Below, in pieces: positions 1-64,000 of a DNA stretch of 64,000 nucleotides (its first letter is position 1; each line of letters opens with the position of its first letter). The DNA is from Ignavibacteria bacterium. Its GTDB lineage: Bacteria > Bacteroidota > Ignavibacteria > UBA10030 > UBA6906. The stretch covers positions 39,200 to 103,199 of the forward strand of contig PSMW01000009.1 of the NCBI GenBank assembly GCA_040290295.1, written 5' to 3'. The notes under the pieces were generated by a model. The model searched no databases, was not told the DNA's origin, and worked only from the letters and a program-made list of their open reading frames with translations. A program made the translations under genes and the position numbers.

Positions 1-1377
1 ATGATTTTCTTCTTCCTCATTCCTTCCATCCCTGCCGTGCTGGGGAACTTCCTGGTGCCCTTGATGATCGGGGCAAAGGATTTGGCATTCCCGAAGTTGA
101 ATTTGTTGAGCTGGTATGTGTACAACATCGGCGGTATCTTTGCGCTTTATGCATTGGTGAATGGAGGCGTGGACACTGGTTGGACGTTCTACACACCGTA
201 CAGCTCCACATACTCGCTATCGAATGTGGTGCCGGTGGTGATCGGCGCGTTCATTTTGGGTTTCTCATCCATTCTGACCGCGGTGAACTTCATCGTCACC
301 ATTCACAAAATGCGTGCGCCGGGACTGACGTGGTTCAAGCTGCCGCTGTTTATCTGGGCAAGCTATGCGACGAGCATCATCACCGTTTTGGCAACGCCGG
401 TCATCGCCATAACGCTCGCCCTGCTCGCGTTCGAACGGGTGATGGGCGTCGGCATCTTCGATCCTGCGCTCGGCGGCGATCCGATTCTCTTTCAACATCT
501 CTTTTGGTTTTATTCTCATCCGGCAGTGTACATCATGATTCTGCCTTCGATGGGTGTGGTGAGTGAAGTGGTGAGCTGCTTCGCTCGCAAAAAGATCTTC
601 GGCTACAAGTTCATGGCAGGCGCCATCATGGCGATTGCGATCTTCAGCTTTTTGGTGTGGGGACACCACATGTTCGTCAGCGGGCAATCGGTGTATGCAG
701 GCTACGTCTTCTCGGCGTTGAGTTTCATGGTGGCGATTCCCTCGGCGATCAAGGTGTTCAACTGGACTGCTACATTGTACAAAGGCAACATCGAGTTTCG
801 CACACCCATTCTCTATGCGTTCGGCTTCATCGGCTTGTTCACGATCGGCGGGCTGACGGGCTTGTTCCTTGCTTCGCTCGCAACGAATGTCCATCTGACC
901 GATACGTACTTCGTGGTTGCGCATTTCCATTACATCATGGTCGGTGGGGCGGTGATGGGCTACTTGGGCGGTATCCACTACTGGTGGCCCAAGATGACCG
1001 GACGCATGTACAACGAAGCGTGGGCAAAGTTTTCGGCGCTCATACTGTTCGTCGGTTTCAATCTGACGTTCTTCCCCCAGTTCATTCTGGGGTATCTCGG
1101 CATGCCGCGTCGGTACTATATCTATCCGCCTGAGTTTCAAGTGCTGAACGTGCTCTCGACTGCCGGGTCGACCATCTTGGGGCTGGGCTACATCATCCCG
1201 ATGGTGTATCTACTCTGGTCGTTACGAAAAGAAAAAAATGTGGGTGCCAATCTGTGGGGCGCAACCGGCTTGGAGTGGACAACGCAGTCGCCGCCAACGA
1301 CGCACAACTTCGAAAAAATTCCCGTGGTGACGGGTGAACCCTACATGTATCATCAGGAGGCGAAAAGTGCCGCATAG
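1..1377 (+). CDS. ctaD: cytochrome c oxidase subunit I (heme-copper oxidase), 5' end outside window
   Basis: ORF open at window start. Translation has subunit I hallmarks ([30 protein letters not shown]) and about 12 TM helices. Confidence 0.95.
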
Positions 1378-2023
1378 TCCCGAAAGCGTGCAAGCCCGCG
1401 CTCACCACTTCGTCGATATGGAACAACAGCGTGAAGCAGGCACGCTGGGCATGTGGGCGTTCTTGGTCACCGAGATCATGTTCTTCGGCGGATTGTTTCT
1501 TGCGTATGCGATGTACCGGGCAATGTACCCGGAGGCGTTCGCCGCGGCGAGTCATCGTCTCAACATCATCCTCGGGGCTCTGAACACGGGTGTCCTGATT
1601 TGCAGTAGCCTCACGATGGTCCTCGCCGTGCGGAGCGCTCAGCTCGGCGAAGTGAAGGCGTTGAAGCGCTATCTCGTCGCAACGATCGTTCTCGGATCGG
1701 CTTTCCTTGTGGTGAAAGCATTTGAGTACTCGCACAAGATTCATGAGCATCTCGTGCCGGGAGCATCGTTTCACTTCGAAGGCCCCTACGGACAGCACGC
1801 AGAGATTTTCTTCTCCTTGTATTTTATGATGACGGGCCTGCATGCATTGCATATGATCATCGGTATCGGCGTGTTGCTCGTGTTGTTGTACATGGCGCAG
1901 CGAGGTCGATTCACTGCCGAATACTATTCGCCGGTCGATATTGCAGGTTTGTATTGGCACTTCGTGGACATCGTCTGGATCTATTTGTTCCCACTGTTGT
2001 ATCTGATCGGGAGGGATACGTAA
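1367..2023 (+). CDS. ctaE: cytochrome c oxidase subunit III
   Basis: Translation ([17 protein letters not shown] ... [13 protein letters not shown]) is typical of Cox3. GTG at 1367 lies 6 nt after AGGAGG (1355-1360) and overlaps the ctaD stop. The track ORF begins at 1334. Confidence 0.85.
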
Positions 2024-2024
2024 C

Positions 2025-2300
2025 GTGTCGCAACACGTCATTCCACAGAAAGTCTATTATCTCGTCTTCGTTACACTGATTCTGCTGACACTGGTAACGG
2101 TGGACGTAGCATTCTACAACTTGGGGTTCTTGAGTCTTTTCATCGCGTTGGGGATCGCAACGGTGAAAGCAACGATCGTCGCGATGTACTTTATGCACCT
2201 GCGCTACAATCTGAAACTCACGTGGCTCTTCGCGGGTGCGGGATTGCTGTGGCTCTTCATCATGTTCGTTCTCACCATCGCCGACTACGTGACGCGATGA
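2025..2300 (+). CDS. prokaryotic cytochrome c oxidase subunit IV family protein
   Basis: 91 aa with 3 TM helices, immediately after Cox3. GTG start follows GGGAGGGA (2009-2016). Size, position and sequence (KATIVAMYFMHL) fit COX4_pro. Confidence 0.7.
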   Translation: MSQHVIPQKVYYLVFVTLILLTLVTVDVAFYNLGFLSLFIALGIATVKATIVAMYFMHLRYNLKLTWLFAGAGLLWLFIMFVLTIADYVTR

Positions 2301-2367
2301 GGTGCGGTGGACACCGCCGGTATGCGATCGCCGCTCGGAGTTGTCCGTGACCGCTCACGCCGAATAT

Positions 2368-3180
2368 ATGACACGACAAGCAGGTGGTGTTATGACACGA
2401 CTCATGCTCATCGTTATAGGGATGGTGGCGTTGGCAAGTTGCACGAAGCGACAGCCGCACGTTTCGGAGCGCACCATCATTGATCTCACCTATGCATTCG
2501 ACAGCACGACGATCTATTGGCCCACGGAGAAAGGCTTCCGGTTCGAGAAAGGATTCGAAGGCATTACGCCGGGCGGATATTTTTACAGTGCCAACAGTTT
2601 TGCTGCACCTGAGCACGGCGGCACGCACATCGATGCACCCATCCATTTTGCGGAGGGCAAGCACACGGCCGATGCGATTCCCGTCGAGCAGCTCGTTGCC
2701 CGTGGCGTTTTGATCGACGTCTCGAAGAAGTGTGCTGCGAATCGAGACTACCAAGTACAGATCGAGGATTTCGTGGAGTGGGAGCGCAACCATGGAGAGT
2801 TGCCAAAGGGATGCATCGTGCTGATGCGGACCGGCTTCGGTACATTTTGGCCCGATCGTGTGGCGTACATGGGGACGGATGAACGAGGACAGGACGCGGT
2901 GGAGAAACTTCACTTTCCCGGCTTGCATCCCGAAACTGCAAAGTGGTTGGTCAGCAGTCGCTCGATCAAAGCGATTGGGTTGGACACACCGAGTATCGAC
3001 TACGGACAATCGACACAGTTCGAAAGTCATGTCACGCTCTTTGTTGCCAACATTCCTGCTTTCGAAAATGTGGCTCATCTCGATCGTCTTCCCGCGACGG
3101 GATTCACCATCGTCGCCCTCCCGATGAAGATCAACCGCGGTAGCGGTGCTCCACTGCGCATCATTGCGATCATGGATTGA
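2368..3180 (+). CDS. cyclase family protein / kynurenine formamidase-like hydrolase, probable lipoprotein
   Basis: HGGTHIDAPIHF metal-binding motif of the putative-cyclase/KynB family. N-terminus has a signal with LASC lipobox. Start is uncertain (ATG at 2368 or 2392). Confidence 0.7.
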   Translation: MTRQAGGVMTRLMLIVIGMVALASCTKRQPHVSERTIIDLTYAFDSTTIYWPTEKGFRFEKGFEGITPGGYFYSANSFAAPEHGGTHIDAPIHFAEGKHTADAIPVEQLVARGVLIDVSKKCAANRDYQVQIEDFVEWERNHGELPKGCIVLMRTGFGTFWPDRVAYMGTDERGQDAVEKLHFPGLHPETAKWLVSSRSIKAIGLDTPSIDYGQSTQFESHVTLFVANIPAFENVAHLDRLPATGFTIVALPMKINRGSGAPLRIIAIMD

Positions 3181-3272
3181 TTCCCTCTTCCTCCTTCTCT
3201 GCTGCCGTTCCAACTCAGTGATTGCTTTCGTATATTGGCAGTGCCATTTCTTGCAACCACGATACACGTCCC

Positions 3273-4673
3273 ATGATCGTCATGAAGTTTGGCGGCACGT
3301 CGAATGAAGATGCCGCCGCAATGCGCAATGTGATTCGTCTGGTCAAAGAGCACGTCTCCTACCAACCTGTGGTCGTCATCTCGGCGATCGCCCGCGCCAC
3401 CAACGAACTCGAGCTTACTGCGCGCACAGCCGCTACCGGCAAGGAGGAAGAGGCGGTCGGGATCGTCACGCGTCTGTTCGAACGACACAACACGATCCTG
3501 GATGCTCTTCTCAACGAGCGTTCGCGTGCGGCAGAGCTTGAGGACATCTTCTATCGCCACCTTCTCGACATCACGACCATCATCAAGGGCATTGCGATCC
3601 TCCGTGAACTCACTCCACGCACGATGGATGCTCTCTGTTCGTACGGCGAACGTCTTTCGAGTCGCATTATCGCGGCGGGGTTGCAAGAAGCGGGCGTCGA
3701 AGCGGTATGGATCGATGCGAGCGAGTTCATGATCACCGATGACAATTTCGGTCGCGCACAGCCCGTGATGGCATTGGTGGCGGACAATTTGGAAAAGAAA
3801 GTTCGCCCCCTCCTGCACGCCGGGAAGGTGCCCGTTACACAAGGATATATCGGCGTAACACGCAACGGCGAGTACACAACGATGGGAAGAGAAAGTTCGG
3901 ACTATTCCGCTTCCATCATCGGCGGAGCGATGAACGCCGAGCGGGTGCAAATCTGGACCGACGTCGATGGGATTCTCACGGCCGATCCGCGTGTCGTTCG
4001 TGCAGCGAAAAAGTTGAAACGCTTGTCCTTCGAAGAAGCATTCGAGCTTTCGTATTTCGGCGCTAAAGTCCTGCATCCCCGCACCATGTTGCCCGTGATC
4101 GAAAAGAACATCCCTGTGCAGATTCTCAACTCGAAGCGTAGCGGAACCGGCACGCTGGTGGATTTTCACGCAACGGGTACGAACGACGCCGAGGCGATCG
4201 TGAAGTCGATCGCACACAAACAACGGATCGCAGTGGTTGCTCTGTCACCGCACCGCAGGTTCAGTCAGTATGTTTTTTGGGAAGAGGTGTTCAACGTGTT
4301 GACGGGCTATGGCATCACCACGGGTATCACGGCCGCATCGGAGTACTCGCTTGCGTTTTCGATGGACTCGGGTCTGCTGACGCAGGGCTTGGTGCACGAG
4401 TTGGAACGGTTCGGGCGTGTGGAGGTGCTGCACGAGAAGGGAAGCATTTGCTTGGTCGGGAAGGGGTTACGTCGTTCGGCGAACATGCTCCCGCGCGTGT
4501 TCAAAGCGCTGGCAGGGATTGCCGTGGCAATGGTTTCTTTCGGCGCTTCGGATCTGAACATCACGCTGGTGTTGGATGGGGATCGGCTGCATGATGCGGT
4601 CAACCGGCTGCATGCCGAATTCTTCGAAGAGGTAACCTTACCGGACATCTGCGAGGAGGTTCCGCCCGCGTGA
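3273..4673 (+). CDS. lysC: aspartate kinase
   Basis: MIVMKFGGTS start motif, amino-acid kinase core and C-terminal ACT-like region. The track ORF starts at 3222, but the conserved N-terminus begins at ATG 3273. Confidence 0.9.
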   Translation: MIVMKFGGTSNEDAAAMRNVIRLVKEHVSYQPVVVISAIARATNELELTARTAATGKEEEAVGIVTRLFERHNTILDALLNERSRAAELEDIFYRHLLDITTIIKGIAILRELTPRTMDALCSYGERLSSRIIAAGLQEAGVEAVWIDASEFMITDDNFGRAQPVMALVADNLEKKVRPLLHAGKVPVTQGYIGVTRNGEYTTMGRESSDYSASIIGGAMNAERVQIWTDVDGILTADPRVVRAAKKLKRLSFEEAFELSYFGAKVLHPRTMLPVIEKNIPVQILNSKRSGTGTLVDFHATGTNDAEAIVKSIAHKQRIAVVALSPHRRFSQYVFWEEVFNVLTGYGITTGITAASEYSLAFSMDSGLLTQGLVHELERFGRVEVLHEKGSICLVGKGLRRSANMLPRVFKALAGIAVAMVSFGASDLNITLVLDGDRLHDAVNRLHAEFFEEVTLPDICEEVPPA

Positions 4674-5449
4674 GCACCCCTCGGCAACGCTCCCGCACAG
4701 AGGCCGCACGCCGCGTTCGTGTCAAGAGCAGAGTGCTGCGTGTCGCGAAGCAGTTAGAGAATTTTCTCGGCGTGCCGCGCCAAACTCATCCGCTGCCACC
4801 GCCGCTCGACATGTTGATTGCCACCATCCTCTCGCAAAACACCAACGACAAGAATAGCTACCGCGCGTACACGGAACTGCGCAAACGTTTCACCGGATGG
4901 GATGAGGTTGCGCGCGCTCCACTCCATCGACTCAAAGCGGCGATCGTCTCGGGGGGGATGGCGAATCAAAAAGCCGCTCGCATCAAAGAGATTCTCGCGA
5001 CTATCAAACAGCGCTACGGTGCATACGACCTTTCCTCGCTCGCCCACAAATCGAATGAAGCGGTCATCGAAGAGCTTGTTCGCTTCAACGGCGTTGGACT
5101 GAAAACCGCGTCGTGCGTTCTTCTCTTCTCGCTTGGGAGAGATGTCTTTCCCGTGGATACCCATGTTCATCGTATCTGCAACCGTCTCGGCTTTGTCAAT
5201 GACTCGCGTACTCCGGAAGCGACTTTTGAGATGATGAAGCCGCTCATCCCGAAGGGGAGAGGATATTCGTTCCATACGAATCTGATTCGTTTCGGGAGAA
5301 TGGTCTGTCGCTCCTCCCAGCCGCGCTGCCATCTCTGTCCGCTCTTCGATAAATGCCGCTACGAAGGGAAATCAGCCCGACGCAAGCAAACGGCTCCAAC
5401 GGCTTCGGGTGCCGAGCACAGCTTCATGTTGCTGGACAACGTGCGATGA
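4670..5449 (+). CDS. nth: endonuclease III-like HhH-GPD DNA glycosylase with 4Fe-4S cluster
   Basis: HhH motif (GVGLKTASCVLLF), catalytic-region PVDTHV, and C-terminal CX6CX2CX5C (CRSSQPRCHLCPLFDKC). GTGA overlap with the lysC stop. Confidence 0.8.
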   Translation: MSTPRQRSRTEAARRVRVKSRVLRVAKQLENFLGVPRQTHPLPPPLDMLIATILSQNTNDKNSYRAYTELRKRFTGWDEVARAPLHRLKAAIVSGGMANQKAARIKEILATIKQRYGAYDLSSLAHKSNEAVIEELVRFNGVGLKTASCVLLFSLGRDVFPVDTHVHRICNRLGFVNDSRTPEATFEMMKPLIPKGRGYSFHTNLIRFGRMVCRSSQPRCHLCPLFDKCRYEGKSARRKQTAPTASGAEHSFMLLDNVR

Positions 5450-6477
5450 CGATCGCGACGAACGATATTCGAAAGATTCTCATCATCAAATTAGGCGGAC
5501 TGGGAGATGTGTTTCTCTCGACGATCGTCCTCGATAGCCTGCGAGCATCGTTTCCGTCGGCACGCATCGAGTATTGCGTGGAGAAAGCGGGGCGGGAAGC
5601 GATTGTGCGCGACCCGCGTGTCGATGGCGTCTTCGTTCTTGACAAGGCGACGATGCATCCGCTCGCGGTGATTCGCCACATACGGGGGCAACGGTACGAC
5701 ATGGTGATCGATTTGTTCGGCAACCCACGCTCGGCGGTGATGGCATTGTTCAGCGGAGCGAGATACCGTGTGGGACTCGACTACGGATGGCGACGATACT
5801 TGTACACCGTTGTTGGAGAGGCGCAACGCGAAAAGTTGCATGGAGCGGAAGTCAATCTCCAAGCGCTACGTGCGCTCGGCATTCCGATCACGCGTACGGC
5901 ACTTGTCTATCCTTTGACGGACGAGGACCGATCGTACGCCGAGCGGATATGGGTGACGCAGGAGCTCGAGGGGCAATTCGTGCTCGGCATTCTGCCCGCG
6001 GGGAGCTGGCCCTCGAAGCGATGCGAGCCGGAAAAGTTTGCGGAGCTTGCCCTCGCGCTGAGCGCAGAGTACAACGCACGCATGCTCATCGTGTGGGGCC
6101 CGGCAGATGAGTCCGACGCAGCCGCCATCGCAGAGCGCTGTGGTGAACGCGCCATCCTCGCACCGCGCGCCACACTCTCCTCCAATCTCGCCTTATTGGC
6201 GCGCTGCTCGGCGATCGTTGCAAACGATTCGGGTCCCATGCATCTTGCCTCCGGATTTGGTGTGCCGATTCTTTGTCTGTACGGTCCCACGTATCCCGAA
6301 GGTCCGTACGGAACCATCCACGGTTGGGTGAGGAACGAGCAGCTCGACTGTTTGGTGTGCAATTATCTGCAATGCCCCATTCAGCATCAGTGCATGAGGG
6401 AGCTGCCGTTGGAGGCGGTGCAACGGGAGTTCAGAAAGATGATGGAGAAAGCACGAAAGGTCAACGCTTGCCGCTGA
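5446..6477 (+). CDS. glycosyltransferase family 9 (heptosyltransferase-like)
   Basis: KILIIKLGGLGDV N-terminal motif and C-terminal NDSGPMHLA motif typical of GT9. ATGA overlap with the nth stop. Confidence 0.8.
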   Translation: MTIATNDIRKILIIKLGGLGDVFLSTIVLDSLRASFPSARIEYCVEKAGREAIVRDPRVDGVFVLDKATMHPLAVIRHIRGQRYDMVIDLFGNPRSAVMALFSGARYRVGLDYGWRRYLYTVVGEAQREKLHGAEVNLQALRALGIPITRTALVYPLTDEDRSYAERIWVTQELEGQFVLGILPAGSWPSKRCEPEKFAELALALSAEYNARMLIVWGPADESDAAAIAERCGERAILAPRATLSSNLALLARCSAIVANDSGPMHLASGFGVPILCLYGPTYPEGPYGTIHGWVRNEQLDCLVCNYLQCPIQHQCMRELPLEAVQREFRKMMEKARKVNACR

Positions 6478-6961
6478 TATGCTTCTCGAACGTTGTCGTG
6501 AGGTAATGATCTTCTGCGATGAACGAGAGGACATTCATGAAGCGCTGCGGATCGGCAAAGCCGGGATACATGGTAATCGGCTCGCCATCGGATCGGAGAA
6601 AGATTGTGCTGGGATAGCCATCGATGCCAAACGCGGCGGCAAGCTCACGTTCGGTGTAACGATTCCCTTTGTACGACAGCGTACGCTCCGATTCTGCATC
6701 GAGCTTGACGACAACATAACGCTTGGTGAGATAATCGGCGACTGCCTCGTCGGCGTAGGTTTGAACATCCATCTTCTTGCACCATCCACACCAGGTGGTG
6801 AACACGTCGATCAAGACTTTCTTGTTGGTGGATTTCGCCTCAGCGAGCCCCTCATCGAACGACCTCCAACGTAAGGCATTTTCCCCCGCTTGGAGATCTC
6901 CCGCCCATGAAGGTGCCAGCACGGCTAAAGCCACGAGTACCATCCAGCGTTGTATTGCCAA
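6461..6961 (-). CDS. secreted thioredoxin-fold protein
   Basis: Signal peptide followed by a WCGWCKKM redox motif in a thioredoxin-like context. The 3' end overlaps the convergent GT9 gene by 17 nt. Confidence 0.75.
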   Translation of the reverse strand: MAIQRWMVLVALAVLAPSWAGDLQAGENALRWRSFDEGLAEAKSTNKKVLIDVFTTWCGWCKKMDVQTYADEAVADYLTKRYVVVKLDAESERTLSYKGNRYTERELAAAFGIDGYPSTIFLRSDGEPITMYPGFADPQRFMNVLSFIAEDHYLTTTFEKHISGKR

Positions 6962-6969
6962 GCCTTCAG

Positions 6970-7896
6970 TTAAAACGTAATTGCTAACGAAACAGTGTGT
7001 CCGCTTCCCAATCCCTCCGCGAGAGGGATGAAGCCATAATCGAGATTGAACATGTCGTGCTTGATGCCTACGCCTGCGCTCAAGCCTCTCGCATGTGTTC
7101 CTGCTTGATAGCCCGCTCGCGCCGCCACGGTTTCATCGAACATCAACTCTCCTCCGAAGTTGAAAGATGATTTCTTTTCGGGGAAGACGTACACGATATC
7201 TGCGGAAACCATCAGTTCCGAAGTCATGCTCTCGATGGGGAATGAGTAGCCACTCCCGGCGCGTAGCAGTGCAGGTAACGTGATCTTCTGTGTGCGCATC
7301 GCCTTCATCGAGCCGATGTTGGCGAGCATGATACCGAACTGCAGATGGTCGATCGGCGGTGTGTAGTGTGCACCGATGTCGAAGGCGAAGCCATTGGCGT
7401 CGTCCACAAAGATCTTCTCGAACAAAAACTTACCGCTGACACCAATGCACACGTGATCGGAGAAACGTTGCGCATAGGTTGCCGAGACGGCAAAGTCGTG
7501 AGAGGTAAACGTATCTTCGGGTCTGCCGGGCCTCGTCCGCACCTCGATGTCGGATACCGACGCGGCGTTGACCGAGACACCGAGAGCACGATGCTCATCG
7601 AGTTGCACACTCACGCCGAGAAACTGAGCGCGCACGTCTTGAATCCATTCGCGATGCATTAGAAGAAATTGCGTCGAGCCGCTGTTGTCACTCAGCACGC
7701 CTGCCGGATTGTAAAACGTGGCTGCAGCACCGCTTGCTTGTGCCGTCATGGCGTCGCCCATGGCGAGACCTCTGCCCGAAACGCCGAACTTGAGAAACGC
7801 TAATCCGGCTTTACCGGCCTGGGCATAAGTCGGCAGCGGTCGCAACGGCACCGTGACTGCAATGAAGGAGATGAAGAGAATAAGCGAGCGCTTCAT
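6970..7896 (-). CDS. outer-membrane beta-barrel, PorV/PorQ-like (FadL superfamily)
   Basis: Signal peptide. N-terminal GRGLAMGDAMTAQASGAAATFYNPAG motif as in FadL/PorV/PorQ barrels. Alternating beta pattern and C-terminal Phe. Confidence 0.5.
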   Translation of the reverse strand: MKRSLILFISFIAVTVPLRPLPTYAQAGKAGLAFLKFGVSGRGLAMGDAMTAQASGAAATFYNPAGVLSDNSGSTQFLLMHREWIQDVRAQFLGVSVQLDEHRALGVSVNAASVSDIEVRTRPGRPEDTFTSHDFAVSATYAQRFSDHVCIGVSGKFLFEKIFVDDANGFAFDIGAHYTPPIDHLQFGIMLANIGSMKAMRTQKITLPALLRAGSGYSFPIESMTSELMVSADIVYVFPEKKSSFNFGGELMFDETVAARAGYQAGTHARGLSAGVGIKHDMFNLDYGFIPLAEGLGSGHTVSLAITF

Positions 7897-7903
7897 GTGC
7901 TTC

Positions 7904-8935
7904 TCAAAAAATAACGGAAATCGAAATCATGTGCATGGCTGAAGAAGCGAACGGTTCGATGACGAACGCATAGTTCAGAGCAGGCGTCCACGTATCGAAG
8001 TCTCGTCGAGCAGAAAAGCCGAACGTGGGACGAACGCCGTTGCCGCGCGTTTTCACGTCGATCCGGTCGATGCCGGCGCGGAGCACCAATTCGGGTATCA
8101 CGATCACTTCGGCACCCATCTTCACGACAACCGTGGATTGATCGCTGAACTCGACATCGACGGCGACAGTACCGATCGTATCGGGCAGTTGGTATGCCGC
8201 GCCGACGGTGTACAGGCGCGGAAAACGATCGGTGCTTGTGGCCGCTGCTTCGGTGTAGATCGCTTTGGTGTCCCAACTGTACTTCGAGCTGAAATCTCTT
8301 GCCGTCGCGCCCAACGTGAGCCGCTCGGAGATAGGGTAGAGCACGCCGAGATCGAATCCGAACGTCGATGAATTGACGTCGGTGTAGAGGTGATGGTAGA
8401 GATACTTGATGGTGATGCCGATGGCGAGTGAATTCTTGAGACTCGTTCCGAAGCTCAACATCGCCTGATTCTCAGAGGTTTGGAGCAGACCCGTCGGTTC
8501 GCCGTCTCTGTCTCGTCCATCGATCTTTGTGACACCTCCATTGATGATGCCGATAGCGATTCCCGCTCGAGGCTTCGCGGCGCTGGTGCCGGCGTTTTCA
8601 TTCTGCGACGGTGTGGGTCCCAACGGTTGCATGAAGTTCAAAAAATTCAGGCGCCTATCCATTGCAAGAATGCCGAACGATGCCGAGATGTTCCGGTACT
8701 GCGCAAATGGTAGTGTTGCCGGGTTGTAATAGCCAACGGCGTCGCCGGTGGTCACGGCAGTCAACGCATTGCCCATACCCATGCCGCGTGCACCGAAACC
8801 CATTCGGCTGTACGCGCCTGCGCGACCACCCAGTTGTGCCGATGAATGTACAGGGTGCATCACGAGCATGCCGAGCATTACTCCCTGCAAAAGTATGTTC
8901 ATAGAGAGGATTCGCGGAAGCGGGAGTCGGGTCAT
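7904..8935 (-). CDS. outer-membrane beta-barrel, PorV/PorQ-like (second copy)
   Basis: ARGMGMGNALTAVTTGDAVGYYNPATL motif and C-terminal ...SVIF. ATG 8935 forms an ATGA overlap with the upstream gene's stop. The track ORF starts at 8959. Confidence 0.5.
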   Translation of the reverse strand: MTRLPLPRILSMNILLQGVMLGMLVMHPVHSSAQLGGRAGAYSRMGFGARGMGMGNALTAVTTGDAVGYYNPATLPFAQYRNISASFGILAMDRRLNFLNFMQPLGPTPSQNENAGTSAAKPRAGIAIGIINGGVTKIDGRDRDGEPTGLLQTSENQAMLSFGTSLKNSLAIGITIKYLYHHLYTDVNSSTFGFDLGVLYPISERLTLGATARDFSSKYSWDTKAIYTEAAATSTDRFPRLYTVGAAYQLPDTIGTVAVDVEFSDQSTVVVKMGAEVIVIPELVLRAGIDRIDVKTRGNGVRPTFGFSARRDFDTWTPALNYAFVIEPFASSAMHMISISVIF

Positions 8936-10485
8936 TGCAACACCATCACCTTTCCCCACGATGGTTCTGCTCCAGCGATGGTGACCCGGTAGAAGTACAC
9001 GCCATTGGCGACTTGTCGGTCGGCATCATCGCGGCCATCCCAAATCTCATCATGGTCGTTGGTGCCGGAACGCTGCGCATCCTTGATCACTGTCCGTACG
9101 CGGTTCATGCCGAAGTCGAAGACCTCGATCGTTACCGATGCCGAGCGCCCGCCGGTGCTGTAGTGAAAGCGAACGGGTTCTTGCTTCGGTGAAAACGGAT
9201 TGGGATAAGCGTATGTTGTGCCGGTTGTGCCGACCGGGCGAAATGCGCGCAGCACGTGCCATGTTTCGCCGAAGGCATGTACAGCATTGTCGATCGTTTT
9301 TGCCAGCCCTTCTGAACCGCCGCAATAGACCGTATCAGCCACAACATCGACCGAAAAGAATTGTCGCGAGGTGAACCGATTCCCCGACGCGCGGTCGATG
9401 ATCGTTCCGGATTGCGTCCACGTCTCGCCGCCATCGGCCGAGCGGAAGATACCATCGTCGGTTGCAACGTACACGATCGAATCTTTGAATGCGAAATCGT
9501 ATGACTTAACGCCGTGGAGGAAGTTTCGCCAAATGCGGCCATCGTCATCGGTGAAGCTGATGCCGAATTGCTCGTTCGGGTCATCGGCCCTCCAGTTTGT
9601 ACACCAGATCCGCTGGTGCGAGCCTCTCTGCTGGCCGTCGATGGCGATGACCCAGTTGCCGAGGATGTGCGCAACTTGGTTTTGCGCGGAGAATTTGGTC
9701 CAACTCACTCCACCATCGGTCGATCGGTTGATGCCGCCTGCGGTACCACACCAGATCGTGGAATCGTTCTGCACGTACACAGCAAAGGCAAGAAAATTGT
9801 TATTCCGGCGGGGATCGACGAGATAACCGCTCAGTGGATCATCGGGCGCGATGCTGTTACGCGTGTCGGAGGGCAAAACGGTTCGTTGCCACGACGCACC
9901 GCGGTTCGTCGATTTGCGCAGGCCGCTCGCCCAGCTTGCAATCCATACCACACTGTCGGTGAATGCGAGGTCGAACGTGACATTTTGTTCGGGAACGATG
10001 ATGGGAAGGAACTTGATCCGGTTACTTCCGTACATCACGATGCTGTCATCCGGTGCATCGAGCGGCTGTGGGACATGTGTCCACGTTCTGCCCGCGTCGA
10101 GCGAGTACGTGTATCCCGATCCTGTTTGTACTGTGCGATTGTCTTCACCTTCCACCCGCTTGTTGAATCCTGTGGCGGTCCAAATGACGCTGCCGCGAAC
10201 AGCAAGGGAGAAGATGCCATCGTTGACGAACGCGGGAACAGAACGAAAACTTTCCCACGTTCCGCCGCCATCGGTCGTACGTGCAAGCCCTTTGCTCGTG
10301 CCGACGTAAACGGTATTTCCATCGCTTGCAAGGTGTGAGATCGAATTATTGGGAAGCGTGGATGAAGCCGATTGTTGTATTCCTTCGAGCTTCGGTGTAC
10401 TCAAGCGAAGGCTCTGCCCGGCAGCAAAAGGCGCGATACCGATGCGCAGGATGATGAGTGAAAGGAGAAAGCGGATCGTCATCAT
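8932..10485 (-). CDS. BNR/Asp-box repeat beta-propeller protein with T9SS-type (FlgD-Ig-like) C-terminal domain
   Basis: Repeated SxDxGxTW boxes (TTDGGGTWES, SLDAGRTWTH, STDGGVSWTK, SADGGETWTQ). C-terminus YAYPNPFSP...VANGVYFYRV...KVMVLQ resembles T9SS sorting domains. Confidence 0.7.
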   Translation of the reverse strand: MMTIRFLLSLIILRIGIAPFAAGQSLRLSTPKLEGIQQSASSTLPNNSISHLASDGNTVYVGTSKGLARTTDGGGTWESFRSVPAFVNDGIFSLAVRGSVIWTATGFNKRVEGEDNRTVQTGSGYTYSLDAGRTWTHVPQPLDAPDDSIVMYGSNRIKFLPIIVPEQNVTFDLAFTDSVVWIASWASGLRKSTNRGASWQRTVLPSDTRNSIAPDDPLSGYLVDPRRNNNFLAFAVYVQNDSTIWCGTAGGINRSTDGGVSWTKFSAQNQVAHILGNWVIAIDGQQRGSHQRIWCTNWRADDPNEQFGISFTDDDGRIWRNFLHGVKSYDFAFKDSIVYVATDDGIFRSADGGETWTQSGTIIDRASGNRFTSRQFFSVDVVADTVYCGGSEGLAKTIDNAVHAFGETWHVLRAFRPVGTTGTTYAYPNPFSPKQEPVRFHYSTGGRSASVTIEVFDFGMNRVRTVIKDAQRSGTNDHDEIWDGRDDADRQVANGVYFYRVTIAGAEPSWGKVMVLQ

Positions 10486-11297
10486 CGAATTGTGAGGTAA
10501 TGGAGAACAGTCCGACTGGTGTCGTTGAACGAGTCTTGAGCTTGGAATGCGAAACGGAATGTGCGTCGCACGTTAGGTGCATCGACCAACTTCACGATGA
10601 TGGAGTAAATGCCGTCGCCGGCTCGTTCATCGCCGCTGGGTGAGCTTCTGTCGGCACCGCCGTCGTCACGCAAAAAGAACTTTCGATTGGGGTCGCTGGA
10701 GTCGAGACTTCGGAAAAAGACCTCGCGAATATCACCGATGCCGTCGGAATCGGCGGCGGTGATGTTCATTCCGATCAGCAGCGAGTCGCCCGGCGGGAGC
10801 ACCAGCGTGTCGGGGGCGTTCAGACGCGAGAGTGTGGGGGGTGAATTCCGCCTGCCGAGTTTCAAGGCACGCTCGAGCGCATTACTGACCGCGCCGGCAC
10901 TGTTCGTGGCTGCGAAACGGACTCTGTATCGACCGACGAGCGATCGCTCTACGCTGAATTGTATCCGCCCTGTGTACACACTGTCGCGAGCCGACTGATC
11001 GGGTAGGATGCCGTCGTCGCGCAGTGTCGCTTCGGCAACGACCGTCGTGCCCGTCGGACGGAGAACCGTCGCGGTGACGGTCGGCAGGCCTTCGGCAGAA
11101 AATGCTTTGACACTTACGAGAGTGTTGATGGTATAGCGACCGTTTTCCGGCGTGAGACTGTCCACATAGATGCTGTCCGGCGTAATGAGTGGAGAACGCA
11201 CAACCGGGACGTCGGTGCTGACATCGACAGTTCCGAATTTGGATTGCTCACACCCGACTGCCAAAAGCAGAAGGCTACAGATCGTTAAGCGACGCAT
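10482..11297 (-). CDS. hypothetical lipoprotein (two Ig-like regions), first gene of a 4-gene operon
   Basis: MRRLTICSLLLLAVGC lipobox. No family recognised. ATGA-type overlap with the downstream BNR gene. Confidence 0.6.
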   Translation of the reverse strand: MRRLTICSLLLLAVGCEQSKFGTVDVSTDVPVVRSPLITPDSIYVDSLTPENGRYTINTLVSVKAFSAEGLPTVTATVLRPTGTTVVAEATLRDDGILPDQSARDSVYTGRIQFSVERSLVGRYRVRFAATNSAGAVSNALERALKLGRRNSPPTLSRLNAPDTLVLPPGDSLLIGMNITAADSDGIGDIREVFFRSLDSSDPNRKFFLRDDGGADRSSPSGDERAGDGIYSIIVKLVDAPNVRRTFRFAFQAQDSFNDTSRTVLHYLTIR

Positions 11298-11519
11298 GGG
11301 CGAAGATGAGATAAAAAAGCCGAGTATTCATGTATCGAGATCCGACAATGAATTCTCGGCCCAACGATGAGTGCTATGTCGAACACATGTGTCGGTACTC
11401 GTTTCCACTCTTGAAGCCCTCCTTGTACCAACACATCTATAACGGTAGTTCCTTTCTTTCTCGAATGACGGAAAAAAGTTATCGAAATCGTTTCCGAATG
11501 TCAAGCTCCAAAACATTTC

Positions 11520-12503
11520 TCACTGAAGTGGTATCGTCATCGGGACGAGCGAGAAGCATCCGATGAAGATAATTGCGCACAGCCAGCCTATCAGCATGCG
11601 CCGATTGTCGAGAGGCGTGTCGTCTTGCAATGGTGATCTACGGAAATTTACCGATCGCATCATGAACACCAAGATCACCGCCCACATAAACCATCCGAAC
11701 CATCCGTACTGAAAGTTCACTCCAACTTCAGGCAAAAGCCCGGCGAGCCCGAGCACCACGAGCAGTACAAGCGATACTTGTGCGATGAGGTGATAACGAT
11801 TGCCGAACATCGCAAACGAAATATGCCCGCCATCGAGCTGACCGATAGGAATCAAGTTCATTGCCGTCACCAACATGCCGAACCAGCCCACACACAACAA
11901 TGGATAATGGTAGATTTCGTTCATCGGCGGAATGAAGGCATCGCTCGGTGCGAAGAGTTTTTCGAACAGCGAGAGGAACAGCGTTCCGCCAAACCGCAGA
12001 CCTCCTTCGGGAAGGGATGGCATCAACGCGTACTCAGGGTGGATCTCGTAGAGATATTCTTTCGTCGGTAACGTTGCATAACCAACAGCAAGAATAATCG
12101 CCGTGACGACAAATCCTGCCAGAGGTCCGGCCGCGCCAATATCGAACAACACCCTGCGTGAAGGGATTGCAGATCGAATACGAATCACTGCGCCCATCGT
12201 TCCAAACTGGTTCAGAAAAAGAAGAGGGGGGAACGGTATGTAGAAAGGTAGCGTCGTTTCGACACCATGATAACGTGCTGCGAAGTAGTGCCCGAACTCA
12301 TGAGCACTGAGCATCGCAAGAATGAGAAACGAATAGGTGAGTCCGGAAGAAAAGTTGGATAACTCAAAAGGGTCTTTCACCAACCACGCTACGCCGGCCA
12401 GTGTTGTTGTAAAGAACGTGAGAAGGAAGAGAGATCCGTGTACGAGATAGCGCTTCCACTGTATCCCTACCTCCGGCTGGACAACGACAAAATCCTGATC
12501 CAT
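11520..12503 (-). CDS. M50 family site-2 (intramembrane) metalloprotease, no PDZ domain
   Basis: HEFGH zinc motif within a TM helix, second S2P signature NLIPIGQLDGG, and multiple TM helices. Confidence 0.85.
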   Translation of the reverse strand: MDQDFVVVQPEVGIQWKRYLVHGSLFLLTFFTTTLAGVAWLVKDPFELSNFSSGLTYSFLILAMLSAHEFGHYFAARYHGVETTLPFYIPFPPLLFLNQFGTMGAVIRIRSAIPSRRVLFDIGAAGPLAGFVVTAIILAVGYATLPTKEYLYEIHPEYALMPSLPEGGLRFGGTLFLSLFEKLFAPSDAFIPPMNEIYHYPLLCVGWFGMLVTAMNLIPIGQLDGGHISFAMFGNRYHLIAQVSLVLLVVLGLAGLLPEVGVNFQYGWFGWFMWAVILVFMMRSVNFRRSPLQDDTPLDNRRMLIGWLCAIIFIGCFSLVPMTIPLQ

Positions 12504-12583
12504 TATTGCACGATAGAAGAACTCGGGTTAGTTGTAACTGCACATCCAATATATGGAAAATGCCGGAAGGTTTTCGGGCAGGA

Positions 12584-12626
12584 GAAAAAACAGTTGCGCC
12601 GCCCGACCTCGACGATCGGGCAGCGC
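12584..12626 (-). terminator. rho-independent terminator after the repeat-peptide gene
   Basis: In mRNA sense: an 11-bp GC-rich stem (12616-12626 pairs with 12596-12606, one G-U), a 9-nt loop, then AACUGUUUUUU (T6 = 12585-12590). Confidence 0.6.
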
Positions 12627-12647
12627 GTTCACACAGATGCAATCAAG

Positions 12648-12857
12648 CTATGGCCGAGGTGAATCGGGCATCACTGCAACACCGCTCTTCGGGCGCGGCG
12701 AGTCCGGCATTACCGCTACCCCGCTTTTAGGCCGAGGCGAATCTGGCATAACGGCCACCCCGCTCTTTGATGCCAGGCTTGAGATGGCGATGTTCGTCCC
12801 TCCAACGAGCGTCAACGCGACAACCAGACCGCGCAAACGTTTTGCTGTGGTTGACAT
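12648..12857 (-). CDS. secreted mini-protein: Sec-type signal + 3 x KSGVAVMPDSPRP
   Basis: 69-aa ORF. GGGGGA lies 6 nt upstream of the ATG, with an in-frame TAA 45 nt upstream. Signal has n-h-c structure (MSTTAKRLRG-LVVALTLVGGTNIAI-SSLA). Three identical 13-aa units are encoded by diverged 39-nt units. A terminator follows directly. Confidence 0.6.
   Translation of the reverse strand: MSTTAKRLRGLVVALTLVGGTNIAISSLASKSGVAVMPDSPRPKSGVAVMPDSPRPKSGVAVMPDSPRP
12651..12767. repeat. 3 x 39-nt imperfect tandem repeat (units 12651-12689, 12690-12728, 12729-12767)
   Basis: Hand alignment: units differ at 7, 9 and 11 of 39 positions. All differences fall on one codon phase and are synonymous in the minus frame. 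Confidence 0.9.
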
Positions 12858-13223
12858 AGGTGTATCCCCCTAACTGTTGATGTGTTGGTTGATTGAATTA
12901 TCGGCAGATTCCATTGGTCTCTGTACCAATGACTCTGCCATGATGAGTATAGGTTTGCTCTGTTCCAAAGGCTGGATGGAGAGGATAAATCGATCAGATC
13001 GTTCCTTTTCCCTGCGCCTCCCCAAACATGATGGGTGCGGCATGAATCGTTTCCCCTTTTCAGATTGGAATTAGACTGGCATCCCCCTGAAACCTGACGT
13101 GCGTGAAAATATAGATAACCCGTTCACCGAAGTCAATACGGCAAACTACGTAGTGACACCTATGTGGATTGCACGTCTTTCGATGAAGAAATACGTACAT
13201 GACGTAAGAAATAGCGTTTTCTC

Positions 13224-13252
13224 TTGACTTGCTTATTGGCGTTCGATATATT
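13224..13252 (+). promoter_or_regulatory. candidate sigma-70-type promoter TTGACT-N17-TATATT
   Basis: TTGACT (13224-13229), 17-nt spacer, TATATT (13247-13252), about 27 nt upstream of ATG 13279. The same architecture occurs at 60132-60160. Confidence 0.3.
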
Positions 13253-13278
13253 TGAAGCGAACTTCCTTCTCGCAACGT

Positions 13279-14427
13279 ATGACACGAGCCAAAAGTATCT
13301 TGGTTATCTGGATAGCTGCGCTGCTTGCATTTCTTACTTCATTCCAGCTACCACATGTTCCCATCACGGCTGCAGGTTTTATCAGTTACTGTCTGCAGTT
13401 TCTCCTGTTCATCATAAGCCTGTATTTGGTTCGTAACGAACCTGTTCGAAAGACTCGGTTTGTGTTTAGTAACTTTACGGCATTTTTTGGGATTTCAATC
13501 CTTTTCCATCTTTATCAATTTCTCGGTGTACTGATTTTTCCCCAGCATCAACTGGCCCGGCATTATTTCTTCCAATACATCTCGCTCGGATTGTACTTTT
13601 TCCTGTTTGCCTTTGCGATCGGTTATATTACCATCGATCTGTTGTTTTGGGATTTCAAGACTCTTTACAAGTATTGGATCACCCTTGCTATCGTCGGAGG
13701 CTTTTTTGGGTTCTACTATCACCCGTATTTCTCCAATCCTCTCTACCTCTACACAACGCAAGAGATATCGGAATGGAAAGAATTGGATCGAGCGAGCAAA
13801 GAATACCGACAGCGCTTCGGGTCGGAGCCTACTGAAGAAGAGTTGGTAAACTACTTCCGCACAGCAACCGTCTCGGCTCCTTTGCTCGAACGGTTGATGC
13901 CGGAAGAACGCGAGACGCGGGTGCGTGAACTGTTTCCGTACCTTGCAGGTTCGAGTTACATGATTCTTTTGCTGAAGCCTTTGTACCTCAACACGATCTA
14001 CATGTGCGTGCTTAGCTTCGCGTTGATCATCTTGTACTTTGGCTATCTGTACAAAAAAGACCCTCCTCAGGGTGCATACATCGAGAAGATGATGTTCTTC
14101 TTTTTATTGTTCTGTACGTTGGAGATATTTCACGCTTGGAGTTTTATCAAGACCGTCGAGTGGCGCGCGTTCTCACAGTACGTTATTATCGGTCAATACT
14201 TATCGGCCGGGGTTCTTCTCGGCATCGCGACGCTTTTCGGTTTGCGTCTGCGATTCATCACCTCTGCGTACGGCGAGTTCTATGAGCAAGAGATCGAAGA
14301 GCATCCAGCGGGCATCACGCGGTGGCGCGACGCGTTTGACAATTTGCTGATCAAATACTTCTTCGACCGAAACGAATTTGTCGGAAGGTTTTTTGTTCTA
14401 CCGAAGGCTCAAGATAAACAACACTAA
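13279..14427 (+). CDS. hypothetical polytopic membrane protein (two TM bundles around a charged soluble loop)
   Basis: Long ORF with about 8-10 hydrophobic helices. No family recognised. Visibly AT-richer with T-ending codons compared with neighbours. The track start (TTG 13252) overlaps the putative -10, so ATG 13279 is preferred. Confidence 0.7.
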   Translation: MTRAKSILVIWIAALLAFLTSFQLPHVPITAAGFISYCLQFLLFIISLYLVRNEPVRKTRFVFSNFTAFFGISILFHLYQFLGVLIFPQHQLARHYFFQYISLGLYFFLFAFAIGYITIDLLFWDFKTLYKYWITLAIVGGFFGFYYHPYFSNPLYLYTTQEISEWKELDRASKEYRQRFGSEPTEEELVNYFRTATVSAPLLERLMPEERETRVRELFPYLAGSSYMILLLKPLYLNTIYMCVLSFALIILYFGYLYKKDPPQGAYIEKMMFFFLLFCTLEIFHAWSFIKTVEWRAFSQYVIIGQYLSAGVLLGIATLFGLRLRFITSAYGEFYEQEIEEHPAGITRWRDAFDNLLIKYFFDRNEFVGRFFVLPKAQDKQH

Positions 14428-14508
14428 GTTTCACGGAACTCGGTCTCCACATCCCTTGCACTGCGAGAGCGGAGTTCCTACAAACTATCATCAGTGAGGA
14501 AAGGTTTT

Positions 14509-15546
14509 ATGGAAACAAACACGACTTTTGGCGAAAAGAAAGCCGGGGGTGCTTTCGCATATCCAATCATCGGAAAGAGCAAAGCGACAGAGCAGTTGAT
14601 TCGCTCGATCCAGAGACTTGCGAAAACCCGACGCGATGTCCTCATCGTCGGTGAAGCCGGCGTCGGGAAGGGGGCCGTTGCCAAGAACATTTATCATCTC
14701 GGCAAGGCGGAAGCGAAGAACGGTGATCAAGACATGCCGTTCTCGTCTGTCAATCTCTCGGTCGTTGACGATCGTGAGTTGGAGGCGATGCTCTTCGGTT
14801 TCGACCGCGGGGTAAAAGGTCTCCCGTACACATCGAAGCGTGGATTGTTCGAGCAAGCCAACGGCGGCACCGTTCTGATCGAAGAGATCGAAGAAGCAAG
14901 CTTCCGCAACCAGATGAAGATTCTCAACTTCATCAACGAACGGAAGACGCGCCGCATCGGTAGCGAGATGCGCGAAAGCGTTGACATTCGCCTTATTATC
15001 ACGATGAAAGAAGATCCGGCGCAGTTAGTGGAAAAGCGCAAACTGCTCGAAGACTTGTACGCAAAGGTGTTGGAATTCGAAAAGATCGAAATCCCTCCGC
15101 TACGCCAGCGACCCGAGGATATTCCTCTTTTGGTGAAGCACTTCACGAGCGAGATCTGCAAGGAACTTGGTCTCGGCGATCTTGTCATCGACATCAATGC
15201 GATCGACGTCCTCGTTCGTCAGCCATGGAAGGAAAATATCCGTGAGCTGAAAGCCGTCGTCGATAAGTCGGTGCTTTTCTCCAACGAGGGACGTTTCTCC
15301 TTACCGTCCGAATTGGTTGACGAGAAGACCGAGGTTGTGAAGATGATCAACAACATCATGGCGGGACAGGAATTCGTACTCGACAAGTCGCTCGACGTCA
15401 TCGAGAAAGGCATCATCGAGCGGTCGCTGGATCGGTTCGGCTTCAACCAGTCCAAAGCGGCGGCATTCCTCGGCATGACCGAGCAAACCTTTCGTTACAA
15501 GCTGAAGCGCTTGGGCATCACGAGTGCCCGTTCGAGGAATACATAA
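14509..15546 (+). CDS. stand-alone sigma-54-activator-like AAA+ regulator with Fis-type HTH; GAFTGA loop not conserved
   Basis: Walker A GEAGVGKG, Walker B region VLIEEIEE, sensor-II-like ENIRELK, and C-terminal HTH (QSKAAAFLGMTEQTFRYKLKRLGI). No receiver or sensor domain. GAGGAAAGG SD precedes ATG 14509. Confidence 0.75.
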   Translation: METNTTFGEKKAGGAFAYPIIGKSKATEQLIRSIQRLAKTRRDVLIVGEAGVGKGAVAKNIYHLGKAEAKNGDQDMPFSSVNLSVVDDRELEAMLFGFDRGVKGLPYTSKRGLFEQANGGTVLIEEIEEASFRNQMKILNFINERKTRRIGSEMRESVDIRLIITMKEDPAQLVEKRKLLEDLYAKVLEFEKIEIPPLRQRPEDIPLLVKHFTSEICKELGLGDLVIDINAIDVLVRQPWKENIRELKAVVDKSVLFSNEGRFSLPSELVDEKTEVVKMINNIMAGQEFVLDKSLDVIEKGIIERSLDRFGFNQSKAAAFLGMTEQTFRYKLKRLGITSARSRNT

Positions 15547-15568
15547 AAAGCTTCCATAGAACCTCAAG

Positions 15569-15611
15569 ACGAGGATGTAAGGCGATGGCTTTGCATCCTC
15601 GTGTGTTTTTA
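15569..15611 (+). terminator. hairpin + T-run between convergent genes
   Basis: ACGAGGATG (15569-15577) pairs with CATCCTCGT (15594-15602), followed by GTGTTTTTA. Confidence 0.5.
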
Positions 15612-16496
15612 GATCTTCCCGAGAATTGCGAGGAGTATTTCCCAAAGAATAAGGATGATGATGATGAGTTCCAACGCTGCCGATCGTTGTGCTTCCAATC
15701 GGGCGAGAACAAACGTGCTGAAGCGGGAGATGATCGATACTTTCTGTTGTATGACTTTGATGCGGTCTTCGAGATTGAACTCAGTCTTAAGCGCTCTGTA
15801 CAACTGTTCGATCTTGGCTCCTCCGTCCCAAACGATGTCCGGATCGTCGAAGATTGCGACATCGTATGCCAACTCGTGTTCCACAGATAAGGCAAACCCG
15901 ACATTCTTCGTTGCTTCACGTCCACGCCGGGGAATCCACCCTTTGGTTGCAAGTTGTACGACGGTCGGCTCGAATTGCGCCAGCGCATCGGTAACGAGCT
16001 TTTCGTAATACTCGAGAGAGACCGACCTACTCAGCACAATGCCAACGATGAGGGCAATATCGCGACTCACATCTTTAATGTACCATACGTCCTTCCCGGC
16101 GGGCTTCTGTTGTCGCGGAACGAGCGAGAGCACAAACTCATCCTCGCTGATATATTTGTTCTCGCGAAACGCACACTGCTTGAGTTGTGCCATGACCTGC
16201 TCGATCTCGTTCGGAGGAACATTGAAAAAGACGACCGAGCCGTAATCGAACACATTGACCAGCTTGTTCCGATCGAACTGCACCAGCAACGGTTTGGCAT
16301 TCAACACCTTCCCACCTAAGGTGTTTTCCAATTTCTCCCGAGCCTTTCTGAGGTCATATGCCGAAGCATAGTCGAACGCCTTCACGGACACCGTCTCGTG
16401 TTCAAGCGGATGGATGTCGGTTTCTTCGGGCTGCATTCGTGTGCTCGTGTTATGAAATTCCCCTGCAAACCAACGGCTGTCTCGGCATGGAAGCAC
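15609..16496 (-). CDS. RMD1/YagE-like (DUF155) family protein with C-terminal TM helix
   Basis: Recalled family resemblance (core ...VFDYGSVVFFNV...) plus a single C-terminal TM segment (LELIIIILILWEILLAILG). The start may instead be at 16436. Confidence 0.5.
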   Translation of the reverse strand: MLPCRDSRWFAGEFHNTSTRMQPEETDIHPLEHETVSVKAFDYASAYDLRKAREKLENTLGGKVLNAKPLLVQFDRNKLVNVFDYGSVVFFNVPPNEIEQVMAQLKQCAFRENKYISEDEFVLSLVPRQQKPAGKDVWYIKDVSRDIALIVGIVLSRSVSLEYYEKLVTDALAQFEPTVVQLATKGWIPRRGREATKNVGFALSVEHELAYDVAIFDDPDIVWDGGAKIEQLYRALKTEFNLEDRIKVIQQKVSIISRFSTFVLARLEAQRSAALELIIIILILWEILLAILGKI

Positions 16497-16509
16497 GTCG
16501 AGAGCATCG

Positions 16510-17613
16510 TTACCGCAGTCGTCGATCTTTCCACCTCACGTCTCTGCTGAAGAGTACTAGTGGTGGAAACAATAAAACATATGCAATGTAGTACACCTCG
16601 AAAGGCACCAAATAGAGAAAGAGCCGTCGTGCCTTGAATGCCGATAGAGTCGGGGCCACCAGCAGCGCGTCCACCGCACTCTTGATGGCGAACGCTGCCA
16701 GAAACGGTGCAAAGTCTCCAGCAGCGAGAGTCACAACTGAGAGGGCTTTGAAGGTGAACCCAAAGGCGAACAAACCAATGCTTTTCCAATCCATCCCCGC
16801 TCCTCCGCTGAACCAACGCTTTTTCTGATTGAACAACTCCCTCCACGTTTCACAGGGAAGACTGAACACCAACGTTTGCGGATCGATGGGAAGGCGTGCA
16901 ACGTATCCCGCTCTTCTCGTCACAGCATGGAACAGCGCGTAGTCCTCGGTAACGCTGAACGGGATGCTCCGATATCCGCCAACGGCATCATAGGCGGAGC
17001 GACGCACGGAGAGGTTGTTGCCGACAGCCGTGACGGGAAAGCGCAGCCGTATCGTACCTGCAGCGATGGAGAACAACACGAACCAGTCGAGCGCTTGAAT
17101 GGCTTCGAACATCGTTCGTGAACGTAACGCCGTGAAGCCCGCAACCAATCCTACCGATGGGTGGTTGTAGTACTTGACTGTTTCCTCTACCCAGCCACGT
17201 TGCACCACACAATCTGCATCTGTGAAGAGGAGAATATCGCCTGTCGAGCGTTCAATGCCTTGCGTGATGGCGTTCGCCTTTCCGTGAAGCCTGCCGCTCG
17301 GATCCTCTGTTGCATTCAGCAGCCGAATGAACGAGCACCGGCGCGCAAACTCACTGATGATCTCCTCTGTCCGGTCCGTCGAACGATCGTTGACGACCAC
17401 CACTTCTAAACGTTCCGTTGGATAGGTGAGGTGCGAGATAGATTCGAGGCACGCTCGAATATTCTTTTCTTCATTCCGCGCAGCGATAATGATGGAAACA
17501 CTCGGACGGTAGGTTGGATCGAAAGAATATGTCGCCTTTCGGACGCCGATGGCAAAAAGCAAGATTTGGATTGCATAGATCGCAGCGAAGAGAAACAGAA
17601 GATCGATAAGCAT
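16510..17613 (-). CDS. glycosyltransferase family 2, membrane-anchored
   Basis: VSIIIAARNEEKNI and FTDADCV (DxD-like) motifs of GT2, with C-terminal TM helices. Confidence 0.8.
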   Translation of the reverse strand: MLIDLLFLFAAIYAIQILLFAIGVRKATYSFDPTYRPSVSIIIAARNEEKNIRACLESISHLTYPTERLEVVVVNDRSTDRTEEIISEFARRCSFIRLLNATEDPSGRLHGKANAITQGIERSTGDILLFTDADCVVQRGWVEETVKYYNHPSVGLVAGFTALRSRTMFEAIQALDWFVLFSIAAGTIRLRFPVTAVGNNLSVRRSAYDAVGGYRSIPFSVTEDYALFHAVTRRAGYVARLPIDPQTLVFSLPCETWRELFNQKKRWFSGGAGMDWKSIGLFAFGFTFKALSVVTLAAGDFAPFLAAFAIKSAVDALLVAPTLSAFKARRLFLYLVPFEVYYIAYVLLFPPLVLFSRDVRWKDRRLR

Positions 17614-17767
17614 CGGGTGTGTGTTAGCTTAGTTCCGCTTCCAACTTATCGAAAAATCCTACGCCAAGCAACGCGGAAACGGATCATCGCTTCGACCATT
17701 CATCCTGCATCTTGCTTTTTACTCTCCCGTTCGATAAGTTATTCAGGGCTTCAAACTCTTCTCCCCT

Positions 17768-18268
17768 ATGAACCGAATTCGAGCGGTACTTTTCTACGTT
17801 TGTCTTTCGACGATCACCCTCACAGCCTGCAATGAGGGACTTGCGCCCCGCGTCGAAAAGAGCGGCATCTCCGGCACCATTCGCTACAAACACTGGCCCC
17901 CACAAGATAGTCTTCGCGACTTACGTCTGGTCGCGTTCAAGCGATTTCCTCCCAGCAACATCGTGGGCGATATTCTGCAGGGCAACGCAGTGGTCTATCC
18001 GCCGATTGGAGACACTGCGCTCGTTCCATTCTATGTCGATTCGCTCAAGTACACCGCTCCGCTTCCGCCGGGGAAGTATGAATACGTGGTGATTGCCCAA
18101 CGATACGGTCCCAACATTTTTACGGACTGGCGACCCGTCGGTCAGTACGATCTTGATACAAACTACGCGACTCCGTCTCCTGTTGTGGTCTTGGATGGAA
18201 CGCTGACGCGATTTGTCGATATCAATGTCGATTTTCGAAATCCTCCACCTTTTCCGTTTCCGCGATGA
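17768..18268 (+). CDS. hypothetical lipoprotein upstream of a TonB-dependent receptor
   Basis: Signal with LTAC lipobox. ATGA overlap with the receptor gene. Confidence 0.55.
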   Translation: MNRIRAVLFYVCLSTITLTACNEGLAPRVEKSGISGTIRYKHWPPQDSLRDLRLVAFKRFPPSNIVGDILQGNAVVYPPIGDTALVPFYVDSLKYTAPLPPGKYEYVVIAQRYGPNIFTDWRPVGQYDLDTNYATPSPVVVLDGTLTRFVDINVDFRNPPPFPFPR

Positions 18269-20445
18269 GCAGACGAGTGTTGTTCATTCTCCTCTGTACG
18301 TTGTCGAGTATACGGCTTGCCTACACTCAAGGCGGTACACTCACGGGACGCATCACGAGTAAAGCCGACAACGAACCGTTGGTTGGTGTGAATGTACTGT
18401 TGAAAGGAACGCTGCGCGGCGCCACATCCGACAGCAGAGGTGAGTACAAGATCGCCAATATCCCTCCGGGGGACTACACGGTGATCTTCTCTCTCGTGGG
18501 GTTCGAGCGCGCAACTCATACCAACGTGCGCATCGAAGCGGGTGCCGTCGTGCAGTTGGACGTCGCACTCACACCGACGGAAATCCAAACTGAACAGATC
18601 GTTGTTACCGCCAGCAAGCGACCGCAATCGCTGGAGGAAGTTCCCGTCAGCATTGCGCTTTTGGATGCGAAAGAAATCTCGTACCGCAATTCTCTGACCA
18701 TCGACGACGCGTTGCGGTACGTGCCGGGGGTGAACATGACCGAGTGGCAAGTGAATATTCGCGGCTCCAGCGGCTACAGCCGTGGCGTCGGCAGTCGCGT
18801 GCTGATGCTCGTGGACGGCATCCCGCTGCTGACAGGAGATACGGGTGAACTGAATTTCGAAACCATTCCCATCGGTCAGGTCGATCGCATCGAAGTCGTC
18901 AAAGGTGCAAGCTCAGCCCTTTACGGATCGAGCGCGCTGGGCGGCGTCATCAACGTTATTACCAAACCCATCCCTGAGGAACCTTTCACGCGCATTCGCC
19001 TCTACGGTGGCTTCTACAGTAAGCCGACGTATTCGGAATGGGATTGGGGCGGCGGCACGCGATTCAGCGATGGAGAATCGGTCAACCATTCTCGAAAGTT
19101 CGATGATCTCGGCATGTCCTTGTACCTTTCCCGGATAGCGGATGATGGCTACCGACAGAACGATTACCGGCGTCGTTACAACGGCTACCTGAAATTGCAC
19201 TACCAGTTTTCCGATGCCGAGGTCGTGACCACATCCTTCAGTCTCCTCGACCAGAAGCGGGGAAGCTTCTTGTACTGGAAAGCACTGAACTATGCTCTCA
19301 CGCCGCCGGAGACACAACTCGGCGACGAGGTTCGCTCCACGCGGTTGTATCTCACCTCGCAGTACAGCCACGTCGTCTCCGATAAACTCACCTACGCCGT
19401 CAAAGCGCTCTGGTATCGCAACAAGTGGGAAGATACGATCGACCTGGGTTCGCGAACGTCCCGTTCCGATGTGCTCAGAGGCGAAGGGCAGGCGTCGATG
19501 CTCGTCGATGATCGTCAAACGCTTACAGCCGGCATCGAAGGTTCTCTCGACTTCGTTCGTGCCGATTTGTTTGGAAAGCGGTCGGGTGCAGGCGTTGCGC
19601 TCTACGCTCAGGATGAAATCCGATTGAACGAGAGCGTCACGCTCTCGCTCGGCGCACGATACGATTTCCAAGACATCGATTCGCTCGAGACCAGCCGCCA
19701 GTTCAATCCCAAAGCGGGGATTGTTTATACACCGGTCGAAGGCACGACACTCCGTGCCTCGTACGGTCGCGGATTTCGTGCCCCTGCCGTCGCAGAGGCG
19801 TTCATCTCCACATCGGTCAGTGGACTCATCGTCGATCCGAATCCTAATTTGAAGCCCGAACGCAGTTCATCGTACGAGATCGGCATATCACAGCGCATCG
19901 GCGACTATGCCACGCTCGATGCGGCAGCCTTTCAGAGCGATTTCGACAATTTGATCGAACCGGGCTTCACCGCCAGTGGTCGCGGTCAGTTCATGAACGT
20001 TACCAAGGCTCGTGTTCGCGGCCTCGAGCTTTCTGCCAAAGCGAGCTTTTGGGAGCGCCTGCTCACACTCGGCATCAGCTACACATACGTGTACCCGCGC
20101 GATATTTCGAAGAACGACATCCTCAAATACAGGCCTCGACACCTGTTCTATGCGAACGCGCTCCTCAGCGTCGATATCTTCACCCTTGGTCTCGACTTTC
20201 GCTTCATCAGCAGGATGGAGCGCATCGACGACGAGTTTGTACGGCTCGGCATCGTGCGCGATGGCGACCAACGTGTAGCAGCATACGTCACCGACGTTCG
20301 TGCAGGTGCAGACTTGACCAAGCTCGGCCTTCCCCTCACCGTAACGCTCAACGTCACCAACATCTTCCAATACTACTACGTCGAGCTTATCGGCAATCTC
20401 ATGCCTCCACGCAATACTGTGTTCGTGTTGGAGTGGCGCCCCTGA
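18265..20445 (+). CDS. TonB-dependent receptor with carboxypeptidase-regulatory-like N-domain
   Basis: N-terminal GTLTGRITS...PLVGVNVLLKGT (CarbopepD_reg-like), a plug region (ALRYVPGVN, IRGSSG) and a long beta-barrel. Confidence 0.85.
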   Translation: MSRRVLFILLCTLSSIRLAYTQGGTLTGRITSKADNEPLVGVNVLLKGTLRGATSDSRGEYKIANIPPGDYTVIFSLVGFERATHTNVRIEAGAVVQLDVALTPTEIQTEQIVVTASKRPQSLEEVPVSIALLDAKEISYRNSLTIDDALRYVPGVNMTEWQVNIRGSSGYSRGVGSRVLMLVDGIPLLTGDTGELNFETIPIGQVDRIEVVKGASSALYGSSALGGVINVITKPIPEEPFTRIRLYGGFYSKPTYSEWDWGGGTRFSDGESVNHSRKFDDLGMSLYLSRIADDGYRQNDYRRRYNGYLKLHYQFSDAEVVTTSFSLLDQKRGSFLYWKALNYALTPPETQLGDEVRSTRLYLTSQYSHVVSDKLTYAVKALWYRNKWEDTIDLGSRTSRSDVLRGEGQASMLVDDRQTLTAGIEGSLDFVRADLFGKRSGAGVALYAQDEIRLNESVTLSLGARYDFQDIDSLETSRQFNPKAGIVYTPVEGTTLRASYGRGFRAPAVAEAFISTSVSGLIVDPNPNLKPERSSSYEIGISQRIGDYATLDAAAFQSDFDNLIEPGFTASGRGQFMNVTKARVRGLELSAKASFWERLLTLGISYTYVYPRDISKNDILKYRPRHLFYANALLSVDIFTLGLDFRFISRMERIDDEFVRLGIVRDGDQRVAAYVTDVRAGADLTKLGLPLTVTLNVTNIFQYYYVELIGNLMPPRNTVFVLEWRP

Positions 20446-20524
20446 TGCGGTTTTTGTTTCTCGTTCTGCAGTTCCCTACTTTAAGGAGCGCCAAACCACC
20501 CCGCACGTTTCGATTGCTTCCTGA

Positions 20525-21934
20525 ATGTTCATCGACACGCACGCACATCTTACTGCCGAGCAGTTCGACGCCGATCGCGACGACGTTATCCGCCGCGCTC
20601 TCGACGCCGGCGTCAGCGTCATCATCAATCCCTCCACCGATCTCGAAGACAGCAGGCGAGCGATCGCCCTCGCCGAACGATGGGATCCGGTGTACGCTTG
20701 CGTCGGTTTTCATCCGCACGAAGCTCGAAAAGCAGACGATGCCTCGCTCCACGAAATCGAACAGCTCAGCACTCATCCCAAAGTCGTCGCCATCGGCGAA
20801 ATCGGATTGGACTACCACTACAACTTTTCTCCGCGCGACGTTCAGCAGCGCGTGTTCGAGGCACAACTGGCAATCGCACAACGCCGCAATCTTCCCGTTG
20901 TCATTCACACACGAGAATCGGAAGCAGACGTCCTCCAGAGTGTCGAGCAAGCAATTGCCGCTGCACCGCGATGGGGAAGAGACCACCGCTTCGACGAACG
21001 ATTCCCGCCGCCGCGTGGGGTTTTCCATTGTTTCTCGGGCGATGTTGCGATGGCGTGGAAGGTCATCAACATGGGCTTCTTCATCTCGTTTCCCGGCATC
21101 GTCACATTCGCAAACGCCGGCACTGCAGCCGAGGTCGCCGCGGCCGTCTCCCTCGAACACATCTTGTTGGAAACCGACAGCCCGTACCTCACCCCCGTTC
21201 CGCTGCGCAAGAAAGAACGGCGCAACGAACCCAAGAACGTTGTGGCGATCGCCGAAAAGCTTGCGGCACTCCAGCAACTTTCTCTCGACGACGTCGCACG
21301 CACCACACGATACGGCACCTATAAACTCTTCGGCATCGGCTCGGCTGGTGAGCCGCGCTTCACCTACACACTGCGCAACGCGCTTTACATCAATCTCACC
21401 ATTCGATGCAACGCCGACTGTGTCTTCTGCGACCGCAAAGGCGAAGCCGTCATCAAGGGACACAACCTCAAGATCGAACGCGAACCTTCCGTGCAAGAAG
21501 TCATCGACGAAATCGGCGACCCCACGAGGTACGACGAAATTGTTTTCTGCGGCTACGGCGAGCCCACCATTCGTCTGGATGCCGTCAAGGAAATCGCCCG
21601 CTGGGTGAAAGCGCACGGCGGCAAAACACGATTGAACACCGATGGCCACGGCAACGTCATCAACAAACGCAACATCGTGCCGGAGCTTGTAGGATTGATC
21701 GACGCGGTCTCGATGAGTCTGAACACAGCCGATCCTTTCCAGTACGGTCAGCTCATGCGTATCGACGCCGGACGGTATTTCCCCGCGATGATCGAGTTTG
21801 CGCGCGAAGCACGTCGCCTCCTACCGCGCGTCATCATGACCGTGGTTGCCATGGATGGCATCGACAGAGAAAAAGCCCGACGCCTTGCCGAGCAAGACAT
21901 CGGGGCAGAGTTTCAAGCACGACCCTACTTCTGA
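20525..21934 (+). CDS. TatD-family metal-dependent hydrolase fused to a radical SAM domain
   Basis: N-terminal MFIDTHAHL...GEIGLDYH...HCFSG TatD motifs (about aa 1-260). C-terminal CNADCVFC (CX3CX2C) and FCGYGEPT radical SAM motifs. Confidence 0.8.
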   Translation: MFIDTHAHLTAEQFDADRDDVIRRALDAGVSVIINPSTDLEDSRRAIALAERWDPVYACVGFHPHEARKADDASLHEIEQLSTHPKVVAIGEIGLDYHYNFSPRDVQQRVFEAQLAIAQRRNLPVVIHTRESEADVLQSVEQAIAAAPRWGRDHRFDERFPPPRGVFHCFSGDVAMAWKVINMGFFISFPGIVTFANAGTAAEVAAAVSLEHILLETDSPYLTPVPLRKKERRNEPKNVVAIAEKLAALQQLSLDDVARTTRYGTYKLFGIGSAGEPRFTYTLRNALYINLTIRCNADCVFCDRKGEAVIKGHNLKIEREPSVQEVIDEIGDPTRYDEIVFCGYGEPTIRLDAVKEIARWVKAHGGKTRLNTDGHGNVINKRNIVPELVGLIDAVSMSLNTADPFQYGQLMRIDAGRYFPAMIEFAREARRLLPRVIMTVVAMDGIDREKARRLAEQDIGAEFQARPYF

Positions 21935-21989
21935 AGCATCCGTGAGCGGAGCGCAGAAGAAAAATTGGGCGTTCCCCCGCCTTCGTCCC

Positions 21990-22100
21990 GCCAACGGCGG
22001 ACTACGGTGGACTACGGCGGGGTCGGCGCCCTTCGGGGTACGCTTCGCTCCCGTGCCGCCCCTGAACAACGGGGCGGCACCAAGCCCTTCGGGCGCCTAA
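21990..22100. repeat. GC-rich intergenic element with short tandem unit and hairpins (REP-like)
   Basis: GGACTACGG occurs twice (21999-22007, 22009-22017). An 8-bp GC hairpin spans 22055-22062 / 22071-22078. CCCTTCGGG motifs are also present. Confidence 0.4.
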
Positions 22101-22114
22101 CGCAACAACACAAT

Positions 22115-23299
22115 ATGGCAACACCACACTACAATCCGCAACGCATCCTCTTCCTTGCCGAAGGACAACTCGGCGATCTCCTCTTGCTGACGCCTGCACT
22201 GCGTGCAGTCAAGGAGTCGTTCCCCACATCGTTCCTTGCAGTTCTGGTTGTCGAACGCCGCCTCGCCGAACCAACCCATGCCCCTTCTCCTGAGGTCTTG
22301 GTTGCCTCGCACGCCGAACGTGAACGCATCGCACTCGGTACAAATCCCAACGTGGATGAACTCTACCTGCTCGATCGCCAGGCACTGCGCGCACGACACG
22401 GCATTGCACGCCTGAAAGCAGAGCGCGCCGTCATCAAATGCATCCGCGAAAAAAAATTCGATACCGTCATCTGCACCTTTCCAGAAGATCGCTTCGTGCA
22501 GTGGGCGTTCGCTGCAGGCGCAAACGTTCGCGTCGGACAAAAACATCAAGCCCTCCGTTGGCTTCTCACCCACAAACTCGACAGCGACAAGTCCACTCAA
22601 GGAGTGTTGGCGTACTACTGCGATCTCGTTCGACTCATCGGCGCGAACGTGCAGAGCACACGCACCGAATATCCGATCCCTCCTTCCGCTACACAATGGG
22701 CGGAGACAACGTTGAACACGCTCGGCGTTCATCCCGATTCCCGCATCGTGGCAATCCATCCCGGCGCCAGCGGCGATTACAAAATGTGGCCCCCCGAACG
22801 CTTCGCACTCCTCGCGCAAGAATTATCCAGCCTCGGCAATGTGGTGCTGCTCGTCGGCAGTTCTTTCGATCGTGCGATTCTCGAAGCGATCACATCGACA
22901 AGCCGAGGCACCGTCCGAGAGGTGCACACCGGTGCGAGTGTAGCGAACCTCGCCGCGCTCTTACATCGCGCCCACCTCTGCATCTCCAACGATTCCGGTC
23001 CTCGCCATCTTGCCGTCGCGGTCGGCACGCCGTCGCTCGCGCTCTTTCGTCACCATCACGACAAGGAGTGGGATGTGTATCCCCATTCCTCACGCATCGC
23101 CATCATCAAAGGCACCGAAGCCTGTCCGGCATGCCCCGCCGGAGTGTGTCGCGACCGTATTGCGCCGGGCGAGCACTTTGGTGCATATTGCCTACGGCAG
23201 ATCCGTGTGGATACGGTCCTGCATCGCGCTGCCGAAATGCTGCGCGAGCAACCCAAGAAATCTACACCCACGCCACAGCATTCGTCGAGGATACGATGA
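22115..23299 (+). CDS. glycosyltransferase family 9 (heptosyltransferase-like), second copy
   Basis: ILFLAEGQLGDLLLLTPALRAVK and SNDSGPRHLA motifs. The conserved N-terminus begins at ATG 22115 (the track ORF starts at 21965). Confidence 0.8.
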   Translation: MATPHYNPQRILFLAEGQLGDLLLLTPALRAVKESFPTSFLAVLVVERRLAEPTHAPSPEVLVASHAERERIALGTNPNVDELYLLDRQALRARHGIARLKAERAVIKCIREKKFDTVICTFPEDRFVQWAFAAGANVRVGQKHQALRWLLTHKLDSDKSTQGVLAYYCDLVRLIGANVQSTRTEYPIPPSATQWAETTLNTLGVHPDSRIVAIHPGASGDYKMWPPERFALLAQELSSLGNVVLLVGSSFDRAILEAITSTSRGTVREVHTGASVANLAALLHRAHLCISNDSGPRHLAVAVGTPSLALFRHHHDKEWDVYPHSSRIAIIKGTEACPACPAGVCRDRIAPGEHFGAYCLRQIRVDTVLHRAAEMLREQPKKSTPTPQHSSRIR

Positions 23300-25329
23300 G
23301 GTTCTTCCTTCTTCTGTGTCTGCTTCCCGCGCTTGCCGCATCTCAGTCGCTGCCCGAAGCAACGTACCGAGCGATCGTCACGGCACAGGACCTGCGCGAT
23401 GCGGAAGCGCTCGTGCCGTTCTTCACGGACAGCGATTCGCAAGTGCGCGCACGCGCAGCGCTTGCCTGCGCCTCTGTTCAGGATACCGTGCACATTCCTT
23501 ACCTTCTTCAACTCCTCACCGACAAGAATCTCCATGTTCGCCTTGCCGCCGCGTTTGCCTTGGGGCAGTATCACCCCGTCGTGGATACATTCCAGCGGGA
23601 TGCACTTTCGGGTGCGCTCACGAAGAGGCTTGGCATCGAACCAAATCCCGCTGTGCTGCTACGCGTGCTGGAAGCTCTCGGCAAAGTCGGCAACGAAGCG
23701 AGCCTCAGCCTCGTTGTTGCTGCGGGAGAAACGGCGCCCTCTCCATTGGTGAAAGGAGAGGCAGCGCTTGCCGTGGGGCGTTTCGCGTATCGACAGATCA
23801 TCAGCAAGAGCGCAACCGCCTTTGCCGCACAATGCCTTGCCTTGCGCGATGACGGCGAATCTTGGAAAGCTGCCTACGCTCTCATGCGTATCGCTGGCCC
23901 GAATCTTTTGAAACCACATGAAGAAGAGATCGTTCGGTCATCCTCACACCGCTCCGCCGATGTCCGCATGTTTATTGCAACCGCGCTCGGCGAATTCGGT
24001 TCGTCACGGAAAGCATGCAACGCGCTGCTATCCCTCGTCCGTTCGGAGAAGGATTGGCGAGTGAAAGTGAACGCGCTCAAAGCGCTTGCTCGTGTCGATA
24101 CGGTCTTCTATCCTCGAATGCTGAACGTGCTGCTGCGTAGCGCCACCGATAGCAACGAGCACGGTGCACTCACTGCCCTGACAACCATCGGTGTGCTGCG
24201 GCTGCACCGCTCTTCGTTCGCTGCCGAGTGCCGCAGTTCGCTCGTCGAATTGCTTGAGAGCCGACACCTCTCGCAACGGCGAACACAGGCGGCAGCCACA
24301 TCCCTCGCACGCCTGCTGGGAAAAGAAGCGTATCCCTTGCTGCTGGATCACTTGCAAACCGGCAACCTGACGCAGGAAAGCTTTGCCTCCGCGCTTGCAC
24401 ACGTGCCAACGCGTGAGGCGACAGAACATCTGGTGCGGCTCTATCGTGAAGGAGAAATCCAGCAGAAAGTACGCGTCGTCGAATCGCTGCTTGCAAATGT
24501 ACGTACCGCTCCCGAACGAGGAGAGCTGACGCGCATTGCTCGACCTGTGCTTGTCGAAGCGATGCAATCGAACGATATCGCCCTTCTCAGTACTGCCGCG
24601 ACAGCACTTGCCGAGTCGGTATTTACCGACGACGAAACGCCGGCGCTGCTTCTGAATGCTCTCCGCCGACTGAAACCGCCGGACGATACCGAAGCGATCA
24701 TCAGGCTGATGCGACTTCTTGCCGATCTCCGTGCGCAGAGTGCTGTTGCACCCCTCGAGTCGTACTTGCTCGATGGCGACCCGGCTGTTGTTCTGGCAGC
24801 GCGCAAGGCGTTAGAACGACTCACAGGCAAGCCCTATCGTGTGACGACGTCAGGCAAGCGTCGGCCGGCATACCAGAACTTCGATTGGACGTTGCTCGCG
24901 TCCGTGCGACGCAATCCGTACGTTCGCATCCGCACGACGAAGGGTGAGTTGAGCATCGTTCTGCTTCCGGACAATGCGCCGCTCACGTGCGTAAACTTTG
25001 CGATGCTCATCGAGAAGAAGTTCTTCGACGGCTTGACCTTTCACCGTGTTGTTCCGAATGTCGTCATTCAAGGCGGCGACCCGCGAGGCGATGGATGGGG
25101 AGGACCCGGCTATGCCATTCGCTCGGAGTTCGGACTTGAACGCTATGAGCGTGGGAGTGTGGGTGTTGCAAGTGCAGGGAAGGATACCGAAGGGTGCCAA
25201 TGGTTCGTCACACACAGCTCCACACCCCATTTGGATGGCCGATACACCATCTTTGCAAAAGTCGTTGCTGGAATGGAAGTCGTTGACGCAATCCAGATCG
25301 GCGATCGCATCCTTGCAATGCAAAGATAA
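23296..25329 (+). CDS. secreted HEAT-repeat protein fused to a cyclophilin-type peptidyl-prolyl isomerase
   Basis: Signal MRFFLLLCLLPALAA. Repeated HEAT-like helices (VRARAALA, VRLAAAFALG...). C-terminal cyclophilin core (FHRVVPNVVIQGGDPRGDGWGGPGY). ATGA overlap with the GT9 stop. The upstream part of track ORF 22438..25329 is read-through. Confidence 0.8.
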   Translation: MRFFLLLCLLPALAASQSLPEATYRAIVTAQDLRDAEALVPFFTDSDSQVRARAALACASVQDTVHIPYLLQLLTDKNLHVRLAAAFALGQYHPVVDTFQRDALSGALTKRLGIEPNPAVLLRVLEALGKVGNEASLSLVVAAGETAPSPLVKGEAALAVGRFAYRQIISKSATAFAAQCLALRDDGESWKAAYALMRIAGPNLLKPHEEEIVRSSSHRSADVRMFIATALGEFGSSRKACNALLSLVRSEKDWRVKVNALKALARVDTVFYPRMLNVLLRSATDSNEHGALTALTTIGVLRLHRSSFAAECRSSLVELLESRHLSQRRTQAAATSLARLLGKEAYPLLLDHLQTGNLTQESFASALAHVPTREATEHLVRLYREGEIQQKVRVVESLLANVRTAPERGELTRIARPVLVEAMQSNDIALLSTAATALAESVFTDDETPALLLNALRRLKPPDDTEAIIRLMRLLADLRAQSAVAPLESYLLDGDPAVVLAARKALERLTGKPYRVTTSGKRRPAYQNFDWTLLASVRRNPYVRIRTTKGELSIVLLPDNAPLTCVNFAMLIEKKFFDGLTFHRVVPNVVIQGGDPRGDGWGGPGYAIRSEFGLERYERGSVGVASAGKDTEGCQWFVTHSSTPHLDGRYTIFAKVVAGMEVVDAIQIGDRILAMQR

Positions 25330-25482
25330 ATGTAGAGATGATGCTGGACGGTTGTTTCTCGAGTTGATGGACTTAGCGGAGCTGAGGGAGGGATCGAGGA
25401 TCGAGATGGGAATGTTGAGGTTGGACGTTCAGAGTTTTGGAGCTTGGAGCTTGAGTATTGGAATTTGCGCCTCCGAGCGCCC

Positions 25483-25575
25483 GTCACCCTTCGACTCCGC
25501 TTCGCTGCGCTCAGGGTGACGCACACCAGTATCACACGTCAGGTTGAGCGCAGTGAAGCGAGGCGAAGTCGAAAC
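25483..25575. repeat. REP-like palindromic element (two inverted copies of a TCGAC..CGCTTCGCTGCGCTCA unit)
   Basis: GTCACCCT (25483-25490) pairs with AGGGTGAC (25513-25520). The unit at 25490-25513 recurs inverted at 25545-25573 with one mismatch and a small indel. Confidence 0.45.
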
Positions 25576-25814
25576 CTCCTTCACAGACACCCTCGGGATA
25601 TGTTGCGCGCACACTGCGCCGATTATGGATGCTTCGCCCGCATTCGACAGTGTTCAGTATAGCCCCTTTCTGTTGCCGCACTCGACGGTTCGCGTAAACC
25701 GTGGCAGTCGATACCGCGGGTTGCAAATGTTTCCCACCCCTCGCTGTTTTGACTTCCTTGCATTCCCCTCCCATTTCCATTAACTTCTACGCGCACATCG
25801 AAAGGAATCTGTGT

Positions 25815-26219
25815 GTGACGTATTGGCTGTTGAAAACCGAGCCATCCGAGTATTCGTACGGCGATTTGGAGCAGGAAGGCAAGACCAGGTGGGATGGCGT
25901 TTCAAACAACCTTGCTTTGATGCATCTCCGTTCCATGGTGAAAGGAGACCGTGCGTTGATCTACCACTCGGGGAAAGAAAAAGCTCTCGTCGGCATCGCG
26001 GAGATCGTCTCCTCTCCGTATCCCGATCCACGGCGGAACAACCCAAAAATAGTTGTGGTGGATATTGTGCCACGACAACGATTGGCAAAGCCGGTGCCAC
26101 TCGATGCTATCAAGGCACGGAAAGTCTTCGCACACCTTCCGTTGGTACGTATGCCCCGTCTTTCGGTGATGCCGTTGTCCAGTCAAGACTGGAACGCGCT
26201 TCTTGCCATGGCGAAGTAG
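25815..26219 (+). CDS. EVE (PUA-like) domain protein
   Basis: YWLLKTEPSEYSYGDL...WDGV...ALIYHSG motifs. GTG 25815 is preceded by AAAGGAA (25801-25807). Confidence 0.75.
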   Translation: MTYWLLKTEPSEYSYGDLEQEGKTRWDGVSNNLALMHLRSMVKGDRALIYHSGKEKALVGIAEIVSSPYPDPRRNNPKIVVVDIVPRQRLAKPVPLDAIKARKVFAHLPLVRMPRLSVMPLSSQDWNALLAMAK

Positions 26220-26224
26220 GTTGT

Positions 26225-27544
26225 ATGGACGTCTTTCTCGTTCCGCTGAAGCTTGCGGCGGTTTTCGGTTTAGTGTTGCTCAATGGCTTCTTCGTTGCCG
26301 CTGAGTTTGCCATCGTGAAAGTCCGAACAACCCAAATCGAGCCGCTGCTGCGCAAAGGGCAGAAGCGTGCTCGGATTGCTCATGAAGTTATTACCCATCT
26401 CGACGCGTATCTTTCGGCGACCCAGCTTGGCATTACGCTCACCAGTCTCGGCTTGGGATGGTTGGGCGAGCCGTTCGTTGCAGACCTTTTGGAACCCATC
26501 TTTGCCTTCGTCGGGATCGTCAACCCGACGGCTCTGACCACCGTGTCTTTTGCTGTTGCGTTCGGTTTCATCACGTTCCTGCACATTGTGCTGGGGGAAT
26601 TGGCGCCGAAATCGCTCGCCATCCAGCGGGCGCAAAGCGTGACACTCCGCGCCGCCGGTCCTCTGCATCTGTTCTTTGTTGTCTTCAAGCCGGCAATTTG
26701 GGCACTGAACGGGGCGGCGAACTATTTTTTGCGCATGGTCGGCATTCAACCCGTCAGCGAGAACGATCTTGCACATTCCGAAGAGGAATTGCGTATCCTG
26801 CTCAGTCACGGTAAGAACATCACCGCAACGAGTCGGAACATTCTGCTGAAGGCGATGGAGTTACGCGAGCGCACGGTGCGGGAAGTGATGGTACCCCGCA
26901 GGCAAGTCGTCTTTCTTTCCAGCGAACGCACACTGGAGGAGAATCTCGCAGCCGCACTCGAATTCCATTTCACGCGGTATCCACTCTGCGAGCGCGACTT
27001 GGATAATGTGCTTGGCATGATTCACCTCAAAGACCTTTTCAGGTTGCAGCACACCAAGGGCGACGCTACAGATCTGCTCTCCATTAGGCGCGATGTCTTG
27101 TTCGTTCCGGAAACGACACCGCTGGAAAAGCTCCTCAACACCTTTCTGACAAAAAAAATGCTCATGGCAATTGTGGTTGATGAGTATGGCGGGACAACCG
27201 GTTTGATCACGCTCGAAGATATTCTGGAGGAGTTGGTAGGGGAAATTCGCGACGAGTTCGACGTTGAGCCGCTGATGGTGCAACGCGTTGGCGAACAGGA
27301 ATTTGTGGTGGACGGAACGATGCCGCTGCACGATTTTGCCCGCATGTTCGATGTCGTTCCTGATACGAAGGATGTCGTTACGCTCAGCGGCTATGTCGTG
27401 CATCGGATCGGCCGAGTACCAGAAAAAGGTACCAACCTCCAGTTGGGTTCATGGCACGCCGTCGTCGAAGCAGTTGACGGAAAGAAAGTCAAGCAACTCA
27501 GGATGAAGAAACTGCCTTCGAACACCAAGACGCACACAGGATGA
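26225..27544 (+). CDS. HlyC/CorC family transporter (DUF21-CBS pair-CorC_HlyC)
   Basis: N-terminal DUF21 TM domain (LLNGFFVAAEFAIVKVR), CBS region and C-terminal CorC domain. The conserved start is ATG 26225. Confidence 0.85.
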   Translation: MDVFLVPLKLAAVFGLVLLNGFFVAAEFAIVKVRTTQIEPLLRKGQKRARIAHEVITHLDAYLSATQLGITLTSLGLGWLGEPFVADLLEPIFAFVGIVNPTALTTVSFAVAFGFITFLHIVLGELAPKSLAIQRAQSVTLRAAGPLHLFFVVFKPAIWALNGAANYFLRMVGIQPVSENDLAHSEEELRILLSHGKNITATSRNILLKAMELRERTVREVMVPRRQVVFLSSERTLEENLAAALEFHFTRYPLCERDLDNVLGMIHLKDLFRLQHTKGDATDLLSIRRDVLFVPETTPLEKLLNTFLTKKMLMAIVVDEYGGTTGLITLEDILEELVGEIRDEFDVEPLMVQRVGEQEFVVDGTMPLHDFARMFDVVPDTKDVVTLSGYVVHRIGRVPEKGTNLQLGSWHAVVEAVDGKKVKQLRMKKLPSNTKTHTG

Positions 27545-28248
27545 TGCGTTCAAAGCTTATGCTCAGCATAGCGCCATGTGCCGCCCTCGGTTCGCCGGTG
27601 CGCGCGCAATACGACGAGCGACCGTATGAACATCCGACGGACAGATTCGTCCATGCCGGAGTATTTGTTCGCGACTTCGAGCCGCGCGATTCGAATACAG
27701 CCCCGGATTCGTTTCGCATCGCATACCGTCGGCTCATGCCCGCGATCGGGTTTCGCCAGGGCCTTGTGGATGTAACGTTCGGGTACACGCGCTTCTCGCT
27801 GCGGGGCCAAAGCAAAGCGGCGATCGTTGCAGCAGTTACCGTTGGTAGTGAGTTTCCGCTTCTCTTCTCTCGGCCTCACGCCTTGCTCGTGCGTTTCACC
27901 GTTTCCAGCGACTATACACGATCGGATAACACCGGCAGTGACAAGGAGGCGTTTAACGTCGGTAGCGCAGGCATGGGAGTAGGTCTGCGGTATCGTGCAG
28001 TGGGGAGGGAGCTTGAATGCTCACTCTCGGTAGTCGAAGCGATCCATCTCAGCTTCGAAGCGTTCAGCACGGGCACCGGTTTTTCTGCCACCACGTTGGG
28101 CGAGGCTCTGGTTCTCCTCCGCACCATTCCCATCGTCGATGGCATTGCTTTCGGCTACCGCATTCGGTACCAGACGTGGAATATGAGCAACGCCGCGTTC
28201 GACTATCGTTCCCTCTCACTTGGGGCGTTCCTCGGTTTCCTTTTCTAA
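27541..28248 (+). CDS. hypothetical outer-membrane beta-barrel protein
   Basis: Signal peptide, alternating beta pattern and C-terminal ...GFLF. ATGA overlap with the upstream gene. Confidence 0.5.
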   Translation: MMRSKLMLSIAPCAALGSPVRAQYDERPYEHPTDRFVHAGVFVRDFEPRDSNTAPDSFRIAYRRLMPAIGFRQGLVDVTFGYTRFSLRGQSKAAIVAAVTVGSEFPLLFSRPHALLVRFTVSSDYTRSDNTGSDKEAFNVGSAGMGVGLRYRAVGRELECSLSVVEAIHLSFEAFSTGTGFSATTLGEALVLLRTIPIVDGIAFGYRIRYQTWNMSNAAFDYRSLSLGAFLGFLF

Positions 28249-28255
28249 GAACTGT

Positions 28256-28807
28256 TTACGAACTGCTCACCGAAGGAGAAGGATGTTGTGGAGGAGAGGA
28301 TGAGTTCGCCCCTTCCACGATCTTTCTTGTTTCGTAGGAGCGAATATCATTGGGTGTCGCGCTCACTCGTGCCATGGCGAAGTCGATGTGGTCTGCCCAC
28401 GAATGAGCATCAGGGTCGTTCCCGAACCGCTCGCGCAAACTCTGCGTAGCCGCCGAGACGATCGCTAACGGTTTGCTGAGACTTTCCTGAAACAGCAACG
28501 TCACCTCTTCGATGAGACGCAGTTTCGTCCGTTGATGTTCCACCTCCATCTGCATTTGCCGCTGACGTTGTTCTTGTTCGCTCGCCAACTTCCGATACCG
28601 CTGCATCTGCACTACTACGAATGCGACGAGCCACATCAAAATGAGCGAATCGAATTGAAGCACGAAATCGATGATCGTTCGTTTGGTCGATGCGTGCTCC
28701 ATCAAGTTGATCGAGGTGAACAAGAAATAGCTGTAGATGACCAGAGCCGAAACGAGGATGGAGTACTTATTAAGAAAATCTTTCAGCATGACATACAACG
28801 ATTTCAC
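28256..28807 (-). CDS. hypothetical membrane/coiled-coil protein with a His-less DHp-like segment
   Basis: 2 TM helices, a Q/E/R-rich coiled coil, then FQESLSKPLAIVSAATQSL, which resembles a HisKA H-box without the His. Confidence 0.45.
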   Translation of the reverse strand: MKSLYVMLKDFLNKYSILVSALVIYSYFLFTSINLMEHASTKRTIIDFVLQFDSLILMWLVAFVVVQMQRYRKLASEQEQRQRQMQMEVEHQRTKLRLIEEVTLLFQESLSKPLAIVSAATQSLRERFGNDPDAHSWADHIDFAMARVSATPNDIRSYETRKIVEGANSSSPPQHPSPSVSSS

Positions 28808-29748
28808 TGCATCATCTCCTTTGTGTTGGTCGATATGGTCGAATCTTCGGTTGTTGCCTTCTCTACGGGGGCCGAGTGCGGTTCCGCCTTCGGCACCGGC
28901 TTCGCGGGTTGCGGAGAAACCGCGCGTGGAGCATTCGGAATGGTTTTGCCATCCTCCTCGTGCCGGAATGTCGTGAGAAGGTAGGAGGCAACAATGGCAA
29001 TGAGAATCAACACAGCCGAGCTGACAAGAAACGACCGCGTGCGCGACCGACTTGATGTTGCCGTGCGCTCGTTCGGCCGTTCACGCGCCGGCTTTGCCGT
29101 TGCCGATGGCGGCGGTGGTGATGCCTTCGCGAGAATGGCATCGAAATCCGGTGTCGTTATTTCCATAAGGTCCTTGAGCGATGTGCTCGGGGCGCTCCTC
29201 CTCGTACCGGCAGGTGTTGGCGAAGAATGCTCGTTCCCTTCGGCTTTTGCGACGTGTTGCGCTGCGATCAGCTCACTGAGCTTGCGTGTGTATTCGAGCG
29301 CTGCCTGATCATTCGGGTCGAGTGTGCGAATGCGATTGACCTCTTCCAGCGCCGCAATGTATTCGCCTCGACGCATGAGAGCATCGGTGATCTGGAAGTA
29401 TTGACGTTTGAGGGAAGCAAGCGCCTGGGTGCGTGCAGCCGAGTCGCTTGCCCTTCGCTGTTCCGGCTCCGCAACGGCTTTGCCTTCCAACGATTCGAAC
29501 GCACGCATGAAGAGAGAGCTCAAGGGCTCTCGCAGCGAGTCCCTATCGGGAGATGTATGTGCCTCCGCTTCGGCGAGGCGTGCAAGCTGGACGTGCAGTC
29601 CTGCCACGAAGATGTTCTTGGGGCAGAGCGCTTTGAGGTGTTCTGCTCGTTCCAACGCTTCTTCCGTACGTGCGTCTTGCACGAGCGTGCGGATTTGTGC
29701 TAAGAGTTCCAAGGGGGTCGGCGATGGTGTGCTCGAGAGAGCCGTCAT
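28804..29748 (-). CDS. hypothetical TPR-like protein with Pro-rich linker and a TM helix
   Basis: N-terminal TPR-like helices, a PPPSATAKP low-complexity stretch and one TM segment (FLVSSAVLILIAIVASYLL). ATGA overlap with the downstream gene. Confidence 0.5.
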   Translation of the reverse strand: MTALSSTPSPTPLELLAQIRTLVQDARTEEALERAEHLKALCPKNIFVAGLHVQLARLAEAEAHTSPDRDSLREPLSSLFMRAFESLEGKAVAEPEQRRASDSAARTQALASLKRQYFQITDALMRRGEYIAALEEVNRIRTLDPNDQAALEYTRKLSELIAAQHVAKAEGNEHSSPTPAGTRRSAPSTSLKDLMEITTPDFDAILAKASPPPPSATAKPARERPNERTATSSRSRTRSFLVSSAVLILIAIVASYLLTTFRHEEDGKTIPNAPRAVSPQPAKPVPKAEPHSAPVEKATTEDSTISTNTKEMMQ

Positions 29749-29763
29749 GGTGTTCGGTCGTCC

Positions 29764-30984
29764 TTACGAAGATTGTGCGCTGATCGTGTTCTTGTACACC
29801 AAGCGAAGGGGAGATGCGCCGGCGCGCTGTTGCATCTGGCGGACGCGCACTTCAACGTCGCGCGCGTCGGTGTTCGACGGATCGATCATATACGCCTGAA
29901 CGATTTCATCGAGTGCGCGTTGAAATTGTCCGTGCCTGGCAAACTCTTCAGCCGCCAGCAGGTGGAGTTTGATTTGCACTTCTTGCTGCGCTTTGACGCG
30001 TTCGGCTTCTTCTCGCCGTCGTTCTGCGTCCAACCGGTCGCGCAAAGCCCAGAGTTCTTTCTCCAACGCTTTCAGCTCGCTGTTTGCGGGTGCAAGGATC
30101 AACCCCAAGGCGATCTCCGCTGCCGCGTCGTCGAGACGTCCAGCCTTGAGCAAGTCTCGTGCGGTCTGGATATGCGCTTTTGTTTCCGCTGCCTGGCGTT
30201 CGAGCGTTTTGATCTCCTCCCACTTCTGCCAGGTAGTGAGAATTTCGGTTTGAAGCGCGTAGAACTCCTCGTCGGCAGGAAATGCCGCAAGCGCTTCGTT
30301 CACCATCCTGAGCGCGTCGTCGAATGCCGTGCGCGCAAATGCCGTGCGGATTTCCAGAAGCAAGGCATGTCGCTGTTGTTCCTTTTCTGCTCGCCGATGC
30401 TCATCTCGTTGCGCGAGAATCTCTTCGCGCATGCGAACAAGTTCTTCGTCGTGCGGATCGGCCCTCAAGCCGTCCTCTATTTCCTCCAATGCCTCATCGA
30501 ACTTCTCACGTTCGAGGAATCGCCGCGCAACAATCAACTGCGTGTGTGCAGCAGGCGAAATCCGGCGAGAGCCAGATTGCTTCGCGTTCTGAATCTCTTG
30601 CTCGAGTTGCTGTGCTCGTTCATTCATCGGGTCGCACAACAACGCCAGCGTTACTTCGGCTAAGGCGAGGTCGTATTCACCTTCGAGGAAGTAGCGATGT
30701 GCTTTCGTGAGATAATGGTCGTCCGATCGCTGTTCGGATTCGTTCTGGTGACTGCGTTCTGGCGCAGGAACGTTCCGTTCGATCTCTTCCAAGCGTTTGC
30801 GCTCTTGTGCCTCGCCGAGAGAAACGGCAAGCTGTTGCGCCTCTTGGTGCGCAGGATCGATCTGGAGCGCGGCATTGAGCGCGCTCATCGCTTCCTCCAG
30901 TGCTCCTTCTGCAAGCGCATGGCGGGAGCGTGCGAGCAGTTCCTGTATGGGTGAGGGTAACATTTCCTTCATAACCTTTTCCAT
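29764..30984 (-). CDS. TPR repeat protein
   Basis: Repeated 34-aa TPR-like units (ALEEAMSALNAALQIDPAH, LALAEVTLALLCDPMN, ...). Start is uncertain (ATGs at 30984, 30972, 30963; track ORF starts at 31113). Confidence 0.6.
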   Translation of the reverse strand: MEKVMKEMLPSPIQELLARSRHALAEGALEEAMSALNAALQIDPAHQEAQQLAVSLGEAQERKRLEEIERNVPAPERSHQNESEQRSDDHYLTKAHRYFLEGEYDLALAEVTLALLCDPMNERAQQLEQEIQNAKQSGSRRISPAAHTQLIVARRFLEREKFDEALEEIEDGLRADPHDEELVRMREEILAQRDEHRRAEKEQQRHALLLEIRTAFARTAFDDALRMVNEALAAFPADEEFYALQTEILTTWQKWEEIKTLERQAAETKAHIQTARDLLKAGRLDDAAAEIALGLILAPANSELKALEKELWALRDRLDAERRREEAERVKAQQEVQIKLHLLAAEEFARHGQFQRALDEIVQAYMIDPSNTDARDVEVRVRQMQQRAGASPLRLVYKNTISAQSS

Positions 30985-31289
30985 GGTGACAGACACCCTC
31001 TCGTAGGAAGAGTGTCCTCCGAACTGAGGAGAACACGCCTTGACCTGTACAAATGGAACGCCATGCAGATGCATGGATTTTCTCAAGCACTGTTTCGCCC
31101 TTGTGGTGACCACCGACGCCGGACATTGTTCGATTGTAGAAACTTCCGTTGCTCTCCGCTACCTTTGCCAACGACTCGAGAACGATCTTTGCACATCATC
31201 ACCGATCGGCGAATGAGTATTTGAGTTCCAGATTGCTTATGCTCGTGCGGCAGTGCTTCGATCAATCCATCACTTCCACGACTCTCGAT

Positions 31290-32291
31290 ATGAAGATGAA
31301 AGCAATGGTTCTGCAGGGCAAAGCATCCCCATTTGTGATGTTGGAGCTTCCAATCCCCAAGCCTGCTGCTGATGAGGCGTTGGTGAAACTCTCGGCTGCA
31401 GCGCTCAATCGGCGCGATTGGTACATTCAACAGGGAACCTATCCTCGCACACGTTATCCGGTGATCATCGGATCGGATGGTGCGGGCGTCGTGGCTGACG
31501 TTGGGTCGAACGTGTCTCGCTCGCTCATCGGCTCCGAGGTAATTATCAATCCTTCGCACAATTGGGGAGCCGATCCGAAGGTACAACAGCGCGACTTCAA
31601 AGTGCTTGGCTTTCCCGACAGCGGCACGCTCGCAGAGTTCATCGCTGTCCCCGCCAAGTACGTTCTTCCGAAACCTCCCTCGCTCAACTTCGAGGAAGCC
31701 GCAGCGGTGGCGTTGGTGGGATTGACTGCTTACCGTGCGCTTTTCACACGAGGGACGATGGAGCGAACCGATCGTGTGCTGGTGACAGGCATCGGTGGTG
31801 GTGTGGCAATCACAGCATTGCAATTTGCGCGTGCGTTTGGCGCGACGGTGTACGTCACGTCCGGCTCGGATGAGAAGCTGGGCAAGGCGATGGCGTTGGG
31901 CGCTGTCGAAGGCGTGAATTACTCACGCCCATCGTGGACAGAGGAGTTGAAAAAGGTGTCTGAAGGATTCGATCTCATCATCGATGGTGCTGCAGGTCCA
32001 GGTTTCGCAGAGCTGTTGGATGTTGCTGCCCCCGCAGGCCGCATCGTTGTGTATGGTTCGGTGCAGGGCAAAATTCAGAATGCCGAGCCGGCGCGCATCT
32101 TCTGGAAACAACTCTCCATCCTCGGCTCGACGATGGGAACGGAGGACGAGTTCGTTGCGATGCTGCGCTTCGTCGAACGCTATGCGATCAAACCGGTTAT
32201 CGACAGTGTCTATCCTCTCGCGGCTGCAAACAATGCGATGGAGCGACTGGCAAGCGGCAAACAGTTCGGCAAGATCGTGCTGCGCCATTAA
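31290..32291 (+). CDS. zinc-type alcohol dehydrogenase / quinone oxidoreductase (MDR family)
   Basis: MKAMVL start, GSDGAGVV, and the nucleotide-binding VLVTGIGGGVA motif. Confidence 0.85.
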   Translation: MKMKAMVLQGKASPFVMLELPIPKPAADEALVKLSAAALNRRDWYIQQGTYPRTRYPVIIGSDGAGVVADVGSNVSRSLIGSEVIINPSHNWGADPKVQQRDFKVLGFPDSGTLAEFIAVPAKYVLPKPPSLNFEEAAAVALVGLTAYRALFTRGTMERTDRVLVTGIGGGVAITALQFARAFGATVYVTSGSDEKLGKAMALGAVEGVNYSRPSWTEELKKVSEGFDLIIDGAAGPGFAELLDVAAPAGRIVVYGSVQGKIQNAEPARIFWKQLSILGSTMGTEDEFVAMLRFVERYAIKPVIDSVYPLAAANNAMERLASGKQFGKIVLRH

Positions 32292-32316
32292 ACCGCCTGG
32301 TGGATGGCGGAGTCTC

Positions 32317-32743
32317 ATGTTTGCCAGACGCACGACGCGCGGCAGATCTCATCCTGAACATATCCCGTGGGAGTGTACCAGGCGAACAATCCTTCTCACC
32401 CTGCTAAGTGCAATCATCATAGTTGTTCTTCCATCCACAACCATGCTTGCGCAAGGTCCTTGGCGCGCTCGGCTTTCGCCGGAAGAACGAACGGCACAGT
32501 TGAAGAAAGCACTCAACCTCTCGGACGAACAAGCAGCAAAAGTGAAAGCGATATTCGAGCAGCACGACAAAGAGTTGCGCAAACTTTTCGATCAAAAAAA
32601 ACACTGGCGATCGCTCCGTCATGCGCGAAGCTGTGCGGCACAAGGCGGCCGAAACCGACGAGAAGATTCTCGCTCTTCTCAACGCGGAGCAGAAGGCGAA
32701 GTACAAGCAGTGGGTGCAGAAACGCCGTGAGCGTTTCCAGTAG
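32317..32743 (+). pseudogene. periplasmic LTXXQ-motif (CpxP/Spy/ZraP family) protein, frame broken at an A8 run
   Basis: Signal/TM then LSDEQ and LNAEQ motifs. The frame switches at A8 (32594-32601). With A7 the ORF reads ...LFDQKNTGDRSVMREAV...NAEQKAKYKQWVQKRRERFQ and stops at 32741-32743. Confidence 0.55.
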
Positions 32744-33051
32744 CGGCGAGACTAACAGTTTCTCGCTTTACACATCTTTACCACAAATATGGTATTGCAC
32801 CTCCTGCGACTGTTGTGTTTCTTGTATACACGGGTTGCACGTGTGCCGTGAATGGTGACGGTGACTTTGTTGCCTCAGCACCAACGGATCAGACCTCGAC
32901 AAGCGAGTTCCTGCAGACCCCTCGCCCGGTTCACCGCCTCCGCTTTCTCTTCTCTTTCTCACTTGGTAACGATCGGCAGAGTGGATCCCAAACCCCCACT
33001 TGTTTTTCCTTCCACACTCTCCTACATTGATACACAAAGGTTTTCTTCGCC

Positions 33052-34932
33052 ATGGTAGGAACGATACGTTCGAAAATCATTTGGGCGTTTGGACTGATCG
33101 TTTCGCTGAACCTTGCAGCGAGCTTTCTGTCCATCTACAATTTTTACGCGCTGGGGACAACGGTTGCTACCATCCTGCGGGAAAACTACTTGAGCGTGCT
33201 CGCGGCGGAAAATATGGTGAAGTATTTGGAGGGGCAGGACAATGCGCTGTTGGTTGCCAGTCAGGGCGAAGAAGCAGGCGTGAGCGGCAGCTTCGAGGAC
33301 AAGCGCATGTCGTTCTACTACTGGTACGAGCAAGCGTTCCGCACGATGCCGGAAGGAAAATTGGTCGGGGTGCGCGACTCCCTACAATCCGTACGCAAGA
33401 AGTACGTGGCGGTCACCGACACCATGCGCGGCATGATCCAGCAGGGGGCGTTCATGCAGGCGAAGACCTACTACTACGAATCGGTTCGGCCCGTCTCGGA
33501 AGAACTCCGCACCCTCTGCTTCCGACTCTTCGAGTACAATCAGGCGGCGATGTACCAACTCGAAAGCAAAACGCATACGATTGCCAACCAAGCTGCCTAC
33601 GGGATGATTCTCGCTTCGATCATTTCGTTGGCGTTGAGCGTGATCGCCACCGTGTGGCTCACGAAAGGACTCATCAAACCGGCGGAGGCGTTGACCGAGC
33701 GAGTGAAGCAAATTGGGGCGGGACAGTTGGATTTGAAAATCGATGTGCTTTCCAACGACGAGATCGGCGCATTGAGTCGGGAGTTCAACAAAATGACCGA
33801 ACGCTTGCGCCGTTTCGAGCAAATGAACATCGATAAGATTCTTGCCGAGAAACGAAAGTCGGAAGCCATCGTGGACAGCATCTCCGACGGCATCATCGTT
33901 ACCGACGCGCAGATGAATATCCTTCATATCAATAATTTGATTGCGGAGCTCTTCGGCTATCGCGATGTCGATGCGATCGGCAAACCCGTTGCTTCGGTCA
34001 TACAGGACGAACGCATCATGAGCTTGATCGGCTCAGCCTCGCGCGAGAACAACGACGGCAACAGCGAACGCCACGATGCCGATTCGGTGACGCTGCTGCA
34101 CTTCAGTCGGGGTGAGCGCTCCATGTACTTCCGGCCCAAACTCACGCGCGTCTTCGACAGCGAAGGACACCTCTACGGTGTGTTGACGGTTCTTCAGGAC
34201 GTCACACAGTTCAAAGAACTCGATCGCATGAAATCGGACTTCATCGCAACGCTCTCGCACGAGTTTCGGACACCCTTAACCTCCATCAACATGAGCGTGG
34301 ACATCTTGAATCAAGAATTGTTGGGTCCGTTGAACGAACGCCAGAAGGAATTGATCGGCACGACGTTGGAGGATGTGCACCGACTGACTAAACTTGCTCG
34401 CGAACTGCTGCAATTATCGAAACTCGAATCGGGAAGGCTGCAGTGCAAGAACGAAGAGCTGGATGTCCGCTCGGTGATCGAAGCGACTCTCCGCTCGTTG
34501 CAGATTCAGTTCCAAGAGAAAGGTGTAGCGTTGCGGACGGACATTCCCACGGATCTCCCCACGCTCCTTGCGGACGAACAACAATTCTCGTGGGTGATCA
34601 ACAATCTCGTTACAAACGCTCTGAAGTACACCGACAGTGGGGGTGCCGTGACCATTCGCGTCAGGCAGCGGCAGGGCGATATGCTCTTCGAAGTAGAGGA
34701 TACGGGGCACGGGATCGCACAAGAACATCTCGACAAAATTTTCGACAAGTTCGTGCAGGTGAAGAGTGCGTCCATCGCAACACCCGGTAGCGTGGGCTTG
34801 GGCCTGGCGATCGCCAAAGAGATCGTGGAAGTGTATGGAGGAAAGATCTGGGCAGTGAGCGAAGTCGGAAAAGGAAGCACGTTCTCCTTTACGCTGCCTC
34901 TGCAACCTGCCACCGCGATGTCACAGTCATGA
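33052..34932 (+). CDS. sensor histidine kinase (periplasmic helical sensor-HAMP-PAS-HisKA-HATPase)
   Basis: H-box FIATLSHEFRTPLTSI, N-box NLVTNALKYT, and G-boxes EDTGHGI / GSVGLGLAI. Confidence 0.9.
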   Translation: MVGTIRSKIIWAFGLIVSLNLAASFLSIYNFYALGTTVATILRENYLSVLAAENMVKYLEGQDNALLVASQGEEAGVSGSFEDKRMSFYYWYEQAFRTMPEGKLVGVRDSLQSVRKKYVAVTDTMRGMIQQGAFMQAKTYYYESVRPVSEELRTLCFRLFEYNQAAMYQLESKTHTIANQAAYGMILASIISLALSVIATVWLTKGLIKPAEALTERVKQIGAGQLDLKIDVLSNDEIGALSREFNKMTERLRRFEQMNIDKILAEKRKSEAIVDSISDGIIVTDAQMNILHINNLIAELFGYRDVDAIGKPVASVIQDERIMSLIGSASRENNDGNSERHDADSVTLLHFSRGERSMYFRPKLTRVFDSEGHLYGVLTVLQDVTQFKELDRMKSDFIATLSHEFRTPLTSINMSVDILNQELLGPLNERQKELIGTTLEDVHRLTKLARELLQLSKLESGRLQCKNEELDVRSVIEATLRSLQIQFQEKGVALRTDIPTDLPTLLADEQQFSWVINNLVTNALKYTDSGGAVTIRVRQRQGDMLFEVEDTGHGIAQEHLDKIFDKFVQVKSASIATPGSVGLGLAIAKEIVEVYGGKIWAVSEVGKGSTFSFTLPLQPATAMSQS

Positions 34933-36254
34933 GTGCTGCGCCGGCAAAAGCCTCTGTTCTGCTCGTGGACGACGAGCAGAATATCCTCAAGACCGTCACC
35001 ATCGGACTGGAAGCAGTGGGCTTCGACGTGACGGCCTTTGCCGATCCTCTCAAAGCACTCGATGCACTCCGCCAGCGAACATTCGATCTGGCCTTTTATG
35101 ACTTGAAAATGTCTCCCGTCGATGGAATGGAACTGCTGCGCGAAACCCGCCGCATCAGTCCGAGCACGACCGTCATCCTGATGACCGCGCACGGCAGCAT
35201 CGATTCGGCGGTGGAGGCGATCAAGCTGGGCGCGTTCGACTATATTCAGAAGCCGTTCGAGTTCAACGAGCTGGAATTGTTCGCGAAGAAAGTGTACGAG
35301 CACCACAAGCTCAAGCAGGAACTGGTGGAACTCCGGGAAGAACTGCAACGCACAAAGACGGGCGAGATCGTTACACGCAGCGAGCGTATGCGCGCTGTGG
35401 TGGACCTTGCGCTCCAGGTGGCGCCGGGCAACATTACTGTGCTGCTGCAAGGTGAGAGCGGCACCGGCAAGGAGCTTCTCGCTCACCTTATTCACGACAA
35501 CAGCCCGCGGCGAGAGAAGCCGTTCGTTGTCGTCAACTGTGCGGCGCTTGCCGAGCAACTCTTGGAGAGTGAACTGTTCGGTCATGTGAAGGGGGCTTTC
35601 ACCGGCGCGACAAAGGATCGTCAAGGACGTTTCGAGGCGGCAGATGGCGGAACGATCTTCCTCGACGAGATTGGTGAGGTGCCGCTTTCGACGCAGGTAA
35701 AGTTGTTGCGTTTTCTGCAAAGCAAGGAATTCGAACGCGTCGGTGAAACCGAGACAAGAAAAGTCGATGTGCGTGTTCTCGCGGCAACGAACAAGAATCT
35801 CGAGGAGGCAGTAGATCGCGGAGGCTTCCGCGAGGATTTGTTCTATCGACTCAATGCGGTGACTTTGAAGGTGCCGCCGTTACGCGAGCGTATGGAGGAT
35901 ATACCGTTGCTGGTGACACATTTTCTTCGGAAGTTCGGCAGCAGCAGCGAGCTTTCGCAGGAAGCATTCACCGCACTGAAAAGCTACACCTGGAAGGGGA
36001 ACGTGCGTGAACTGGAAAACGTCATCGAACGTGCCGTGTTGTTGGCGCGAGGCGGGGACATTCGATTGGAGCATCTCCCCGAACAGTTCCAGAACCTTGC
36101 CGCGCCTGCCGCCCATCTTCTTTCGCTCGAAGAGATGGAACGACAGCACATCGTCAAAGTGCTGCGGATCGCGAAGGACCTCGAAGAGGCTGCCGCCATT
36201 CTCGACATCGATCCCGCAACACTCTGGCGGAAGCGGAAGAAGTTTCAGCTATGA
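34929..36254 (+). CDS. sigma-54-dependent response regulator (NtrC/ZraR type)
   Basis: Receiver (VLLVDDE ... DLKMSPVDG), AAA+ with GESGTGKE, an intact GAFTGA and GGTIFLDEI, and a C-terminal HTH. ATGA overlap with the kinase gene. Confidence 0.9.
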   Translation: MSAAPAKASVLLVDDEQNILKTVTIGLEAVGFDVTAFADPLKALDALRQRTFDLAFYDLKMSPVDGMELLRETRRISPSTTVILMTAHGSIDSAVEAIKLGAFDYIQKPFEFNELELFAKKVYEHHKLKQELVELREELQRTKTGEIVTRSERMRAVVDLALQVAPGNITVLLQGESGTGKELLAHLIHDNSPRREKPFVVVNCAALAEQLLESELFGHVKGAFTGATKDRQGRFEAADGGTIFLDEIGEVPLSTQVKLLRFLQSKEFERVGETETRKVDVRVLAATNKNLEEAVDRGGFREDLFYRLNAVTLKVPPLRERMEDIPLLVTHFLRKFGSSSELSQEAFTALKSYTWKGNVRELENVIERAVLLARGGDIRLEHLPEQFQNLAAPAAHLLSLEEMERQHIVKVLRIAKDLEEAAAILDIDPATLWRKRKKFQL

Positions 36255-36372
36255 GCATTGCCTGCAGGTTCCTGTTCGGTGCGACGCTGTGTGCGCGTTG
36301 CATTGAAGCCTTCTCTCAGAAGTTGTATATTGGTGCCGACATCCTCCCTTACCAACAAATCTTCGAGAAGCC

Positions 36373-37317
36373 ATGAAACACGAGAAGACGTACGAAGAAA
36401 AACTCGCGGAGTTCGAAACACGAGTCGCTCGCGGCGAGAAAATCGAGCCGGGCGATTGGATGCCGGACGAGTATCGTAAGACGCTTATTCGGATGATCGG
36501 TCAGCATGCACACAGTGAAATTGTCGGGCAGTTGCCGGAAGGAAAGTGGATTCCCTACGCGCCAGGCTTTCGGCGGAAGTTGACGCTCATTGCAAAAGTG
36601 CAAGACGAGGCGGGGCATGGACAACTTCTCTACCGCGCGGCCGAAACGCTCGGCAAGTCACGCGAAGAGTTGCTCGAAGAACTTCTCGCCGGCAAAGCGA
36701 AGTACGCAAACGTCTTCAACTACCCGACACCAACCTGGGCGGATGTCGGCGTCATCGGATGGTTGGTGGATATGGCGGCGGTGGTCAACCAAACGATGCT
36801 TCAGCAATCGTCCTACGGACCGTATGCGCGAGCAATGAAGCGCATCTGCTACGAAGAGTCGTTCCACATCAAACAGGGATACGATCTCGTGGTCGCTCTG
36901 GCAAAGGGAGCGCCCGAGCAGCGTGCCATGGTACAAGATGCGATCAACCGTTGGTGGTACCCCACGCTCATGATGTCGGGCCCGCCGGATCATCTCTCTG
37001 TGCACTCGCAACAATCGCTCAAATGGCGCATCAAGACGAAATCGAACGAGCAGGTGCGCCAAGAGTACGTTGATTTGATCGTGCCACAGATTCGCGCGCT
37101 CAGTTTGATGATCCCCGATCCTGATCTGCACTACGACGAGACGACGGGACACTGGGTGTACACACCACCGGACTGGGAGGAATTGAAGCGCGTTGTCAAC
37201 GGTGACGGTCCTTGCAACAAGGAGCGGCTGGAAGCGCGACGGCGTGCGCATGAAGAAGGGCGGTGGGTGCGCGAAGCACTCGCAGCAAAAGCCAAACGCA
37301 AGGAAGCCGCGGCATGA
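36373..37317 (+). CDS. paaA: 1,2-phenylacetyl-CoA epoxidase subunit A
   Basis: Strong resemblance to PaaA ([41 protein letters not shown]). Confidence 0.85.
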
Positions 37318-37598
37318 ACGATACACAGTTCGAAACGTACGAAGTGTTTCATCAGCGAAAGAGGGGCGATCCGCATATTCATGTCGGGGCGGTGCACGCT
37401 CCCGATCCGCACGTGGCGTTGCAGTATGCCCGCGACCAATTTGCACGTCGCCTCCCGTGCGTCAGCTTGTGGGTGGTGAAGAGTACCGACATTACTGCCA
37501 CAGACTACCAGGACGAGCGCTTCTTCAACATCGCGCTCGATAAGTCCTACCGCGACCCGAAGGATTTCGATGCACCCGTGAAGGAGCCGACCGAATGA
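37314..37598 (+). CDS. paaB: 1,2-phenylacetyl-CoA epoxidase subunit B
   Basis: [23 protein letters not shown] is PaaB-like. ATGA overlap with paaA. Confidence 0.8.
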
Positions 37599-38383
37599 GC
37601 GCCGCATTTCCACAGGATGCTCTCCAGACGCTGCTGCTGGCGCTCGCTGACGATGAGTTGATGCTAGGGCATCGCAACGCGGAATGGACGGGACACGCGC
37701 CGGTTCTCGAGGAGGATATCGCCTTCTCCAACATCGCGCAAGATGAGCTGGGGCATTCGCTTCTCTGGTACACGCTCTACCAACAGCTCACGGGGAAGGA
37801 GCCGGATGCGATGGCGTTCGAGCGGGCGTGGCATGATTTCACCTGTTGCCGATTCGTAACGTATCCGAAAGGCGATTTCGCCTATACGGTGGTACGCCAA
37901 TATCTTTTCGATGAAGCGGAACAAGTGCGGCTCCGAGCGTTTGCACACTCTACGTATCTTCCCATCAAAGAAGCCGCAGCCAAAATCCTGCGCGAGGAAG
38001 CATATCACATTCTCCACTCCAAAGGATTGGTCGAGCGGCTTGGCGATGCGACCGACGAGAGTCACCGCCGAATGCAAGCAGCAGTCGATGTAGCCTTTCC
38101 GCAAGCGCTCGGCATGTTCGAAGAGGTGGAAGGCGAGCAGGAGTTGATCGCCGCAGGAGTTTTTCCGGGGCATGCAACGTTGCAAGCAGAGTGGATGCGA
38201 CACGTCGTTCCGGTTTTGACGGGCGCGACGCTTGCCGTTCCTGTCAAGGACCGCGCAGGTGTGTACAGCGTTCAGACCACACCGGATAATGGCGGACGGA
38301 GGCGTGACCACAACGCCCACTTGCAGCAACTTGTGGATGATTTGCAAGCAGTCTATCGCATAGCGCCAGGAGCGCGGTGGTGA
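37595..38383 (+). CDS. paaC: 1,2-phenylacetyl-CoA epoxidase subunit C
   Basis: LALADDELMLGHRNAEWTGHAPVLEEDIAFSNIAQDELGH is PaaC-like. Overlaps the paaB stop. Confidence 0.8.
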   Translation: MSAAFPQDALQTLLLALADDELMLGHRNAEWTGHAPVLEEDIAFSNIAQDELGHSLLWYTLYQQLTGKEPDAMAFERAWHDFTCCRFVTYPKGDFAYTVVRQYLFDEAEQVRLRAFAHSTYLPIKEAAAKILREEAYHILHSKGLVERLGDATDESHRRMQAAVDVAFPQALGMFEEVEGEQELIAAGVFPGHATLQAEWMRHVVPVLTGATLAVPVKDRAGVYSVQTTPDNGGRRRDHNAHLQQLVDDLQAVYRIAPGARW

Positions 38384-38871
38384 AAACCATCATCCTTACA
38401 GAACAAGACATCAGGACGGAACTGAGTAAGATTACCGATCCGGAGATCCCCGTCCTCACACTCGTCGAGATGAAAGTGATCCGCAGCGTGAAGGTAGCGG
38501 ATGAGGTGGTGACGGTTGTTCTTTCGCCGACATTCGTTGGTTGCCCAGCGATGGAATACATGAAGAACGAAATACGCTCGCGGCTTGCTGCACTCGGCTG
38601 TAAAGACGTTCGCATCGAGACCACCTTCTCGCCTCCTTGGTCCACCGATATGTTGGATGAAGATGCGAAGGAAAAGCTACGGGCGTTCGGTATCGCACCG
38701 CCTCCGAAAAATGACGGAGCGCTCGAGGCAGTGCTCGCTCTTCCGGTCGCGTGTCCGTTTTGCCATTCCACCGCAACGCATCTCGAAAGTGCATTCGGCC
38801 CCACGTTGTGTAAGCAAATCTACTACTGCGATGCGTGCCGGCAATCGTTCGAGCGCTTCAAGCCGGTGTGA
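38377..38871 (+). CDS. paaD: phenylacetate-CoA oxygenase subunit PaaD (DUF59 + C-terminal Cys cluster)
   Basis: ITDPEIPVLTLVEMKVIR (DUF59) and a C-terminal CPFC...CDAC zinc-ribbon-like pair. Confidence 0.8.
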   Translation: MVKTIILTEQDIRTELSKITDPEIPVLTLVEMKVIRSVKVADEVVTVVLSPTFVGCPAMEYMKNEIRSRLAALGCKDVRIETTFSPPWSTDMLDEDAKEKLRAFGIAPPPKNDGALEAVLALPVACPFCHSTATHLESAFGPTLCKQIYYCDACRQSFERFKPV

Positions 38872-38881
38872 AAGCGTCGAA

Positions 38882-39193
38882 TTATCCTTTGCAAAACTTT
38901 CCAAGCATGGCGCCCCCGTCGAGACAGCCAATTTCGTCGAGCGTTAGGATGGTCGTATCTCCCGAGACGGTGATCTTTACCTTTCTGCCCTCAAGCTCGT
39001 ACGTCCCTTCTTTGGTGATGCCCATGCCTGTTCCTTCGACCTTCCCACCAGAGGTGAACGTCAAGCTGCTCACGAGTGCGCTGCCGAGAGAATCGCCACG
39101 GGAAACATACGTGCCGCTTAGCCCCCGAGTGCAGCCAACGGAGAGGATGCAACGCAGCAGCATTGTGAGGATGAAGTTTGAGTGAAATAACAT
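38882..39193 (-). CDS. small hypothetical lipoprotein (103 aa)
   Basis: LSVGC lipobox and a C-terminal GCLDGGAMLGKFCKG Cys pair. A decayed paralog lies at 41452-41640. Confidence 0.5.
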   Translation of the reverse strand: MLFHSNFILTMLLRCILSVGCTRGLSGTYVSRGDSLGSALVSSLTFTSGGKVEGTGMGITKEGTYELEGRKVKITVSGDTTILTLDEIGCLDGGAMLGKFCKG

Positions 39194-39229
39194 TCTTTTG
39201 TCCTCGAGTCTTTTAGGTGATGGGAAGCG

Positions 39230-41423
39230 TTACTTTGCCAAGATCATCCTTTGTGCAGCGGTGAATCCTCCACCGGCAAGGCGATACACATACACGCCGC
39301 TTGCCAACCCGTCTGCATGGAATGTCGTCTCATACGTTCCCGCTGAAAGATTCTCATCCACCAACGTTCTCACTTCTCGACCAAGCACATCGTACACCTT
39401 GAGCGTCACATGAGTTTTGGGTGTGATGTTCGGGATTTGGAACTCGATAGTCGTTGTCGGGTTGAACGGGTTGGGATAGTTTTGTTCGAGCACAAACGTT
39501 TCGGGTGCAGTGGAGGAGGTGATGTTGACACTGGTAATTTCTGTTGATGGTCGCCGCCACAGATCGAGACCGGCAGTGCCGGCAAATAGTGTGAAGTTCG
39601 CTCCACGGGGGACCGGCGTGAGCGTGTAGATGATCGGAAAGAAGAGGCCTAAATTGGTTGGGAAACCGGTATTGATCGTCGTCCAGTTTGCACCTCGATT
39701 CTGCGAAACATACACACCGAATCCGATCCCGGCGATCAAGTTGTTGCCCAATGAGGCAAGAGAATTCACGCTTGTGCTCGTCAGCCCCGTGTTCATTTGC
39801 GTCCAACTACTACCGTTATTTGTCGAGCGGAAGATGCCGGCAGTTTGGGTGCCGACAAAAATATCCGTGCCGATGAACGCGATCCCTTTGATGCTCGTAC
39901 TGGTAATTCCCGTTCCAATAGAAGTCCACGATGTTCCTTGCTTGGTCGAGAGGTACAACCCATTTCCCGCTGCGTAGAGATTCGAGCCGGAGACGGCAAG
40001 CATCTGCGCTGCGCCCGTTCCTAAACCGCTATTCATGAGGGTCCAGTTTGCACCGTTGTTCGTCGAACGATGTACGCCGGCAGATGATCCGACAAAAATC
40101 GTCGAACCGAGAACGGCGAAGGTCTGCATTGTTGTGGCGGCAGGCAATCCCGTGCTTGCCGAAAACCAATTTGCACCATTATCCGTCGAACGAAACACAC
40201 CCGAAAATCCACCCACGTAAAGGTCTGTTCCCAGGTAAGCGAGAGTCTCGACTGCTGCGTTCGTCAGTCCTGTATTGATCGAAGTCCACGATGCACCATT
40301 ATTTGTGGAGAGAAACACGCCGTTCTCGTTCCCCCCCCGCAAAGAGATCATGACCACCGCTGCCGTTCAGTCTTGCCTTGAACGATCGGATATGCGTTGC
40401 AAGAATTCCATTGTGTGACTCGCTCCAAAGTGCTCCTCCGTTCGACGAAACGTACACGCCTGCGCGATACGATGCGCCTCCGGCAAACAACGTGGGACCG
40501 TTTGCGGCGAGTGAAAGAAGAAGAAGAAGGCTCGATGTCAACCCTGTGTTTACGGGTGTCCAACTGTTGCCATTGTCGCTCGAGGCCACAACGCCTGAGC
40601 CGGCAGCGTAGATGCTCGTGCCGTTCACGAGAAGCGCGTTCGTGATGTGCGTGCTTACGCTCGACCAGTTCGCGCCGCCGTTGGTCGAGCGATAGATGCC
40701 GCTCAAGCTTCCGGCAAAGAGAGTGGTGCCGTTGACCGCAAGAGCTTTCACCGCAAGAATCGCAATGCCCGCGTTCGAAGGCGACCAACTCGTCTCGCCG
40801 TTCGTCGTGACGAATGTACCTGCCGTTTCGGTTCCCGCGAACATCGAAGTTCCGCTCACGACGAGCGCGTTGACTCGCGTTGCAGTGAGGCCACTGTTGA
40901 GTTGCGTCCAAGATGTTCCGTTGTTGGTCGAGCGATATACTCCTGCAGAAGAAGTGCCGGCGAAAAGGTCGTTGCCATTGACGATGAGAAACTGAATGCT
41001 CGATGCCAAGGCGGTTGCAGTCCATGTTATCCCATTGTCGGTGGTAAGATAGACTCCTGCGGCGGTTCCGGCAAACATGCTCGTTCCCTTGGCAGCGAAT
41101 GCGGTAGCCCCAAAGTAGATTCCACCAAAGCTCAGTCCGTTGCTCGAGGCAGTCCACGTTGCGCCATTATTCGTTGACCGAAAATTCCCTCCGGCAAGTG
41201 TCCCCACAAATATTGTCGTTCCTCCTACCGCGTTCGGGTTGACGCCGAGAGCAGAAGTGAGACCACCATACGGCCCGTTTGTGTGTACCCATTGTGCTCC
41301 CGCCGGTTGAGACATCAGCATGAGACCGAAGAAGAGAGACAAGGAAATTCTTTGCACGCTCTTCATAATCGTACTCCTTCTTGTTAGGGGAATGTTTGAA
41401 TTCATCACTTCGCGCCGTTGCAC
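39230..41423 (-). pseudogene. large BNR/Asp-box repeat protein with T9SS type-A C-terminal sorting domain, frame broken at a G8 run
   Basis: Track ORFs 40299..41423 and 39230..40357 both carry STNNG(A/T)SWT repeats. With G7 instead of G8 (plus-strand C8, 40331-40338) they join as ...LFAGGNENGVFLSTNNGASWT. The C-terminus QNYPNPFNPTT...ASGVYVYRL... is a Por secretion tail. Confidence 0.7.
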
Positions 41424-41451
41424 AGCAAACGGCTGTTGTCACGACGCTCCT

Positions 41452-41640
41452 CAGTTCTTGCACAACTTGCCGATCCTGCTGCCGCCGTCGAGACATCCTT
41501 TCTCGTCAATGGTGAAAATCGTCGCCGCCTGGCCTTCCTTCGATTTCGTAGTTGACTTGCTGAGGGACAACCATGGCGGTCGAACTCTACTTTTCCGGTT
41601 GATTGATTTTGTCACCAAACAAACCTATCATGAGCTTGGT
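41452..41640 (-). pseudogene. decayed paralog of the 38882..39193 lipoprotein gene
   Basis: Minus-strand frames read ...TAMVVPQQVNYEIEGR and ...AATIFTIDEKGCLDGGSRIGKLCKN*, against intact TGMGITKEGTYELEGR...TTILTLDEIGCLDGGAMLGKFCKG*. One in-frame TAG, one frameshift and an internal deletion are visible. The 5' end is lost toward the antitoxin gene. Confidence 0.4.
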
Positions 41641-41698
41641 GACGGACTAACATTCGATCGATACATTATCGGATGGACCACATGCATGGAGGAAAAGT

Positions 41699-41923
41699 AT
41701 GAGTCTGAACGACATCTATGAACGCCATGTAAAGGGGCTCTCCGCGGAGGAGCAATTGCGTTTGATTGAACTCATCGCAAGGAACATTGCTCTCCGGACG
41801 GTAGCGGAGACAAAGAAAAGAAGCATCATGGAACTCCACGGTCTCGGAAAAAAGATCTGGGGAACGATGGATGCCCAGAAATATGTGAACGAATTACGCA
41901 CCGAGTGGGACCATCGGCCATGA
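41699..41923 (+). CDS. putative type II antitoxin (74 aa)
   Basis: Small ORF whose stop overlaps (ATGA) the start of a PIN-domain gene. The motif ELHGLGKKIWGTMDAQKYVNELRTEWD is recalled from PIN-associated antitoxins. Confidence 0.5.
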   Translation: MSLNDIYERHVKGLSAEEQLRLIELIARNIALRTVAETKKRSIMELHGLGKKIWGTMDAQKYVNELRTEWDHRP

Positions 41924-42326
41924 TATCGGTTTCTGATGCGCTCTCGGGCGTGCGGCGTCTTGGCACGATACCGCACCGATTATCTACTTTGTGGAGGAAC
42001 ACCCTATCTACGATGCATGCCTCGTCAAGATCTTTCAACAAATTGCAGAAGGACGGATTATAGGAGTTACGTCCGTCGTGTCGCTTTGCGAAGTATTGGT
42101 TCAACCTGTCAAAAAAACTGACAGGCAATTGCAAAATTCTTATCGTGAACTGATGCAAGGGAGTGCTCATTGTGAATTAGTTGCCATTGAATCCATCCAC
42201 GCTGTGAAGGCAGCAGAACTCCGTGCGCACTATGGCTTGAGGACGCCTGATGCCCTGCAAATAATTGCTACTGCAATACTTTCCGGCTGCGAAGGCTTTC
42301 TCACCAACGATAGCCATCTGAAGTGA
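41920..42326 (+). pseudogene. PIN-domain (VapC-like) toxin, N-terminus out of frame
   Basis: ATG 41920 opens MISVSDALSGVRRLG..., but the PIN core (DTAPIIYFVEEHP...TPDALQIATA...FLTNDSHL) is in another frame. That frame has no ATG, GTG or TTG between its stop at 41934-41936 and GTG 41991. A 1-nt gap near 41950-41967 is implied. Confidence 0.6.
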
Positions 42327-42471
42327 GTCGAGGGCGTGCGTGTCCTCGTGCTTGATGAGATTGTTGGTTGAAGACATGCCTGCGATCGCCTCCTGATCCA
42401 TAACATTCCCGAGCTCCCACTGCAACATTCCTTACTCCTACTTCTGCATAAGCTGTGTTCAACGGGCGTCG

Positions 42472-43035
42472 TTACAGTTTCATCGAGATGCCGATATTCA
42501 AAATGCCGATGCCGTACCCAAGCTCGGCGAAGGCGGCAAAGGCTGGCGAGAAGTAGTACCGCGCGCCGGCATGAATGCCGAAGAACAGATAACTGCCCGA
42601 GGCACCGCCGACAGCCGTGCGGCGCGTTGCATCGCCTTGGAACGACGCCGAAACGATGTTGTAGCCCAACCCCGCGCCGCCATACACATCCAACTTCTCA
42701 TTATCGATTTGATAGAAATGGTACGAGCCGCGTGCGCCGATGGTGATGTAGGTGTACTTCCACTTGTACACGCTCGGCGCGTTGATGATGAAGTAGTTGA
42801 ACTCCTGGCTCGATGATGTGTACCCCACAATCCCGCCGACGGAAATGTACTTTTCGATCCCGAAATCGAGTCCGACAGCAATGACGGGAAGACTGGAAGA
42901 ACCATAGAACCCGCCCAATCCGCCGATGCCGAGTCCAAGGTGCCCCACCATATCGCCCTGTTTGTATGCGTTCTTCGCGGAAAGCGAAGCGAAGCAGAAC
43001 AACAGAAGCATCAGGAGAAAACGTGTGCGCTTCAT
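42472..43035 (-). CDS. small outer-membrane beta-barrel protein (OmpW/OmpA-like porin family)
   Basis: Signal MKRTRFLLMLLLFCFASLSA, Gly/Tyr-rich alternating strands, about 187 aa. Confidence 0.6.
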   Translation of the reverse strand: MKRTRFLLMLLLFCFASLSAKNAYKQGDMVGHLGLGIGGLGGFYGSSSLPVIAVGLDFGIEKYISVGGIVGYTSSSQEFNYFIINAPSVYKWKYTYITIGARGSYHFYQIDNEKLDVYGGAGLGYNIVSASFQGDATRRTAVGGASGSYLFFGIHAGARYYFSPAFAAFAELGYGIGILNIGISMKL

Positions 43036-43088
43036 GGCTATAGTCCTTTCTGTTAATGAGTGAAAGAGTGAATGACGAAAAATCTTGC

Positions 43089-43673
43089 TCAAACTCTTGC
43101 GCTTCTCATCTGTCTTGTATTGTTTGCAATCGCAGCCAATGCCCGGGCTTGTTCTGCAACAAACCGCGAGGCGACGATGGTCAGAAAGCCGATCACGGGC
43201 ATGATCAGGACGGACATGAATCCTCCGTCCAGAAACGGGATGGGTAGCATGGAGCCGAAGCCGCCGTCACGCATGAAGATTGTTGTAACCACGCCTGCTC
43301 CCACGCCGACGATCGCCATCCAGCTTCCAGCGGATTCTCCTGAGGTTTGAAGAAGATGGGCCAAGACGGGAGTGACGAGAAAGTCCGCATCACTCTCCGT
43401 CAGTGTCAGCACGACCTGCTTCCGGTGCCACCAAATCTGGAAGCTTAGTCACGATGCCGCAACGATGAATGCCCAGAGAATCAGAAAGCCGAAGAAGAAC
43501 GCCGCACCCATGCTGAACAACTGATTGTCGATAGCGATATACAGCACAACGATGGGTACGAGCAAATGCAACCCGGCGAAGATCGTGTAGAGCCATGAAA
43601 ACGGCGTGCGGAAAAATTCTCCGGAATCGATGGAGCGAACAAACAGGGCAGGCAATGCGAGAAGTGTGTTCAT
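43089..43673 (-). pseudogene. hypothetical multi-TM membrane protein interrupted by one in-frame TGA
   Basis: Track ORFs 43449..43838 (real start ATG 43673 after AAGGAG) and 43089..43412 are in the same frame, separated only by TGA 43449-43451. Read-through would give one TM helix, FFFGFLILWAFIVAAS-x-LSFQIWWHRK. Confidence 0.5.
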
Positions 43674-43884
43674 GAAGGTTCTCCTTTTAGGATTGTTGTT
43701 GTGTGTGGATGTCGTTGTCGATCCTCGAACACGAATCTTCTCGCTGGTAATGAACAGGGACTGCTGACTGAAGTCGGTACTAAGATAGCTCCGAACGTCG
43801 GCGAATTCAATCACCATTGAGTGAACGCGGCAGTTCATTGAGTAAGCGCGGCGAAGTGTTCTTTACATTTTCCAAGGTGTAGCC

Positions 43885-44110
43885 ATGAAACGGTGGTCTC
43901 CCCTCATGGGCGTTCTTCTTCTTGCCCACATTGCCCTTGCCCAGCAGGAACGGGTGGATTCGTTGTTGCAACTCCTTCAACGGCATACTTCCGACGATAC
44001 CGTCAAGCTTGCGCTTCTCACCGACGTGGCGTTAGCGTATGCCACGGCGGATCCAGAAAAGGGATTGGCTCGCGCCGATAGTGCGCTTGCCCTCGGAGAG
44101 TGCCTCGGCG
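43885..44110 (+). pseudogene. N-terminal fragment of a TPR-type sensor/regulator gene
   Basis: Signal plus SLLQLLQRHTSDDTVKLALLTDVALAYATADPEKGLARADSALALGECLG resembles the first TPRs of large sensor proteins. The remaining ORF runs antisense into the nrdJ 3' end with no further similarity. Confidence 0.35.
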
Positions 44111-44159
44111 TAAGGCGAACGCGTACGCTCATCAACACAACACCCCTTCACACGTGGCG

Positions 44160-46521
44160 TCAGCACTTACTCCAGCCGCAATTCTGGCACATGATGCAGC
44201 CGCCGATGTGCTCGATGTTCGAGCCGCATTCGGGACAAGCTGTGGAGATGTGCGGCTCGTCGGTGGTTTGCGACTTCTTCGGTACGCCTCTCATCACCTT
44301 CGGTGCGGGCAAATCGAGCTCTCGGTAGAGTCGAATGCCATCCCGCTCGCGCCGAACGATATAACGCTCCAAGACCTTTCCAATAGCATCGGGGGTGGAG
44401 AGAATTTGTTCGCCATCGCGTTCCCACACCGGATACGGTCCGCTAATGCCTTTCAACTGCTTTACGATTTCCCGCGGCTCGATTCCCGATCGGAGTGCAA
44501 GCGAGATCAAACGACAAATGGCTTCTGTTTGTGCCGGTGCATTTCCTCCTGCTTTACCGATCGTAGAAAAGACCTCACAGATACCATTTTCGTCTTCGTT
44601 GATGGTGACATAGAGGTTCCCTTCTCCCGTTCTGACGCGCTCGGTGAATCCGAATGTCACTCTCGGCCGTTCACGCGGCACGCGCTGAGTGCTCGGCGCC
44701 GGCGGTTGCGAGGTTTCCTGTTTGCGCGCGAACTCCTCGGTCTGCAAGATTCCTTCTCGGCTCCCCTCACGATAGACGGTAATTCCTTTCAGTCCCGCTT
44801 TGTACGCTGTCATGTAAATGTCCGCGACCGTTTCGACGGTGACCTCTTCCGGAAGATTGACGGTGGAAGAGATGGAGCTGTCCACGTACTTCTGAATCAC
44901 GCCTTGCATCTTCACCCTGAAGTAGGGATCGATCTGATGCGCCGTCACGACATAGTCCGGGAGGTTATCATCATCGCCGAAGAGCTTCTTGATGAGCGGG
45001 TGGAACACTTTGTACTCCGAGTAGGTTTCGCCGTCATGGTTCTTCACTTTCCGTCGATAGCTGGTGCAGAAGATCGGCTCGATGCCCGAACTGGTTTGAG
45101 CCGGTGCCGACCGGAGGAACCGTGAGCACGGTACTGTTGCGAATGCCGTATCGTTTGATGTGTTCTCTGATTTCTTCGGGTAAGGATTGGACGAACTTGC
45201 TGCGTGAGTAACCTTCCCACTGAAAGAGAGGGAATGGTCCCTTCTCTTTTGCCAGCTCGATCGACGTCTTGTAGGATTCGTCCCTGATGACCTGCATGAT
45301 CTTCTCTGTTACATCGAGCGCCTCTTGGGAGTCGTACTTGATCTTCATCATGACGAGGGCATCTGCCAAGCCGGTGATGCCCAAGCCGATGCGTCGATCG
45401 GAAGCAACCGCGCGCTTGATCTTGTCCAACGCATGGTTCTCCATGTTGTAGTCGATCACATTGTCCATAAAGCGCGTGGCGATGCGCGTTGCCTTCGCCA
45501 ACTCGACGAAATCGAACGCACCCTCTTCGTTAACGAACTTGCTGAGATTGATATTGCCGAGGTTGCACGCTGTGTACGAAGCAAGTGGTTGCTCGCCGCA
45601 CGGATTCGTGCTGGTAAGGGGATTGGCATACTCAACATTGTGGTAGTCCTTCATCGTGTCCCAGAAGATAATGCCGGGTTCAGCCGAGGCATGTGCGTTC
45701 TTGATGATCGTATACCACAACGCCTTTGCCTTGACTTTGCGATAGACTTTGCCGCCCCAGCGCAGATCGAAATCCGAGTCGTTGATGACCGCATTCATGA
45801 ACTCATGCGTAATGAGCACGCTGATGTTGGCATGTTTCACTTTCTGGCGGAGCGGGTCGTTTTTGATGGTGATGAACTTTTCGATATCAGGATGATCTAC
45901 GCGCAACGTCAACATCAACGCGCCCCGACGTCCGGCCTGCGAAACAGTGTTCGTGCTCTCGCTGAAAAGGTTCATGAACGCCGTCGCGCCGGGCGAGTGG
46001 TCGATGGTTGCATTGACCGGTGCGCCTTCAGGGCGGAGGATCGAGAGGTCCGTCCCCACTCCGCCTCCGGTGCGATAAACCATTGCCGACTCCGTAATGC
46101 AGCGATAGATCCCCTCCAAGCTATCCTCTTCGATCGGGATGACGTAGCAGTTCGAAAGTGTTGGGCGACGGCGAGCCTCCTCACGTCCTGCACCATGCAT
46201 CACTCTCCCACCCGGTACAAACTTGAAGTCGAACAGCAGGTTCAAGAATTGGTTGTACCAATACTCCCGGTCAACGTCCGTTGCCTCGACCGAGGCTAGA
46301 GCTTTCGCAATACGGCTCCACATGTGCATCGGGCCCTTTTCATTGGGGGCGAGATACTTTGAACGGAGAACGTCGGCGGCGAGGTCGTTGTCACCATAAT
46401 AGTCGCGAGCGTTCAGAGCCTGATCCATAATCTGGGGATTCAAGTTGAGTGTGGTGCCTTCGGCAACCCGATCGTTTGCCGTCACTGACCCAGAAGCGGG
46501 GGATGCCTCCTTGTTTGCCAT
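44160..46521 (-). pseudogene. nrdJ: class II (adenosylcobalamin-dependent) ribonucleotide reductase, frame broken once
   Basis: Track ORFs 45034..46521 (N-terminal part) and 44160..45047 (C-terminal part ending CPECG...GGCIMCQNCGWSKC). The conserved SSGIEPIFCTSYRRKVKNHDG is read in the downstream frame, and the switch lies between about 45065 and 45100 with no homopolymer. Confidence 0.85.
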
Positions 46522-47369
46522 GCGCCTATTCCCTTAGATGACTGTTGGTTAAACGGTGATTTAAGATTGTTGGAAGCGTGAAAAGTCCGGGAGAAATCGC
46601 TACTGTCACGGACTCTTCGAAATAGAACGAATCCTCAAGTCTCCAGTCGGGCTTCTCAGGGTGAACGGCGGTACGGGCTCCTCATCGATCGTTGGAGCGA
46701 AGTTGTAGGGGAGGGCGTTCGCCACAGCCCGCAACGCTCAAATCTGACTCGAATTCACCTTGAGCAGACATCGTTCAATCAGCATCGGTCGAAAATATAA
46801 TATCATAACGAAGCGAAGTCAAGTTAAAATTTGGATGAAGAAAACTTTCTCAACAGTGACAATGGGTTAGGGTAACTGAAAAATACTGCGATGCGAGAGC
46901 GGTGGCGCCTCGATCCGACCGATTCGCTCGTGGAGTTGCCTTTTTGTTGGCAATGAGGGACATTCAAGCGTTGAAGTTCCCAACCGAGACCATGCTTCAA
47001 AGCTCAGCTCTCCCACCGTTGTCTGTACTCCATGCTCAGGCTTGTGGTGTGAGGTTGGTGGTTCGGGGTTCAGGGGCAATCACTCGGGATTCAGATCGTA
47101 GGTTTGAGATTCAAAGTTCGAAACGTGAAGCGTAAGATTCGGAATTTGCGGCCCGATGTTTTCCCTTTACCTGCCCGCCTTTCATGTCAATCGATTGATC
47201 CGATGAGCCGTGTCATCCGAGACAGTGACTGCCGATGGTTTCCATTTTCTCCTTCTGCGCAGATACGTAATAGCAGCAGCAAACTTTCTGATGGAGGAAA
47301 GGGTGTCTCCCTCACCACTTGCGGCGCAGTCTGCATAGTCTTAACTTTTGGCTGCACAAAGAACTCACT

Positions 47370-48257
47370 ATGCAATCAACGTCTGCTTCTCTCGGCTTGT
47401 CGCCTCGCTGGACTGTGCTCTCGCTTCTGCAGTGGGGGGCAGAGTATCTCACCGAACGTGGGTTCGACGAAGCCCGCCTTCACACCGAGTTGTTGCTTGC
47501 TCATGCTCTGCGCTGTTCGCGCCTCGAGCTGTACACGAACTTCGATCGTCCGATGACGGAGGAGGAGTTGGCACAATTCAAAGTACTGTTCAAGAGGCGG
47601 CTAACGCATGAGCCGTTACAATACATCCTCGGCGAAACGGAATTCATGGGAATTCGGCTCGCCGTCGATCGGCGCGTTCTCATTCCGCGTCCTGAAACTG
47701 AGCAACTTGTCGAGCACGTCCTGAGTGTGATCAAAGGAAACGGAACACCGGACCTGCGTTTGCTCGAGATTGGAACCGGCTCCGGCAACATCGCCATTGC
47801 ACTGGCAAAGTTCGCACCGTCGCTTTGCATTACTGCGGTCGATGTGAGCGAGGAGGCTCTCCGCCTTGCGAAGGATAACGCGGAAGCCACCGCTGTACGC
47901 AGTATCGAATTCGTTCACGCCGACATCTTCGACGATATTCTTCCCGGTCGGATGTTCGATGTGATCGTTTCGAATCCCCCCTACATTTCGTTGGAAGAGT
48001 TTCATTCTCTACAACCTGAGGTGAGAGATTTCGAGCCTCGTCTTGCAACCACCGATGAAGCAGATGGATTGCGCTTCATTCGTCGCATTGCCCTCTTTGC
48101 CGCTGAGCGGCTTGTCCCGGAAGGATGGCTCTTCATGGAAATATCTTACAACCAAGCTCCCTTGGTACAACACATCGTCGAGCACGCCGGCTTGCGGTAC
48201 GGAGGCGTGGTGAACGATTTTGCGGGCCATCCCCGCATCCTTTCTGCGCGGAAGTAA
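47370..48257 (+). CDS. prmC: peptide chain release factor N5-glutamine methyltransferase
   Basis: EPLQYILGETEFMG, the SAM motif LEIGTGSGNIAI and the catalytic NPPY. Confidence 0.85.
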   Translation: MQSTSASLGLSPRWTVLSLLQWGAEYLTERGFDEARLHTELLLAHALRCSRLELYTNFDRPMTEEELAQFKVLFKRRLTHEPLQYILGETEFMGIRLAVDRRVLIPRPETEQLVEHVLSVIKGNGTPDLRLLEIGTGSGNIAIALAKFAPSLCITAVDVSEEALRLAKDNAEATAVRSIEFVHADIFDDILPGRMFDVIVSNPPYISLEEFHSLQPEVRDFEPRLATTDEADGLRFIRRIALFAAERLVPEGWLFMEISYNQAPLVQHIVEHAGLRYGGVVNDFAGHPRILSARK

Positions 48258-48704
48258 ATGAGGGCGGTTGTTCAGCGCGTCAGCGAAGCGAGCGTGACCA
48301 TCGATGGGGAAGTGCGTGCGAGCATCGGACGCGGGTACGTCATTCTGGTCGGCATTCGGACTGGGGACACGCACGAGGCAGCCATCTTTCTCGCCGAGAA
48401 GTGCGCAGCGCTGCGTGTCTTTGAAGACGCTGAAGGGAAGATGAACCTCAGCCTTAACGACGTGAACGGCAGTGCGCTCGTCGTTTCGCAATTTACACTC
48501 TATGGAAACGCTCAAAAAGGCAACCGTCCCAGTTTCACTGATGCAGCACGACCCGAAGAAGCAGAACCGCTCTACCATGTGTTCGTCGAGCGATTGCGAG
48601 CGTTGCTCGGTCCCGAGCGCGTGCAAACGGGTGTGTTTCGAGCGATGATGCAGATACGCTTGATCAACGATGGTCCGGTAACGATCCTCATCGAGGGCAA
48701 ATAG
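48258..48704 (+). CDS. dtd: D-aminoacyl-tRNA deacylase
   Basis: [13 protein letters not shown]...SQFTLYGN...GNRPSF, 148 aa. Confidence 0.9.
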
Positions 48705-48716
48705 TTCTTGCATGAC

Positions 48717-49655
48717 ATGAAAGTGTTGATGCTTTTTCTCGATGGCGTCGGTATTGGGGAGGGCGATGCCGGGCGTAATCCCTTCCTGCGTGCCGACCTG
48801 CCGGCTCTGCGCTCGCTCCTGAGCGGCAACATCCCGACACGACAACTTCCCGCATTGAGCAACGGCAAGGCAACACTCGTTGCTTTGGATGCGACGTTGG
48901 GCGTTGATGGTCTTCCCCAAAGCGGTACAGGACAAACAGCACTCTTCACGGGCGCGAACGCCGCCCGCATGATCGGGAAACATTTTGGTCCGTATCCTTA
49001 CTCGACCCTTCGACCTCTCATTGCCGAGCGCAACATGTTCCGCCAACTGCAGCGTCTCGGGCACAGCGCGTATTTTGCCAATGCCTATCCTCGACAATTC
49101 TTCGACTACATTCGCGAGCGGCAATCTCGCTTGACCGTTACTACGCTTTCCTGTGGCTACGCGGCAATGCCGTTGCATACGTTTGAAGACCTTCAACATG
49201 GCCGTGCTATCTCAGCCGACATCACCAATGCCGGCTGGGCTCGGATGGGTTACGACATCGCGTCCATCTCTCCGGAGGAAGCTGGCAAACGGCTCGTTGG
49301 TTTGTCGAGAGAATACGATTTCGTACTGTTCGAATACTGGCGGACCGACAAAGCAGGCCATGCGCAATCGATGAGCGAAGCCGTTGCAACACTCGAACTG
49401 TTCGACCGCATGCTCTCCGGCGTGCTCGAAACACTGCCGGTCCATGATACGCTCCTGCTTATCACCAGCGATCATGGGAACATGGAGGATCTGTCCATCA
49501 AAGTGCACACGCGCAATCCTGTTCCAGCGATCCTCTATGGTCGCGACCATCGTAGGGCGGCGGAACGGCTCGCCCGAACCGGAGACCTCACCGCGGTTAC
49601 CCCGATGATTACAGGCTTCGTAAGCGAGACCTTGACTACAGCACAAGAAATCTGA
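48717..49655 (+). CDS. metalloenzyme-superfamily phosphomutase-like protein (iPGM/phosphopentomutase fold)
   Basis: MKVLMLFLDGVGIG N-terminus and the TSDHGNMED metal-binding motif. Confidence 0.6.
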   Translation: MKVLMLFLDGVGIGEGDAGRNPFLRADLPALRSLLSGNIPTRQLPALSNGKATLVALDATLGVDGLPQSGTGQTALFTGANAARMIGKHFGPYPYSTLRPLIAERNMFRQLQRLGHSAYFANAYPRQFFDYIRERQSRLTVTTLSCGYAAMPLHTFEDLQHGRAISADITNAGWARMGYDIASISPEEAGKRLVGLSREYDFVLFEYWRTDKAGHAQSMSEAVATLELFDRMLSGVLETLPVHDTLLLITSDHGNMEDLSIKVHTRNPVPAILYGRDHRRAAERLARTGDLTAVTPMITGFVSETLTTAQEI

Positions 49656-49669
49656 TCTCTTTCTGCGGA

Positions 49670-52132
49670 GTGATCCTCTTGCAGAGGATTTCGTACCACA
49701 CTGTTCCCGCACTCGTTGCGGCTATGCTGTTTGCCTGCGGCATTGTCGTAGGGCGCCTGCTTTCTCTCCAGTCCGACGCGTTGCTCCTTGTTTCCATTCT
49801 CGTGGTGCTGTTGGGCTGTCTCTCGTTTGGTGCGATAAAGAAGGGCAATGCCGCTGTGCTCGTTCGTGCAGGCGTTGTGGTGAGTTGTCCGATCCTGCTC
49901 GGCTCGCTCAAGATCGCGCTCGATGATGCATCGCTGCGGATTGTGCCCCGCGAAGCATTGAAAGATCCTCTCGTGGTTATCGGAACGGTGCTCGACCCGT
50001 CTCCCCCTCAAGGCAACAGCATCCGTTTCCTCTTTCGCGCCGATACGCTTCTTCAGGGTGAGGGATTGGTGGTGCCGCTGCACAGTACCTGGCTCGTCAC
50101 TGTTACGCGACAACGGCGCGATTCACTCGCGCCACCGTTGCAGTATGGCGAGAGGGTGATGTTGTGCGGAAAGGCGTACCGTCCGTCGCTCGAACGCAAT
50201 CCTGGTGAATTCAACGCGCGCGCCTACTACGAAGCGCAAGGGATCGAGTACCTCATGCGCGTTCGCGGCTTCACGAATGTTGCCCGACAGGGCGTCTCGC
50301 GCGATGTGGGAGTCATGGGATGGATGATGAAAGAGATCGTTGTGCCGTTACGCGCGTACTTTCTCTCGGTTGTTGATCGAACCATCGACGGGGAGGAGGG
50401 GGAGTTGCTCAAAGGAATCGTGATCGGCGAACGGGGCGGCATACCGTTCTCAACACGAACAGTGTTCGTCAATGCAGGCATTGCACACATTCTTGCGGTC
50501 TCGGGCTCGAACGTGGTCGTTGTCTGCGCGTTCTTTGCGATGCTGTTCGGATTGTTGCGCGTTCCACGCACGCCGGCGTTGATGCTGAACGGAGCGATGC
50601 TCGTGGTCTATATGCTCGTCACCGGCAGCCAACCGCCAATCGTTCGCGCAACGGTGATGGCGCTCGTCCTGCTCGGGAGCCGTTTAGCTGGAGGGAAGTC
50701 CAATGCGCTCAATGCCCTGGGCGTCGCGGCATTGCTGGTCCTTGGATGGGATGCACGACAATTGTTCGATGTTGGATTTCAACTTTCGTTCGCGGCGGTT
50801 GCCTCGATCTTGCTCTTCCTTCCTTCGCTCAACGCACGCATCGTCAGCTTAGCAGGACCTGCGTTATGGAGGCGCGGTACGGTTGCCGCGTTACAAGTGA
50901 GTGCAGTGACGTTCGTTGCGACACTCGGTACACTTCCGCTGACCGCCGTGTACTTCGGCAAAGTATCTCTCGTTGGGCTGATCTCCAACATCGTTGTGCT
51001 GCCTGTTGCCGGAGCCTCGGTGGTGTTGGGGTTCGTCACAGCGTTCTTTGCCTCATGGGCGATGACGATTGCAGCGACGTTTGCCGCAGTCAACGCGTGG
51101 CTGTTGTGGTTGGTGCTCGAAGCGGCCCGCATCAGCGGTAATCTCTCTTGGGCATACGTCGAGACGATGCAGTTCAAACCATCGTTCGCCGTGCCGGTCT
51201 ATCTCGGCATGCTTCTTCTGTACCATTTCTCGCTCAAGCAATTTTCCCGCGTTGTGTTGATTCTTCTGCTCGGCAGCTTGAATCTTGCTCTCGTTCTTCC
51301 CGAGCATCCGCTCGAGAAGCCATCGGCTGATCGCTTGCGCGTCAGTTTCATCGACGTAGGGCAAGGGGATGCGGCGCTCATTGAATTTCCCGGAGGAGAA
51401 ACGATGTTGATCGATGCGGGGATGGGCAGTAACGAGTATGATGCGGGAGAACAGATCGTCGTTCCCTTTTTGAAGCGACGCGGCATCGCTCGTCTCGATT
51501 GGTTTGTTGCCTCCCATCCTCACGCCGATCACATTGGCGGAACGCCGAGCGTGTTTCGAGCGTTCGAAGTGCGAGAGCTGATCGAAAGCGGACAAGAGTC
51601 ACCGGATCCAAGCGCGCTGCGCTACCGTGCAGCCGTCGAACGCGAACAGTGCCGCGTGCGAACCGTTCGCGCCTTCGATTCGGCGATGAACATTGCAGGC
51701 GCCGCGGTGTATGTGTTGTATCCTTCTGCGTATCGTATGAGCACCGACTCACTCGATCGTCTGTCGAATCTCAACAATACGTCCGTGGTGCTCAAACTTC
51801 TCTACGGCCGCGTAGCGTTTTTGTTCATGGGAGATGTTGAGCGTGAGGGAGAGGAGGAATTGTGCAGGCTCTTCGGCGAGTTCCTTGAGAGTGATGTGTT
51901 GAAGGCGGGCCATCACGGCAGCACCACGAGTTCCACCCCGGGGTTGTTGGATCTCGTCAAGCCGAAGGTTGCCGTGATTTCTGTCGGACGAAACAATTCT
52001 TTCCATCACCCTTCGGAAGAAATCATCGACCGTCTCCGCTCCCGCGGGGCGGAGGTGCTGCGAACAGACGAGGAAGGCGCTATCATCTTCGAAACGGATG
52101 GAGCAAGTCTCGAACGCCTCGTGTGGCGTTGA
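49670..52132 (+). CDS. comEC: DNA internalization competence protein ComEC/Rec2 with C-terminal metallo-beta-lactamase domain
   Basis: Competence TM domain ([13 protein letters not shown]) and MBL motifs ([21 protein letters not shown]). Confidence 0.85.
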
Positions 52133-52284
52133 GACAGATTCTCGTTCCCGCCGGCATTCGTGCAAGTGCAGTATCGAGAATTCAGAGGCGATCCCCACCT
52201 CGCTGCGGATGCGCGCATTCCTTGCATCTCGTGGAAGCGTTCGTTATCATCATACACGCAGAGGTCTTTCCAACGGGAACTATC

Positions 52285-53928
52285 ATGATGTCATCCCTCG
52301 ATCAGAAAAAGGAGGATTGGGAGGAGAAGCTTGTGCAGCCGGTCGTGCGCCGATTCGGCGAACGGCGAACGCATTTCGCAACGGATTCGGGCATCGGCAT
52401 CGAACGGCTCTACCTTCCGCGCGAAGTCTCTTACGAAGAACAACTTGGTTTCCCGGGCGAGTATCCGTTCACACGTGGCGTGTACCCGACGATGTATCGC
52501 GGAAAGTTTTGGACGATGCGGCAGTATGCCGGATTCGGTACGGCCGAAGAGTCGAACACCCGCTATCGTTATTTGCTCAGTCAGGGTACCACAGGGCTTT
52601 CCGTCGCATTCGACCTTCCCACACAGATAGGCTACGATTCGGATCATCCACTTGCCGAGAGCGAAGTGGGCAAAGTCGGCGTCGCGATCGATACGCTCGC
52701 CGATATGGAGATCGCCTTCGAAGGCATTCCCTTGCAACAGGTGACGGCATCGATGACGATCAATGCGACAGCAGCGATCCTCTTGTGCATGTACGTCGCC
52801 GTCGCGAAGAAACAGGGAGCGGATCTGAAGAAGATTTCAGGAACGATCCAGAACGACATCTTGAAAGAGTACATTTCTCGCGGCACGTACATCTTTCCGC
52901 TTGCACCGTCGCTGCGATTGGTGACGGACACGTTTCGGTGGTGTGCAGAAGAACTGCCGCGGTGGAACGCAATTTCTATCAGCGGATATCATATCCGCGA
53001 AGCGGGAGCGACCGCAGTACAGGAGCTTGCCTTCACAATCGCCAACGGCATCGCGTACGTACAGGCGGCGATCGACGCTGGCTTGGATGTCAATGCCTTC
53101 GGCGCGCAGTTGTCGTTCTTCTTCAATGCCCACAACAATTTCTTTGAAGAGATTGCAAAGTTCCGCGCAGCGCGCAGAATATGGGCACGCGTGATGAAAG
53201 AACGTTTTCACGCCCGCAATCCGGAAACCATGAAGCTGCGGTTCCATGCACAAACCGGTGGGGCAACGCTCACCGCACAACAGATCGACAACAATGTGGT
53301 GCGGGTGACCTTGCAAGCGTTAGCGGCTGTTCTCGGGGGCTGTCAGTCGTTGCATACGAACGGACGAGATGAGGCACTTGCCTTGCCGACCGAGGAATCG
53401 GCGCGGTTGGCGCTTCGCACCCAACAAATCATCGCACACGAATCCGGTGTCGGCGACACGGTTGATCCTTTGGGCGGCTCGTACTTCGTCGAAGCACTGA
53501 CCGATGAGATTGAATCGCGCGCGTGGACGCTCATCCGAAAGATCGACGAACTGGGCGGCACAGTTCGAGCCATCGAACAGAAATTCATTCAAGCACAGAT
53601 CAGCGAAAGCGCCTATCGGTATCAGTTGGAGATCGAAAACAACCACAAGATCGTCGTCGGTGTGAATGAGTTTGTCGTCGATGAACAGCCGAACGTGGAG
53701 ATCTTGCGGATCGATGAGTCGGTGGTGCGCCGACAGATCGAACGATTGCAGCGCGTCCGCTCCTCGCGCAATGCCGCGGAGGTGGAGGCTCGCCTCGCTC
53801 GTCTTCGTGTAGCGGCATCGACATCCGAGAATGTGCTTCCCCATATTTTGCAGTGCGTCGAAGCGTACGCCTCGGTCGGTGAGATCGCCGATGCGCTGCG
53901 CGCAGTGTGGGGAGAATACAATGAGTGA
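52285..53928 (+). CDS. methylmalonyl-CoA mutase family, catalytic (TIM-barrel) subunit without B12-binding domain
   Basis: [43 protein letters not shown]...[11 protein letters not shown]. It ends before a cobalamin-binding domain. Confidence 0.85.
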
Positions 53929-53962
53929 GGTGCCGTTTCCCGTGTCAACTCAAGGAGGGGGT

Positions 53963-54754
53963 ATGACGCTTTACAAAGCAAAGCTGAAAGAACTGAAACA
54001 GCTCTCGCAGAAAAAGTATCGCGACGAGCAGAAGAAATTTCTGGTCGAAGGGTTGCGCCTCGTCGGCGAAGCGGCTCGTTCGGATTTCCCCATCCTCGAA
54101 GCGTTCTACATCGAGGAAATCGAAACGGACGGTCAGGGGAAAAAGCTTATAGCAATGTTAAAAAGGAAAACGCCGAACGTGTACAAAGTCACTCACCGCG
54201 AGCTTGCTACGGTAACCGATACTGTCACGGCGCAAGGCATCGCTGCAGTCTTGCGACAAAGAGAATACACCGCCGATCGAATCCTGCACTGCTCCGATGG
54301 GCAGTGCACCCTCGTCGCGTTCGACGGGATCGCCGACCCGGGCAACGTCGGTTCGATGGTACGAACCTGCGATTGGTTCGGCGTCAACGGTATTCTCATC
54401 GGACGGAACTCAGTGGAGTTGTACAATCCCAAAGTGTTACGCGGGACAATGGGAGGCGTCTTCCATCTCCCAATTGCCGATGGCGTGGATCTGCTCTCGG
54501 CAATTTCACATGCGAAAGAATTGGGCTTCAAGGTGTACGTGACCGATCCGCACGGCGAAACGCATTTCGATCACGTAAGCTACGAAGCGAAATCGCTCAT
54601 CGTCTTCGGCAACGAGGCGTGGGGCGTTTCGGATCAGGTGAAACAGTTGGCAGATGTGCGACTGGTGATCCGACGCTACGGCGCGGGCGAGTCGCTCAAC
54701 GTCGCTGTCGCCTGTGGCATTGTCCTCTCGGCGTTGCATCGGTTGTATGACTGA
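53963..54754 (+). CDS. TrmH/SpoU family RNA 2'-O-methyltransferase
   Basis: AAGGAGG (53952-53958) before ATG 53963. SpoU motifs GNVGSMVRT, VFGNEAWG and SLNVAVACGIVL. Confidence 0.8.
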   Translation: MTLYKAKLKELKQLSQKKYRDEQKKFLVEGLRLVGEAARSDFPILEAFYIEEIETDGQGKKLIAMLKRKTPNVYKVTHRELATVTDTVTAQGIAAVLRQREYTADRILHCSDGQCTLVAFDGIADPGNVGSMVRTCDWFGVNGILIGRNSVELYNPKVLRGTMGGVFHLPIADGVDLLSAISHAKELGFKVYVTDPHGETHFDHVSYEAKSLIVFGNEAWGVSDQVKQLADVRLVIRRYGAGESLNVAVACGIVLSALHRLYD

Positions 54755-54822
54755 TCGATTGCTGGAGAAGCAGTGTCCCGTCTTCTTCTTCCGGAGCGAA
54801 TCGATTTCGTCCTGATCATCGT

Positions 54823-55549
54823 ATGCCGACCCGAACACGTCAGGGAAGGAATCAAGTCTCGCTTGCTCGAGCACTCTCGAAGCTCGGAGTAGCCTCGCGC
54901 TCGCAGGCGATGGACCTCATTCGCGACGGCCGTGTGAAAGTGAGCGGCGTCATGGTGCGCATACCCACAGTGTGGGTCGATCCCAAATCCGAAACCATCA
55001 CCATCAACGGCGCTGCAGTACGATCCGCGCAATGCCTGTATCTTGACTTTCACAAACCCTCCGGTGGCGTCACGACACGTTCGGACGAACGCGGGAGAAC
55101 AACGGTGTACGACTATCTGCCCAAGGACCTTCCGTGGATCTTTCCTGTCGGTCGGCTCGACAAGGATACATCGGGATTGTTGTTGCTGACGAACGATACG
55201 CGCTTCGGAGAACGAGTGACGAGCCCCCCTCGAGAAAGTTTTGAAGACGTACGAAGTCGAGTTGGAACGAGCTTTGGCGGACGATGATCGTCGGGCGCTC
55301 GAAACAGCAATGACGTTGGACGACGGAACCGTGTTGAAGCCTGTGGTCGTTCGCCGCTTGGCTGGGCACAATCCTCGTTACGAAATGACGATGATCGAAG
55401 GAAAGAACAGACAGATTCGAAGAATGTTCGAGCACCTTGGCTACACGGTTCGGGCACTGAAGCGTGTGCGCATGGGACCAATTCGCTTGGGTGATCTGAA
55501 GGAAGGGGAATTCCGCGCACTCACGGAGGAGGAACGAGCGCTGCTTTGA
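54823..55549 (+). pseudogene. RsuA/RluB-family pseudouridine synthase, frame broken at a C6 run
   Basis: S4 domain plus catalytic GRLDKDTSGLLLLTND in ORF 54823..55287; KNRQIRRMF in ORF 55241..55549. With C5 instead of C6 (55224-55229) it reads RVTSPLEKVLKTYEVEL. Confidence 0.75.
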
Positions 55550-55628
55550 GAAGCGGCACGTGACTCTGAGCGTGCGGTTGCTAATATAACGAGCATTGTG
55601 TACCTTTTTTTGGTTTTTGTCACCAACA

Positions 55629-56576
55629 TTGCGTGGAGAGCCACTCTTGAGCATCCTTGTTGTAGGTTCGGTCGCACTCGATTCGGTCGAGACGCCGTTC
55701 GGTTCTGTGAACAATGCATTGGGCGGATCGGCAACGTACATCTCAACGGCGGCAAGTTACTTCACGGCACCGATCAGACTGGTAGGTGTGGTCGGAGGTG
55801 ATTTCCCCAAGGCGAACATTCAATTTTTGGAAGAACGCGGGATCGACCTTGAAGGTTTAGAGATGATCGCTGAGGGCAAGACGTTCCATTGGGCGGGGAA
55901 GTATCATTACGACTTGAACAGTCGTGATACGTTGGCAACGGATCTCAATGTCTTCGAAACATTCAATCCCACAATCCCGGAACGCTACCGCAAGAGCAAA
56001 TATGTCTGTCTCGGCAACATCGATCCGGTGCTGCAACGCCGCGTGCTCGAGCAAATCGAAAAGCCGCGGCTGGTGATTTGCGATACGATGAATTTTTGGA
56101 TTGAAGGGAAGAACGCGGAGTTGCGGGAAACCCTGAAATACATCGATGTGATTGTGTTGAACGATTCGGAAGCACGGCTCTTGGCGAGTGAACCGAACCT
56201 CATCAAAGCGGCGCGTGTGATTCGTGGTTTCGGTCCGAAGATCGTCATCATCAAGAAGGGCGAGCATGGCGCAATGCTCATTACCGAACATACAATTTTC
56301 ATTGCGCCTGCCTATCCGATGGAAGATATTTTTGACCCGACAGGTGCCGGCGATTCGTTTGCCGGAGGGTTTGTCGGGTGGCTCGGCAGGACGGACGATT
56401 TCTCGGAGGAAAACCTGAAGAAAGCGGTCATCTACGGCAGTACGATGGCATCCTTCTGCGTTCAGAAGTTCAGCGTCGATGGGCTGCGCAACTTGACCTA
56501 TTTGCAAATACAAGATCGCTATCGCGCCTTTCGCGAGCTTTCTCGTTTCGATGGTGTGATGGCGACGAACGGTTGA
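55629..56576 (+). CDS. PfkB-family carbohydrate/nucleoside kinase
   Basis: ILVVGSVALD N-terminus and the DPTGAGDSFAGGF catalytic motif. Start is uncertain (several TTG codons from 55596 to 55650). Confidence 0.8.
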   Translation: MRGEPLLSILVVGSVALDSVETPFGSVNNALGGSATYISTAASYFTAPIRLVGVVGGDFPKANIQFLEERGIDLEGLEMIAEGKTFHWAGKYHYDLNSRDTLATDLNVFETFNPTIPERYRKSKYVCLGNIDPVLQRRVLEQIEKPRLVICDTMNFWIEGKNAELRETLKYIDVIVLNDSEARLLASEPNLIKAARVIRGFGPKIVIIKKGEHGAMLITEHTIFIAPAYPMEDIFDPTGAGDSFAGGFVGWLGRTDDFSEENLKKAVIYGSTMASFCVQKFSVDGLRNLTYLQIQDRYRAFRELSRFDGVMATNG

Positions 56577-56584
56577 TCACGACC

Positions 56585-57667
56585 ATGGTATCACTCGAAT
56601 GGCGAAACGGCGTCCTCCGGTTTCTGGACCAAACGAAACTTCCTCACGAAGAAGCATATATCGAGACGTCCGATTATCGGGTTGTCGGTGAGGCGATCCG
56701 GCGTCTTCAAATCCGTGGAGCTCCTGCTATCGGCGTTGCCGCTGCGTATGCTGTTGTGCTGTGTGCCAACAACTCGTCGGCAACGACTGTTCGCGAGCTG
56801 AGCGACGAGGTATATGCGGCGATCAACTTTCTCGCGCAGACACGACCGACCGCCGTGAATTTGTTTGCCGCCCTTGGGCGTATGCGCCGTGCATTCGAGC
56901 AAAGCGCCCGCATGGATGTGAAAAACATCTTGCGGCATCTGCTTTCGGAAGCCAAGGAGATCCATGCCGAGGACGTGGAAGCGTGCCGAAAGATCGGCGA
57001 GTTCGGAGCAGCACTCCTCCCCGACGGCGTCAGCGTTCTGACGCATTGCAACACAGGTGCTCTGGCAACGACCGGTGCCGGCACAGCGCAAAGCGTCATT
57101 ACCGCAGCGGCGAAGCAAGGAAAGGTTGCGCGTGTGTTTGCCGACGAGACTCGGCCCCTCCTTCAAGGGGCTCGCCTGACCGTTTGGGAATTGATGAGAG
57201 AAGGTGTCGATGTCACGCTCGTTACCGACAGCACCGCCGGCTTCCTGATGCAATCGCGCGAAGTGGACGTCGTGATTGTCGGAGCCGATCGGATCGCTGC
57301 CAACGGTGATACCGCAAATAAGGTTGGAACGTACACGCTCGCCGTGTTGGCAGAACGCCACGGCATCCCCTTCTACGTCGCCGCACCATCGACCACCTTC
57401 GATCCACACGCCCGCAACGGACGCAACATTCCGATCGAGGAGCGCGATCCGACCGACATTACACATGTGAACGGCATGCCCATCGCTCCTGAAGGGACGA
57501 AAGTGTTTGCCCCTGCCTTCGACGTGACACCGAGTGAGTTGATTCACGCAATCATCACAGAGCGTGGCGTGGTACGCCCGCCTTTTGTCCAATCGATTGC
57601 GGCGATGTTCAAGCGCGAGCCGTTGCAACAAGATACGCAGCGCAGCAAACGTCAACCGGCACCATGA
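56585..57667 (+). CDS. mtnA: S-methyl-5-thioribose-1-phosphate isomerase (eIF-2B alpha/beta/delta family)
   Basis: LRFLDQTKLPHEE...IRGAPAIGVAAAY...VGADRIAANGDTANKVGTY. The conserved start is ATG 56585. Confidence 0.8.
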   Translation: MVSLEWRNGVLRFLDQTKLPHEEAYIETSDYRVVGEAIRRLQIRGAPAIGVAAAYAVVLCANNSSATTVRELSDEVYAAINFLAQTRPTAVNLFAALGRMRRAFEQSARMDVKNILRHLLSEAKEIHAEDVEACRKIGEFGAALLPDGVSVLTHCNTGALATTGAGTAQSVITAAAKQGKVARVFADETRPLLQGARLTVWELMREGVDVTLVTDSTAGFLMQSREVDVVIVGADRIAANGDTANKVGTYTLAVLAERHGIPFYVAAPSTTFDPHARNGRNIPIEERDPTDITHVNGMPIAPEGTKVFAPAFDVTPSELIHAIITERGVVRPPFVQSIAAMFKREPLQQDTQRSKRQPAP

Positions 57668-58428
57668 TTGTCAAAACCGACGCCATCGTACTTGCAACAA
57701 TGAAGTACGGTGACACAAGCAAGATTGCCCGACTGTACACGAAGGAATTCGGAAAGATCTCGGTCATCGCAAAAGGAGTTCGCTCCCCGAAGAGTCGGCT
57801 GGGCGCCTGCCTAGAGCCTTCGTATCACGTTGCCGCGGTGATCTACAAGAAAGAAAACCGAGAGTTGCACCTGCTGTCGCAGTGCGACGTGCTGGAGACG
57901 TTTCGGCATGTTGCGGAAAACATGGACAAACTCAAGACGGCAATGGTCGCGCTCGAGCTGGTGAACGTGGTCTCTCACGATGAAGAGCGGAATGAAGAAT
58001 TGTTCATGACCTTGTTGTCGCACCTGCGTCTTGTTGATGCTGCAACAAAAAGCCCGTTGCCGGCGTTATATTATTTTGAAATGAAACTATCGAGCATCTT
58101 AGGCTTTCGTCCCGAACTCTCCGTGTGTACGCAATGCGGGGAAACTATTCCTGAAGAAGCCGCTGCAGCCCAACGGGAGTACGGATTCGGAAAGAGCGGC
58201 GTGCTGTGCGACGTGTGCGGAACCGGAGGGAAGATGACGATCTCGCCAGCCACACTTTCTGTGTTACGAATGCTGCGCACGGTCTCTTCCGCAGAGGCAG
58301 CGTTGAATCTTCAGCTTGCCCAACCCGTGGCAGACCAGGTAGGCAAGGTTCTCCGCCTCCATCTCCAATCGCATGTCGGGGGATGTCGCGGGCTGCGCTC
58401 CGAGGAGGTGTTTGCCGCAATGACGTAA
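57664..58428 (+). CDS. recO: DNA repair protein RecO
   Basis: N-terminal OB-fold pattern (DAIVLATMKYGDTSKIARLYT) and the Zn motif CTQCG...CDVCG. ATGA overlap with mtnA. Confidence 0.85.
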   Translation: MIVKTDAIVLATMKYGDTSKIARLYTKEFGKISVIAKGVRSPKSRLGACLEPSYHVAAVIYKKENRELHLLSQCDVLETFRHVAENMDKLKTAMVALELVNVVSHDEERNEELFMTLLSHLRLVDAATKSPLPALYYFEMKLSSILGFRPELSVCTQCGETIPEEAAAAQREYGFGKSGVLCDVCGTGGKMTISPATLSVLRMLRTVSSAEAALNLQLAQPVADQVGKVLRLHLQSHVGGCRGLRSEEVFAAMT

Positions 58429-58503
58429 CGAAGAGGGGAAACGAGCACGCAGTTTGACAAGCAAGTCAATGAATGTTTCATGAACAAGGTGGGAGTAACA
58501 ATC

Positions 58504-60036
58504 ATGTCAAAGAAATCCATTTTCGTCTCGTTGTTTCTGATTGCGATAGGCATCGTCTTGGGCGTGCTTATCGTGTCGAATGCGCCGCAAGGTGTTGGAC
58601 TCAGCCTTGCGGGCGGACAGGACAAAATCAAACTCGGTGCTGCTGCCCCTCCGATCACGGGTAGCGGCGATCTCAAACTTTCGCCGACCAGTTTCACAGC
58701 GGTTGCCAAAGCCGTCATCCCTACGGTCGTATCGATCAACGTCACGTCTTCTAAGAACAAGGGAGAGGACAACATGCCCGACTTCTTCCACTTCTTTGGT
58801 CCTGAATTCAGGCCTCGTGAACCGGAGAAGTCGCAAGGCTCTGGCTCAGGCGTGATTGTCACGCCCGATGGATACATCGTCACGAACAATCATGTCGTTG
58901 ATGGTGCGGACGAAGACGGTATCGAAGTAAGAATGGACAACCAGAAGATCCGCTACAAGGCGCGGTTGGTAGGGACCGACCCCACGACGGATCTCGCGGT
59001 GATCAAAATCGATCAAAACAATTTGCCCGTTGCCTCGCTGGGTAATTCGGACAATGTACAAGTGGGCGAATGGGTGCTGGCGATCGGCAATCCCTTGGGC
59101 TTAACCTCGACTGTTACTGCCGGCATTGTGAGCGCCTTGGGCAGAAACATCAACATCATCAGCGACCGCTACGGCATCGAGAATTTTATTCAGACCGATG
59201 CGGCGATCAATCCGGGGAACAGTGGCGGACCCTTGGTGAACCTCAACGGAGAAGTCATCGGTATCAACACGGCGATCGCTACGACGAACATGCGCTATCA
59301 AGGCTACGGGTTTGCCGTGCCGATCAATATCGTGAAGACGGTGGCGATGGACTTGATCGAAAACGGCAAGGTGCGGCGCGGCTACATCGGGGTAACTATC
59401 CGCAGCATCGACCAGACGATGGCGAAAGCGATCGGATTGGATAAGCCGCAAGGCGTGCTCATCAACGAGTTGGTGCCCAAGGGCGCAGGCGAAGCCGCAG
59501 GACTGAAAGCAGGAGACGTCATCCTCTCCATCGATGGGAAAGAGGTGAACGAACCGAACGAATTGCAAAGCTACATCGCAACCAAACATGCGGGGGACGT
59601 GGTGACGCTGAAGATCTTCCGCAACGGAAGCACGGTCGAGAAGAAGGTGACGTTGAAGCCGCGTGAGGATGAATCGACGACCGTGAAAGCTGCCGAGAAG
59701 AAAGGGAGCACCGACCGAGATCGGGACACGAAACCGTCGGTGGTCAAGTTCGACAAGCTCGGCATGACCGTACGAGCATTGCGCCCTGACGAGAAAAAAG
59801 CCGACGAGGCCGAAACCGGCGTTGTCGTCTCCAATATCTCTCCTTACAGCGAAGCATTCAATCAGGGCATCGCAGAGAACGATATCATTCTGGAAGCCGA
59901 CCGCAAGCCGATCAGCAGTCCCGCCGATCTGCAAAAGATCGTCGAGTCGAAGAAGCCGGGAGATGCAGTCCTGCTGCGCGTGAAGAAGCCCCAAGGCACG
60001 GTCCTCTTCCTGGCTGTGCAGATTCCGAAATCATAA
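58504..60036 (+). CDS. htrA: Do/DegP/HtrA family periplasmic serine protease with two PDZ domains
   Basis: Catalytic motifs TNNHVV, D (TDLAVIK) and GNSGGPL, followed by two PDZ regions. Confidence 0.9.
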   Translation: MSKKSIFVSLFLIAIGIVLGVLIVSNAPQGVGLSLAGGQDKIKLGAAAPPITGSGDLKLSPTSFTAVAKAVIPTVVSINVTSSKNKGEDNMPDFFHFFGPEFRPREPEKSQGSGSGVIVTPDGYIVTNNHVVDGADEDGIEVRMDNQKIRYKARLVGTDPTTDLAVIKIDQNNLPVASLGNSDNVQVGEWVLAIGNPLGLTSTVTAGIVSALGRNINIISDRYGIENFIQTDAAINPGNSGGPLVNLNGEVIGINTAIATTNMRYQGYGFAVPINIVKTVAMDLIENGKVRRGYIGVTIRSIDQTMAKAIGLDKPQGVLINELVPKGAGEAAGLKAGDVILSIDGKEVNEPNELQSYIATKHAGDVVTLKIFRNGSTVEKKVTLKPREDESTTVKAAEKKGSTDRDRDTKPSVVKFDKLGMTVRALRPDEKKADEAETGVVVSNISPYSEAFNQGIAENDIILEADRKPISSPADLQKIVESKKPGDAVLLRVKKPQGTVLFLAVQIPKS

Positions 60037-60056
60037 CGTCACATCGTGAACGCCGC

Positions 60057-60090
60057 AAGCCCCGACCCCGTGTCGGGGCTTGTTGTTGGT
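60057..60090 (+). terminator. rho-independent terminator after htrA
   Basis: AAGCCCCGAC (60057-60066) pairs perfectly with GTCGGGGCTT (60072-60081), with a 5-nt loop, then GTTGTTGG. Confidence 0.6.
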
Positions 60091-60131
60091 GCGGAACGGT
60101 TGCGTCGTGTGGTGGATGCCTTGCGCGTTGC

Positions 60132-60160
60132 TTGACAATCCTTCCCGTTAATGATATATT
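60132..60160 (+). promoter_or_regulatory. candidate sigma-70-type promoter TTGACA-N17-TATATT
   Basis: TTGACA (60132-60137), 17-nt spacer, TATATT (60155-60160), followed by a T-run, about 100 nt upstream of the HNH gene. Confidence 0.35.
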
Positions 60161-60263
60161 TTTTTTCGGTGATAAACCATGGCGAATCCATCACTCAAGC
60201 CAGACAGCAAGGAGGTAGGTTAACTTCAGCGCATCTGTTGTACACCGATCGGCTCCGGGCAAG

Positions 60264-60767
60264 TTGAACGCAAAGGTCCTGATCCTCAACCAGAATTACG
60301 AGCCGATGAGTGTGATAAATGTGAAGAAGGCGATTGTCCTGCTGTATTTAGGTAAAGCCGAGCTGATCGAAGCACATGATGGGCGGGCAGTTCGTTCTGT
60401 CTCCACCTCGATGCCCTTCCCGAGCATCGTCAAACTTTCGATGTACGTCAAGGTCCCGTACAAGAGGATCATCCTTTCTCGCAAGAACATCCTGCGTCGC
60501 GACGGACATCGCTGCCAATACTGCGGTCGCAGCGACCTGACTCTTACCATTGACCATGTTGTGCCGATGTCGCGAGGAGGGGAGGAGACGTGGGAGAACT
60601 TGGTGTGTGCCTGCGTTCGATGCAATAACAAGAAGGGAGATCGCACGCCGGAAGAAGCCAACATGCCGCTCCTGCGCAAGCCAATGAAGCCCAATCATGT
60701 TTCGTTCATCAGTCATGTTGTAGGAAGGATGGACGAACGGTGGAAACCCTATCTGTTTCTCCAATAA
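60264..60767 (+). CDS. small stand-alone HNH endonuclease
   Basis: CQYCG...LTIDHVVPMSRGG...WENLVCACVRCNNKKG (HNH/Zn motif). TTG 60264 is the first start codon after the in-frame TAG at 60216. Confidence 0.8.
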   Translation: MNAKVLILNQNYEPMSVINVKKAIVLLYLGKAELIEAHDGRAVRSVSTSMPFPSIVKLSMYVKVPYKRIILSRKNILRRDGHRCQYCGRSDLTLTIDHVVPMSRGGEETWENLVCACVRCNNKKGDRTPEEANMPLLRKPMKPNHVSFISHVVGRMDERWKPYLFLQ

Positions 60768-60829
60768 CCCGTCCACATGAGACGAGTTCTTTGTTCACAC
60801 TCTCTTGAACGATTCCGAGAACTGTATCA

Positions 60830-61816
60830 TTGGCGACAAAGAAAACGATCTTGAGCGGCATGCGTCCGACGGGCAAACTGCATCTCGGTCATCTCGTCGG
60901 CGCGTTGGAAAATTGGGTCGCTCTCCAACACGAGTATAGCAACTATCATCTGATTGCCGATTACCATGCGCTGACGACGAATCCCGACACGTCGGGTCTC
61001 TACCAGAACTCTATCGAGATGCTGATTGATTGGCTTGCAGCAGGTCTCGACCCGACCAAAAGTCCTATGTTTCGTCAGTCGCAAATCAAAGAGCACACAG
61101 AACTCCACCTCATCTTTTCGATGCTCATCACGCAGGCGCGATTGGAACGCAACCCGGCAGTGAAGGAGCAGGTGCGCGACTTGAATATCGAGAGCGTCAG
61201 TTACGGCCATCTCGGCTATCCCGTGTTGCAGGCGGCAGACATTCTGCTTTACAAAGGCGAGTACGTCCCCGTCGGCGAAGACCAAGTACCACACGTCGAG
61301 ATCACGCGAGAAATTGCACGGCGATTCAACGCGCTCTATGGCAAAGTCTTTCCCGAACCCGAGCCGAAACTGACAACGTTCGCACGCTTGCCCGGATTGG
61401 ATGGGATGGACAAGAAGATGAGCAAGTCGGCTGGAAACACGATCTTGCTTTCCGATCCGCCGGAGGAGATTCAGCGCAAAATGCGCACGGCGGTGACCGA
61501 TCCGCTGAAGGTGCGCAAGAACGATCCGGGCCGTCCCGAGATTTGCTTGGTGTTCACCTATCATAAAAAATTCAACGGAGCGGAAGTCCCGCAAATCGAA
61601 GCGGACTGTCGAAGCGGCGCGTTGGGTTGTGTTGAATGCAAAGCACGCATCGCGGCGCGTATCGCTGAAGCATTGGAGCCGCTGCGCGAACGCCGCGCCT
61701 ACTACGAGACACATCCGGATGAGGTGAAAGATATCCTTGCCGATGGTGAACAACGGGCGCGAGCCAAAGCTCAAGCGACCATGATTGAAGTGCGAGAAGC
61801 GATGAAACTCGGATGA
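60830..61816 (+). CDS. trpS: tryptophan--tRNA ligase
   Basis: Class I HIGH-type motif (TGKLHLGH) and KMSKS. TTG start. Confidence 0.95.
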   Translation: MATKKTILSGMRPTGKLHLGHLVGALENWVALQHEYSNYHLIADYHALTTNPDTSGLYQNSIEMLIDWLAAGLDPTKSPMFRQSQIKEHTELHLIFSMLITQARLERNPAVKEQVRDLNIESVSYGHLGYPVLQAADILLYKGEYVPVGEDQVPHVEITREIARRFNALYGKVFPEPEPKLTTFARLPGLDGMDKKMSKSAGNTILLSDPPEEIQRKMRTAVTDPLKVRKNDPGRPEICLVFTYHKKFNGAEVPQIEADCRSGALGCVECKARIAARIAEALEPLRERRAYYETHPDEVKDILADGEQRARAKAQATMIEVREAMKLG

Positions 61817-61844
61817 GACGTCCACACCTGCACAGTGACAACGG

Positions 61845-62594
61845 ATGAGTACCTATCGCGTCAAACTGAACGACTTCGAAGGTCCGCTCGACCTCTTGCT
61901 CTTCTTCATCAAGCGGGATGAATTAGATATCTACGATATTCCGATCTCGAAGATCACGCAGGACTTCTTGGAGTATCTCCACCTGATGGCTTCGCTGGAT
62001 TTAGAGGTCGCCGGCGAGTTCATCGTCATGGCGGCGACGCTGATGCACATCAAGGTGCGTATGTTGCTCCCACGGGAAAGCGGTCCGGATGGCGAAGAGG
62101 AAGACCCGCGTGCCGAACTTGTTCGCCGTCTGGTCGAGTACAAGCGCTACAAAGAAAAAGCGCAAGAGCTTTCCGCCATGGAGGACCAGCAACGAAAAAT
62201 CTTCTATCGAACATTCTATGCCGCCGACCCGGTGCAGCACGATGAGAACGACGACGACCTCTTGAAAGACATCACGCTCTTCAATCTCATTGCAGCATAC
62301 AAGAAGGCGTTAGACAATCTGCCCAAGAAAGTGGTGCACGAAGTTGAATTGTACAACGTCACGATCGAGGAGCAGATGAGTTATACGTTGGACTACCTGC
62401 GCCTTCACAAAGAGGCAACACTGCTGAATCTCGTCAGCCACATGACGGAAAAGTCGCGCATCATTGTCACGGTCATCGCTCTCTTGGAGATGACCAAGAA
62501 TAAAGTCATTGCGCTGCTGCCCGCAGAGGAGCGCGAGGATGTCGTTATCCGTCCGATCGTACCGCTACACGATAGGGCATTGGAGCACGCATGA
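61845..62594 (+). CDS. scpA: segregation and condensation protein A
   Basis: FEGPLDLLLFFIKRDELDIYDIPISKIT is typical of ScpA. Confidence 0.85.
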   Translation: MSTYRVKLNDFEGPLDLLLFFIKRDELDIYDIPISKITQDFLEYLHLMASLDLEVAGEFIVMAATLMHIKVRMLLPRESGPDGEEEDPRAELVRRLVEYKRYKEKAQELSAMEDQQRKIFYRTFYAADPVQHDENDDDLLKDITLFNLIAAYKKALDNLPKKVVHEVELYNVTIEEQMSYTLDYLRLHKEATLLNLVSHMTEKSRIIVTVIALLEMTKNKVIALLPAEEREDVVIRPIVPLHDRALEHA

Positions 62595-63355
62595 GCGGGA
62601 TTGGGAAAGAACACCAGATCACGATGCGGCAGATCGTGGAAGCGTTGCTATTTGCGACCGACGAGCCGCTGTCGATCAAACAGATGCTGGCAATATTCGG
62701 GGAGTTCGAGGCGGGCGAACTGCCCAACAAGCGCGTCACGGAGCAGACCGTTCTCTCCGCCATTGAGCAACTCAACAAAGAGTACGAACAAACCGGTCGC
62801 GCGATGCACATTGTGAAAGTTGCCGGCGGATATCAGTTTGCCACTCTGCCGCGCTTTGCACCGTGGCTCGGCAAGATGGTGAAAGAAAAATCCAAACGTA
62901 AACTTTCTGCCTCGGCGTTGGAGAGTCTTGCCGTCATCGCATACAAACAACCGGTGACGAAGCCGGAGATCGAGGCGATTCGAGGCGTGAACGCGGACTA
63001 CGTCCTCCGCACGCTGATGGAACGCAATCTCATCACCATCGTCGGTCGAGCTCCCACCCCCGGCAGACCCTTGCTGTACGGAACGACGAAAGAATTTTTG
63101 AAACACTTCGGCTTGAACGATCTTTCGGAATTGCCCAAGCCGCGAGAAATCGATGAACTGCTGGCAGAAGCCGAATTCGAAGTCGAAAAACGGCTGCTTG
63201 CCGAGCAGGAAGCGAAAGTTCGGGAAGAATTCGACGCCGAAGTTGACGCCGACGATGATACCCGCATCGTTGTGGGCGAGGACGGCACGCTCCGCAAGGT
63301 GGAGCCTGACGATCTCCCGGCGGACGATGATGATGTCAATGGCGTGCAGGCGTGA
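62591..63355 (+). CDS. scpB: segregation and condensation protein B (with acidic C-terminal tail)
   Basis: IVEALLFATDEPL...LSASALESLAVIAYKQPVTKPEIEAIRGV. ATGA overlap with scpA. Confidence 0.85.
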   Translation: MSGIGKEHQITMRQIVEALLFATDEPLSIKQMLAIFGEFEAGELPNKRVTEQTVLSAIEQLNKEYEQTGRAMHIVKVAGGYQFATLPRFAPWLGKMVKEKSKRKLSASALESLAVIAYKQPVTKPEIEAIRGVNADYVLRTLMERNLITIVGRAPTPGRPLLYGTTKEFLKHFGLNDLSELPKPREIDELLAEAEFEVEKRLLAEQEAKVREEFDAEVDADDDTRIVVGEDGTLRKVEPDDLPADDDDVNGVQA

Positions 63356-63389
63356 CGTTGCTCTTGCGGTGTGTGGGAGTGAACCTACG

Positions 63390-64000
63390 ATGAAGCGAAC
63401 AATCAAACCGCAGCCGCGTGAGCTGATGCGCATCAACCGCTATCTGAGCATGTGCGGCGTTGCTTCGCGACGCAAAGCGGACGAGCTGGTGCTTGCAGGA
63501 AAAGTGGAAGTCAACGGCAACGTGCTGACGGATGTCGGCGCCAAGATCGATCCGCAGCGCGATAAGGTGTTCGTGGATGGCAAGCAAGCCACGCGTGTGC
63601 ACGATTTCGTCTATCTGGTTATGAACAAACCGAAGGATACCATCACCACGCTGAGCGATGAACGCGGTCGCACGACCGTCATGAGTTTGGTGAAGTCGAA
63701 GCATCGCGTGTATCCCATCGGTCGTCTGGACCGCGATACGACCGGCGTCTTGCTCCTGACCAACGACGGTGAGTTCGCCAACCGCTTGATGCATCCAAAG
63801 TTCGGCATTCCGAAATCCTACCGCGTAACGCTCGAAACTCCACTCAAGCCTGCCGACGTCGAACGATTGCGTAAAGGTGTACGTCTCGCCGAAGGGCTGA
63901 CGGCACCCGCCGAGGTGTATGTTCTTCCTGGAGGGAAAGGGATGGACATCGGCATCACGATTCGCGAAGGCAGAAACCGGCAAGCGCGGCGCATGTTCGA
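63390..64000 (+). CDS. rluB: RluB-type pseudouridine synthase, 3' end outside window
   Basis: Not in the ORF track because it is open at the window end. My translation from ATG 63390: MKRTIKPQPRELMRINRYLSMCGVASRRKADELV (S4 domain) ... GRLDRDTTGVLLLTNDGEFANRLMHP ... EGRNRQARRMF. Confidence 0.8.
   Translation, partial: MKRTIKPQPRELMRINRYLSMCGVASRRKADELVLAGKVEVNGNVLTDVGAKIDPQRDKVFVDGKQATRVHDFVYLVMNKPKDTITTLSDERGRTTVMSLVKSKHRVYPIGRLDRDTTGVLLLTNDGEFANRLMHPKFGIPKSYRVTLETPLKPADVERLRKGVRLAEGLTAPAEVYVLPGGKGMDIGITIREGRNRQARRMF

Follow-up and report, generated by a model that had tools for sequence, protein, structure and literature searches.

The precursors of the yeast alpha-factor and the fission-yeast P-factor, as well as the fungal Kex2-processed repeat proteins (KEPs), carry an N-terminal secretion signal followed by tandem copies of a short peptide, which are punctuated by basic residues and vary in number (PMC7329392, PMC6342294). 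The peptide is identical within a gene and divergent between species, and the multiple copies are read as amplification of the yield. The mini-protein described here, encoded in a 64,000-nucleotide stretch of DNA from an Ignavibacteria bacterium (the whole stretch that was analysed, hereafter the window), shares these characteristics. It differs in being bacterial and putatively Sec-exported, without a Kex2/Golgi pathway, and has no sequence homology to the fungal proteins. The dibasic KR separators of Kex2-type precursors are lacking: the cores are tandem and identical, but the units in 70 distinct proteins of the family are separated by a single lysine (153 separators) or arginine (30) rather than by KR and a spacer.

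The tandemly duplicated Phr propeptides of the RRNPPA pheromone systems of Bacillota and their phages (PMC11343458) are bacterial and Sec-exported, have a length of 50–120 residues, and contain one to four identical or nearly identical copies of a short peptide. The mini-protein fits this layout, although its export is inferred and its signal was judged only by eye. Maturation of Phr propeptides proceeds through signal peptidase, followed by extracellular proteases, and in monoderm Bacillota their genes adjoin one for a cytoplasmic TPR receptor (Rap or a relative). In contrast, the mini-gene lacks an RRNPPA receptor, as no conserved TPR receptor (Rap, Rgg, NprR, PlcR, PrgX, or AimR) was found among its neighbours, which are instead an M50 protease, a protein with eight transmembrane helices (8-TM protein), and a sigma-54 activator. 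Furthermore, the host is of the Ignavibacteria/Bacteroidota type and presumably diderm, and the units contain 12–15 residues rather than 5–10.

Polyubiquitin genes, the tandem coding repeats of which undergo concerted evolution (PMC10457151), resemble the mini-gene in having head-to-tail units that are identical in protein sequence and differ synonymously, under purifying selection and occasional homogenisation of the DNA. The polyubiquitin polyprotein is cut into monomers, and similar cleavage of the mini-protein is inferred. However, ubiquitin is a folded 76-residue domain invariant across eukaryotes, whereas the 12-residue unit of the mini-protein is disordered and, between lineages, hypervariable. 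Multi-core RiPP precursors, such as those of microviridins (PMC5934393), contain a conserved leader and several hypervariable cores in one precursor, as does the mini-protein. Cyanobactin PatE-type and plesiocin-type graspetide precursors are also multi-core. Unlike these systems, the mini-gene has no conserved maturase gene nearby, the leader is Sec-like, and the units lack a conserved modifiable residue. The precursors of Eep/RseP-matured pheromones (S2P review, PMC10202637) are small exported proteins tied, genetically or functionally, to an M50 site-2 protease, and their signal-peptide region is unusually constrained, as it is in the mini-protein. In these systems, however, a lipoprotein signal peptide supplies the pheromone from its C-terminal part, whereas in the mini-protein it is the exported tail that is repeated and strongly selected, and the involvement of M50 is inferred from adjacency only. 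Insect apidaecin-type precursors, like the mini-protein, encode tandem short proline-rich peptides with PRP motifs. Apidaecin-type and proline-rich antimicrobial peptides are strongly cationic and eukaryotic, whereas the 12-mer from the window contains one Asp and one Arg and has a net charge of about 0.

The mini-gene, its signals, and the open reading frame antisense to it have the following positions:

12648..12857, minus strand: mini-gene coding sequence, 69 amino acids (leader and three identical units), stop codon counted in
12771..12857, minus strand: leader, residues 1–29 (MSTTAKRLRGLVVALTLVGGTNIAISSLA), Sec-signal-like, with the family signature K/R-R-x-R ... T-N-x-A-I-S
12729–12767, minus strand: unit 1, K + SGVAVMPDSPRP
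12690–12728, minus strand: unit 2, K + SGVAVMPDSPRP
12651–12689, minus strand: unit 3, K + SGVAVMPDSPRP, with the stop codon directly after
12865..12870, minus strand: SD-like GGGGGA, 7 nt upstream of the ATG
12585..12626, minus strand: intrinsic terminator, a 13-bp G+C-rich hairpin followed by T6
12553..12873, plus strand: antisense ORF of 106 amino acids, an artefact produced by the shared wobble phase rather than a gene

The mini-gene translates as MSTTAKRLRGLVVALTLVGGTNIAISSLAS(KSGVAVMPDSPRP)x3-stop. Pairwise comparison of the three 39-nt units shows 9, 7, and 11 differences, every one synonymous and at a third codon position, and TRF reports the units as a repeat with a period of 39, 3.0 copies, and 75% matches. 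The variable columns, 11 of 39, lie in a single codon phase, for which the probability by chance is ~(1/3)^11 = 6e-6. An earlier note on this DNA had given the unit coordinates, the three difference counts, and the third-position synonymy, all of which held exactly. Its unit of 13 residues is refined, as the functional unit of the close family is likely to be a 12-mer (SGVxxxPDxPRP) with a K/R linker. The note was also correct that the gene has its own SD and hairpin-T6 terminator. GGAG- or GGGGG-type motifs are found at the equivalent site in most homologous loci, and a strong hairpin and T-run follow the stop codon in most of them, with differing stem sequences. In the window, the hairpin (12626..12596) is followed by AACTG and then T6. 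Two distances in the note were wrong: the spacing from GGGGGA (12870..12865) to the ATG is 7 nt rather than 6, and the nearest in-frame stop is the TAG at 12872..12870, 15 nt upstream of the ATG, rather than one at 45 nt.

The units of the antisense frame read GRGESGITATPL followed by F, L, and F, as described in the earlier note, which had named the choice of strand as its weakest point and conservation of the plus frame as its strongest possible refutation. The minus strand is the sense strand, because the units of relatives differ by first-position changes that are synonymous in the minus frame (CGN/AGR for Arg, TTG/CTG for Leu, and TCN/AGY for Ser) and because the antisense frame with the shared wobble phase contains stop codons in 12 of 25 loci. 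Non-synonymous differences between units number 103 in the antisense frame and 15 in the sense frame. The codon-phase evidence resolves the strand in favour of the minus one. An antisense ORF is called in one public assembly (L037). The segment 12648..12857 of the minus strand is a genuine, unannotated, monocistronic gene; that its product is a small pre-pro-peptide is inferred.

The leader has an n-region with a charge of +3, a hydrophobic stretch of ~15 residues preceded by ~9 residues, and S-L-A before the putative cut. In the alignment of the family, M1, R7, and N22 are invariant and K6, R9, T21, A24, I25, and S26 are at least 90% conserved. The features of the n-h-c signal claimed by the earlier note are present, but the call was made by eye, and both the Sec-type assignment and the cleavage site are inferred from sequence alone. 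AF2 predicts a helix across residues 3–31 (pLDDT 85–91) and a disordered repeat region (pLDDT about 50). Lipoprotein and Tat readings of the leader were rejected, as inspection of the family sequences revealed neither a lipobox nor a twin-arginine motif.

The homologue search suggested in the earlier note identified 51 homologues of the mini-protein with E-values from 1e-38 to 3e-7. Close relatives number 70 distinct proteins, and about 80 cluster representatives are more distant; all derive from metagenome genomes of Ignavibacteria/Bacteroidota, which come from groundwater, wetland, or soil samples. A match from Wenzhouxiangellaceae (L015) was a spurious low-complexity one. The predicted arrangement of a leader and multi-copy core holds throughout the family, in which a conserved Sec-like leader (..KRFRSL..TNxAIS[YF]A) precedes copies of a short, hypervariable, proline-rich unit. 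The number of copies, the variation of which had been proposed as a check, is 2, 3, 4, or 5, while the unit is kept. In the close family, a single K or R lies between the units and every protein finishes at ...P[RK]P-stop, with the stop immediately after the last unit in 70/70 proteins. The first unit directly follows the final Ala of the leader in 28 of the 70, and in the other 42 it is preceded by a spacer of 1–16 residues that always ends with K or R. The inter-unit residue of distant members may be N, H, M, D, or G, which shows that a trypsin-like cleavage rule is not universal. In the wider family, no feature of the unit is better conserved than P[RK]P, and the sole basic residue within the unit precedes a proline. 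Basic residues in this position resist trypsin-type cleavage.

No match to the mini-protein or its profile was found in Pfam, NCBIfam, PADLOC, or PDB sequences, in agreement with the earlier note, which had recognised no family for the unit. The mini-gene region has no match in Rfam, and a description of the family was not found in the literature searched. Inspection of the sequences showed no Ser, Thr, Cys, His, or Met that is invariant across the family, and readings of the units as O-glycosylation motifs or metal-binding sites were rejected on this basis.

In 26 arrays, the units belonging to one gene show 971 synonymous codon differences and 15 non-synonymous ones, which supports the purifying selection on the unit that the earlier note had proposed. 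The linker codon is the only one that varies freely within genes (57 non-synonymous and 26 synonymous differences). At 4-fold sites, the units of one gene are almost as divergent as those of different genes (0.61 and 0.71), but the 12-mers differ by 0.098 residues within a gene and by 2.81 between genes. The unit sequence is hypervariable between lineages, whereas the leader is conserved. Distant members have synonymous/non-synonymous unit differences of 46/3 (L038) and 28/0 (L039). Synonymous over-dispersion, which would indicate selection against DNA repeats, is unsupported, as the divergence of units at 4-fold sites is lower within genes (0.61) than between them (0.71).

The DNA of the units has been homogenised in some lineages: divergence within arrays is low in L013, L018, and L020 (0.32–0.40), and L001 and L006 diverge by 0.46 and 0.35 within their arrays and by 0.72 between them. 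All units of an array share a Ser codon family in L022/L031 and in L025. Conversely, the units of L022 and L031 display positional orthology, which is the opposite of homogenisation. Parallel point substitutions in separate units distinguish L022 from L031 at codon 6, and the Ser codons TCG/AGT/AGC/TCG in the units of L019 are a further instance. The argument of the earlier note against recent slippage or duplication is therefore true for the window but not for the whole family. The within-gene 4-fold divergence in the window is 0.85, but with only 27 sites compared it is not regarded as distinct from the value between genes. Attempts to date homogenisation against the flanking genes could not resolve ages, as the closest species pair is near saturation (M50 4-fold divergence of 0.54–0.64). 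The pattern is that of coding tandem repeats under concerted evolution and purifying selection, as in polyubiquitin, both criteria for which are met: protein-identical units with synonymous divergence, and signs of DNA homogenisation within arrays.

The mini-gene is surrounded by the following genes and elements:

12547..12553, minus strand: TATATTG motif, located after the terminator and before the M50 start codon
11520..12503, minus strand: M50 (site-2 protease family) peptidase gene, Pfam PF02163, E 5.5e-20
13252..14427, plus strand: divergent membrane protein gene, ~8 TM helices, no known family
14494..15546, plus strand: sigma-54 activator gene (AAA+ and HTH_8), co-directional with the 8-TM gene
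16510..17613, minus strand: membrane GT2 glycosyltransferase gene, outer member of the conserved block (Pfam in relatives, tblastn synteny)

In all 23 loci that extend at least 450 nt downstream of the mini-gene, the M50 gene follows it directly on the same strand; in all 23 that extend 700 nt or more upstream, the 8-TM gene lies on that side and is divergent, at identities as low as 36%. The Pfam content of the conserved block is M50, a membrane protein without a Pfam family, Sigma54_activat, and GT2. The TATATTG motif precedes the M50 start in about a dozen loci (including L001, L006, L008, L010, L012, L016, L019, L028, and L029) and may be a promoter element of the M50 gene itself. The true start of the 8-TM protein is likely the ATG at 13279. 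The protein has no match in Pfam, NCBIfam, or PDB, and PDB sequence searches with the M50 and the mini-protein also gave none. More than 520 homologues of the 8-TM protein exist. The AF2 model of the 8-TM protein has a pLDDT of 85.8, and a Foldseek search against PDB identified only non-significant 7-TM look-alikes (best E 0.09, TM-score 0.2–0.4). The sigma-54 activator is 79–92% identical in every locus containing the whole gene; its Sigma54_activat domain begins at residue 25, without an N-terminal sensor domain. A gene for an M16 peptidase lies beside the block in some loci and is missing from the sub-clade of the window. A radical-SAM gene is seen in L001 alone, at the edge of the locus.

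Because a sigma-54 activator is encoded nearby, the sequence TGGCAG-N5-TTGG at 12925..12940 was considered as a sigma-54 promoter, but it is not conserved, and matches across the window number 29, compared to 31 expected by chance. No conserved sigma-54 promoter was found upstream of the mini-gene in any relative. Residues 153–226 of the 8-TM protein, its putative periplasmic domain, gave no sign of co-variation with the peptide (partial Mantel r = -0.29, p = 0.96, 18 loci) in a test with low power and domain distances near saturation. Since all loci come from one bacterial lineage, the gene order may be inherited rather than functional.

We lean, by a narrow margin, towards a reading in which the mini-protein is exported as a polyprotein and cleaved into identical peptides, specific to the lineage, that serve as signals or effectors; the export, processing, and function are inferred. 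By analogy, the family is built like a eukaryotic prohormone or a yeast mating-pheromone precursor. The conserved leader would carry the mini-protein through the inner membrane via Sec and be cleaved off at the small-x-Ala site. What is left, a disordered tail of ~40 residues, would be the polyprotein, with three identical 12-mers SGVAVMPDSPRP and one lysine before each. An unidentified envelope protease would cut at the unit boundaries, producing several copies of one short proline-rich peptide. The tandem copies would yield more peptide per transcript, as in polyubiquitin, yeast alpha-factor, KEPs, and Bacillus Phr propeptides. Within a lineage, selection holds all copies identical, while between lineages the peptide is hypervariable and the leader conserved. 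We infer from this pattern a molecule that bears specificity, most likely a lineage-specific signal and less probably an effector of competition. Leader or signal-peptide processing, as well as sensing and output, would most plausibly fall to the M50, the 8-TM protein, and the sigma-54 activator; these roles are proposed because the gene order is conserved and have no other basis.

Several points count against the polyprotein reading. Export, cleavage, and release of a peptide all lack direct evidence, and the processing protease is unidentified. The non-basic inter-unit residues of distant members, the negative co-variation result, the lack of a conserved sigma-54 promoter, and the restriction of all loci to one lineage weigh on the same side. 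The near-zero net charge of the peptide is unlike that of known proline-rich antimicrobial peptides. The host is presumably diderm, and therefore a Sec-exported 1.2-kDa peptide would reach only the periplasm unless carried further.

It is possible that the tail remains uncleaved as a multivalent ligand, free in the periplasm or anchored by the leader, with the units docking to the same partner domain for avidity or as a scaffold. The P-[RK]-P end of each unit would be the main docking element, and it is the best conserved part of the unit in the wider family. The disorder and proline-rich character of the tail, the membrane proteins encoded nearby, and the occasional non-basic linkers of distant members also agree with this explanation. 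However, the hypervariable positions are kept identical within a protein despite near-saturated synonymous divergence. Spacer residues drift freely in multivalent linear-motif proteins. In addition, the arrangement of n units with n-1 linkers, the immediate stop, and the K/R-ending spacers have no obvious meaning in an uncleaved scaffold.

Regulated intramembrane proteolysis is unlikely. The leader would be a type-II anchor, the tail would be trimmed by a site-1 protease, and M50 would cut the transmembrane segment to control the 8-TM protein and the sigma-54 activator; alternatively, M50 would mature the conserved leader itself into a signal, as in Eep-dependent enterococcal pheromones. This explanation is supported by the invariable position of the M50 gene (23/23 loci), the predicted N-in topology, the conserved helix-destabilising T-N within the hydrophobic segment, a leader far more conserved than ordinary signal peptides, and the known maturation of pheromones out of signal peptides by S2P proteases (PMC10202637). 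However, of the criteria for an anti-sigma-type S2P substrate, only the genetic link to M50 is met: the cytoplasmic part of ~9 residues leaves no room for an anti-sigma-like regulatory domain. The M50 gene has its own promoter-like element after a strong terminator, the strictly identical, lineage-specific tail units remain unexplained, and a cleaved signal peptide accounts better than an anchor for the ~15-residue hydrophobic stretch and the conserved small-x-Ala site.

It is very unlikely that the mini-protein is a multi-core RiPP precursor whose units are modified, for instance through glycosylation by the nearby GT2 or through cyclisation, either before their release or afterwards. The conserved leader and hypervariable multi-copy cores are the classic precursor pattern and meet one RiPP criterion, and the GT2 gene in the conserved block and the M16 gene in some loci also speak for it. 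However, no recognised maturase family is present in the block according to Pfam, and the criterion of a co-localised conserved modifying enzyme (ATP-grasp, rSAM, LanM, YcaO, or cyclase) is not met. The wider family has no invariant Ser, Thr, or Cys, the M16 gene is lacking in the sub-clade of the window, and the leader is Sec-like, whereas most bacterial RiPP leaders are cytoplasmic recognition sequences. Among the RiPP, pheromone, and propeptide options listed in the earlier note, an unmodified propeptide or pheromone-like peptide fits better than a RiPP, because no RiPP-modifying enzyme is conserved nearby.

A real plus-strand gene at 12553..12873 or a non-coding DNA or RNA element is all but excluded: the plus-strand ORF is longer and appears nearly synonymous in the window alone through the shared wobble phase, and an antisense ORF has been called in a public assembly, but the stop codons and non-synonymous differences of that frame in relatives and the Arg/Leu/Ser codon-family switches speak against it, and a non-coding element is opposed by the lack of an Rfam match and by an SD, start codon, and terminator that are all on the minus strand.

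The exported-polyprotein reading can be extended to a peptide-pheromone system of an undescribed kind in diderm Bacteroidota/Ignavibacteria, which, as a joint proposal, is no more than possible. A prohormone-like, Sec-exported precursor would release several copies of a lineage-specific linear 12–15-mer, its leader would be processed by the adjacent M50 intramembrane protease, and the adjacent 8-TM protein would sense the peptide and control the sensor-less sigma-54 activator. Selection would actively drive the copies to the same sequence, even via parallel point mutations.

Linear unmodified peptide signals and prohormone-style polyproteins are textbook knowledge for eukaryotes and Gram-positive bacteria. 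No prohormone-style peptide system in Bacteroidota-type diderm bacteria was found in the full-text literature searched. The mini-gene is also a warning for annotation: owing to the longer antisense ORF, it is overlooked or assigned to the wrong strand. The family provides a clean, testable case, as its predicted products are easily synthesised and the candidate partners (M50, 8-TM protein, and sigma-54 activator) are encoded next door. The combination of identity within genes and hypervariability between lineages is an unusually sharp natural experiment on the co-evolution of repeated coding units.

The mini-gene of the window encodes a 69-residue protein, in which a Sec-like leader is followed by three identical 12-mers linked by lysines. 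The features of the region are:

12648..12857, minus strand: mini-gene ORF, translated as MSTTAKRLRGLVVALTLVGGTNIAISSLAS, then 3 x KSGVAVMPDSPRP, then stop
12553..12873, plus strand: antisense ORF of 106 residues, which outsizes the 69-residue mini-gene product
12870..13043, minus strand: 57-residue ORF in the same frame as the mini-gene
11520..12503, minus strand: M50 gene, downstream of the mini-gene
13252..14427, plus strand: gene of an 8-TM membrane protein, divergent from the mini-gene
14494..15546, plus strand: sigma-54 activator gene
15609..16496, minus strand: DUF155 (RMND1/Sif2-like) gene
6970..11297, minus strand: run of envelope and T9SS-type genes, downstream of the M50 gene

Each of the three 39-nt units consists of 12 core codons and one linker codon. 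Pairwise comparison gives 9, 7, and 11 differences, every one synonymous and at a third codon position. The 11 variable columns share one codon phase, which is expected by chance with a probability of about 6e-6. Tandem Repeats Finder reports a period of 39, 3.0 copies, and 75% matches. A 13-bp G+C-rich hairpin begins 22 nt past the stop codon and is followed by a T6 run. The differences between units and the terminator had been described in an earlier note from sequence alone, and both held upon recounting. The same note placed GGGGGA 6 nt from the ATG, where the spacing is 7 nt, and an in-frame stop 45 nt upstream, which is incorrect, as the nearest one lies 15 nt upstream of the ATG. The TAG end of the 57-residue ORF overlaps the Shine-Dalgarno (SD) sequence of the mini-gene; this ORF is likely non-coding, because the upstream regions are not conserved in relatives. 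Some 45 nt before the ATG there is a CCGATAA(C/T) motif (about 12895..12905, minus strand), followed by an A/C-rich leader (AACCAACA...). The motif occurs at equivalent positions in the homologous loci L001, L003, L006, L009, and L029, is kept among closer relatives, and might be a promoter or 5'-UTR element.

The mini-gene is real, and minus is its sense strand. A protein search for homologues, for which the earlier note had called, identified 51 proteins (E 1e-38 to 3e-7), all of 53–121 residues, without a Pfam domain, and unnamed or labelled 'hypothetical'. The family has no match in the curated families searched, and an Rfam search of the mini-gene region returned zero family matches. The exact mini-protein of the window is not in the protein collection; its neighbour P0052 is present there at 100% identity. 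In 26 distinct arrays sampled as DNA from reference MAGs and metagenomes, within-gene comparisons of the 12 core codons contain 971 synonymous and 15 non-synonymous codon changes. Among the synonymous changes, 10 affect the first position only, 11 the first and third, and 4 all three. These are CGN/AGR arginine, TTG/CTN leucine, and TCN/AGY serine switches, which are synonymous in the minus frame only. The antisense frame with the common wobble phase is interrupted by stops in 12 of the 25 loci and shows 103 non-synonymous differences between units. The strand ambiguity arising from the shared wobble phase, the main worry of the earlier note, is thus settled by the stops and codon-family switches.

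Most loci have an SD-like motif of their own before the mini-gene and a strong hairpin with a T-run after its stop, the stem sequence of which is locus-specific; a short monocistronic transcript is inferred from these signals. In roughly a dozen loci, a TATATTG motif is found ahead of the next gene. Public gene calls missed the mini-gene of L035 (3184..4001), and an opposite-strand ORF was called in its place in L037 (3173..3502).

The anatomy of the family was determined from 70 distinct proteins. Copy number varies with the unit kept, as the earlier note had asked: there are two copies in 7 proteins, three in 13, four in 48, and five in 2, and a single 12-mer type is present in 54 of the 70. 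The inter-unit residue is lysine in 153 cases and arginine in 30, with one glycine and one longer spacer, KTNLVAAK, as exceptions. The first unit directly abuts the final alanine of the leader in 28 proteins; in the other 42 it is preceded by a spacer of 1–16 residues that always ends with lysine or arginine. The stop codon directly follows the last ...P[RK]P in all 70. The linker codon is the sole freely varying position within genes (57 non-synonymous and 26 synonymous changes), and we therefore define the close-family unit as the 12-mer SGVxxxPDxPRP plus a basic linker. Within this unit, the single basic residue has proline after it. The leader, with the consensus MSxTAKRFRSLVITVIAIAATNxAIS[YF]A, is conserved far above ordinary signal peptides: M1, R7, and N22 never vary, and conservation reaches at least 90% at K6, R9, T21, A24, I25, and S26. 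In the AlphaFold2 prediction, residues 3–31 form an N-terminal helix with high confidence (pLDDT 85–91), and the repeat tail is unstructured (pLDDT ~50). Proteins P0039 and P0006 (three versus four copies), and likewise P0048 and P0021 (two versus four), have identical leaders and units; the differences could reflect either population-level variation or short-read repeat collapse.

Searching 1.84 billion cluster representatives with a profile yielded 107 hits, about 80 of which are small proteins with the same leader and quite different repeated units, for example KAGIAILPDSPRP, KSTVPAYPDSPRP, KSGVPLVGGNMPRP, HAGISTTADPPKP, RSGDATKPSDTPRP, KTTNPNNPLYGSPRP, and KSVLSQPKPPIP, or KVGTIRPWGPRP with long spacers. 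Most of these units end with P-[RK]-P, and in some cases N, H, M, D, or G separates one unit from the next. The synonymous-only rule extends to the distant members for which DNA existed: the units differ by 46 synonymous and 3 non-synonymous changes in L038, the latter all in the linker, by 28 and 0 in L039, and by 52 and 10 in L041, where the 10 are in the linker and at one A/S position. The loci are assigned to Ignavibacteriales/Ignavibacteriae and 'Bacteroidota' MAGs.

Both DNA-level and protein-level processes are visible in the arrays. The divergence of units at four-fold sites is 0.61 (758/1243) within genes versus 0.71 between genes, whereas residue differences per 12-mer are 0.098 versus 2.81. 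The flanking M50 genes are near saturation even in the closest species pairs (0.54–0.64), so that no age can be assigned to the units. Low unit divergence in L013, L018, and L020 (0.32–0.40), and in L001 and L006 (0.46 and 0.35 within arrays, 0.72 between them), indicates DNA homogenisation or array turnover, as does an unusual serine codon family common to whole arrays in L022/L031 and L025. L022 and L031 are sister arrays, between which units at the same position diverge by 0.43, versus 0.74 and 0.69 within arrays; the four units are therefore older than the split. Codon 6 of the four units reads ATT/ATC/GTC/GTT in one of these arrays and ATT/ATC/ATC/ATT in the other, which implies two independent A/G changes in separate units, with each third base kept. 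A lineage-specific serine of L019 is encoded by TCG/AGT/AGC/TCG across units. These two cases, although anecdotal, point to selection for identical units over mere conversion.

Among the few non-synonymous differences within genes, the same proline-to-leucine change at unit position 8 occurs in single units of two unrelated arrays, in unit 3 of L001 and units 2–3 of L037 (..MLDSPRP, ..IILDAPRP). The L029/L030 mini-gene has a decayed first unit, KSDVANMPDSSQP, followed by three intact KSGVANIPDSPRP units; by its appearance, the first could be a dying copy at the array edge. In L014 (7900..8300, MAG MFD05942.bin.1.2) the mini-gene is frameshifted, so that the leader stops and the units run on in other frames, and the 8-TM gene beside it is intact (376 residues). 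This copy may be a pseudogene or a long-read homopolymer error.

In all 23 loci with sufficient DNA, an M50 site-2-protease-family gene (Pfam PF02163) is located directly downstream of the mini-gene. On the upstream side, 23 of 23 loci have the divergently oriented gene of an unknown membrane protein of about 380 residues; behind this gene come a sigma-54 activator and a GT2 glycosyltransferase. The pairing with the membrane protein persists at 34–40% membrane-protein identity with an unrelated repeat unit, and where the genes beyond M50 differ (L035, L036). Three further membrane-protein homologues, 46–52% identical to that of the window, have the mini-gene in three of three loci. The predicted membrane protein structure (pLDDT 85.8) contains about eight transmembrane helices and a poorly conserved 74-residue loop domain, placed in the periplasm by helix count. 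A cytoplasmic loop, KDPPQGAY, is invariant in this protein, and its C-terminal tail is conserved; no significant relative was found by structure or sequence search.

The sigma-54 activator gene is much better conserved than any other in the block, with 79–92% identity between loci. Its product lacks an N-terminal sensor domain; the AAA+ domain starts at residue 25, in a PspF-like layout, and the PADLOC matches are confined to the AAA+HTH part of RtcR/PspF-type models. The DUF155 gene, which separates the activator and GT2 genes in the window, is not at that position in L001, L003, L016, and L035–L037. The T9SS-type run contains a choice-of-anchor-X protein and a BNR/Sortilin protein with a FlgD_ig/CHU_C-like C-terminal domain, and continues in relatives with an OMP beta-barrel, a PorV-like protein, and a thioredoxin. 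It is syntenic in close relatives, and a CHAT/TPR protein takes its place in L035 and L036.

We propose that the mini-protein would be a polyprotein that is exported and then cleaved to release multiple copies of a single short peptide, the functional entity; export, cleavage, and function are inferred. Four features are those expected of such a polyprotein: the regular punctuation of the units, a copy number that varies, a disordered tail, and strict identity within each protein at residues that are hypervariable otherwise. By analogy, a conserved leader with lineage-specific cores resembles pheromone and RiPP precursors. The layout of multi-core RiPP, pheromone, or propeptide precursors recognised in the earlier note holds across the family, and an unmodified or lightly processed linear peptide is favoured because no RiPP maturase is conserved nearby. 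It is plausible that the peptide acts as a signal and is perceived by way of the envelope proteins encoded beside it, but two tests did not support this: no conserved sigma-54 promoter was found upstream of the mini-gene, and no co-variation of the peptide with the loop domain of the membrane protein was detected. Two alternatives to the polyprotein remain possible, namely that the array acts uncleaved as a multivalent ligand, or that the protein serves the M50 protease encoded next to it as substrate or regulator.

In mechanism, the nearest analogues are fungal alpha-factor and Kex2-processed repeat proteins (PMC7329392, PMC6342294) and the Phr propeptides found in tandem duplication in Bacillus and its phages (PMC11343458). 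Polyubiquitin is an analogue for the evolutionary pattern (PMC10457151), and S2P-matured peptide pheromones for the M50 link (PMC10202637). The family misses defining features of every compared system: it has no RRNPPA receptor, unlike Phr/RRNPPA, no dibasic sites or Kex2, no maturase as in RiPPs, and no anti-sigma domain as in S2P substrates. No description of it was found in the literature searched. The family is thus likely a prohormone-like multi-copy peptide precursor, the processing of which is inferred, and to our knowledge none is known in its bacterial phylum and gene context.
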